DNA of 37,017 nucleotides from Acidobacteriota bacterium (lineage in GTDB: Bacteria; Acidobacteriota; UBA4820; DSQY01): the NCBI GenBank assembly GCA_037384885.1, contig JARRNO010000013.1, forward strand, positions 1-37,017, in the 5' to 3' direction. Below the pieces are notes generated by a model. The model saw only the letters and a list, made by a program, of their open reading frames with translations, made no database searches and was not told the DNA's origin. Position numbers and translations under genes: made by a program. Shown here one piece after another: positions 1-37,017 of this stretch. How positions within the stretch are numbered: position 1 is the first letter of the stretch; every line of letters begins with the position of its first letter.

Positions 1-1
1 G

Positions 2-196
2 CGCTCGTGGGATTCCTTCCTCGTTCCGCTTCCCTTTTCCCGGGTTGTTTTCGTTTACGGCAAGCCTATTCACGTTCCCAGAGATGCCGACGCGGATGAG
101 CTTGAGCGTTGCCGGATGGCGGTAGAGCGGGGGTTGAACGAGGCCGCCGCGGAAGCGGAGTCGGCCCTGTCCAGGGGGTCCCTATGGAAAGCATGA
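2..196 (+). CDS. DUF374 / lysophospholipid acyltransferase family protein, 3' part only (runs off the window start)
   Basis: Translated by hand, frame 2: RSWDSFLVPLPFSRVVFVYGKPIHVP...SLWKA*. The SWDxFxxPxPFS motif is typical of DUF374. The stop overlaps the yicC start. Confidence 0.75.
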   Translation, partial: RSWDSFLVPLPFSRVVFVYGKPIHVPRDADADELERCRMAVERGLNEAAAEAESALSRGSLWKA

Positions 197-1056
197 CCGG
201 CTATGGTTCCAAAGCGGTGGAGACCTCCGGCATTCGATTGACCGTGGAGATGCGCGGAGTCAATCAGAAGGGTTTGGTCCTCCGGATCGGACTTCCGCCT
301 CAGCTCTGGCATTTGGAAGGGGATTGCCGGCAAGTGCTGCGCTCTTCCATATCGAGGGGACGCGTGGATCTCTCCGTGCGGCTGGAGTTTCTTGAAGAGA
401 AAGCTGTGGAAGTGTCCCTTTCGAGAGGCTTGGCAGGCGCGATGGGCGAGGCTGCTTCCGAATTGAAAGAACGTGGAGTCCTGGAGAGGGGCTTGACCTT
501 CAGCGATCTGGTCAACGTACCCGAGGGGGTTTCCATACGCGTTTCTCCGAATGTGGAAGACGTTGTCCGTTCCCTGTTGGGAGAAGCTGTTTCCGGAGCC
601 CTCGAAGAGTTTGTCGCCTCCAGACAGCGGGAGGGCCGGATGCTTGAGGATCAGTTCCGGCGAGGGTGTGAACGCCTTCAGACCTTTCTCCTGGAGGCGG
701 AGTCCTGCCAGGAAAGCCAGATGGAAACAGCCAGAAAGCGATTGACCGAGCGCCTGAATTCGCTCCAGGTTGAAACGGACCCGGTCCGGCTGGAGCAGGA
801 AATTGTTTTCATGGCGCAAAAATCAGACACCAAGGAGGAAGTCGAGCGATTCAAGGCACATTTGACCTCCATGGGGAAGATCCTGGACGGCAACGCCGAT
901 GCGGTTGGGAAGAGACTGGATCACCTCTTCCAGGAAATGCAGCGCGAACTGTCGACCCTCCTCGCCAAGTCCGTATCCATGGAACTGACCAAAACCGGGC
1001 TGGAAATGAAGTTGATCGTAGAGCAGCTGCGGGAGCAGGTTCAGAATGTCTGCTGA
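184..1056 (+). CDS. yicC: YicC/YloC family endoribonuclease
   Basis: N-terminal SMTGYG and C-terminal GKRLDHLFQEMQRE...EQLREQVQNV motifs. Sits upstream of gmk as usual. Start moved to ATG 184. Confidence 0.93.
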   Translation: MESMTGYGSKAVETSGIRLTVEMRGVNQKGLVLRIGLPPQLWHLEGDCRQVLRSSISRGRVDLSVRLEFLEEKAVEVSLSRGLAGAMGEAASELKERGVLERGLTFSDLVNVPEGVSIRVSPNVEDVVRSLLGEAVSGALEEFVASRQREGRMLEDQFRRGCERLQTFLLEAESCQESQMETARKRLTERLNSLQVETDPVRLEQEIVFMAQKSDTKEEVERFKAHLTSMGKILDGNADAVGKRLDHLFQEMQRELSTLLAKSVSMELTKTGLEMKLIVEQLREQVQNVC

Positions 1057-1720
1057 GGAGACGCGCCACGTTGTTTTAATGGTTCTTTCAGCCCCAACGG
1101 GAGGCGGTAAAACGACGATTGCAAGACATCTCGTGGACAGCGATGAGAGACTGCGGTTTTCCATCTCACACACGACGCGTCCACCGCGGCCGCGTGAAGT
1201 AAGCGATCGTGATTACCATTTCGTTTCGCGCTCCCGGTTCGAAGCGATGGCGAAAAAAGGCGAATTTCTGGAATGGGCAGAGGTCCACGGCCACCTTTAC
1301 GGCACACATCGCTCCGAATACGAGCGGGCCGAAAATGATGGAAAAGACTTGGTGCTCGATATCGACGTTCAGGGAGGACTCCAGGTCAGGCAGGCCTTCC
1401 CCGACGCCACTCTCGTCTTCATTCTGCCTCCCTCGCTGGACGTTCTTTTGACCCGCCTGGAAGGCCGGGCGCGAGAAGGGGGCTTTGACTTGGCAAAAAG
1501 GCTTTCTACGGCCCTGCACGAGCTTGAATATGCGGGAGAATATGGCTATAATGTTAAAAATATGGACTTGGCCGATGCAGTAGAGGATGTCAGATGCATC
1601 CTGGCCGCAGCGCGACGAACTCCGTTGGGGGCGGTTTCATTGGTCGAGCATTTGAGAGAAGAAATCGCAACATGGTTGAGGAGCCATCATGTTCCAGGTC
1701 AGTCAAAAGGTCGGAAGTAA
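1046..1720 (+). CDS. gmk: Guanylate kinase
   Basis: P-loop SAPTGGGKTT, SHTTRPPR, FLEWAEVHGHLYGT, LDIDVQG. Confidence 0.97.
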   Translation: MSAEETRHVVLMVLSAPTGGGKTTIARHLVDSDERLRFSISHTTRPPRPREVSDRDYHFVSRSRFEAMAKKGEFLEWAEVHGHLYGTHRSEYERAENDGKDLVLDIDVQGGLQVRQAFPDATLVFILPPSLDVLLTRLEGRAREGGFDLAKRLSTALHELEYAGEYGYNVKNMDLADAVEDVRCILAAARRTPLGAVSLVEHLREEIATWLRSHHVPGQSKGRK

Positions 1721-1922
1721 ATTTCGCTTTGTTGTACTCGGAGCTCAGAGGGCCCGGCAGTTGATGGACGGGGCGGAGCCGAGAGTGGAAACCGAGTATG
1801 AAAAGCCGGCGTTTGTCGCGCTGAGAGAGCTGCAGGCGGACAAGCTGAAATGGGAAGCTCGCCCGGCTGAAGGTGACGTCGGCGCCGAGCCCGGCGATGT
1901 CATGAAGGTGGAGGCCGGTTGA
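1689..1922 (+). CDS. rpoZ: RNA polymerase omega subunit
   Basis: SKFRFVVLGAQRARQL...KPAFVALREL; gmk-rpoZ synteny. Confidence 0.93.
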   Translation: MFQVSQKVGSKFRFVVLGAQRARQLMDGAEPRVETEYEKPAFVALRELQADKLKWEARPAEGDVGAEPGDVMKVEAG

Positions 1923-2032
1923 AGCCCGTAACGTTGGAACAGAAGGGTTTATCATAAATCAAAGTTCATTGTGATCACGAAGAAATGGCATTTGCGAAGA
2001 AGCCAGAGAACGACCACAAATAGGAGGACTCG

Positions 2033-2932
2033 GTGATGAATACCGGATTTAAAGTGGCAGTCGTCGGAACCCTCGTTGTTCTGACCGTGGCTTGTTGCCG
2101 CAAAGCGCCGAAGGAAGTGGGAGATGCTTCTGCGGCTTTGAACGATTTGCAGAGCACCTGCGCCTCGACGTATGACGCCTCAGGCCTTTCCGAAGCGCAG
2201 AATATGATGTCGCAGGCCAATGATCTCGTTGCGAACAAAAAGTGCAAAGACGCCAAGGCAAAGGCCCTGGACGTCATGAAGAAAGTCGACGAGGTCAAGA
2301 AGGCCACCGAGGAGGAGCAGGCGAAGGCGAAGACCGATGCCGAGTCCGCTATTTCCAGCGCGAAGGATGCGATCAAGGATGCCGAGAGCGCAAAGGCGCC
2401 GGAATATGCTGCTTCCACCTACCAGCAGGCGCAGGATTCGTTGAACGAGGCCGAGAACCTCATGTCCCAGAGCGCGTGCAATTATTACAAGGCCAAGGAC
2501 GCCGCCAACAAGGCCCACGATCTTGCCGTCAAGGCGAAGAGCGATGCAGAGGCGGAAGTTGCCCGGATCAAGGCCGAAGAGGCGAGCAAGCGTGCAGAGG
2601 CCGAAGCGGCCCTGAAGGCGCATCCGAAGACCTACACGGTCGTCAAGGGTGACTGCCTGTGGAAAATCTCCGCCAAGGACAAAATTTACGGCAATCCTTT
2701 TATGTGGCCGCTGATTTGGAACGCAAACCGCAATCTGATCAAGAATCACCCGGATCTGATCTATCCCGACTGGGTGCTGAAAATCAACCGCGACTACACG
2801 GACAAGGATGCCAAGAAGGCCGACTGGACCGCCAGGCACCATCATTGGGAGCCGAAGGCCCCCGAAGCCCCTAAGGACGTCAAGACGGCTCCTTCAGAGG
2901 CCCCCGCCGGCGGAGGCCAATCGGGCAAGTAA
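2033..2932 (+). CDS. Lipoprotein with Ala/Lys-rich helical (DUF4398-like) repeats and a C-terminal LysM domain
   Basis: SD AGGAGG; lipobox-like LTVAC; LysM YTVVKGDCLWKIS...IWNANRNLIKNHPDLIYP. Confidence 0.85.
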   Translation: MMNTGFKVAVVGTLVVLTVACCRKAPKEVGDASAALNDLQSTCASTYDASGLSEAQNMMSQANDLVANKKCKDAKAKALDVMKKVDEVKKATEEEQAKAKTDAESAISSAKDAIKDAESAKAPEYAASTYQQAQDSLNEAENLMSQSACNYYKAKDAANKAHDLAVKAKSDAEAEVARIKAEEASKRAEAEAALKAHPKTYTVVKGDCLWKISAKDKIYGNPFMWPLIWNANRNLIKNHPDLIYPDWVLKINRDYTDKDAKKADWTARHHHWEPKAPEAPKDVKTAPSEAPAGGGQSGK

Positions 2933-2947
2933 TCCGTTGCCGGATCC

Positions 2948-2984
2948 GGAGGGCGGAGGAACTTTCCTCCGCCCTCTCTTCTCT
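2948..2984 (+). terminator. Strong hairpin, probable intrinsic terminator or attenuator after the LysM gene
   Basis: GAGGGCGGAGGA-actt-TCCTCCGCCCTC, a 12-bp perfect stem followed by a pyrimidine tract. Confidence 0.6.
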
Positions 2985-3941
2985 ATGCAAACACTCCAGT
3001 ACCCTGAAGAGTTTATTCACCAGATTCTCGGCCCCCGCGAGCAGAACGCGCAAGAAATCGCGGACATTGTCGGCCTTAAAGTGTCGGCTCGAGGGGACAG
3101 CCTTCTCCTGGACGGCGAGCCCGAATCCGAGGAATTGTGCCGGGACGCCCTCGACCAGCTGCTTCCCGTTTTCCAGTCCGGCATCAAGATTTCTCCGGGA
3201 GATTTCAAAACGGCATTAATTTTACTGGGAACGGAAGAGCGGCTTGATCTGCTCTCGTTTTATCGGGACACCAAGGTTCAATGTTCCCATGGCCGCGTGG
3301 TCTTTCCCAAGAGCCTGAACCAGGGACGCTATCTCCGGACCATCCGGGAGAACGACGTGGTTTTCGGAATCGGCCCGGCCGGTACCGGAAAGACCTATTT
3401 GGCCGTGGCGATGGCCGTGTCCTGGCTTCGAGAAAAGAAAGTCAAGCGAATCATTTTGACCCGGCCGGCCGTGGAGGCCGGAGAAAAGCTCGGGTTCCTG
3501 CCCGGGGACCTGGTTGAAAAGGTCAACCCCTATCTCCGCCCGCTTCTTGACGCCCTTTTCGACCTGATGGAAGCGGACCGGGTCAACAGGCTGAACGATA
3601 CGGGAATTATCGAGATCGCGCCGATCGCCTTCATGAGAGGAAGGACGCTGAACGACTCCTTTATCATCCTGGACGAGGCGCAGAACACAACGCGCGACCA
3701 GATGTTGATGTTCTTGACAAGATTGGGATTCAATTCAAAAGTTGTTATCACTGGAGACATCACGCAGATCGACATTGATCCTTCAAGGCGCTCCGGCCTG
3801 GTTGACGCCATTCAGGTGCTGAAGAATATTCAAGGGGTCGAATTTCTCCATTTTACGGAGAAGGATGTGGTCAGGCATCCACTCGTTCAAAAGATTATTC
3901 GTGCCTATGAAAAGGCACCGGACCGCCGAGCAGGCGGATAG
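2985..3941 (+). CDS. phoH: PhoH family ATPase (YbeZ)
   Basis: GPAGTGKT, RIILTRPAVEAGEKLGFLPGD, MRGRTL, DEAQN. Start moved to ATG 2985. Confidence 0.96.
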   Translation: MQTLQYPEEFIHQILGPREQNAQEIADIVGLKVSARGDSLLLDGEPESEELCRDALDQLLPVFQSGIKISPGDFKTALILLGTEERLDLLSFYRDTKVQCSHGRVVFPKSLNQGRYLRTIRENDVVFGIGPAGTGKTYLAVAMAVSWLREKKVKRIILTRPAVEAGEKLGFLPGDLVEKVNPYLRPLLDALFDLMEADRVNRLNDTGIIEIAPIAFMRGRTLNDSFIILDEAQNTTRDQMLMFLTRLGFNSKVVITGDITQIDIDPSRRSGLVDAIQVLKNIQGVEFLHFTEKDVVRHPLVQKIIRAYEKAPDRRAGG

Positions 3942-3971
3942 CGGCGCCTGGGCAGGGAATTAGAGGCCGGC

Positions 3972-6317
3972 ATGGGGAATCAGTCGGACAATTCGGACAG
4001 TACAGCGGCAAGGGCCAGGTTGAGGCGGCAGGACAAGAAAAGGGGCCCGGCGCAGTCTATTCGTGAATTCTTACTTGAAAACGAATGGTTCTGGGGTTCG
4101 ATCTTCCTAATCCTCGTCTTCCTGATCTTCACCCGGCATTTTCGTGTTCAACCGCCGCCGAATCTGCCTCTTGGCGCGGTGGCATCCAAGGATATCAGGG
4201 CGCCCTTTGATCTTCAGATCGTGGATGAAGTCGCCACAAAAAAGAAACGTGAAGAAGCCCGTGCGAAGGTTGTGCCGGTTTTCGACTGGGATTCGCAACA
4301 GCCGCAGATCCTGTCCGAGAAGGTCCACACAACCTTTGAGAAGGCCCGTTCGCTGCTGAAGGGATACCGGGAGCAGGAAAAAAGCCGCAAGATGACGCGG
4401 GCCGAAAGAAAGGAAGCGGACCGCCAGTTGATGTCTTCCCTTGAAGACGCCTTTGGCGGAGGAATCTCGCGTTTTGCAATCCGGCAGTTTTTAAGAGAGG
4501 ATTTCAGCGAGAAGACCGAGGGGGAAATAGAAAACGTCCTGAAGCAGGTCGCATCCCGCAAAATCGCTGCCGATATGGCCACCCTCCGGAGGTACCCCGT
4601 CATTCACATACGGGACATCCGGAAATCCAACGTGGAGTGGGAGCAGAACAATCCCTCCCAAAGCGATATCCTCAGCATGTCCGAGGCGTCCCGTCTGCCC
4701 GGAACCCTTCTAAGCCTTCTCCAGCCCAACCTGACCTTCAACAGCCAGGAAACTGCAAAACGGCAGGACGCGGCGGCCGAGCAGGTTGAGCCGCTGGTGG
4801 TGTATATTCAGAAGGGCCAGATGATCTTGCAGGCAGGGCAGAAAGTGGACGACAGCGCTCTCCAGAAGATTCACGCCTTCCGGCGCGCCAGCCGGAAGAT
4901 GGTGAACGTGCCCCTTCTCGTGTCCCTGTTCCTGTTTCTGCTGCTTTTGCTGATCTTCACATTCATGTACTTGAAATCTTACCGCAAAATCCATTACCCC
5001 GAACTGAATCTCTTTGTCCTGGTGATTCAGATCACGATCATTTTCCTTCTGCTGTCCCAGTTTATGCTATATTTTCTGGGACTCTTCGCCGACAGCGCGA
5101 AAACGGCGCTCTTCAGCCGGACGGATCTCACGGTCTTTCTTATTCCGGTTGCGGCGGGGGCCATGGTCGTGACCTTTCTCGTGGATAAACACATCGGCGT
5201 CATTTACTCGATCTTTTTTGCCATCTTTTTCGGCGTACTGCTCGACTTCAATTTCCAGATGACGCTCTTCGCAATTCTTTCTTCTTTTACAGCCATCTAC
5301 GCGGCCCAGAATTTAGCGCAGCGATCGGCTCAGTGGAAAGCCAGCCTCTTGATCGGCGGGGTAAACATGGCGCTTGCCGCTGCTATCCTGGCCAACGATC
5401 CCATTTGGGAACACCCTGTTCATCTCCTCTACCCTTTATCGCTCGCCTTCGCCGCAGGGTTTCCACTGACCACGATGATCGTGTCGCCCGTTGTCCCGCT
5501 GTTTGAAAACGCTTACGGAATCCTGACGGAACTGCGCCTCCTGGAACTGTCGAGCATGAACCATCCGCTGCTCCGCCGTCTGGCAATCGACGCCCCGGGA
5601 ACCTACAACCACTCCATCATGATGAGCACGCTGTCTGAAGCGGCTGCCAATGCCATTGGGGCAAACGGCCTCTTTTGCCGGGTCGCCTGTTACTACCATG
5701 ACATCGGGAAGCTTCTGAACCCCGTTTACTTTGTGGAGAACCAGGTGCCGGGGCAGAACCCTCACGACAAGCTGACGCCCAGGATTTCGGCGTTGATCGT
5801 CGCGGCCCACATCAAGGAGGGGAAAGCACTGGGACGGCAGTACGGTCTGCCGCAGGCGGTGGTCGACATCATTCCGCAGCACCATGGTACGAGAAAGATC
5901 TCGTATTTTTATGACAAAGCCATGACGATCGTTGATCCGGAGAAGGAATCCCTGAATGAGGCGGACTTCCAGTACCCTGGGCCGAAGCCGAGGAGCCGCG
6001 AAGCGGCGATCATCATGCTCACCGATGGCGTCGAGGCGGCTTCGCGCGTTCTGAGGGAACCGTCGCCACAACGAATCCGGACGCTGATTTCAGAGATTGT
6101 TGCGAAAGTGGTCAAAGAGGAGCAGCTGGACGAAAGCAACCTGACTTTCAGCGATCTGGCTCTCGTGCAGGATGCTTTTTACCAGATTCTCATCGGGGTC
6201 TTCAGCCGGCGGATTTCTTATCCCGGCTACAAGTTCGACAAGGAGGAAGGGGGCCGTGAAAGGGAGAGAAGTGGTCCTGACCAGCCGGGTCCGCGCTCCA
6301 AAGATTCAGAAAAATGA
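3972..6317 (+). CDS. 7TM-HD membrane phosphohydrolase (PgpH-like cyclic-di-AMP phosphodiesterase family)
   Basis: Extracytoplasmic domain and multiple TM helices, then APGTYNHS, YYHDIGK, QHHGT, YPGPKP. Lies between phoH and ybeY. Confidence 0.9.
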   Translation: MGNQSDNSDSTAARARLRRQDKKRGPAQSIREFLLENEWFWGSIFLILVFLIFTRHFRVQPPPNLPLGAVASKDIRAPFDLQIVDEVATKKKREEARAKVVPVFDWDSQQPQILSEKVHTTFEKARSLLKGYREQEKSRKMTRAERKEADRQLMSSLEDAFGGGISRFAIRQFLREDFSEKTEGEIENVLKQVASRKIAADMATLRRYPVIHIRDIRKSNVEWEQNNPSQSDILSMSEASRLPGTLLSLLQPNLTFNSQETAKRQDAAAEQVEPLVVYIQKGQMILQAGQKVDDSALQKIHAFRRASRKMVNVPLLVSLFLFLLLLLIFTFMYLKSYRKIHYPELNLFVLVIQITIIFLLLSQFMLYFLGLFADSAKTALFSRTDLTVFLIPVAAGAMVVTFLVDKHIGVIYSIFFAIFFGVLLDFNFQMTLFAILSSFTAIYAAQNLAQRSAQWKASLLIGGVNMALAAAILANDPIWEHPVHLLYPLSLAFAAGFPLTTMIVSPVVPLFENAYGILTELRLLELSSMNHPLLRRLAIDAPGTYNHSIMMSTLSEAAANAIGANGLFCRVACYYHDIGKLLNPVYFVENQVPGQNPHDKLTPRISALIVAAHIKEGKALGRQYGLPQAVVDIIPQHHGTRKISYFYDKAMTIVDPEKESLNEADFQYPGPKPRSREAAIIMLTDGVEAASRVLREPSPQRIRTLISEIVAKVVKEEQLDESNLTFSDLALVQDAFYQILIGVFSRRISYPGYKFDKEEGGRERERSGPDQPGPRSKDSEK

Positions 6318-6690
6318 GTTGATTGCCTTTCTTCTCGACCTGATGGGACGGTTGAATTTACAGGGTTCCGTTCATGTTTTGGTTTGTGGGAAAAGGAGGA
6401 TGGCGAATTTAAACCGCGAGTTCAGGGGCATCAGCGGCCCTACTGACGTTCTGTCCTTTCCTGATGGCACCCCTGGAGAAGACGGGGTCATCCATATCGG
6501 AGATATTGCTGTGGCGGCAAGGGTTGTAGAGGAAAACGCCCGAAGGCTCGGCCACGGCTTTGAGGAAGAAATGAAGCGAATGTTGCTCCACGGATTGTTG
6601 CACCTGCTCGGATACGATCACGAGGCCGACAACGGACGCATGCGGCGCAAGGAACTAAAGCTGGCCCGGGAATGGGGTTTGCCGACATGA
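6256..6690 (+). CDS. ybeY: rRNA maturation RNase YbeY
   Basis: PTDVLSF, GDI, HGLLHLLGYDH. Start taken as GTG 6256 (uncertain). Confidence 0.94.
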   Translation: MKGREVVLTSRVRAPKIQKNELIAFLLDLMGRLNLQGSVHVLVCGKRRMANLNREFRGISGPTDVLSFPDGTPGEDGVIHIGDIAVAARVVEENARRLGHGFEEEMKRMLLHGLLHLLGYDHEADNGRMRRKELKLAREWGLPT

Positions 6691-7973
6691 ACCAGTTTCT
6701 GTTTTACGCATCGGCGGTTCTCCTGTTCCTCCTTCTCCTTGTGAGGGCCAGCCTGAACAACCTTTCAGCCATGACGCTGGTCAGACTGGCGGATGAAAAG
6801 CTTCGCCTGTCCTTTTTCCTGAGATCCTACCTGCATCACAGGGCCGCGTTTCAGATGGCCCTACAGTTCTGGCTCATTGCCCTGGGGGCAAGCTTCCTGT
6901 GTCTCTGCGGCGCGGGAGCCTATTCGGGGAAGCTGCAGACACCGGGAGGACTCCGCCTGCTCGGGGGCCTCATTCTGTTTGTGGTGATCCTCCTCTTCAC
7001 GCAGTTTCTGGCGTCATGGCGCCCGATCGTCATGTTGAAGGGCACGCTCCCCGTGCTGAACGCCGGGGCCTGGATCTTTTTTCCTCTTCTTTTCCCCTTG
7101 GGGAGCCTTTTTAAGGCGCTTCTCGCACGGGACAGACTGAACCATGGGAGGGAAGAAGAAGACAAAGAAGAGAACATCGCAGCCCTTATCAACGTGGGCC
7201 AGCGTGAGGGCATCCTGGAGGGGGAGGACTCCCATCTTATCCAGCAGGTTCTCGAGTTCGGCGATACCGTTGTAAGCGAAGTGATGACGCCGAGGACAGA
7301 CATGGTCTGTGCGGAAGCACAGGCGCCGCTGAAAGCGGTTTTTGAAATTCTGGCGAAGAGCCGGCACACCAGGCTGCCCGTCTACCGGGAGCAGATTGAC
7401 AACATCGTGGGCGTCGCGTATCTGAAAGACCTCCTGGAACCCATGCTGTCAGGGGGAGAAGATGCACCGGTGAAGGAATATGCCCGCCCTGTGACCTTCG
7501 TGCCGGAAAACAAGCTTATCGCTGAACTCCTCAAACAATTCCAGCAGCAGAAGATGCAAATGGCGATTGTGGTCGACGAATACGGCGGCGTGGACGGACT
7601 TGTCACGACAGAAGATCTCTTGGAAGAAATTGTGGGAGAAATCCAGGAGCTGGGCGAACTGGAGGGAGAATCGCTCGTTCCGGTGGACGACCGAACGGTA
7701 GAGGCGCTTGGAAGGGCCTCCATCGACGACTTGGCGGATGCGCTGGACGTGGAGCTGAAAGATGGCGACTACAACTCCATTGCGGGATGGATTAGCACGG
7801 CGCTGGGGGCGATCCCCCATTCCGGGGAAAGCATGGAAGTCGAGGGGCTGAAGGTCACCATCATGGCCGCCGACAAGAAGCGCATCTTGAAGGTCCGGGT
7901 GGAGAGGCCGGCCGGAAAGCAGGAAGACGGAGCCGGTGTGGGGGAAAAGGAGAAAGGTAATGGTCATCGCTGA
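6687..7973 (+). CDS. Hemolysin/CNNM family protein (TM region + CBS pair + CorC_HlyC domain)
   Basis: [47 protein letters not shown] overlap with ybeY. Confidence 0.92.
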
Positions 7974-8268
7974 GGTTTCTCTGGTGCCGCTTGGGACCGG
8001 TGCATCGGTCGGCGCAATGGTCTCTGAAGTCGTCCGGCTGATCAGAGAAAGCGGAGTCCGCTACGAGTTTCACGCCATGGGGACTAACCTGGAAGGGGAA
8101 TGGGACGACGTGATGACACTTGTCCGCCGGTGCCACGAGAGACTTTTCGAACTCGGTGCTCCCCGGGTCAGTATCACCATGAAAATTACCGAAAGAAGAG
8201 ACAAGAGGGAATCTATCGAATCCAAGAAAACCCGAGTGAGGCAAATGCTCGGGGAACATCAAAACTGA
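7960..8268 (+). CDS. MTH1187/YkoF-like thiamine-binding family protein
   Basis: [12 protein letters not shown]...YEFHAMGTNLEGEWD...PRVSITMKI pattern. Confidence 0.88.
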   Translation: MVIAEVSLVPLGTGASVGAMVSEVVRLIRESGVRYEFHAMGTNLEGEWDDVMTLVRRCHERLFELGAPRVSITMKITERRDKRESIESKKTRVRQMLGEHQN

Positions 8269-8289
8269 AGCGCAACGCGGCCGAGCGTC

Positions 8290-8319
8290 TTGCCAGAAGT
8301 GGCTGAAGTGTGGTACCGT
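8290..8319 (+). promoter_or_regulatory. Putative sigma70 promoter for rplY-pth
   Basis: TTGCCA-18 nt-TACCGT with an extended TG. Confidence 0.4.
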
Positions 8320-8362
8320 ACTGCGTTCGTGAGGGAATAAGGCCTCTCCTGAGGAGTGGAAC

Positions 8363-9052
8363 ATGGCAAAACCTTTTATCGAAATGGAAGTTGAACCCCG
8401 GGAAATCACCGGAAAAAAAGGACGGCGCGATGCGGCCGCCCGGGAAATGATTCCGGGAGTGGTCTACGGTGGGGGAAAGAACCCTGTTCCGATTTCCGTG
8501 GACCCGCGCACGATTATCCAGGTGCTTCGTTCAGAGAAGGGAATGAACTCGATTCTTCTTTTCTCCCTGAAGGGCACCAAGGCCCAGCGGCACGTCATGA
8601 TCAAGGATTTTCAGGTGGACCCCACCACGAACACGCTGATCCACGCGGATTTCACGAGGATCATGATGGATCAGAAAATCCGGGTATACGTGCCCCTCGC
8701 CTTTGATGGCGTCGCTGCCGGCGTGAAGACGCAGGGCGGGATCGTGGATATCATTGTGCGCGAGCTGGAAGTCGAATGTCTTCCGAATGATGTGCCCGAT
8801 CGAATTCACGCCGACCTGACCCCGCTCATGATCGGCGACAGCGTTAAGCTCGGGGATCTTCAGGTGCCCGACGGGGTCCAGGTCCTTGCTGAGGATAAAT
8901 CCCAGCCGGTTGTCCTGGTTGAAGCGCCACGCGTCGAGGTCGAGGAAGAAGAGGCCGAAGAGGCCGAAGCCGAGGCCGGCGAGGAAGAGGCGGAACCGGA
9001 AGTGATCAGCCGCGGGAAGAAGCCGGAAGATCAGGAAGAGGAAGAAGAGTAA
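8363..9052 (+). CDS. rplY: 50S ribosomal protein L25/Ctc
   Basis: IPGVVYG, HADF, GVKTQGG, VECLP and an acidic tail; followed by pth. Confidence 0.96.
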   Translation: MAKPFIEMEVEPREITGKKGRRDAAAREMIPGVVYGGGKNPVPISVDPRTIIQVLRSEKGMNSILLFSLKGTKAQRHVMIKDFQVDPTTNTLIHADFTRIMMDQKIRVYVPLAFDGVAAGVKTQGGIVDIIVRELEVECLPNDVPDRIHADLTPLMIGDSVKLGDLQVPDGVQVLAEDKSQPVVLVEAPRVEVEEEEAEEAEAEAGEEEAEPEVISRGKKPEDQEEEEE

Positions 9053-9073
9053 AGGTGTACCGGATGTCGCGGA

Positions 9074-9673
9074 ATGGGGGCTGATTACCTTATCGTGGGC
9101 CTTGGCAATCCGGGGCCCGAGTACGAGAAAAGCCCCCACAACGCGGGATTCGCGGTTGCAAGATCCGTGCGGGCCCTTAGCGGGGGCCCGCATTTTTCTT
9201 CACAGGGAAGGGCGCTCGTTTCGCGCTGCCGATGGCGGGGACGCACTCTTCTGGTCGTGCTTCCCCAGAGTTTCATGAATCGGTCCGGGAGCGTTGTGGG
9301 CCCTATGGTTGCGAAGCTCGGCATTCCCCTCCAGCGGCTGGTTGTCTGTTATGACGATCTGGACCTTCCGTTTGGTGTGGCTCGAATGCGTGAAAAGGGC
9401 GGTGCAGGAGGACACCACGGAATGGAATCCATCATTGCTGCAATCGGGTCACATGATTTCCCGCGCGTCAGAGTCGGGATAGGTTCCGGCGTAGACAAAG
9501 ACGAGAACGTCGACTATCTGTTGACCCCCCTGATCTCTGACCGATGGACTCTCATCCGGGACGCGGCGGACCGGGCCGCTCACGCGCTTCTTGATGCGGC
9601 GGGCGGCGGCTGGGGCAGGGCCATGAGCGCTTTCAACCGCGCAGACAGGCTTCGGCTCGAAGATCCCGAATGA
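9074..9673 (+). CDS. pth: Peptidyl-tRNA hydrolase
   Basis: LIVGLGNPG, HNAGF, FMNRSG, DDLDL, GGHHG. Confidence 0.96.
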   Translation: MGADYLIVGLGNPGPEYEKSPHNAGFAVARSVRALSGGPHFSSQGRALVSRCRWRGRTLLVVLPQSFMNRSGSVVGPMVAKLGIPLQRLVVCYDDLDLPFGVARMREKGGAGGHHGMESIIAAIGSHDFPRVRVGIGSGVDKDENVDYLLTPLISDRWTLIRDAADRAAHALLDAAGGGWGRAMSAFNRADRLRLEDPE

Positions 9674-9727
9674 CGATCGCAAGAATCCACCCATCGGATC
9701 GGCGGGGGGGCTGGATGGCCGAAACCC

Positions 9728-9756
9728 TTGTATCTTAGGCGTTTATCTAGTAAAAT
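9728..9756 (+). promoter_or_regulatory. Putative sigma70 promoter for the pheST-zapBA-rny-ymdB run
   Basis: TTGTAT-17 nt-TAAAAT, followed by SD AGGAG before pheS. Confidence 0.65.
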
Positions 9757-9778
9757 CTACGGTCTGTAGAGGAGTTCG

Positions 9779-10789
9779 ATGAACACGGAGCGTTTTGAGG
9801 AGATTCGCCGAGAGTGCTTTCGGGAAATTTCCCTTGCCCGGACCGAAGGCGAACTTCTCGAATTGAAGGGCCGGTATATCGGGAAGAAGCGAGGTATCCT
9901 ACAGAACCTAATGGTTGAACTGAAGGATGCGCCGCCTTCCGAGAGGCCGGATCTCGGGCGGGCCGTCAATCGGTTGAAGCAGGACCTGGTCGGTCAATTC
10001 GAAGAGGCTATGGCTGTCCTGGAAGCTTCGAAGCGGGAACCCAAGCTGGTGGATGTGACACTCCCGGGCCGGCGGCCTGAACTCGGGCGGCTTCACCCGA
10101 TTACCCAGATGCGTCGAGAGATTGAGAACATCTTTCTCCAAATGGGTTACGCCGTGGCCGAGGGCCCGGAGGTGGAAGATCCGTTTCACAACTTCGAAGC
10201 GCTCAATACTCCGGCGGACCACCCTTCGCGGGACATTCAAGACACCTTTTATCTGAAAAACGGACTGCTGCTCCGAACGCAAACTTCGCCGGTGCAGATC
10301 CGTACCATGGAAGCGCGGAAGCCCCCCATCAAAATCATTGCTCCAGGGCGGGTTTTCCGCCGGGATGACGATGTGAGCCATTCGCCCATGTTTTTCCAGG
10401 TGGAAGGACTTGTGGTTGACCGCGCGATCACCCTTGCTGATTTGAAAGGCACCCTGTATGAATTTTACCGGACGCTTTTCCACCGGGAGATAGAGATTCG
10501 ATTCCGGCCGTCCTACTTCCCCTTTACAGAACCGTCCGCCGAAACGGATCTGACCTGCGTCATATGCGGTGGCGAGGGCTGCGGCGTCTGCAAGAAAACA
10601 GGCTGGCTTGAAGTGGGGGGGTGCGGCATGGTCGATCCGAACGTCTTTCAGAGCGTCGGCATCGATCCTGAGGAGTACAGCGGCTTTGCCTTTGGACTTG
10701 GGATCGACCGCATCGCTATGTTGAAATTCCACATCGACAACATCAAGTACTTTTACGAAAACGATCTGCGTTTTCTGGAACAGTTTTGA
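9779..10789 (+). CDS. pheS: Phenylalanine-tRNA ligase alpha subunit
   Basis: HPSRDIQDTFY, LLRTQTSPVQIR, FRPSYFPFTEPS, GFAFGLG. Confidence 0.98.
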   Translation: MNTERFEEIRRECFREISLARTEGELLELKGRYIGKKRGILQNLMVELKDAPPSERPDLGRAVNRLKQDLVGQFEEAMAVLEASKREPKLVDVTLPGRRPELGRLHPITQMRREIENIFLQMGYAVAEGPEVEDPFHNFEALNTPADHPSRDIQDTFYLKNGLLLRTQTSPVQIRTMEARKPPIKIIAPGRVFRRDDDVSHSPMFFQVEGLVVDRAITLADLKGTLYEFYRTLFHREIEIRFRPSYFPFTEPSAETDLTCVICGGEGCGVCKKTGWLEVGGCGMVDPNVFQSVGIDPEEYSGFAFGLGIDRIAMLKFHIDNIKYFYENDLRFLEQF

Positions 10790-10797
10790 GGGTATAA

Positions 10798-12843
10798 ATG
10801 CGGTTTCCACCTTCCTGGATCAGAGAATACGTCAAGGTTCCGGCCGATGACACGGCTCTAGCGGCCGCTTTCACTCTATCCGGCAGCGAAGTGGAAGAAA
10901 GACTCAAGGTGGAAGGGGAGACGGTGTTCGATTTCGGGATCACCGTAAACCGTCCCGACTGCATGAACGTTCTGGGACTGGCCCGGGAAGCTTCCGCTCT
11001 TTTCGGGACGCCTCTGAACCCGCCCGGGATCTCCTATCATGCCCCCACGGCTGAGAGCTCGGTGAGCGGACGGGTTTCCGTCGAGTCTCCCGAATTGTGC
11101 CCGCGCTATCGGGCCCTTCTGCTGACGGGAGTCAAGCCCGGTCCAAGCCCGGCGTGGATTCAGAAACGGCTGGTTGAGTGCGGCCAGAGGCCTATCAATG
11201 CCGTGGTGGACATTACAAATTACGTGCTCCTGGAATTGGGTCATCCGCTTCATGCATTTGATCTTGACAGGCTCGCCGGGCAGAAGATCGTGGTGCGCAC
11301 CGCCAGGGAGGGCGAGAGCCTGGCGATGCTGGATGGAGAATCGAGGGAGCTTCCCGCCGGGACACTTGTTATCGCCGACGCGAAGGCGCCGGTGGCGGTG
11401 GCCGGTGTCATGGGAGGCGTGGAAACAGGCGTCACCTTCTCCACGCGAAACATTCTGCTTGAGGGAGCGGTGTTCGATCCGATTTCCATAAGACGGACGG
11501 CCAGGCGCCTGGGCCTTCATACTGAAGCATCTCACCGGTTCGAGCGGGGTGTTGATTTTCACGGACCCGTTATGGCGCTCGATCGCGCGGCAAGCCTCAT
11601 TCTGGAAAATTGCGGCGGTGAAGCCGCCAAGGAAGTCACCGACGTGACAGCCCGGACTCCCTCTCAGCCTCGAATCACGCTGAAGGGGAAAACACTCAAT
11701 TCGGTAGGAGGCTTCCACCTGCCCTTCGAGCGCGCCGCAGCCATTCTCAAGTCCCTAGGGTTCAGCGCCGTCCCGGAGGGAGAAGATGCCCTTGAAGTCG
11801 GCGTTCCAAGCTTCAGGGTGGATGTGAGCAGAGAAATCGACCTCGTGGAAGAGGTGCTCCGCATCCACGGGATGGACGCGGTGCCCTCAAGGCGTCCTCA
11901 AGTGGTGGATCCTGTGGGGGGGCGGCCCCCTGCGCTTCAATTGGAGGAGGCGGCTCGCGATATCCTGAGTGCGTCGGGTTTCAGCGAAACAATCCATCTG
12001 ACGATGACCGACCCGGAACTGGAAGAAGCCGCGGCTCTCGGAGGCCCTCCCGTGCCTTTGGACAATCCCATGTCCGAAACGGCATCGATCCTTCGAGCCA
12101 CCCTCGCCGGCTCGCTGCTGAGTTGCGCAGTCAAGAACAGGGACCGCGGCACGCAGGAGATGTCTCTGTTCGAAATCGGGTTTGCTTTTTCCGCAGGCAG
12201 TGGTGAAGGGAAATCCATCGTACAGTCCCGGCGTCTGGCCCTGCTGGATTTTGTTGACGATCCCCCCACCTCTTTGCATGGAAATAAGCCGCATGGTCTC
12301 CTCCGGTTGAAAGGAACACTGGAGGTCCTTGCGGAGCGCCTCGGCATTTGCGGCCTGTCTTTTAAGAAAGAAAACGCCCCGGCCTTCGCCGAGGGGCAGG
12401 GTCTGGCCGTTCTAATCGACGGTAAGCCCATCGGGTCGGCGGGGGCCATATCGGGCCGCCTGCTTGGCCGCTTGTCGCTGCGCGGCCATGCCTTTGTTTC
12501 TGAAATCCGGCTCGATGGTCTGGAGGGCGCCAGGAAAATTCCCAGATTCAAGCCGTTTTCGAGATTTCCTTCCGTCGTCAGAGACTTTTCATTCGTTGTA
12601 GACGATCATGTGGAATGGGAGAAGATCCGGAACCTGTTCGAGAATCTTTCCCTGCCGCATCTCGTTTCCGTCAACCTTGTGGATCTTTATAAGGGAGAGA
12701 GCGTTCCTCAAGGAAAGACATCCTGGACCGTATCATTGGTCTTTCGATCCGAGGAGCGGACCTTGGAGGAGAAGGACCTGGATTCCATTCCCGGGCGTGT
12801 AGAGGGAGCGCTGGCGTCTGAAATCGGAGCGACGCTTCGTTAG
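10798..12843 (+). CDS. pheT: Phenylalanine-tRNA ligase beta subunit (short form)
   Basis: NRPDC, INAVVDITNYV, RFERGVD, REIDLVEEV and C-terminal FDX-ACB (RFPSVVRDFS). Confidence 0.97.
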   Translation: MRFPPSWIREYVKVPADDTALAAAFTLSGSEVEERLKVEGETVFDFGITVNRPDCMNVLGLAREASALFGTPLNPPGISYHAPTAESSVSGRVSVESPELCPRYRALLLTGVKPGPSPAWIQKRLVECGQRPINAVVDITNYVLLELGHPLHAFDLDRLAGQKIVVRTAREGESLAMLDGESRELPAGTLVIADAKAPVAVAGVMGGVETGVTFSTRNILLEGAVFDPISIRRTARRLGLHTEASHRFERGVDFHGPVMALDRAASLILENCGGEAAKEVTDVTARTPSQPRITLKGKTLNSVGGFHLPFERAAAILKSLGFSAVPEGEDALEVGVPSFRVDVSREIDLVEEVLRIHGMDAVPSRRPQVVDPVGGRPPALQLEEAARDILSASGFSETIHLTMTDPELEEAAALGGPPVPLDNPMSETASILRATLAGSLLSCAVKNRDRGTQEMSLFEIGFAFSAGSGEGKSIVQSRRLALLDFVDDPPTSLHGNKPHGLLRLKGTLEVLAERLGICGLSFKKENAPAFAEGQGLAVLIDGKPIGSAGAISGRLLGRLSLRGHAFVSEIRLDGLEGARKIPRFKPFSRFPSVVRDFSFVVDDHVEWEKIRNLFENLSLPHLVSVNLVDLYKGESVPQGKTSWTVSLVFRSEERTLEEKDLDSIPGRVEGALASEIGATLR

Positions 12844-12852
12844 GAGCGGGCC

Positions 12853-13101
12853 ATGCTGTTCGAAGATGAGAGCACAGCGGTTCCGAAGGAACTGCTGAAT
12901 CAACTTAAACAGAAAGCCCATGAAGTTGCGGGCGTACTAAAGCTGCTGCGGCAGCAGAACGAGCAGCTAAAGCGAGATGCCGACGAGCTGCGCCGCGAGC
13001 TGGAACAGGAAAAGGAAAGAACGCGGTTTTTCGAAAGCGAACGGCAGGAGCTCCGGGAAGTCGTGGAGGAGCTCCTGAAGGAATTTGAACAGGTATCATG
13101 A
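12853..13101 (+). CDS. Coiled-coil protein, ZapB-like
   Basis: 82-aa heptad-rich helix between pheT and zapA; SD AGGAG. Confidence 0.7.
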   Translation: MLFEDESTAVPKELLNQLKQKAHEVAGVLKLLRQQNEQLKRDADELRRELEQEKERTRFFESERQELREVVEELLKEFEQVS

Positions 13102-13394
13102 TGAATGCAAGTGGGGACCGCCTTCTTGAACTCAAGATACTCGGCCAGACGTATCGGGTGCGGGTGCAGGGTTCAGAAGAAAGGGCAGAAAAGGTCCGAA
13201 GCCTCGTCGAGCAGACAGTGGATGATGTACAAAAACGGGCGCCTTTGAGTGATCCGGCCATGGTCGCCGTGCTGGCGGCCCTGAACCTGGGAGACCGCCT
13301 GTTGATGCTTGAGGAGAATCAAAAAGGCCTGGCCATGGAAATAAAAGATGTTTCGTCGGATGTGGCCAAGGTTCTTGACGATGCGTTGATTTAA
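13098..13394 (+). CDS. zapA: Cell division protein ZapA
   Basis: ILGQTYRV and AVLAALNLGD motifs; pheT-zapA-rny synteny. Confidence 0.9.
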   Translation: MMNASGDRLLELKILGQTYRVRVQGSEERAEKVRSLVEQTVDDVQKRAPLSDPAMVAVLAALNLGDRLLMLEENQKGLAMEIKDVSSDVAKVLDDALI

Positions 13395-13448
13395 TCACGC
13401 TGCCCCCGGGTCTCCCCCTCTGTTCACCGCGATGCAGGGAGGACCCCC

Positions 13449-15005
13449 GTGTTAACGACGATTCTGATTTCGCTATCGGCATTTATCCTGGGTGGAGGGA
13501 CCGTTCTCGTCTTTTCGCTGCTTCAAAGGCAATCTGAGAAGAAGGTTGCCAGGAGCAAAGCGAAAGAGATTCTGGATGAGGCGGCGCGTGAGGCGGAAAA
13601 GCTTCTCACTGAAACCGAGCTGCAGGGGAAGGAAAAACTTCTCCAGCTCGAGCAGGAACAGGACCGTCTCTGGCGCAGCCGCCAGGATGAGGTGGAGAGG
13701 CTCCGCACGGATCTCGACGCCCGCGGCCAAAAACTGGACAAAGCTCTTCGCCATACCCGCGACCAATTGAACCAGCTCAACCAGCGCGAAAAGGCTCTTC
13801 AGCAGCAGGAGGAGGAGGCTGGGGAAACCATGCGCGCTGCTAGGGAAATGCAAAAGGCCCAGCAGAGCAAGCTTGAAGAAATTGCCAATATGACACCGGC
13901 CGAAGCCAAGCAGGAACTGATGCGCCAATTCGAATTTGACGCCCGCCGTGAATCCACGCGCATCGTCAGGCGCATCGAACAGAACGCCCGGGACCGGGCC
14001 AAGAAGCTTGCGCGCATTATTCTCATTCAGGCCATAGAAAAAGTGACGCCGCATCTTCCACTGGAGGGCCTGGTCACGGTGGTACGCCTACCGAACGAGG
14101 AGATGAAGGGGCGGGTCATCGGAAGGGAAGGGCGCAATATCATGACATTTGAACGCATCACCGGTGTGGATGTGATCGTGGACGACACCCCGGAAATCAT
14201 CATGCTGGCGTGCCACAACCCCATGCGCCGGGAAATTGCGAAGCTGGCCCTCGAAAAACTCGTGGAGGATGGCAGAATCCATCCGGCTCGAATCGAAGAG
14301 TTCAACGAAAAGGCGAGAGAGCAGATCGAGGAAACGCTCTTCGAACAGGGGAAAGAAGCGCTGTTCCAGCTGGGCATTTATAACATGCACGACTACCTCA
14401 TTACCATGGTCGGCCGCATGCGGCTCCGCACGGCCCTGGGGCAGAACCTGCTGGAGCATTCCATGGAAACGGCGAAGATTGCCACATTTATCGGGCAGGC
14501 CGTGGATGTGAATGTGGACACCATCAAGCGGGCCGGCATCCTTCATGAAATCGGGCATCTGGACGAGCAGTTCGGCGAAACGCACCCCGTTCTCCTGGCC
14601 GCCCAGATCGCCAAGCAATATGGCGAACCGCAGGCCGTTGTGGACTGTATCGCACACCTGCATCCCGACCATCCCTCCACTGCTCCCGAGGCTCATATCC
14701 TGGAGTCTGCGGAACACCTTTCTCTTGCCATTCCTGGGATTCACAGGGAGGGACTCGAAAAATACGTGGAGCACCTCGAAGCCATTGAACGCATGGTTAT
14801 GGAATTCAAGGGTGTGCAGAAGGCTTATGCGGTCAAAGCCGGGCGCGAACTGCTGGTCTTTTTGGATCCCGGGCAAGCGGACGACGAATACACCGTATGG
14901 CTGGCCAAAGACGTGGCCGAACGGCTGGAGCGTGAAACACAGTTCGCGGGCCAGATCAAGGTGCAGGTCGTTCGCGAGAGCAGGCACATCGCCTACGCCA
15001 AGTAG
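13449..15005 (+). CDS. rny: Ribonuclease Y with a divergent HD domain
   Basis: N-terminal TM, coiled coil, KH (MKGRVIGREGRNI, DGRIHPARIEE), HD-like domain, C-terminal AYAVKAGREL. The HD dyad reads HE. Confidence 0.9.
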   Translation: MLTTILISLSAFILGGGTVLVFSLLQRQSEKKVARSKAKEILDEAAREAEKLLTETELQGKEKLLQLEQEQDRLWRSRQDEVERLRTDLDARGQKLDKALRHTRDQLNQLNQREKALQQQEEEAGETMRAAREMQKAQQSKLEEIANMTPAEAKQELMRQFEFDARRESTRIVRRIEQNARDRAKKLARIILIQAIEKVTPHLPLEGLVTVVRLPNEEMKGRVIGREGRNIMTFERITGVDVIVDDTPEIIMLACHNPMRREIAKLALEKLVEDGRIHPARIEEFNEKAREQIEETLFEQGKEALFQLGIYNMHDYLITMVGRMRLRTALGQNLLEHSMETAKIATFIGQAVDVNVDTIKRAGILHEIGHLDEQFGETHPVLLAAQIAKQYGEPQAVVDCIAHLHPDHPSTAPEAHILESAEHLSLAIPGIHREGLEKYVEHLEAIERMVMEFKGVQKAYAVKAGRELLVFLDPGQADDEYTVWLAKDVAERLERETQFAGQIKVQVVRESRHIAYAK

Positions 15006-15066
15006 CTGGATGGGGACGCAGAGGCGCCATCCCACCCGTTGAAAATAAACAGCAGGGGAACTCTTT

Positions 15067-15858
15067 ATGAAAATTCTTTTTCTTGGAGACATTGTCGGCC
15101 GTCCCGGGAGACGCGCCATCAGGGCTTTACTACCGGATTTGACGCGGACCTTTCTTCCGGACGTTATCGTGGCCAACGCTGAAAACGCAGCCGGCGGGTT
15201 CGGCATCAACCAAAAGATTCTTGATGAATTGTTCCAAATGGGTATCCATGTCATCACAACCGGAAATCACGTTTGGGACAAACGGGAGCTGATTCCCATC
15301 ATCGACAGGGAACCTCGCCTGATCCGCCCCATGAACTACGTTCCGGAAGCGCCCGGGAAGGGGGCTTACCGAATGGAACTCCCCACGGGAGGCGTTTTGT
15401 GGGTTATTAACCTCCAAGGCAAAATTCTCATGCCTCCCATCCAATGTCCGTTTCGAACCTTGGACCATTTCCTGGAGACACTCCCGCCGGACGAAAAGTG
15501 CGTGCTCGTTGATTTTCATGCAGAGGCAACCAGTGAAAAACGCGCCATGGGCTTTTATTTCGACGGCCGGGTCAGCCTCATGCTCGGAACCCATACGCAT
15601 GTTCCCACTGCCGATGCCGAGATTCTGGAAGGCGGAACGGGATACATCACTGATGTGGGTATGACCGGTCCTTACGCCTCGGTGATCGGCATGGATCCCC
15701 GGTCCTCCATCGAACGAATGCTTTACGGTATGCCCACAGCCTTGAATGTGGCCAAGGGGAAGCCGGCCATCGCAGCGGTTTTCGCCGAGGTTGATGAGGA
15801 AACCGGACGATGCCTATCCTTTGAGAGCCGCCTGATCAAGCTCGAAGAGTCCCGCTGA
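15067..15858 (+). CDS. ymdB: TIGR00282/YmdB family metallophosphoesterase
   Basis: GDIVG, NAENAAGG, TGNHVWD, DFHAEATSEK, GTHTHV; directly downstream of rny. Confidence 0.95.
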   Translation: MKILFLGDIVGRPGRRAIRALLPDLTRTFLPDVIVANAENAAGGFGINQKILDELFQMGIHVITTGNHVWDKRELIPIIDREPRLIRPMNYVPEAPGKGAYRMELPTGGVLWVINLQGKILMPPIQCPFRTLDHFLETLPPDEKCVLVDFHAEATSEKRAMGFYFDGRVSLMLGTHTHVPTADAEILEGGTGYITDVGMTGPYASVIGMDPRSSIERMLYGMPTALNVAKGKPAIAAVFAEVDEETGRCLSFESRLIKLEESR

Positions 15859-15882
15859 TAACGGCTGGGCCTCGCCTCTCCC

Positions 15883-15911
15883 TTGCCTGAAGACCGCGCC
15901 GGTGCTACATT
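15883..15911 (+). promoter_or_regulatory. Putative sigma70 promoter for the hypothetical + TPR-Clp operon
   Basis: TTGCCT-17 nt-TACATT with an extended TG. Confidence 0.6.
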
Positions 15912-15971
15912 TAAAAAGCAGCTGTCGGGCTGAGTCGGAAACCCGGCTCAGACAGCCCAAGGTGAGGTGCC

Positions 15972-16367
15972 ATGGCACAGAAGCTGATTCTGCGTAAACG
16001 GGACGGACAAATGATCCGGTGCGAAACCAATACGCATTTTTCGTCTTCGCTTCGCGAACTCAAGGTGATCGGTACAGACGGCGGAATACGGTCTGTCCCT
16101 CTGAACGACCTAAAGGCAGTTTTCTTTGTTCAGGACTTCGAGGGGAATCCTGCCTACCGTCCCACATCCGAATATAGCGAGGAATCGCCCAAGGCGGGGA
16201 AATCCGTTACGGTGACCTTTCCCGATGGTGAAATACTGCGCGGAAGGGTTCTCAGCATTCCGGAAGGAGGAGCGGGCTTCTTCTTGTTCCCGGCCGACCC
16301 CCTGGAGAATAACGAAAAAGTGTTCGTGGTCCGTGCGCCGGATGTGGTTGTCGAGGTGGATGAATGA
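15972..16367 (+). CDS. Conserved hypothetical protein (DUF6982-like, two small beta-rich repeats)
   Basis: SD GAGG; LKAVFFVQDFEG and VTFPDGEILRG...GFFLFPAD motifs. Family name from recall. Confidence 0.6.
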   Translation: MAQKLILRKRDGQMIRCETNTHFSSSLRELKVIGTDGGIRSVPLNDLKAVFFVQDFEGNPAYRPTSEYSEESPKAGKSVTVTFPDGEILRGRVLSIPEGGAGFFLFPADPLENNEKVFVVRAPDVVVEVDE

Positions 16368-19279
16368 ACGGCCCGCTTGACGAACTTCTTCTGAAGCTTC
16401 ATCCGCGCATCGCTTTTGCCTTGGGAGACGGTGCGCCCAATCCAAACCTCCCGGCTTCAGATGAGGGCTTTCGCCTGCTGAAGTCGTCCATGCATCTTAT
16501 TTCCATGGCCGGGCTCTCGGCGCTTCGGGAGAAGAACAATTACACCGAGGTTCTTCTCAAGAGAGCGGCTCAGGTTCTCGCCGATCCCACGATGGAGAAT
16601 CACGCCCTCTTTCAAGCCGCGCTGTTTTCAACGTATCGGGATATTTTCGGCCGCCTGTTCCCCGTCCAGTTCGCCGGCAAAGACTTGATGCCTCTCTATC
16701 TCCGCAAGTACCTGCAAATTCAGGACGCCCTCGCGAAACTCGCCCGTCTGCCGACGGAATCCAGAAAGGGGGAGCATTCTAATAAAATTGTCAGCGACGC
16801 CCTGACATTCGTGATCAACAACTGGACGGGATCGGTGGTACACCTGCGCCCCTCGAAAAGTGCGCCGGAAGGGCCCGAGGTTCTCGCAATATCGGAAGCG
16901 CCCAAGGCGGCCTACCACATCAAGACGCTCTCACACCAGATCCGGGAAGGGGTGTATTGGGTTTCGGAAACAACTCAGCCGCTGTCACTGTATCCGTTCT
17001 TTTACCACGACGGGGAGAAACGCTACCTGTTCAGGATGCTGACCTCGGACGGGGCCTTCTATAGTGAGATGGGGAAGGACGGTTATTCTTTACTGTTCAG
17101 TACAGCCCTTGTCATGGATTTGGGCGAGTTCCTCTTCAAGGCGGGGGATTACGCGCGGGCCATTGGACTTTACAAGCTCGCGGGCCCTCAGAATCGTGAA
17201 GCGGCCATCATCGTGTCCACCTTGAACCACTGCCTCACGGCCCAGGACCACGCCAAGAGGGGAGAGCCCGCAAAAGCAGCGTCCGAGTGGGAATTGGCGC
17301 TGATGGTCAAACCTGAATTTCCGGTCCTGTACCACGAGTTGGCAAGAGACTATCTGGCTTCGAACCATATTTCCCAAGCTGTTTCGGTCATGAACCGTCT
17401 CTTGGAAAGATTCCCGATCAGCGACGAAGGATATGTGGCACTGGGCGATATCTACGCGTCTAAACGTGATTGGGGGAGAGCGCAGCGTGCTTACGAGAAG
17501 GCGCTGATTCTCAATCCGCACCATGCCGAAGCAGGAGACAAGAAGAATGTGGCGCAGGTCCACCTGGAATCGAGAGCGAGGCCGGAAACAGCAAAGACAT
17601 CGGAAACGGCGGCTCTGCCTGAAGAACTTCTCGTATCGGTGACCGACCGCGTTTTGGATACTCCGAAGGAGCCCCTGGTGGGGCGCGAAGAGGACCTGGA
17701 GCAGCTCGTCCAGATTCTCTCGTGCCGTGATAAGAGAAACGCCCTGATCGTGGGAGAGGCCGGCGTAGGTAAAACAGCCCTCGTGGAGGCGCTTGCGCTG
17801 GCGATCCAAGGGGAGCATACTCCGGACCCTCTCCGGGGCAAGCGAATCTCCTCCTTGAATCTGGGCGCGTTGGTCGCAGGCGCTCGTTTCAGGGGGCAAT
17901 TCGAGGAGCGCGTTCTCCAGTTGATTCAGAAAATCCGGAACCAGGGGACATCATTCCTTAAGCATTTTCATGTGCTGAGACTTGAGGAGCTTTCTTTCGA
18001 CGCCGTGCAAGAAGTGATCCGGCAGCGAAAGACGGGCTACGAGCGTTATCACGGTGTCCGCATCCCCATTGATCTATTTGAGAATCATCTGGACCTTGTC
18101 AGAATGTCCGTTCCCAACAGATGTCTTCCCGAAAGCGTGCTGGATCTCATGGACCGGACGGCGGCGCGAGTGGCGCTGAGGGCCATGGACAGCGCACAGC
18201 CAAGTGACGTGACTCGCGCCGACCTGCTGATGACCCTCTCACAAATGTCGGGAATTTCATTTGAGCGTTTGGCCCTGTTGAAGAGGGACCGGCTGGAGGG
18301 TCTCGAAGAACTTTTGTCGGCGTATGTTATCGGGCAGGATACCGCCATCGAAAGCGTCAGCCGGGTGGTGCGGGCCGGCAAGCTGGGCTTGGATCTTAGC
18401 CCCCATCGTCCGGACGGCGTCTTCTTATTCGTGGGTCCCACGGGTGTGGGGAAGACGGAGACGGCACGCTCCCTCGCCAAGCTGCTTTTTGGCGACGAAG
18501 AGAAGCTGATTCGCATCGACATGAGCGAATACATGGAGCGAATCAGCGGCTCGCGCTTGATCGGAACGGCGCCAGGGTACGTTGGATATTACGACCAGAA
18601 CCAGTTGACCGATAAAGTGCGCCAGAACCCATACTGCGTCATCCTTTTCGATGAAGTCGAAAAGGCGGATCCGCAAGTTCTCAACCTGTTCCTCCAGATC
18701 TTTGACGCAGGCCGGCTTACAGACGGAAAGGGACGCACGGTTCGGTTCAACCATGCCACCATTATCATGACGAGCAACGTGGGAACAGGGCTGTATTCGC
18801 ACAGCCCCGTCGGCTACGGCGAACCGGACGGCAGGGGAGTGGACGAGGCTGCCATTCTTAGAGAGGTTAAGGTGGCCTTCACTCCCGAATTTCTGAACCG
18901 CCTTGATGAAGTCGTGGTGTTCAAAAATCTCACAGCAGCCTCTCTCGGCCGCATTCTCGATCTTCAACTCAGGGGACTTAGGGAAAGACTGTCACACCAG
19001 GGAAAAGTTCTGGTTCTGGATGATGATGCGAGGAGTTTCCTTTCCCACGAGGGCTATTCGTTTGAATACGGGGCGCGCAACCTCAGCAGAACACTCCGTA
19101 GACGGATCGTGGAACCGATGGCCCGGATGGCAGTGGGAAAAGACTGGGAAACCGCCCGGGGAATCCGGGTGTCTCTGGAAAACGGAGAAACGCGGCTTGT
19201 CTTGATCCAGGGCGAAGACCAGGTTCAACTGGAAGCCGAAGGGCGGGAAAATGAATTTCAGGGAGAAGGGGAGCCCTGA
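16364..19279 (+). CDS. TPR-containing Clp/Hsp100 AAA+ ATPase with a truncated first AAA module
   Basis: Unknown N-domain, TPR helices, D1 Walker A GEAGVGKT and GARFRGQFEER; intact D2 (GPTGVGKT, RIDMSEY, PGYVGY, ILFDEVEK, GRLTDGKG, PEFLNRLD, YGARNL). Confidence 0.88.
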   Translation: MNGPLDELLLKLHPRIAFALGDGAPNPNLPASDEGFRLLKSSMHLISMAGLSALREKNNYTEVLLKRAAQVLADPTMENHALFQAALFSTYRDIFGRLFPVQFAGKDLMPLYLRKYLQIQDALAKLARLPTESRKGEHSNKIVSDALTFVINNWTGSVVHLRPSKSAPEGPEVLAISEAPKAAYHIKTLSHQIREGVYWVSETTQPLSLYPFFYHDGEKRYLFRMLTSDGAFYSEMGKDGYSLLFSTALVMDLGEFLFKAGDYARAIGLYKLAGPQNREAAIIVSTLNHCLTAQDHAKRGEPAKAASEWELALMVKPEFPVLYHELARDYLASNHISQAVSVMNRLLERFPISDEGYVALGDIYASKRDWGRAQRAYEKALILNPHHAEAGDKKNVAQVHLESRARPETAKTSETAALPEELLVSVTDRVLDTPKEPLVGREEDLEQLVQILSCRDKRNALIVGEAGVGKTALVEALALAIQGEHTPDPLRGKRISSLNLGALVAGARFRGQFEERVLQLIQKIRNQGTSFLKHFHVLRLEELSFDAVQEVIRQRKTGYERYHGVRIPIDLFENHLDLVRMSVPNRCLPESVLDLMDRTAARVALRAMDSAQPSDVTRADLLMTLSQMSGISFERLALLKRDRLEGLEELLSAYVIGQDTAIESVSRVVRAGKLGLDLSPHRPDGVFLFVGPTGVGKTETARSLAKLLFGDEEKLIRIDMSEYMERISGSRLIGTAPGYVGYYDQNQLTDKVRQNPYCVILFDEVEKADPQVLNLFLQIFDAGRLTDGKGRTVRFNHATIIMTSNVGTGLYSHSPVGYGEPDGRGVDEAAILREVKVAFTPEFLNRLDEVVVFKNLTAASLGRILDLQLRGLRERLSHQGKVLVLDDDARSFLSHEGYSFEYGARNLSRTLRRRIVEPMARMAVGKDWETARGIRVSLENGETRLVLIQGEDQVQLEAEGRENEFQGEGEP

Positions 19280-19375
19280 GGGACTCCTGGGCCGCCACTC
19301 GCTGCGAGCCTTCGGCGCCGTTACCTTGATGGGCCCTTTGCATCTATAGTAACCTGATACGGAGGTAGTCAGCCC

Positions 19376-19558
19376 ATGGTTGATAGAGCACTAAGAGGAA
19401 TCGCTGGATTTTTCATTCTCATCAGTCTGGCCCTGGGGTTCTGGGTCAGCCCGTGGTGGTATCTCTTCACCGCGTTTGTTGGCCTGAACCTGCTTCAGTC
19501 ATCCTTCAGCAAATGGTGTCCGATGATGTGGATCCTAAGAAAGGCCGGTCTCCAGTGA
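19376..19558 (+). CDS. DUF2892 (YgaP-like) small membrane protein
   Basis: SD GGAGG; DRALRGIAG, two TM segments, FVGLNLLQSSFSKWCPM. Confidence 0.88.
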   Translation: MVDRALRGIAGFFILISLALGFWVSPWWYLFTAFVGLNLLQSSFSKWCPMMWILRKAGLQ

Positions 19559-19734
19559 GCTGGCAGGATCTCCTGACCTTCGGCGCCGTCCTGGTTGGAT
19601 GGTATCTTTTGAATCGTTTTCTTCTCCCGCGGATGGGAGTGAGTACTTGAATGTCCGAAACATGCAGGGTCGAGTTCGATCCAGAGAAAAACAGGAGGCC
19701 GTTGAATGGCAGGTCAAGTGATCGAAGTGAGTGA
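19555..19734 (+). CDS. Putative small single-TM selenoprotein (59 aa, U-x4-C); TGA 19648-19650 proposed as Sec
   Basis: GTG start overlaps the DUF2892 stop (GTGA). MSWQDLLTFGAVLVGWYLLNRFLLPRMGVST-(TGA)-MSETCRVEFDPEKNRRPLNGRSSDRSE*, with a hairpin 16 nt after the TGA. Without recoding the CDS ends at 19650 (31 aa). Confidence 0.65.
19667..19682 (+). promoter_or_regulatory. Candidate bacterial SECIS element
   Basis: GGGUCG-AGUU-CGAUCC, a 6-bp stem with one G-U pair; loop G at +24 after the UGA. Confidence 0.55.
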
Positions 19735-20035
19735 CAACACTTTCCAGACCGAAGTTCTGGATGCAGATCTTCCCGTTGTAGTAGATTTCTGGGCGCCATG
19801 GTGCGGTCCGTGCCGCATGGTGGGGCCGGTGGTGGAGGATCTTTCCAACGAAATGGCCGGCCAGGCCAAATTTACAAAACTGAACGTGGACGACAACCAG
19901 GGTACCGCAGCGAAGTACGGGGTAATGGCTATCCCGACGCTTCTGGTTTTCAAAGGCGGCGAGGTGGTCCAGCAACACGTGGGAGCCCTTTCCAAGCCTG
20001 CACTAAAGAACCTGATCGCCAAGGCCGCCGGCTGA
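19706..20035 (+). CDS. trxA: Thioredoxin
   Basis: SD AGGAGG; VDFWAPWCGPC, LNVD, IPTL. Confidence 0.97.
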   Translation: MAGQVIEVSDNTFQTEVLDADLPVVVDFWAPWCGPCRMVGPVVEDLSNEMAGQAKFTKLNVDDNQGTAAKYGVMAIPTLLVFKGGEVVQQHVGALSKPALKNLIAKAAG

Positions 20036-20074
20036 GACCCCCGCGCCTTGAAAGATAGGGAGGAGTAACACTCC

Positions 20075-20296
20075 ATGCCGATCTACGAATATCATTGCGA
20101 CGAGTGTGGGGTTCGCTATGAAAAGCTCGTCTTCAATACGAGTGCACCGCCGCCGCCTTGCCCCAGCTGTGGATCCGAAAAGGTCGAAAAGCTCGTGAGT
20201 GTTCCTGGCGCATGCGGGAGCGGCGATAATATTGCGTCCGCGGGTTTTTCAGGAGGAGGCGGATGCGGCGGTTCAGGCTTCGGCTGAGCAGGCTGA
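20075..20296 (+). CDS. FmdB family zinc-ribbon protein, probably with C-terminal Sec (…GCGGSGFG-U-AG*)
   Basis: MPIYEYHCDECG...CPSCGS; Gly-rich tail with Cys, TGA 20285-20287, GCA GGC, second TGA 20294-20296, then a hairpin. Ends at 20287 if not recoded. Confidence 0.8.
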
Positions 20297-20300
20297 CCCC

Positions 20301-20318
20301 CGAGCGCCGTGCGCGCCG
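20301..20318 (+). promoter_or_regulatory. Candidate bacterial SECIS element
   Basis: GCGC-CGU-GCGC (20304-20314) with weak flanking pairs; loop G at +22 after UGA 20285-20287. Confidence 0.45.
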
Positions 20319-20372
20319 ATCACGATCAACTTCTGGTCTGAATTGAGCCAGAATTTACAACATGAGAGTTCC

Positions 20373-20407
20373 GGGGCTGCCCGTTCAGAAGAGTGGGCGG
20401 CCCTTTC
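20373..20407 (+). terminator. Intrinsic terminator of the trxA operon
   Basis: GGGCTGCCC-gttcagaagagt-GGGCGGCCC followed by TTT. Confidence 0.65.
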
Positions 20408-20522
20408 CTGATTCGCGGCCGGGCGAATGGTCTGACGGAGCAGTTGAGTTCGCTGGAGATCCTTTCTAAAGGCGTCTGATGGATTGGAGGTTTAAAGACA
20501 TTGGTACATTTTGGCGCTTATA

Positions 20523-20550
20523 ACGTCCGATAAGAAATCTTATGTTAAAT
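20523..20550 (+). other. dif: dif-like XerC/XerD recombination site
   Basis: ACGTCCGATAA-GAAATC-TTATGTTAAAT has the 11-6-11 layout. The right arm equals the E. coli XerD arm and the left arm ends in ATAA. It lies in an AT-rich intergenic region between converging genes. Confidence 0.85.
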
Positions 20551-20691
20551 ATAATCCAGCAGGAAGTGGGTCCAAGGCAGCGCCGCAGAACATGAGAAGG
20601 GAGAGTGTTACTATTACGTGTAACAACAACATGTTACCCGTGCAGACATGGACATCATGTTAAGAAACAAATGTATTGGCGTATGCCATCG

Positions 20692-21321
20692 CTAGTGCTC
20701 GAACATGGCACTGAGGAGGTTCCGGATTCCCCCAAGGAGCTCGGGAAGCTTGGCGGCGACTGTCATGCCTGGAGTCAAGTAGAGTCGCTCGGCCGGGCGC
20801 GATAAGACCTCCTCCGCCTTCAGGTCCAGGCAGCCCTTGCCATGGGGCCAGGGCCCGAAAACAGCCGTCAGCAGGAACTCGGCCAAGGAAATAGCGCCAA
20901 TGGGACGGCCGCCTTGGTGCAGCTGCTCGAGAAACGTCCGTACGGCGGGTGCGGCGTCGTGGCCTGAGGGGCCATCAAAAGCGTTCATGAGGTTCTTGAC
21001 GGCGCCTTGCCCTCCGGGTATTACCAGGCCCTCCAGAATGTTAGGACTTATTTCCTCTAGCGAATATAGCTTTCCTCGTACGAGGCGCGCGGCCTCAACC
21101 ATTATTGCGCGTTCAGGGGCGGATTCATCCTCCATGGCCGTCATGTGGTCCACCACGTGAAGTTGGCGTGCGTCCATGGCGAGGCAAACCAGTTCGTGTC
21201 CGCTTTCCTGTATGGCCAACATGCCCAGGACGGCTTCGTGTGCGTCGCTTCCGTCAAACGCACCCGATCCGGAAAGGAGAATGCCTACCCGCCGCCTGCC
21301 CTTGTGTGAGACCGCCTTCAA
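20692..21321 (-). CDS. ElbB/ES1-like DJ-1/PfpI superfamily protein lacking the nucleophilic Cys
   Basis: ILLSGSGAFDGSDAHEAVL, EAARLVRG, PGGQGAVKNL, RPIGAISLA. TTG start overlaps the nrnA stop. Confidence 0.8.
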   Translation of the reverse strand: MKAVSHKGRRRVGILLSGSGAFDGSDAHEAVLGMLAIQESGHELVCLAMDARQLHVVDHMTAMEDESAPERAIMVEAARLVRGKLYSLEEISPNILEGLVIPGGQGAVKNLMNAFDGPSGHDAAPAVRTFLEQLHQGGRPIGAISLAEFLLTAVFGPWPHGKGCLDLKAEEVLSRPAERLYLTPGMTVAAKLPELLGGIRNLLSAMFEH

Positions 21322-22307
21322 GGCCGCTTCTCCAGAACGGAAACGGCGGCCGAGATGATCTCGTCTTTCGCCCTGTCAAGCGGGAGAGCGATTCGGATTC
21401 CCGCAGCGTGAGCGTGTCCCCCGCCACCCCAACGGGAAGCGAACTGGTCTACGGCAAAATTTCCACGGGACCGGCAGGAGACCTTCGTCGCTTCGCCGGA
21501 GAGTTCTTTGAAATAAAAGCCGGCCTGCACACCGTCCACCTGCATGGTGTAATTGACGAGATCGTCGGCGTCATCCATTGTTGCGCCGAGGGCCTGAAGG
21601 TCGCGCTGCGTTGCTTGCATCCAGACGATTTTGCCGCCGGGAGATCCTTCAAGGGACTGGAGAACCCTTCCAAGGACGCGGAGGCGACGCTTGCTTTGGC
21701 GTTCAAAGATTTCCGTGTGGATTTTTTGGGGGTCGACTCCGGCATCCAGAAGTGTTCCAGCCATACGGTGTGTTGCGCCGGTTGTTCCGGAATAGCGGAA
21801 TCCGCCTGTATCAGTATAGAGCGCTGCATAAATGGGTTCGGCGAGATCGAGAGCCAGCGGGATCCCGAGATGCTCCAGGATGCGGGCCACAACTTCACCG
21901 GTCGCCGAAGCTTCCGTATCCAGCATATAATCCGCCCCGGGTTCCCGTTTCAGGCGGTGGTGGTCGATGACCAGAATGCCGCGGCTGCTGCGTGCGTAAG
22001 GCAGCACATCGCCCAGTCGCTCAAATGCCCCCATGTCGACCACGACCGTCAAGGCTTCTGCGAAGAGCTTATGGGGGGCGTCCAGGGAATCAATGGTCCG
22101 AATTTCATCGGGATACTTCAGCAGGAAGGTCAGCGACTGCGGAACTGGAGTGGGATTGATCATGTGCACGGTGTGACCAAGGCCTGCCAGTCCCCGACCA
22201 AGAGCCAGCTCGCTTCCGATCCCGTCTCCATCGCTGGACATGTGCGTGCAGATAACGATGTTCCGGCATTCTACGAGCCGCCGTATGAGCCTTTCCTCCA
22301 GCTCCAT
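21318..22307 (-). CDS. nrnA: DHH/DHHA1 phosphoesterase (NrnA-like oligoribonuclease/pAp phosphatase)
   Basis: THMSSDGDGIGS, IDHH, DTGGF, GGGHAHAAG. Start moved to ATG 22307. Confidence 0.9.
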   Translation of the reverse strand: MELEERLIRRLVECRNIVICTHMSSDGDGIGSELALGRGLAGLGHTVHMINPTPVPQSLTFLLKYPDEIRTIDSLDAPHKLFAEALTVVVDMGAFERLGDVLPYARSSRGILVIDHHRLKREPGADYMLDTEASATGEVVARILEHLGIPLALDLAEPIYAALYTDTGGFRYSGTTGATHRMAGTLLDAGVDPQKIHTEIFERQSKRRLRVLGRVLQSLEGSPGGKIVWMQATQRDLQALGATMDDADDLVNYTMQVDGVQAGFYFKELSGEATKVSCRSRGNFAVDQFASRWGGGGHAHAAGIRIALPLDRAKDEIISAAVSVLEKRP

Positions 22308-22331
22308 GTCTCGATCCTTTATCAACGTTAC

Positions 22332-22360
22332 ATCTTAGGAGGTGATTGCGAAAAAAGCAA
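22332..22360 (-). promoter_or_regulatory. Putative sigma70 promoter for nrnA-elbB
   Basis: Minus strand TTGCTT-17 nt-TAAGAT. Confidence 0.55.
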
Positions 22361-22433
22361 GCCGACGCCCAGGTAGGGCCGTGTCCCGCGCAAGGCGCGC
22401 CTATGTTAAACTTGAGAGCATGGAGGGCAGGGC

Positions 22434-23876
22434 TTGCTGAAGCGATACCGTAAGCAGTTCAACATCCTCTGTTTTCTTGTGGATCTACTGGCGGTCACTC
22501 TCTGTTCGGTGCTTGCCTATTGGGTCCGGGACGGCATCGGGCTGAACATGTTTCATCTCAAGCCCCTCTTCCCCATTTCCTCATATGTTCCCGTTTTCAT
22601 TCTTGCCGCCCTCGCCTTGGTGGGTTCGCTCTTCGCGGTTGGCGCCTACAGGGTTCATCCGCTCACACGACTGTCCACTTTTCTCATCAACAACGCAAAA
22701 GCAGTCCTTTTGACGTTGGTGCTGACGCTCGCCCTTGCCTATGTCTTGAGGCTGAACTTCGTCAGCCGTACTCTTGTCATCCTTTTTCTGTCTCTGTTTC
22801 TGGCGCTGTCCAGCCTCTTCAAATACTGGCTTTCTCTTGGATTTGCCTTTCAAACCAAGACTGGAAGTCTCGTCCGAGTTCTTGTCATCGTTGGCTGCAC
22901 GGCCAGAGCGCGCCAGATCGCGGAACTGGTCCTGGCCCATCGGGAGTGGGGGCTATCGCTCAGGGGATTCTTTTCGGAACGGAAAGGGGGCGGGTCGCCC
23001 CAGGACATGGAGGCCATGCAGCGGCTCGGACTTCCCTGTCTCGGGATGGCCTCGGATCTTCCCCGCGCCATGGAGAGGGAAGTGATCGACGCGGTGGTGT
23101 TCGCCGTGGATTCGCGCAGCCTCCGGAATTTCGAAGACTTGTGCCTGACATGCGAAGATATGGGCGTGGATGTTCTCATCGCCGCCAATCTCTTTCCCCA
23201 CCTGATCTCAAACATCCGTTTCGAGCAGCTGGATGAGATCCCAGTCCTGCATTTCACCACCACTCCTCAAGACCAGGTTGCCCTTTTCATCAAGCGTTTG
23301 CTGGATATCTCGGGATCCCTGACGGCGTTGATTTTGCTCTCCCCTCTTCTCCTGCTCTTCATGGCTTTGATCCGCATGACGAGCCCAGGGCCGGTCTTTT
23401 TCAGGCAGGAACGTATGGGCCTGAATGGACGCCGCTTTACGCTGTATAAGTTCAGGACGATGGTGAAAGATGCGGAGAAGATCAAAGAGAATCTGAGTCA
23501 TCTTAACGAGGCCGACGGCCCCGTTTTCAAAATTCGTAACGACCCACGAATTACGCCGCTTGGACGGATCTTGAGAAAGACCTCCGTCGATGAACTCCCC
23601 CAGTTTTGGAACGTTTTGAGGGGAGAGATGTCGCTGGTTGGGCCCCGTCCGCCCATTCCGGCCGAAGTGGAACACTATGAGCGCTGGCAGCGCCGCAGGC
23701 TCTCCATGCGGCCTGGACTTACCTGCCTTTGGCAGGTGTCGGGCCGCAGTGAGTTGGATTTTGATCAATGGATGAAGCTCGACTTGGAATATATCGACAA
23801 ATGGGGTTTAGCTTTGGATTTGAAAATTATTCTCAAAACAATCCCTGCAGTCCTGAGCGGACGGGGGGCTGCATGA
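22434..23876 (+). CDS. Undecaprenyl-phosphate sugar-1-phosphate transferase (WcaJ/WbaP family)
   Basis: Four TMs and a Rossmann-like domain, then KRLLDI, KFRTM, NDPRIT, DELPQFWNVLRGEMSLVGPRP, RPGLT. Confidence 0.93.
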   Translation: MLKRYRKQFNILCFLVDLLAVTLCSVLAYWVRDGIGLNMFHLKPLFPISSYVPVFILAALALVGSLFAVGAYRVHPLTRLSTFLINNAKAVLLTLVLTLALAYVLRLNFVSRTLVILFLSLFLALSSLFKYWLSLGFAFQTKTGSLVRVLVIVGCTARARQIAELVLAHREWGLSLRGFFSERKGGGSPQDMEAMQRLGLPCLGMASDLPRAMEREVIDAVVFAVDSRSLRNFEDLCLTCEDMGVDVLIAANLFPHLISNIRFEQLDEIPVLHFTTTPQDQVALFIKRLLDISGSLTALILLSPLLLLFMALIRMTSPGPVFFRQERMGLNGRRFTLYKFRTMVKDAEKIKENLSHLNEADGPVFKIRNDPRITPLGRILRKTSVDELPQFWNVLRGEMSLVGPRPPIPAEVEHYERWQRRRLSMRPGLTCLWQVSGRSELDFDQWMKLDLEYIDKWGLALDLKIILKTIPAVLSGRGAA

Positions 23877-23883
23877 GGTCGCC

Positions 23884-25662
23884 ATGATTCAGAACCCGCC
23901 GGAAGGCAATCATCCACGCGCTTGGAGCCGGTTCTTCAATCCCATATACCTCTTCCTGGGCGCGGTACTGCTTATGCTTTATTTTGCAGGGCTTGGCTAC
24001 CCGCCTCTTTATGAGCCGGATGAGGGTCGTTACATGGAAATACCGCGTGAAATGATCCTCAACCACGATTATGTCACGCCTCACCTGGACGGCGTGGACT
24101 ACTTCGAAAAGCCGCCGCTGTATTACTGGCTGAATGTCATCTCCATCAAGCTTTTCGGAATCAATGAATTCGCCGCGAGATTCTGGAGCGCGCTGCTCGG
24201 GTTGCTCGGGCTGGGTCTGGCGGCTGTTCTGGCCCATACCATGAGATCGGGGCGCTCGGCCTTCCTTACGATTATCATTCTCGGTTCATGTCCGCTATAT
24301 CTTTTCATGGCGCATCTCGCGACGATCGACATGGTGCTCACCTTTACCTCCACCGCCTGTTTGCTGTGCTTCTGGCTGGCGCGCTGCGAGCCCGAAAAGC
24401 GCCGGGGCCGGGCGCGCCTTTGGTGGTACGGCATGTTTGTGGCCGCAGCCCTTTCCGTGCTGACGAAGGGACTCATCGGCATGGTGTTCCCTGCCGGAAT
24501 TATCGGAATCTACATCGTGTGGAGCGGGGAATGGCGGCTGCTTCGCAGGGTCCCCTGGTTGACGGGAACGCTCTTCTTCCTTGTTGTGGCCGCTCCCTGG
24601 CACATTTTGATGGCGGTGAGACACCCCGATTTTTTACACTTCTATTTTGTCAGGGAGCACTTTCTCCGTTATCTCACGCCCATCGAGAACAGGACCCAGC
24701 CCTTCTGGTTCTTCATCCCTGTGATCGTTCTCGGATTCCTGCCCTGGACGGGATATCTGGCCGGGGCGGGCCGCTTGCTCTCGAGGTCAAAAGTGCGCTC
24801 CTGGGGGCGCGAACATCCTGAAATCGTGTTCCTGTTTTCGTGGATCGGTTTCATATTCCTCTTTTTTTCCGCATCGGATTCCAAGCTGATCCCGTATATG
24901 CTCCCTGCCTTTCCAGCCCTGGCGGTTCTTGCGGCGCTCACGATCGACTCGGGACTGCACGCGGCCAATCCCTTCCCGCTGTCCCAACGCGTCGGAGCAA
25001 CCGTGGGGGCTCTTCTGTGTGTTGTCTTGGCGGCTGTTCTCGGCTGGGCGGCCATGGGGCGCATCCCGGAGTTCTCCGTCCGCGGAGCCTTTTTTCCTCT
25101 TGTGCTCGGATTCAGCATCGTCTCGGTTGTCCTTCTATTGCTTTCGGCGATCTTGTCGCTCCTGCCCCACTTCAAGGGGCGGACCATCGCCTTTTTCCTG
25201 GCTTCCGCGTGCCTTTTCGGGACGATTTGGACGGCTGCGCGCCCCGTGGGCATGGAACGCAGCGCGAAGCCTTTTGTCCCCTACCTTCAGGCGCACTTGA
25301 AGCCGGGAGACGGCCTGTACTCGTTCAACTACTACCCACAGACGCTGCCCGTTTATCTCCGCCGCGAGATTAACGTCGCCGCCTTTCGGGGGGAGCTCAA
25401 TTTTGGGATCAAAAGACTTCCTCGAGAACTCCGTCAAGAGCGTTTCCCGAGCGGGCGAGCGTTTGCAAAACGATGGCGCAAGAGTCCGAGAATTTACCTG
25501 GTGACGGACCACGAATCTCTTCCGCTTCTTCGATCCCTCGGCGTCTCCCCTATCTACACCATTAAAGAAAAGAGGACGGTCATTCTTTTGACAAACCACC
25601 CCCCTTCTCCAGGCGCTTCGGGGGACGCCAATTCCACGAAATCTGCAAGGTCCGGGTCTTAG
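23884..25662 (+). CDS. arnT: ArnT-like GT83 glycosyltransferase (lipid A L-Ara4N transferase)
   Basis: DEGRY, YFEKPPLYYW, LTKG, SKLIPY, many TMs; adjacent to arnBCAD. Confidence 0.85.
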   Translation: MIQNPPEGNHPRAWSRFFNPIYLFLGAVLLMLYFAGLGYPPLYEPDEGRYMEIPREMILNHDYVTPHLDGVDYFEKPPLYYWLNVISIKLFGINEFAARFWSALLGLLGLGLAAVLAHTMRSGRSAFLTIIILGSCPLYLFMAHLATIDMVLTFTSTACLLCFWLARCEPEKRRGRARLWWYGMFVAAALSVLTKGLIGMVFPAGIIGIYIVWSGEWRLLRRVPWLTGTLFFLVVAAPWHILMAVRHPDFLHFYFVREHFLRYLTPIENRTQPFWFFIPVIVLGFLPWTGYLAGAGRLLSRSKVRSWGREHPEIVFLFSWIGFIFLFFSASDSKLIPYMLPAFPALAVLAALTIDSGLHAANPFPLSQRVGATVGALLCVVLAAVLGWAAMGRIPEFSVRGAFFPLVLGFSIVSVVLLLLSAILSLLPHFKGRTIAFFLASACLFGTIWTAARPVGMERSAKPFVPYLQAHLKPGDGLYSFNYYPQTLPVYLRREINVAAFRGELNFGIKRLPRELRQERFPSGRAFAKRWRKSPRIYLVTDHESLPLLRSLGVSPIYTIKEKRTVILLTNHPPSPGASGDANSTKSARSGS

Positions 25663-25763
25663 CAATCGCAGCACTGCTCGTGCTATCATTGCCTGGAAGA
25701 TTCGGTCGCGGAGCTTTCTTGTTGGCGCTTGAAGGCGAAGCCATTCAGGGAGAATGAAAATCT

Positions 25764-26942
25764 ATGGGAAACGGTTTTGCTGCTCGGAAAGAGTTCCTTC
25801 CATTTTCCAAGCCGACGATACGTCAGGTTGAAATTGACGAGGTCGTGGACAGCCTTCAGTCGGGCTGGATTACCACGGGGCCCAAAGCCGAAAAATTCGA
25901 AAACGATTTCGCGCGCTATACGGGTATGGATGAAGTTCTCGCTCTTTCGTCGGCCACGGCAGGGCTGCACATCGGCCTTGAGGCGCTCGGGCTGAAACCT
26001 GGGGACGAGGTCATCACCACCCCCATGACTTGGGTTTCCACGGTGAATATGATCGAACTGGCGGGTGCAAGGCCGGTTTTCGTGGATATCCATCCAGAGA
26101 CTCTCCAGATCGATGAGCGCCAGATCGAAGACGCTGTAACCGACAGGACGGTGGGCATTCTACCGGTCCATTTCGGCGGCGCGCCCTGCCATATGGGCCC
26201 CATCATGGACATCGCCCGGAAGCACGGCCTCTGGGTTTTCGAGGATGCGGCCCACGGTGTGGGAACGTTTTACGAGGGACGTCACGTGGGCGGGTTCGAC
26301 CGGCTCGGCGTCTTTTCCTTTCATCCGATCAAAAATATGACGACGGCCGAAGGTGGCGTGCTGACGCTGCGGGATCCAGAGCTGGCGCGTGTGCTGAGAT
26401 CGCTCCGCTTTCACGGGTTAGAGAAATCGGCATGGAATCGCTATGCGGAGGGCGGTACGCCCCAGGTGGAAGTCGTGCGCCCGGGCTACAAGTACAACTT
26501 TATGGATCTTCAAGCGGCGCTGGGCATTCACCAACTTGCAGACGTCGACAGTTTCAATGCCCGCAGGCGCCTGCTTGCCTCGGTTTATGACCAGGTTCTC
26601 GCGGAGATCCCCGAGATCCAGCGCCCGGAAGCACCGCCCTACCCGCATTTCCACACGTGGCACCTTTATGTGGTCAAGGTGCTGGATGCGGCGGGCATGT
26701 CGCGGGACCAGTTCATGGCCGGATTGAAGGAACGCAATGTAGGCACGGGGCTGCATTTCAGGGCGGTTCACACCCAGCCGTATTACGCGCAGAAATATCC
26801 GGAATGGACCGGCAGGCTGACGAATGCCGAATGGGCGTCGGACCGGATTCTTTCACTTCCATTGTTTCCCATGATGAGCGAAGATGACGTCGCGTACGTG
26901 GGCGAGGCCGTTAAGGACGTTCTGGCGGCTGGGGGGAACTGA
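25764..26942 (+). CDS. arnB: UDP-4-amino-4-deoxy-L-arabinose aminotransferase (DegT family)
   Basis: FLPFSKP, SGWITTGPK, EDAAH, FSFHPIKNMTTAEGG, GTGLHF. Confidence 0.9.
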   Translation: MGNGFAARKEFLPFSKPTIRQVEIDEVVDSLQSGWITTGPKAEKFENDFARYTGMDEVLALSSATAGLHIGLEALGLKPGDEVITTPMTWVSTVNMIELAGARPVFVDIHPETLQIDERQIEDAVTDRTVGILPVHFGGAPCHMGPIMDIARKHGLWVFEDAAHGVGTFYEGRHVGGFDRLGVFSFHPIKNMTTAEGGVLTLRDPELARVLRSLRFHGLEKSAWNRYAEGGTPQVEVVRPGYKYNFMDLQAALGIHQLADVDSFNARRRLLASVYDQVLAEIPEIQRPEAPPYPHFHTWHLYVVKVLDAAGMSRDQFMAGLKERNVGTGLHFRAVHTQPYYAQKYPEWTGRLTNAEWASDRILSLPLFPMMSEDDVAYVGEAVKDVLAAGGN

Positions 26943-26958
26943 GGGAGAAGTGTTGGTC

Positions 26959-27918
26959 ATGGAAAATCCCGATCTTTCCGTCGTCATTCCTGTATTCAAC
27001 GAGGAGGAGAACCTCCCCGAGCTGGTCTCGCGTCTCAAAGATGCGCTCGTAGCTCTGGACAGGACCTACGAGGTGATCTTCGTCAATGACGGCAGCCGTG
27101 ACAAGTCTTTTTCCATCCTGAAAGAAAGCGCCGAGGCAGACGACCGGCTGGTGGTGATTGATTTTAACCGGAACTACGGACAGCACGCCGCTGTTTTCGC
27201 GGGTTTTGAAGCGTCCCGCGGGGATATCGTTGTCACGCTGGACGCCGATCTCCAGAATCCGCCAGAAGAGATCGGCAAGCTCGTTACAAAAATGGAAGAA
27301 GGCTATGATGTCGTGGGCTCGGTCCGGGTCAAGAGAAGAGACTCTCTGTTCCGGAAATTGGCGTCCCGCCTCATCAACAAGGTCACTTCGACGGTGACCG
27401 GCGTCAAGTTGCACGATTATGGCTGTATGCTCCGCGCCTACCGGCGGGATATCGTGAAAACGCTGTGCAGCTCGCGCGAGATCTCGACCTTTATCCCCGT
27501 CCTGGCTGATCTCTTTGCGGGCAGGGTGACCGAAGTTCCGGTGGCTCACGCCGAACGGTCGCGCGGGCAGAGCAAATACAGCCTCTTCAAACTGGTACGT
27601 CTTCAGTTCGACCTGATTACGAGTTTTTCGCTTCTGCCTCTTCGGGCCACGATGTTCATCGGTTTCATTACGGCGATCCTCTCCATGGCCGTCGCCATTA
27701 TCCTGATTGCGGGGCGGCTGGTCCTGGGGCAGGAATGGGCCGTCGGCGGCGTTTTTACCCTCTTCGCCGCCCTTTTCTTCTTTCTGGGCGTGATGATCTT
27801 TTCTATCGGGCTGCTCGGTGAATACGTAGGCAGGATCTACATGGAGGTCCGGAGACGCCCCCGCTTCGTGATCCGCAGACAAGTCCGGGAAGGACGGATC
27901 GAGGAGCCTCAATCATGA
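26959..27918 (+). CDS. arnC: Undecaprenyl-phosphate Ara4FN transferase (GT2)
   Basis: SVVIPVFNEE, NDGSRD, RNYGQHAA, DADLQNPPEEI, DYGCMLRAY and two C-terminal TMs. Start ATG 26959 (or GTG 26950). Confidence 0.9.
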   Translation: MENPDLSVVIPVFNEEENLPELVSRLKDALVALDRTYEVIFVNDGSRDKSFSILKESAEADDRLVVIDFNRNYGQHAAVFAGFEASRGDIVVTLDADLQNPPEEIGKLVTKMEEGYDVVGSVRVKRRDSLFRKLASRLINKVTSTVTGVKLHDYGCMLRAYRRDIVKTLCSSREISTFIPVLADLFAGRVTEVPVAHAERSRGQSKYSLFKLVRLQFDLITSFSLLPLRATMFIGFITAILSMAVAIILIAGRLVLGQEWAVGGVFTLFAALFFFLGVMIFSIGLLGEYVGRIYMEVRRRPRFVIRRQVREGRIEEPQS

Positions 27919-28856
27919 GAGCCTTGGTTTTCGGCTATCACACCATGGGATGCGTCGGATTCGATGCGCTGTTGCGGCATGGGTTCACCATTCCCGCCGT
28001 TTACACCCACCGCGACAACCCGGACGAAGAAATCTGGTGGGACAGCCTGGCGGACAGGGCTTCCTCTCATGGTATTCCCGTGCATCATCCAACCACTCTG
28101 AAAGACGAGGCGGTTCAAAACGAGATCATTTCGTACGCCCCCGATTTCATCTTTTCATTCTATTACCGCTACATGATTCCCCAGGTTGTCCTTGATGCGG
28201 CTCCCAAGGGAGCCTTGAATCTCCACGGGTCCCTACTCCCCAGCTATCGCGGGAGGGCGCCCGTGAACTGGGTCCTCGTGAACGGTGAGGCCGAAACGGG
28301 CGTCAGCCTTCACTACATGGTCTCCAAGCCGGACGCGGGAAATCTGGTGGATCAGCAACGCGTTCCCATCGATTTTGAAGATACGGCTCTGACCTTGTAC
28401 AAGAAGCTGGAATCGGCGGCAAAAACATTGCTGGACAAGAACCTGCCCCTTCTCCGGGAGGGCAAGGCGCCCAGCCGGCCGCTGGATCTGACTGCGGGGT
28501 CCTATTTCGGACGCCGGCGTCCGGAAGACGGTGAGATTGACTGGACGTGGCCCGCGGTTCGAATTTACAACTTGGTCAGGGCGGTAACGCATCCGTATCC
28601 GGGCGCATTTTGCCGCTTCCGCGGCAGGAAGTTCTTCATTTGGTGGGGAAAACCGCTGGACGGGCAGGGCGGTGATTCCGCCGGAACCATTACAGAGATT
28701 ACGGATGAAGCGATCGTGGTGGAGGCGGGCGGTTCAAGGTTCAAGGTGCTGCGCTGCCAGCTCGTGGAAGGCCCCGAATGTTCTGGGGGGGACTTCGCCC
28801 GCGAGCACAACCTGAAACCGGGCTTTCGCCTGGCTGGGGAAGGAGATCATTTATGA
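27915..28856 (+). CDS. arnA: UDP-L-Ara4N formyltransferase (stand-alone ArnA N-domain)
   Basis: [47 protein letters not shown]. Confidence 0.9.
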
Positions 28857-29890
28857 AGGTACTGATACTCGGAGTCAACGGATTCATCGGCAACGCCCTG
28901 ACCCACCGCATTCTGACCACGACGGACTGGGACGTTTACGGGATGGACCTCTCCGACAACAAGCTCGAACATTCCATCGGCCACGAGCGCTTTCACTTCC
29001 TGGAAGGTGACATCACGATCAACAAGGAGTGGATTGAATACCACATCAAGAAATGTGACGTGGTTCTTCCGCTTGTGGCGATTGCAACACCCGCCACCTA
29101 CGTTAAAGAACCCCTTCGGGTTTTCGAACTCGATTTCGAAGAGAATCTGCGCGTGATCCGCGACTGCGTCAAGTACAAGAAACGAGTGGTCTTCCCATCC
29201 ACTTCAGAAGTCTATGGTATGTGCCAGGATGATGAATTCAAGGAAGACGAGAGCCAGCTGGTGACGGGACCGATCAACAAACCCCGGTGGATTTACTCCT
29301 GCAGCAAGCAGCTCATGGACCGCGTGATCGCGGCCTACGGCCAGCAGGAGGGCCTCCAATACACTCTTTTCCGTCCGTTTAACTGGATCGGCCCCAAGTT
29401 GGACGATATCGACGTCGCGAAGGAAGGGTCCTCCCGCGTGCTCACCCAGTTTATCGTCAATCTCTTTCAGGGCGAGCCCATCCTGCTCGTGGATGGAGGC
29501 CGGCAGAAGCGATGCTTTACTTACGTTGACGACGGAATCGACGGGCTCATGCGGATCATCTTGAACGAAGGCAACGTCTGTGACAACCAGATTTTCAACA
29601 TCGGTAATCCCGACAACGAGTGCTCCATTCACGAGCTTGCCCAGAAAGTTGCACAGCTTTATGAATCGAGGAGGGACCGCATCCCCGGATATACCGCGCC
29701 GGCCATTGAGGGCGTGGATTCGGAAAACTATTACGGCAAGGGCTACCAGGATATCTTTACGAGAAAGCCGAGCATCCAAAACGCCAAACGGATCCTCGGC
29801 TGGACCCCCGCGACAACTCTTGACGAGGCGCTGGAGAAGACCTTCGACGCGTTTCTCGAGGATTGGCTGGCCCTGCAGGATAAGTCCTGA
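28853..29890 (+). CDS. arnA: UDP-glucuronate oxidase/decarboxylase (stand-alone ArnA C-domain)
   Basis: [55 protein letters not shown] overlap at 28853. Confidence 0.93.
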
Positions 29891-29920
29891 ATCATCGCAT
29901 CTGCAAAGGGAGGGTGTCTG

Positions 29921-31006
29921 GTGGCCTGGATCCATAAAATATTCGGCATGCAGCCTCTTGAGCCGGAAAAGCGCCGGAAGGGTCTCTACCAGCCCGTTCC
30001 GGGGTCCGATCTGCAGGCCATTCTTGAAAGGCGCCACGCGCAGCCCAGGGAAACGCCTCCGGCGCCAAAAGTCGAATCCGCCATTCCCGTCCCCGAAGGG
30101 GCCCCCGTTCTCGGCCTGAGAATCGATGTGGACACGCACGACGGTATGAGGGACGGCGTGCCGGCGCTCTTGAGTGTCCTCAACGAATATGGGATCAAGG
30201 GAACCTTTTATCTGGCTCTTGGCCCGGACAAGTCGGGCCGCGCCGTCTTCAATATGCTAAAACCGGGCTTTTTGGTGAAGATGTTCCGGACACGCGCCGC
30301 CAGCATGTACGGCTGGAGGACAATCCTGTCCGGCACGATTCTCCCCCCGCGGCCCGTCGCCACAGGATTTCCCGAGATCGCAAGGAGAATTCGGGAAGAG
30401 GGCCATGAAACAGGCGTGCATTCCTGGGACCACCGGAGCTGGCAGGATAAGCTTCTCAAATGGCGGGACACCAAGGTCGCGCGTGAAATGGAGAACGCTT
30501 TCCAGGCCTATAAGCAGATTTTCGGCGAGCCACCCCACACCTTTGCCTCTCCCGCCTGGCTTTGCCGCAATGAAAGCCTGCTTTACCAGGAAAAACTGGG
30601 GCTTCTTTATGCCAGTGACTGCCGTGGGCAGGATCCCTTTTTCCCCGTGATCGATATCCGGGTCCTGAACACGGCGCAGGTCCCCGCCACCCTCCCTACC
30701 TTGGACGAAGCCCTTGGTGAAACGCACCAAGATGCCGGCGGGTTTTACGAGTCCATACTGGATCAGGTGAAGCCCGGAGAATGGCCTGTACTCACCATTC
30801 ACGCCGAAATCGAAGGCGGACCGTACCGATCAGAGTTTGGAGCCTTCTTAAGAAAAGCCGCCCAACGCCATATCGTGTTGATGCCGCTGCGCGATCTGCT
30901 CGCGCACCGCCTCGCCTCAAAACCTCCCCTGCCCCACTGCACCATGTCTTACGCTGCCGTCGAAGGCCGGCACGGCGTCGTCTCCATGCAAACCATGGAA
31001 GTGTAA
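29921..31006 (+). CDS. arnD: ArnD-like deformylase (polysaccharide deacetylase family) with an N-terminal extension
   Basis: GLRIDVDT, GPDKSGR, HSWDH, YASDCRG, TLPTLDE, TIHAEIEG. Confidence 0.85.
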   Translation: MAWIHKIFGMQPLEPEKRRKGLYQPVPGSDLQAILERRHAQPRETPPAPKVESAIPVPEGAPVLGLRIDVDTHDGMRDGVPALLSVLNEYGIKGTFYLALGPDKSGRAVFNMLKPGFLVKMFRTRAASMYGWRTILSGTILPPRPVATGFPEIARRIREEGHETGVHSWDHRSWQDKLLKWRDTKVAREMENAFQAYKQIFGEPPHTFASPAWLCRNESLLYQEKLGLLYASDCRGQDPFFPVIDIRVLNTAQVPATLPTLDEALGETHQDAGGFYESILDQVKPGEWPVLTIHAEIEGGPYRSEFGAFLRKAAQRHIVLMPLRDLLAHRLASKPPLPHCTMSYAAVEGRHGVVSMQTMEV

Positions 31007-31031
31007 TCGCTCCTTTAGTCCCTCAGTATCA

Positions 31032-31060
31032 TTGACGCGGCCGAACCTTGCGACTAGAAT
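31032..31060 (+). promoter_or_regulatory. Near-consensus sigma70 promoter
   Basis: TTGACG-17 nt-TAGAAT upstream of the DUF3857-like gene. Confidence 0.7.
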
Positions 31061-31170
31061 GAAGAAATCCTGAACACTGAGCCGACCACAGGTGCCGATG
31101 CGGGGCGGTCAATGCCCCGAGTCCGGGATTCACAGCAGCTCGTCGGCATCACCTTCCTGGGGGATCCAGA

Positions 31171-31990
31171 ATGAAGATGAAACACGTTTTGCCCCTATTG
31201 ATCGCCGTTTTAATGTATGCCGGGTTGTCGAGTCCATTGCCTGCACGAGGACGCAAATCAAATCCATTTGCTTGGCCGCAGCTGCCTCCAAAGAGTGAAA
31301 TTCAAAAAAGGATGTCGCTGCATACGCTTAACGGATTGCTCATTCTCGACAGACAATGTCAGCTTCACATTCGCAGCTTTTACGTTCCCGATCAGGGAAT
31401 TGTGCGGGAAGAATTCATACGAATTCTGGTCTTAAATAAAGAGGGGGCCTCAAACGCCGGCATTAAGGTTTCCGATAATGCGGATGCCGATGTTCTCAGC
31501 ATTGAGGGCCGTACCATCCTTCCGGATGGAAAAATTATCAAGATAAATCCGAAAAATGATATCCAGAGCGTCAAAGTGGGCGGAATGAAGAAAAAAGAGA
31601 ATGTCACCGCCCTGGCGACTGTTAACTTTCCATCTCCGAAGCCGGGTTCGATTCTTGATCTTCATTTTGTCACGAAAACCAAGGGACCTCCATACTTCCT
31701 CTTAGAGCCCGTGATTTTCAACGACCTTGCGCTTTGATCTGGAGGTGAACCTGACGCTGCCGCCGGACCTGGATTGGCGCCCCCCGCACACAAAGGCGGT
31801 GGACATGCCTTGGACCAGTTTCTCTGCGAGCTGGACCTTGGACTCGAAGGGCGTGTGGCACGGCAAAATTCACCTGCTTCTGAAACGAGGGCAATGGGCC
31901 CCCACCAAGCGTCTAGATTGTCTCCGGCAACTGGATGGCATATTTACGGGCCTGTACAGTCCATTGATCCTTCAAAAGAAGAACACGTGA
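31171..31990 (+). pseudogene. DUF3857-type exported protein apparently missing its middle; N-fragment 31171-31737, out-of-frame C-fragment ~31727-31990
   Basis: Signal peptide plus IRILVLNKEG...IEGRTILPDG...FPSPKPGSILD (DUF3857-like) stops abruptly. The second frame opens only after 31714 and resembles the C-terminal beta domain of such proteins. Confidence 0.55.
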
Positions 31991-32004
31991 GGGCCAGTTG
32001 AAAC

Positions 32005-32061
32005 GGGAGCCCTTGCCGTTGGGGGGCTTTACCCCCCAACGGATTGCCAGGGTTCCCTTTT
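32005..32061 (+). terminator. Long interrupted hairpin / intrinsic terminator
   Basis: GGGAGCCCT..CCGTTGGGGGG-cttta-CCCCCCAACGG..AGGGTTCCC-TTTT. Confidence 0.7.
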
Positions 32062-32194
32062 CCTTGACGACCCTTTGCGTGCCGCGAGAAGATAGACTTT
32101 CCGGCGCGTGCGGTACAGGTACATTCCGGTCCGCGCCCAAGCGGATTCGCCCTTGAAAATAAGAGATGGAACGCATTCTTGAGGAGAACAGGGC

Positions 32195-33733
32195 ATGGCC
32201 GTCACCATCGATGGAAAGTCTTTGACGATCGAAACCGTTACCCGGGTGGCGCGCTTCAACGAAAAGGTGGAGCTTGCGCCTGAGGCGCTGGAACGGATCA
32301 AAACGTGCCGCCACATGATCGAGGAGAAAATAAAAGCCCGTGAAATCATGTATGGCGTCAACACGGGCATCGGCGAATTCTCAGAGATTGTGTTGGACGA
32401 CGAACAGGTGAAACAGTTCCAGCGCTACCTGATTTACAACCATGCCGCCGGAATCGGAGAGCCCGCTCCCGTCGAGCATGTTCGAGCCGCCATGCTCAGC
32501 CGCATCAATGTGCACGCCAAAGGACACTCGGGCTGCCGGCCTGAAATCACTCAGACTTACGTAAAACTGCTGAATGCGGGAATCACCCCCGCGGTTTGTG
32601 AGAAGGGAAGCGTCGGAGCCTGCGGGGATCTCGCCCCCATGAGCCAGACGGCTCTCAGCCTTATGGGTGAGGGCGAATGCTTTTTTGAGGGGCGGAAAAT
32701 GGCCACGGCCGAGGCCATGGAAAGGGCGGGCATTCCCATACCCGGTCTCAAGGCCCGGGACGGTCTGGCTGCCATCAACGGCTCCAATCTGATTACGGGA
32801 ATGGCCTGTCTCCAGCTCTATGATGCGGAAAAATGGGTCAAGCACGCCGAGATCGCCGCCTCCATGAGTCTAGAAGCCCTCATGGCGAACATGAAGCCGT
32901 ACGACCTGAGGCTGCACCGCCTGCGTGGATTTCACGGAGCTGTCACTGCGGCCTCGAACATGCGAAGGGTCATGGAGGGATCCGATCTGGCAACGGGCAA
33001 GATCAAGACAAAAGTTCAGGATGCCTACTCCATGCGCTCGACTCCCCAGGTGATCGGTGCGCTTCGCGACCAACTCGCCCATGCGAGGCGGCAAATTGAA
33101 ATCGAGTTAAATGGCGTGGCGGACAATCCCATCTTTCTTCCGGAAGAAAACGAAGTCCTGACGGGGGCAAATTTCCAGGGAACCCCCGTAAGCATGCCTC
33201 TCGACATGGTCGGCGCCGGTATTACCATGGTGAGTGTGCTTTCCGAGCGGCGCTTGAACCGCCTGCTCAATCCAGCCCTCAACATGGGACTGCCTGCCTT
33301 CCTGACGAAGGGAGCGGGCATGTTTTCGGGAATGATGCTCAGCCAATATACCGCAGACACGCTCATCGTCGAACAGAGAATTCTGAGCGCCCCTTCGTGT
33401 ATCCAATCCATTCCGGCGGCGGCCGACCAAGAAGATTTCGTCAGCATGGGGATGAACGGCGCTCTAAAGACCCGACAGATTCTCGAAAACGGCTTGGCCG
33501 TTTTGGGGATTGAACTCATGGCCGCTTCCCAGGCGCTGGACTTCCGGGAGTATCAGTTCGGAAACGGAACGCAATCCGCGCGCGAAGCTGTTCGCTCCGA
33601 GGTTTCCCACCTGGAGGAGGATCGCCCCCTGTTCAAGGATCACAACACCATGCGCGAGCTGGTACGTAAAGGGATGGTTTTGGACGCGGTAGAAAGCGCC
33701 GTGGGCACCCTCGATGCCTCATGGGATCGCTGA
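32195..33733 (+). CDS. MIO-dependent aromatic amino acid ammonia-lyase (HutH/PAL family), Ala-Cys-Gly variant
   Basis: YGVNTG, GSVGACGDLAP, GLAAING, VQDAYSMR, DNP, QEDFVSMG. Not called hutH because the substrate is uncertain. Confidence 0.9.
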   Translation: MAVTIDGKSLTIETVTRVARFNEKVELAPEALERIKTCRHMIEEKIKAREIMYGVNTGIGEFSEIVLDDEQVKQFQRYLIYNHAAGIGEPAPVEHVRAAMLSRINVHAKGHSGCRPEITQTYVKLLNAGITPAVCEKGSVGACGDLAPMSQTALSLMGEGECFFEGRKMATAEAMERAGIPIPGLKARDGLAAINGSNLITGMACLQLYDAEKWVKHAEIAASMSLEALMANMKPYDLRLHRLRGFHGAVTAASNMRRVMEGSDLATGKIKTKVQDAYSMRSTPQVIGALRDQLAHARRQIEIELNGVADNPIFLPEENEVLTGANFQGTPVSMPLDMVGAGITMVSVLSERRLNRLLNPALNMGLPAFLTKGAGMFSGMMLSQYTADTLIVEQRILSAPSCIQSIPAAADQEDFVSMGMNGALKTRQILENGLAVLGIELMAASQALDFREYQFGNGTQSAREAVRSEVSHLEEDRPLFKDHNTMRELVRKGMVLDAVESAVGTLDASWDR

Positions 33734-33764
33734 CCGCTGCTTTCAAGCACCCCCTGATGTCTTG

Positions 33765-33801
33765 AAAAAAGGTCCGGCTCCATTCAGAAGCCGGGCCTTA
33801 T
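33765..33801 (-). terminator. Intrinsic terminator for rph, probably bidirectional
   Basis: Minus strand AAGGCCCGGCT-loop-AGCCGGACC-TTTTTT between converging genes. Confidence 0.75.
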
Positions 33802-33838
33802 GCCTTTTCGCGGCCAACCGGTTGGTGGAGTATCCAGG

Positions 33839-34561
33839 CTAGAACAGCCCCGGAAGGACTTCCCGCTGAAGCTCAAAGAGCTGGTCGATTCCATGCTTCG
33901 CCAGGGCGATCAACGCATCCAGGTCTTCCTTTGAAAAGGGCTCCTGTTCCGCTGTCCCCTGGATCTCAATCAGTTTGCCGTCGTTGGTCATGACGAGATT
34001 CATGTCGACTTCAGCAACCGAATCTTCCTCATAGTTCAAATCGAGAAGCTTCTCCTGGTTAAGAATTCCAACGCTGACAGCGGCTACCATGCTCTTGACC
34101 GGAAATGAGTTGATGAGCCCCGCATCTTTTAAATGTTGAAGAGCCAGGCAGAGGGCGACAAACGCACCCGTAACGGACGCCGTACGGGTACCGCCGTCGG
34201 CTTGGATTACATCACAATCCAGCCAGATAGTCTTGTCGGCGATGGCCCCGAGATCCACCGCGCACCTCATGGAACGGCCGATCAAGCGCTGAATCTCCTG
34301 TGTTCGGCCTTTTTGCCGCCCCCGGCTCGCTTCACGAATCGTTCTTTTCTGGGTCGAGGCGGGAAGCATTCCGTATTCGGCGGTGATCCACCCCTGCCCC
34401 GCCCCACGCAGGAAGGGCGGAACCTTTTCATCCACGGTAGCGCTGCAGACAACGCGAGTATTCCCAAACTCAACAAGGCAAGAGCCCTCGGGATATTTCA
34501 AGTATCCGGGCTGGATGGCGACGGGCCGAAGATTGTCGGCCTCCCGGCTGTCACTTCTCAT
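33839..34561 (-). CDS. rph: Ribonuclease PH
   Basis: [45 protein letters not shown]. Confidence 0.97.
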
Positions 34562-35381
34562 GAATCACCAACCTTTCTTCTTCAACATGCTCGATATGGT
34601 TCAGAGTGATGCCAAGGATTGTCTCTCCCACTTCACGAAAGTGAGTGCCTGAGTCGGTCACAAAGCAGGAAAGCGCCCCGGGAGAGAACGTTGATTGGGT
34701 GCCGGGCGCAGGTAAGCCGGGCAGAGAGGAACCGAGCTCCAGGGCGGCCGCCTCCGCGGAGGAGATGAGCCGAACCTGCCCATGGGTTATCTTTTCAAGC
34801 ACGGGGGTGAGGACCGGATAGTGGGTGCAGCCCAGAATCAGCGTGTCGATCCCTTTCTCCAAGAGCGGCTGGAGGTAGTGGTCCGCGATCTGTTCAGCCA
34901 CGGAAGTGCCTGCCCAACCTTCCTCCACGACCGGCACAAAAAGCGGGCAAGCGGCGCCGAAGACTTGCGCGTCCGGGGATATGGCATGAATTGCTGCTGT
35001 ATAGGCACCGCTGAATACGGTGGCGCGCGTCCCGATGAGTCCGATGCGGCCGTTGCGAGTTGCTTGGACGGCGCGCTTGGCCCCCGGTTCGATCATGCCC
35101 AGTACGGGCACGGGGAGAGAGCGTGCTATGGCTGTTCGTGCGACGGCGCTGCTTGTATTGCAGGCAATGACAAGTGCGGAAATGTCCCGCTCCATCAGAA
35201 AATGCGTGATTTCCGTCGAGTAGCGGAGCACGGTTTCAGGTGATTTGTTGCCGTATGGGACTCGCGCCGTGTCCCCGAAATAAAGGATATCCAATTCCGG
35301 GTACGACTTGCGTAGAGACGCCACCACGGTCAGCCCGCCGACCCCCGAGTCGAACACCCCAATGGGCGCCGTGCTTTTCAT
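34551..35381 (-). CDS. murI: Glutamate racemase
   Basis: [32 protein letters not shown]. Start moved to ATG 35381. Confidence 0.97.
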
Positions 35382-35980
35382 GATCCCAAGCCCGCGAATT
35401 TCGTCCGCAGTCCCGGTTCGACCATGAGCGGGTCGGCCGGAAGCGGCTTGGAAACGTCCACATGTCCGAGAAGCGTTTGCACTTGCCGGCCGTCCACCAG
35501 GATCTGGACCCCCGAGACGTGTGGGAAATTCCAATGAAGCGTGTCAATGACGCCGTACACACGGGCCATCTCTACCGTCGATCCTCCCCCGCTGCTGACC
35601 GGGCCAGTCAGGTCGACCACCACAGTATGCGGATCCAGCTCATACAGGGAACGAAGTTCGCAACCCTGCGGAAAGGGCAGCCATTGTGAGGATAGCGCCG
35701 GTCCGGCCAGATAACGGTTGAGCACGGCGACCATGTCCTGAACGGGATCCCCTTTCAACGGCAACTCGTCGGAGCAGAGCGTTAAGAGACCGCTCTCGCC
35801 GTCGGGATAAAGGAGGCCCACGGGACTTCCTGTTGAGGAAGGAGCGGCCGCATTCTGCTCAGTCCGGGCCGTTTGAGGGGCCTGCGGGGACTGTTCAGAA
35901 GTCCCACGGCAACCGCCGGCGGCAAGGATCAGTACGCCGCTGATCAGGCTAAGGAGTAGGTAGCGCCGGATTCTTGCCAT
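35378..35980 (-). CDS. GerMN domain lipoprotein
   Basis: Lipobox-like AAGGC; GGSTVE...IDTL...VQILVDG...LLGHVD; amidase-GerMN-murI-rph synteny. Confidence 0.85.
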   Translation of the reverse strand: MARIRRYLLLSLISGVLILAAGGCRGTSEQSPQAPQTARTEQNAAAPSSTGSPVGLLYPDGESGLLTLCSDELPLKGDPVQDMVAVLNRYLAGPALSSQWLPFPQGCELRSLYELDPHTVVVDLTGPVSSGGGSTVEMARVYGVIDTLHWNFPHVSGVQILVDGRQVQTLLGHVDVSKPLPADPLMVEPGLRTKFAGLGS

Positions 35981-37016
35981 CGTGTTTGGCCCTAAAATCC
36001 ATGATCGCCTTTCCCAGAGTGGCGGCAACCTGGTCTTGAAAGTCTGAATCGGACAATTGCGCGGCTTCGTGAGGGTTGGTCAAAAAGGCCACCTCCACGA
36101 GGACCGCCGGCATTTCCGCTCCTTCCAGCACGACAAATGGCGCCTGGCTTACCCCCCTTTCCTTGGTGCCGAGGAGGTCGTTCAGGCGCTTCTGTATGGC
36201 TTCCGCCAGATCGGAACTTTCTGCCATGTAACGGTTTTGGGCAAGGCTCCAGAGAACCATGGACAGCGCGTTGCCGTCCGGTGAGCGCCCTCCTGATGAG
36301 GCATTCTCTTTTTCCGCAAGCTGCTTGCTCCACAGGTTAGTGGCCTGGCGGCTCATGAAATAAGTTTCTGCTCCTTTGGCCAGGGGCGAAGGAGAGGCAT
36401 TGATGTGTATGGAGAGAAAGACGTCGGCGTGATCGAAATTAGCGATAGCCGTTCGCTGAGTCAGCGGTATGAATGTATCGGTGTTCCTGGTAAGAATCGT
36501 CTCGATACCTTGTTTTTGAAGCCACGCGCCTAGGTCCTTTGCGATGACGAGGGTGAAGGTTTTCTCTTCCTCGCCGTTCTTGTTGACAGCACCGGAATCC
36601 GATCCGCCGTGGCCGGGATCGATCACAACAACGTAACGCCCTCGCGCTTGCGGGGATCCAGCTCGCACAGGGACGCCGCCGGGAATTTGCGGAGTCTGCA
36701 GTTGAGTAGAAGGTCCGGGCTGGGAGGGTTGAGGTGGGGTCGCAGGAACCTGTTGACTCTCCCCCTGAAGGAGGAGCACGAAACGTTCAGGATTCCGAAG
36801 CTTAAAGGACGAAAAGGACTTGAATCCCTTTCCCAGAAGGATTGCAACGCCGCTCCCCGCCGGCAGGGGCTTCACGGCGGTAGCAATTCCGCTGCCGAGT
36901 CCCCTCTCCTGGGCATTGACCGTTCCCTTCGACATCCGCACTTCGAGACGCTGCCCTTTCCTGGTCAGCTTCGTATCAGAGGCCCCTTCACCCGTGAAGG
37001 TAAAACGAATCCGGTC
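35949..37016 (-). CDS. N-acetylmuramoyl-L-alanine amidase (Amidase_3, AmiC-like), 5' end outside the window
   Basis: VVIDPGHGG, EEK, FLSIHIN, PAVLVEVAFLTN. The frame stays open to the window edge. Confidence 0.93.
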   Translation of the reverse strand, partial: DRIRFTFTGEGASDTKLTRKGQRLEVRMSKGTVNAQERGLGSGIATAVKPLPAGSGVAILLGKGFKSFSSFKLRNPERFVLLLQGESQQVPATPPQPSQPGPSTQLQTPQIPGGVPVRAGSPQARGRYVVVIDPGHGGSDSGAVNKNGEEEKTFTLVIAKDLGAWLQKQGIETILTRNTDTFIPLTQRTAIANFDHADVFLSIHINASPSPLAKGAETYFMSRQATNLWSKQLAEKENASSGGRSPDGNALSMVLWSLAQNRYMAESSDLAEAIQKRLNDLLGTKERGVSQAPFVVLEGAEMPAVLVEVAFLTNPHEAAQLSDSDFQDQVAATLGKAIMDFRAKHDGKNPALPTP

Positions 37017-37017
37017 G

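Follow-up and report, generated by a model that had tools for sequence, protein, structure and literature searches.

Two probable, previously unrecognised selenoproteins encoded beside a thioredoxin in an Acidobacteriota bacterium

SELENOK and SELENOS are very small, single-pass proteins of the eukaryotic endoplasmic reticulum, in which selenocysteine (Sec, U) is located in a disordered cytosolic tail near the C-terminus. The Cys-Sec selenenylsulfide of SELENOS is reduced by the thioredoxin (Trx) system. Mammalian thioredoxin reductase (TrxR), a flavoenzyme, has a flexible C-terminal Gly-Cys-Sec-Gly (GCUG) arm whose adjacent Cys and Sec shuttle electrons to and from thioredoxin. In bacteria, the consensus of the SECIS element comprises a G in the apical loop, with the loop located 16–37 nt after the UGA. 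In the E. coli rhodanese YgaP, from which the Pfam family takes its name, DUF2892 forms the membrane domain. An FmdB-family selenoprotein has been predicted from Global Ocean Sampling data (Zhang & Gladyshev 2008, PMC2398784). Among C-terminal-Sec families, a table in PMC13188914 lists those that NCBI has named UXX-star 1 and 2 (NF041114, NF041211), KCU-star/DUF466 (NF033934) and SaoC, which ends in Cys-Cys-COOH (NF040734). In the literature examined, FmdB selenoproteins are of the knuckle type, and FmdB of formylmethanofuran dehydrogenase is unrelated. Nothing relevant was found there on zinc-ribbon selenoproteins of bacteria and their C-termini, nor was an association of DUF2892 with selenocysteine.

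The window, i.e., the whole stretch of 37,017 nt that was analysed, contains four genes on the + strand at 19376–20296, which an ORF check assigned to a DUF2892/YgaP-like transmembrane protein, a micro-protein ("gene 2"), a thioredoxin and an FmdB zinc ribbon (Table 1). The first-pass annotation had described them as short genes that overlap or are closely spaced, and they were found as such: the DUF2892 stop and the start of the micro-ORF overlap by 4 nt, the 3′ end of the micro-ORF reaches 29 nt into trxA, and a gap of 39 nt separates trxA from the FmdB gene. The candidate redox residues it had pointed out, WCP, U-x4-C, WCGPC, and two CxxC with C-x6-U, are likewise present, the last being followed by A-G-stop. 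It had also proposed one shared terminator. A 14-bp hairpin does lie downstream of the presumed operon, yet it was missing from the output of a consensus terminator scan, which listed only weak intragenic sites. Because of this, and of its short U-tract, a single terminator common to the four genes is only plausible. A sigma-70 promoter scan of 19200–20700 gave no site, an Rfam scan of the whole window at gathering thresholds gave no match, and a tRNA scan of the window found none. The cluster has RNase Y, YmdB, DUF6982 and a ClpB-like ATPase as its neighbours in the window.

Table 1. Coordinates of the four genes and of the putative recoding and termination elements in the window
Feature	Position	Strand	Basis
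DUF2892/YgaP-like two-helix membrane protein, 60 aa, W47-C48-P49	19376..19558	+	PF11127 match
Micro-protein, 59 aa if TGA = Sec; one transmembrane helix, G-V-S-T-U-M-S-E-T-C, charged tail	19555..19734	+	GTG start, TGA stop
TGA within the micro-protein frame, taken as a Sec codon	19648..19650	+	TGA/TGC comparison across homologues
Cys codon TGC, five codons 3′ of the Sec codon (resolving Cys, U-x4-C)	19663..19665	+	Cys in 80/80 loci
SECIS-like hairpin of the micro-protein gene, 6 bp, loop AGUU, loop start 22 nt after UGA	19667..19682	+	fold
Thioredoxin trxA, 109 aa, WCGPC	19706..20035	+	TIGR01068 match
FmdB-family zinc ribbon, 73 aa if TGA = Sec; two CxxC, Gly/Ser-rich linker, C-G-G-S-G-F-G-U-A-G-stop	20075..20296	+	TIGR02605, PF09723
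In-frame TGA of FmdB, read as selenocysteine, then GCA GGC and stop TGA (20294-20296)	20285..20287	+	37 sequences
SECIS-like hairpin in the FmdB 3′ UTR: 4 bp, bulge, 2 bp; loop CGUGC	20301..20318	+	fold
Terminator-like hairpin, 14 bp, short U-tract	20373..20404	+	fold; downstream of operon

The DUF2892 protein matches PF11127 with an E-value of 2.1e-11 and 44.2 bits (gathering threshold 25.3), and each of 17 relatives keeps W47, C48 and P49. The trxA product scores 127.9 bits against TIGR01068 (cut-off 96.8) and shows the WCGPC active site in translation. The genome encodes one further Trx paralogue, on contig C128. The possibility that DUF2892 and gene 2 are a single frameshifted gene was considered and rejected, as 18 of 20 loci keep the 4-nt NTGA overlap of start and stop, and elsewhere gene 2 is found without DUF2892.

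The micro-protein is well supported as a single-pass membrane protein of ~6 kDa, with the motif G-[VI]-x-T-[U/C]-[ML]-S-x-[STA]-C directly after the helix. The positive-inside rule, applied by eye, suggests that this motif should face the cytoplasm. The start codon lies 31 codons 5′ of the in-frame TGA in 19 of 20 loci. The residues W16, R21, L24, P25, G28, V29, T31, U32 and C37 are invariant, and the tail past the Cys is poorly conserved. Four diverse members, one of them a natural Cys form, matched no family of Pfam-A or NCBIfam release 20. Three further Cys forms compared with Pfam gave no family match either, and the TsoA LULAxC model, NF045695, did not match the micro-protein. A profile built for it retrieved 405 database cluster representatives at E ≤ 1e-3, while the ESM Atlas look-alikes of a Cys form fell into one cluster named "hypothetical protein" (score 0.85). 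Public gene calls give either a fragment of 29–31 aa ending at the TGA or no gene at all.

The Sec site of the micro-protein was compared in 80 genomic loci from Acidobacteriota, Desulfuromonadales/Geobacter, Syntrophaceae, Desulfomonile, Planctomycetaceae and others. The codon is TGA in 78 of them and TGC in two (L056 and L057). Among the best 150 of the 405 representatives, 107 have Cys at the corresponding profile position, 106 of these together with the Cys at +5, and 31 sequences are cut at the site. The residue at U+5 is Cys in every one of the 80 loci, encoded by TGC in 42 and TGT in 38. Ser occupies U+2 in 71 loci (TCN 65, AGC 6), and at U+4 it arises from both TCN and AGY codons. Judged from this codon usage, the codons 3′ of the TGA are under selection at the amino acid level. 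In the SECIS-like hairpin, 96.8% of the cells pair across 20 relatives compared with 25–68% in slid controls, and its covariation score was reached by none of 500 shuffles. Of 75 distinct Sec sequences, 69 have a hairpin with a G-containing loop 19–25 nt after the UGA, and 19 different inner arms occur among them; shuffled sequences give such a hairpin in 8% of cases, and TGA triplets from elsewhere in 23%. We regard the assignment of this TGA to Sec as highly probable.

The FmdB protein matches TIGR02605 with 60.5 bits (cut-off 31.3) and PF09723 with 57.6 bits (cut-off 34.4), and two CxxC motifs are located 17 residues apart in its N-terminus. In each of 25 FmdB-Sec sequences, the four positions of the knuckles are occupied by Cys and Sec is found in the tail, and C64, G65, F69 and U71 are invariant in this number of sequences. 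The comparison strongly supports a flexible Gly/Ser linker followed by C-x5-6-U-x1-2-stop. As Sec is only one or two residues away from the stop, the SECIS element would have to lie in the 3′ UTR. All 37 distinct Sec-type sequences collected have TGA at the site. The following residue is Ala or Gly, for which all four GCN and all four GGN codons, respectively, are used. When only those FmdB sequences are counted that were not selected for the pattern, a second stop (TGA, TAA or TAG) occurs within two codons after the TGA in 30 of 30 (20/20 and 10/10), against a background of 13%. The final stop is variable, being TGA in 22, TAA in 7 and TAG in 5 of 34 sequences.

Across 20 relatives, 86.7% of the cells of the FmdB hairpin pair, compared with 24–56% in slid controls. 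Compensatory changes are seen in five of its six pairs, and the covariation score was again reached by 0/500 shuffles. The hairpin has at least 5 bp in 33 of 34 distinct sequences; the sole miss is the copy in the window, the weakest of the set. The same ...F-x end position recurs in 87 of the best 120 of 3962 FmdB homologues, and public gene calls end at the TGA, which shortens the protein by two or three residues. The best 120 of these 3962 hits included no Cys form of the site, and a search restricted to the tail returned only two candidates, both truncated. Stop-free matches to the FmdB profile from other Acidobacteriota proved to have a different, Cys-rich tail (...C..C...C..C[KG]H). For the FmdB TGA we consider decoding as Sec very likely, if somewhat less so than for the micro-protein.

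The genome contains the Sec machinery, with selB (356 bits), tRNA-Sec (80 bits), selA (333 bits) and selD (350 bits) all above cut-offs, and selD itself carries one in-frame TGA. The loops of both hairpins are located ~22 nt from the UGA and both contain G. The first-pass annotation had taken the two TGA-plus-hairpin signals as mutually supporting. The TGAs do behave as Sec codons and the hairpins do covary, but neither hairpin of the window is remarkable when folded alone (z = −0.7 and 0.0). Such single folds are uninformative, and the support for both comes from the comparison with relatives. Sec machinery, covarying hairpins and selection on the downstream codons together make it very probable that both TGAs encode Sec.

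Three phyla, Acidobacteriota, Desulfobacterota and Planctomycetota, share the linkage of micro-protein, thioredoxin and FmdB-Sec, which occurs in three gene orders. In the family of the window, the micro-ORF, trx and FmdB occur together in 20 of 20 loci, with DUF2892 adjoining in 19. Trx is directly upstream of FmdB-Sec in six of nine further Acidobacteriota loci. Four Desulfobacterota loci have the order gene 2, small Cys-rich ORF, FmdB-Sec, and in two of them (L062 and L103) Trx and CcdA come next. One Planctomycetota locus shows the order Trx, FmdB-Sec, gene 2. DUF2892 stands beside the trio in Acidobacteriota only, as an addition to the conserved core of three. The micro-protein is without any of the three neighbours in 59 of 80 loci, including most of the Desulfuromonadales and Geobacter loci, which means that it can work without an adjacent Trx or FmdB. 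FmdB-Sec was not found in one Geobacteraceae MAG that has the micro-protein, and Pelovirga terrestris, a cultured organism going by its record, has both genes on different contigs. In two database proteins, P0283 (PF00085, E 2e-30) and P0248, a micro-protein of the Cys form is joined to a thioredoxin domain; P0248 loses the Trx frame after residue 139. Both fusions could be gene-calling artefacts.

We consider it probable that the three proteins work together. The first-pass annotation had suggested a relay from membrane to cytosol, recycled by TrxA, for the handling of sulfur, selenium or metals, which is a hypothetical role. Our best guess at their function is a selenol/thiol relay, fed by thioredoxin, at the cytoplasmic face of the membrane. 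Thioredoxin would reduce a Cys-Sec selenenylsulfide in the tail of FmdB. The mobile tail, or Trx directly, would then reduce the U-x4-C selenenylsulfide of the membrane-anchored micro-protein, which may act at the membrane surface on a peroxide, persulfide or polysulfide, or on some other small molecule that is oxidised or thiophilic. The translationally coupled DUF2892 protein of Acidobacteriota might contribute an extra interfacial Cys through its WCP motif. The path of electrons as drawn here, through Trx, the FmdB tail and the micro-protein, is tentative, and we would rather expect it to need revision. A fuller version is a three-part selenium electron relay of an undescribed kind, from a dedicated Trx to a zinc ribbon with a TrxR-like Cys...Sec arm and on to a 6-kDa membrane-anchored U-x4-C protein, which would serve as a minimal membrane-surface reductase or peroxidase and as a bacterial counterpart of SELENOK/SELENOS. 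We put it forward as speculative and, in so specific a form, doubtful. Moreover, as the micro-ORF terminates within trx in 20 of 20 Acidobacteriota loci, Sec decoding could gate the translation of trx and of the second selenoprotein by selenium supply in this phylum. On the statement as a whole, namely a thioredoxin operon with two unrecognised selenoproteins including the proposed mechanism, we are nearly evenly divided and lean slightly against.

One alternative is that one or both TGAs are ordinary stops and that the hairpins act in regulation or termination, for instance in the control of trx translation. The public gene calls that end at both TGAs, the failure to find a Cys form of the FmdB site in either search and the unexceptional single folds would suit it. 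On the other hand, Cys-form micro-proteins read straight through the site, the +5 Cys is invariant despite synonymous codon changes, and all four synonymous codons are used after the FmdB TGA. The second stop of any type in all of the unselected FmdB sequences, the like position and G content of both loops and the full Sec machinery of the genome point the same way, and we hold the stop reading to be very improbable. It is also conceivable that both genes are true selenoprotein genes which are functionally independent and stand beside trx by operon convenience only. The many loci at which the micro-protein is alone and the separate contigs of Pelovirga terrestris are consistent with this, and trx is a common gene. 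Linkage that recurs in three phyla and three gene orders, the repeated adjacency of Trx and FmdB-Sec, the two fusions and the fact that the operon Trx is a second paralogue and not the only Trx of the genome nevertheless argue against such independence, which we judge improbable.

Two further readings keep the proteins together and change the chemistry. In the handling of soft metals or metalloids, the Cys/Sec pairs would be ligands instead of redox centres: the micro-protein and the DUF2892 Cys would take up or pass on a thiophilic ion (Hg, Cu, Zn, Cd or As(III)), the C...U tail of the zinc ribbon would chelate it in the cytosol, and Trx would keep the ligands reduced. At its core, FmdB is a zinc ribbon with four Cys, and an ArsR/SmtB-like regulator, recognised by eye, is directly upstream of gene 2 in L062, although in only this one of four such Desulfobacterota loci. 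Neither the cluster of the window nor the conserved neighbourhoods include a gene for a metal transporter, reductase or chaperone, and the consistent Trx linkage together with the fusion favours redox turnover over binding; we regard metal handling as unlikely. The other possibility is sulfur or selenium trafficking, in which persulfide or perselenide from a cysteine desulfurase, a selenocysteine lyase or sulfide stress would be passed to acceptors while Trx releases or resets the carriers. Of 17 Acidobacteriota loci with the four-gene cluster, 12 have a SufS-family cysteine desulfurase (TIGR01979, 576 bits) immediately upstream in the same orientation, but it is not upstream in the window, and the adjacency may simply mark the end of a suf operon. 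The Cys-form micro-protein of L056 comes after a HesB/IscA-type Fe-S gene (PF01521), and by eye so does that of L057; outside Acidobacteriota, such SufS or Fe-S neighbours are missing from most loci of the micro-protein. DUF2892, the membrane domain of the rhodanese YgaP, would also fit, yet the cluster yielded no gene for a rhodanese, TusA or DsrE. A DUF2892 gene of Azospira suillum is ~10-fold induced under H2S-oxidising conditions (PMC5358917). Trafficking appears to us about as unlikely as metal handling.

If the Sec assignments are confirmed, two families would be added to the bacterial selenoproteome. The first-pass annotation had singled out the locus as the best candidate in the window for an undescribed system, which agrees with the micro-protein being without a Pfam or NCBIfam family and with the absence of both selenoprotein forms from the catalogues examined; other published family lists could include one of them. 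Both families are widespread, as seen from the number of micro-protein representatives and from the share of the truncated form among the best FmdB homologues, and gene callers systematically truncate both at the TGA. In the case of FmdB, the truncated calls miss what would be the reactive residue. Confirmation would also provide the long-unexplained FmdB zinc ribbons and a micro-membrane protein with a testable biochemical setting, that of thioredoxin.

Comparison with the described systems shows what is shared and what differs. The FmdB selenoprotein from Global Ocean Sampling belongs, like that of the window, to the zinc-ribbon family TIGR02605/COG2331 and has a predicted Sec. Its Sec replaces a knuckle Cys, given as CxxU in the 2008 text and as UxxU in a 2026 table, whereas the knuckles of the window FmdB are all Cys, its Sec is second- or third-last and its SECIS is placed in the 3′ UTR. 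The NCBI C-terminal-Sec families share the architecture, with Sec one to three residues before the stop, which implies a SECIS after the ORF, and they have been suggested to act through thiol/selenol chemistry or as metal ligands. None of the UXX-star, KCU-star and SaoC models matches the window FmdB at E ≤ 1. NF041211 matches a Grx-like locus on contig C49 and not that of the window, and the window FmdB has a zinc-ribbon fold and not a glutaredoxin-like one. CxxC_Se_CxxC (NF041197) is similarly small, with two CxxC motifs and one Sec, but going by the name of the model the Sec lies between the motifs; it has no match at the window locus, its best hit in the genome being one of 15 bits elsewhere. 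The DUF2892 protein matches the YgaP-like transmembrane domain (PF11127) of E. coli YgaP and keeps the conserved Cys-Pro; it differs in being without a rhodanese domain, as a stand-alone protein of 60 aa that is translationally coupled to a selenoprotein gene. The micro-protein is likened to SELENOK and SELENOS by architecture, being likewise tiny and single-pass, with the Sec here placed directly after the helix. The tail of the window FmdB resembles the arm of TrxR as a flexible C-terminal Cys/Sec pair; here, the arm is carried by a zinc ribbon of 45 aa, and Cys and Sec are not adjacent but spaced as C-x5-6-U.

Four open reading frames run head to tail on the forward strand of the window (see the table). 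The ORFs, overlaps, motifs and in-frame TGA codons were re-read, and the four-gene description in the first-pass annotation was correct in every checkable detail. The second gene (gene 2) starts with GTG at 19555, overlapping the DUF2892 stop by 4 nt. With read-through of its TGA, the candidate selenocysteine (Sec, U) codon, it encodes a micro-protein in which U-M-S-E-T-C is followed by a charged tail, ending at a final TGA (19732-19734) 29 nt within trxA. W47-C48-P49 of the DUF2892 protein does not vary among 17 relatives, and the FmdB frame closes with ...C-G-G-S-G-F-G-TGA-GCA-GGC-TGA. The flanking genes are housekeeping genes without relation to the cluster: RNase Y, YmdB, DUF6982 and a 971-aa ClpB-like AAA+ protein with TPR repeats upstream (13449-19279); downstream, the opposite strand carries DJ-1-like and DHH/NrnA genes. 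The organism uses selenocysteine, as the assembly holds the full machinery: selA, selB (356 bits), tRNA-Sec (80 bits) and selD (G000:C168:5263-6189). One in-frame TGA lies inside selD, which makes SelD itself a selenoprotein here.

Features of the four-gene cluster in the window
Feature	Position	Strand	Basis or remark
DUF2892/YgaP-like two-helix membrane protein, 60 aa	19376-19558	+	PF11127, 44.2 bits
Gene 2 (micro-protein)	19555-19734	+	table 11: stop at TGA 19648-19650 after 31 codons
Thioredoxin (trxA), WCGPC	19706-20035	+	TIGR01068, 127.9 bits
FmdB-family zinc ribbon	20075-20296	+	TIGR02605, 60.5 bits; 39-nt gap after trxA
14-bp hairpin downstream of FmdB	20373-20404	+	fold

A DNA search of 40 relatives located the region in 20 of 24 same-family genomes. 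In the resulting family set of 20 loci (the window and 19 relatives), the TGA and a Cys five codons later are present in every locus, and a start codon lies 31 codons before the TGA in 19. A profile of 16 family proteins matched no more than 33 database entries, 29-46 aa long, and all 13 of those inspected end in ...G-V-x-T and are therefore cut at the TGA. A wide scan, in which a single genome stood for each species, yielded 175 relatives. The 80 loci kept for analysis are from Acidobacteriota, Geobacter/Desulfuromonadales including Pelovirga terrestris, Syntrophaceae, Desulfomonile, Planctomycetaceae, Bacteriovoracaceae and a Leptospira-labelled MAG. At the Sec site 78 loci have TGA; the other two (L056 and L057) have TGC, and their frame continues unbroken past it. 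The fifth codon after the site encodes Cys in 80/80 (TGC 42, TGT 38), the second Ser in 71/80 with both TCN and AGC codons, and Ser at the fourth is written as AGY in 26 and TCN in 24. The codons after the TGA show protein-level selection.

When 1.84 billion cluster representatives were searched with HMMER, index-free, the micro-protein had 405 matches at E <= 1e-3. Among the best 150 of these 405, Cys occupies the Sec position in 107 (106 of them with the +5 Cys too), 31 are cut there, and W or G stands there in 8 and 2, respectively; the W and G entries (P0225, P0226, P0218 and others) apparently arose where annotation pipelines applied genetic codes 4 or 25 to the TGA. Gene 2 has the sequence pattern of a classical Sec/Cys pair. 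The motif, G-[VI]-x-T-[U/C]-[ML]-S-x-[STA]-C, directly follows a single hydrophobic helix ending in an invariant N-R, and none of seven members tried matched a Pfam or NCBIfam model.

The RNA downstream of the TGA was evaluated in the same loci. The 20 family loci share a 7-bp hairpin that starts directly behind the Cys codon and has GGUC or AGUU as its loop; 96.8% of its cells are paired against 25-68% with partner columns slid, compensatory changes occur in two pairs, and the covariation score was reached by 0/500 shuffles, which ignore the kinship of the loci. Relatedness among the genomes means that many of the loci are not independent, and the slid-partner controls correct for this. Where it matters, counts are of distinct sequences, since L037-L051 largely repeat the genomes of L018-L036. 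No conclusion depends on three genomes flagged as unpublished. The peptide encoded over the stem varies non-conservatively (G-V-G-S-G-P vs E-V-E-F-D-P) while the pairs persist, so selection here acts on the RNA. In the wide set, 69/75 distinct Sec sequences have a hairpin of 5 bp or more with its loop starting 19-25 nt after the UGA; all 69 have a G in the loop, and 19 different inner arms occur among them. The same test was passed by 8% of shuffles and by 23% of the remaining TGA triplets of these loci. In both TGC forms, too, a hairpin directly follows the Cys codon and may be a SECIS relic. The gene 2 TGA very probably encodes Sec.

The FmdB tails of the 20 family loci end in ...C-x5-6-U-A-G-TGA, U-A-S-TAG or U-G-TGA. 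Further copies were found in other Acidobacteriota families, four Desulfobacterota MAGs, a Desulfomonile MAG, Pelovirga terrestris and a Planctomycetota genome. The next codon is Ala or Gly, with all four GCN and all four GGN codons in use. In two sets that were not chosen on this criterion, the frame ends within two codons of the TGA in 20/20 and 10/10, against a background of 13% for TGA triplets in these loci; the final stop in 34 distinct sequences is TGA (22), TAA (7) or TAG (5). A hairpin in the 3' UTR, with a mostly CGUGA or CGUGC loop and the same UGA distance as in gene 2, is present in 33/34 distinct sequences, the window's own copy being the weak exception. In the family loci 86.7% of its cells are paired against 24-56% slid, 5/6 pairs are compensatory, and 0/500 shuffles, again blind to kinship, reached its covariation score. 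The same ...[GK]-F-x end is shared by 87 of the best 120 homologues (out of 3962 at E <= 1e-6), and these carry no other names than 'putative FmdB family regulatory protein' or 'zinc ribbon domain-containing protein'. No Cys form of the site was found among these 120, the other Acidobacteriota loci or a tail-restricted search. Sec is very probably encoded here as well, with somewhat lower confidence than in gene 2. Both TGA-plus-hairpin signals proposed in the first-pass annotation thus found support, in gene 2 by the retained TGA, the Cys forms and the covarying hairpin, and in FmdB (C-x6-U) by a TGA kept in all 37 distinct sequences, the synonymous codons after it and the covarying 3' UTR hairpin.

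The cluster was found in 20/20 family loci examined; DUF2892 lies alongside in 19, and in 18 it is intact and keeps the 4-nt overlap. In L023, from the relative G020, a frameshift disrupts the DUF2892/gene 2 junction, through either misassembly or decay of this copy. Gene 2 and trxA overlap by 11-32 nt in 20/20. The gene 2 tail (19692-19734) spans the trxA ribosome-binding site and start codon, and Sec decoding in gene 2 could influence trxA translation. Of the 80 wide loci, 17, all Acidobacteriota, hold DUF2892, Trx and FmdB near gene 2; four, all Desulfobacterota MAGs, hold FmdB, either with Trx or without it; and 59 have none of the three nearby. The suggested conservation of the four-gene set stands for gene 2, Trx and FmdB-Sec in three phyla; DUF2892, a lineage-specific addition, joins them only in Acidobacteriota. 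It is clear that the micro-protein also functions away from these partners.

The four Desulfobacterota loci (L062, L077, L086, L103) have the order gene 2, small Cys-rich ORF, FmdB-Sec, with Trx and a CcdA-like membrane protein following in L062 and L103. The 67-aa Cys-rich ORF (L086:2670-2873) is conserved as ...H/YC.KFD.W...C....YC....CGI... and matched no Pfam and no credible NCBIfam family; directly upstream of gene 2 lies a GSU2086-family protein (NF052581, 431.6 bits; L086:1422-2387) with distant deoxyhypusine-synthase likeness. Nine further Acidobacteriota loci found via FmdB-Sec have a same-strand Trx directly upstream in six. Gene 2 occurs in 10/121 sampled Planctomycetota genomes, three of these loci also with trx, and one locus carries Trx, FmdB-Sec and gene 2, in this order, within about 720 nt. 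Cys-form micro-proteins are fused to a thioredoxin domain in P0283 (171 aa, PF00085, E 2e-30) and P0248. In eight Geobacter-type loci (L060, L074, L079, L095, L098, L102, L113, L114), the opposite strand holds a thioredoxin-like gene of only distant similarity (28-31% identity) ~1.3 kb downstream; L060 has a CcdA-like gene in between. A functional link among gene 2, Trx and FmdB-Sec is likely, given their recurrence in three phyla, the three different gene orders and the fusion. The operon Trx is one of two, and since a second full-length paralogue (125 bits) lies at G000:C128:6990-7274, it may be a dedicated copy.

In both proteins Sec would be paired with a nearby Cys (U-x4-C; C-x5-6-U). A selenenylsulfide redox couple is expected to have this arrangement, and its obvious reductant would be thioredoxin. 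The micro-protein carries N-R, then K/R, then a Lys/Arg/Glu-rich tail after its helix, and the DUF2892 protein has Arg/Lys at both ends; this charge placement, with topology read by eye, suggests that U32/C37 and Cys48 of DUF2892 lie at the cytoplasmic membrane face, where soluble Trx and the flexible FmdB tail could reach them. We tentatively favor a path from Trx to the FmdB tail, the micro-protein and then a substrate at the membrane surface. The context also offers a sulfur, selenium or Fe-S role: a same-strand SufS-family cysteine desulfurase gene (TIGR01979, 576 bits; L041:988-2247) lies directly upstream of DUF2892 in 12/17 four-gene Acidobacteriota loci, though not in the window itself, a HesB/IscA-type Fe-S gene (PF01521; L056:2176-2484) precedes the Cys-form gene 2 in L056 and likewise in L057, and induction of a DUF2892 gene by about 10-fold is reported for sulfide-oxidizing Azospira (PMC5358917). 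A role in metal handling is offered as well by an ArsR-like gene upstream of gene 2 in L062 and by a remark in a 2026 review (PMC13188914) that C-terminal Sec may bind metals.

The 119-family table of prokaryotic selenoproteins in that review contains neither the tail-Sec FmdB form nor any likeness to a single helix with T-U-x4-C. NCBI models of architecturally similar families (UXX-star 1 and 2, CxxC_Se_CxxC, TsoA) gave no match. Within the literature and tables covered, both selenoprotein forms appear uncatalogued. A 2008 prediction based on ocean metagenomes concerns a selenoprotein of the FmdB family with Sec in a CxxC knuckle, given as CxxU in PMC2398784 and as 'U/CxxU' and 'UxxU' in PMC9312934 and PMC13188914, respectively. 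Unlike that protein, the FmdB family of the window has Cys at all four knuckle positions and its candidate Sec in the C-terminal tail.
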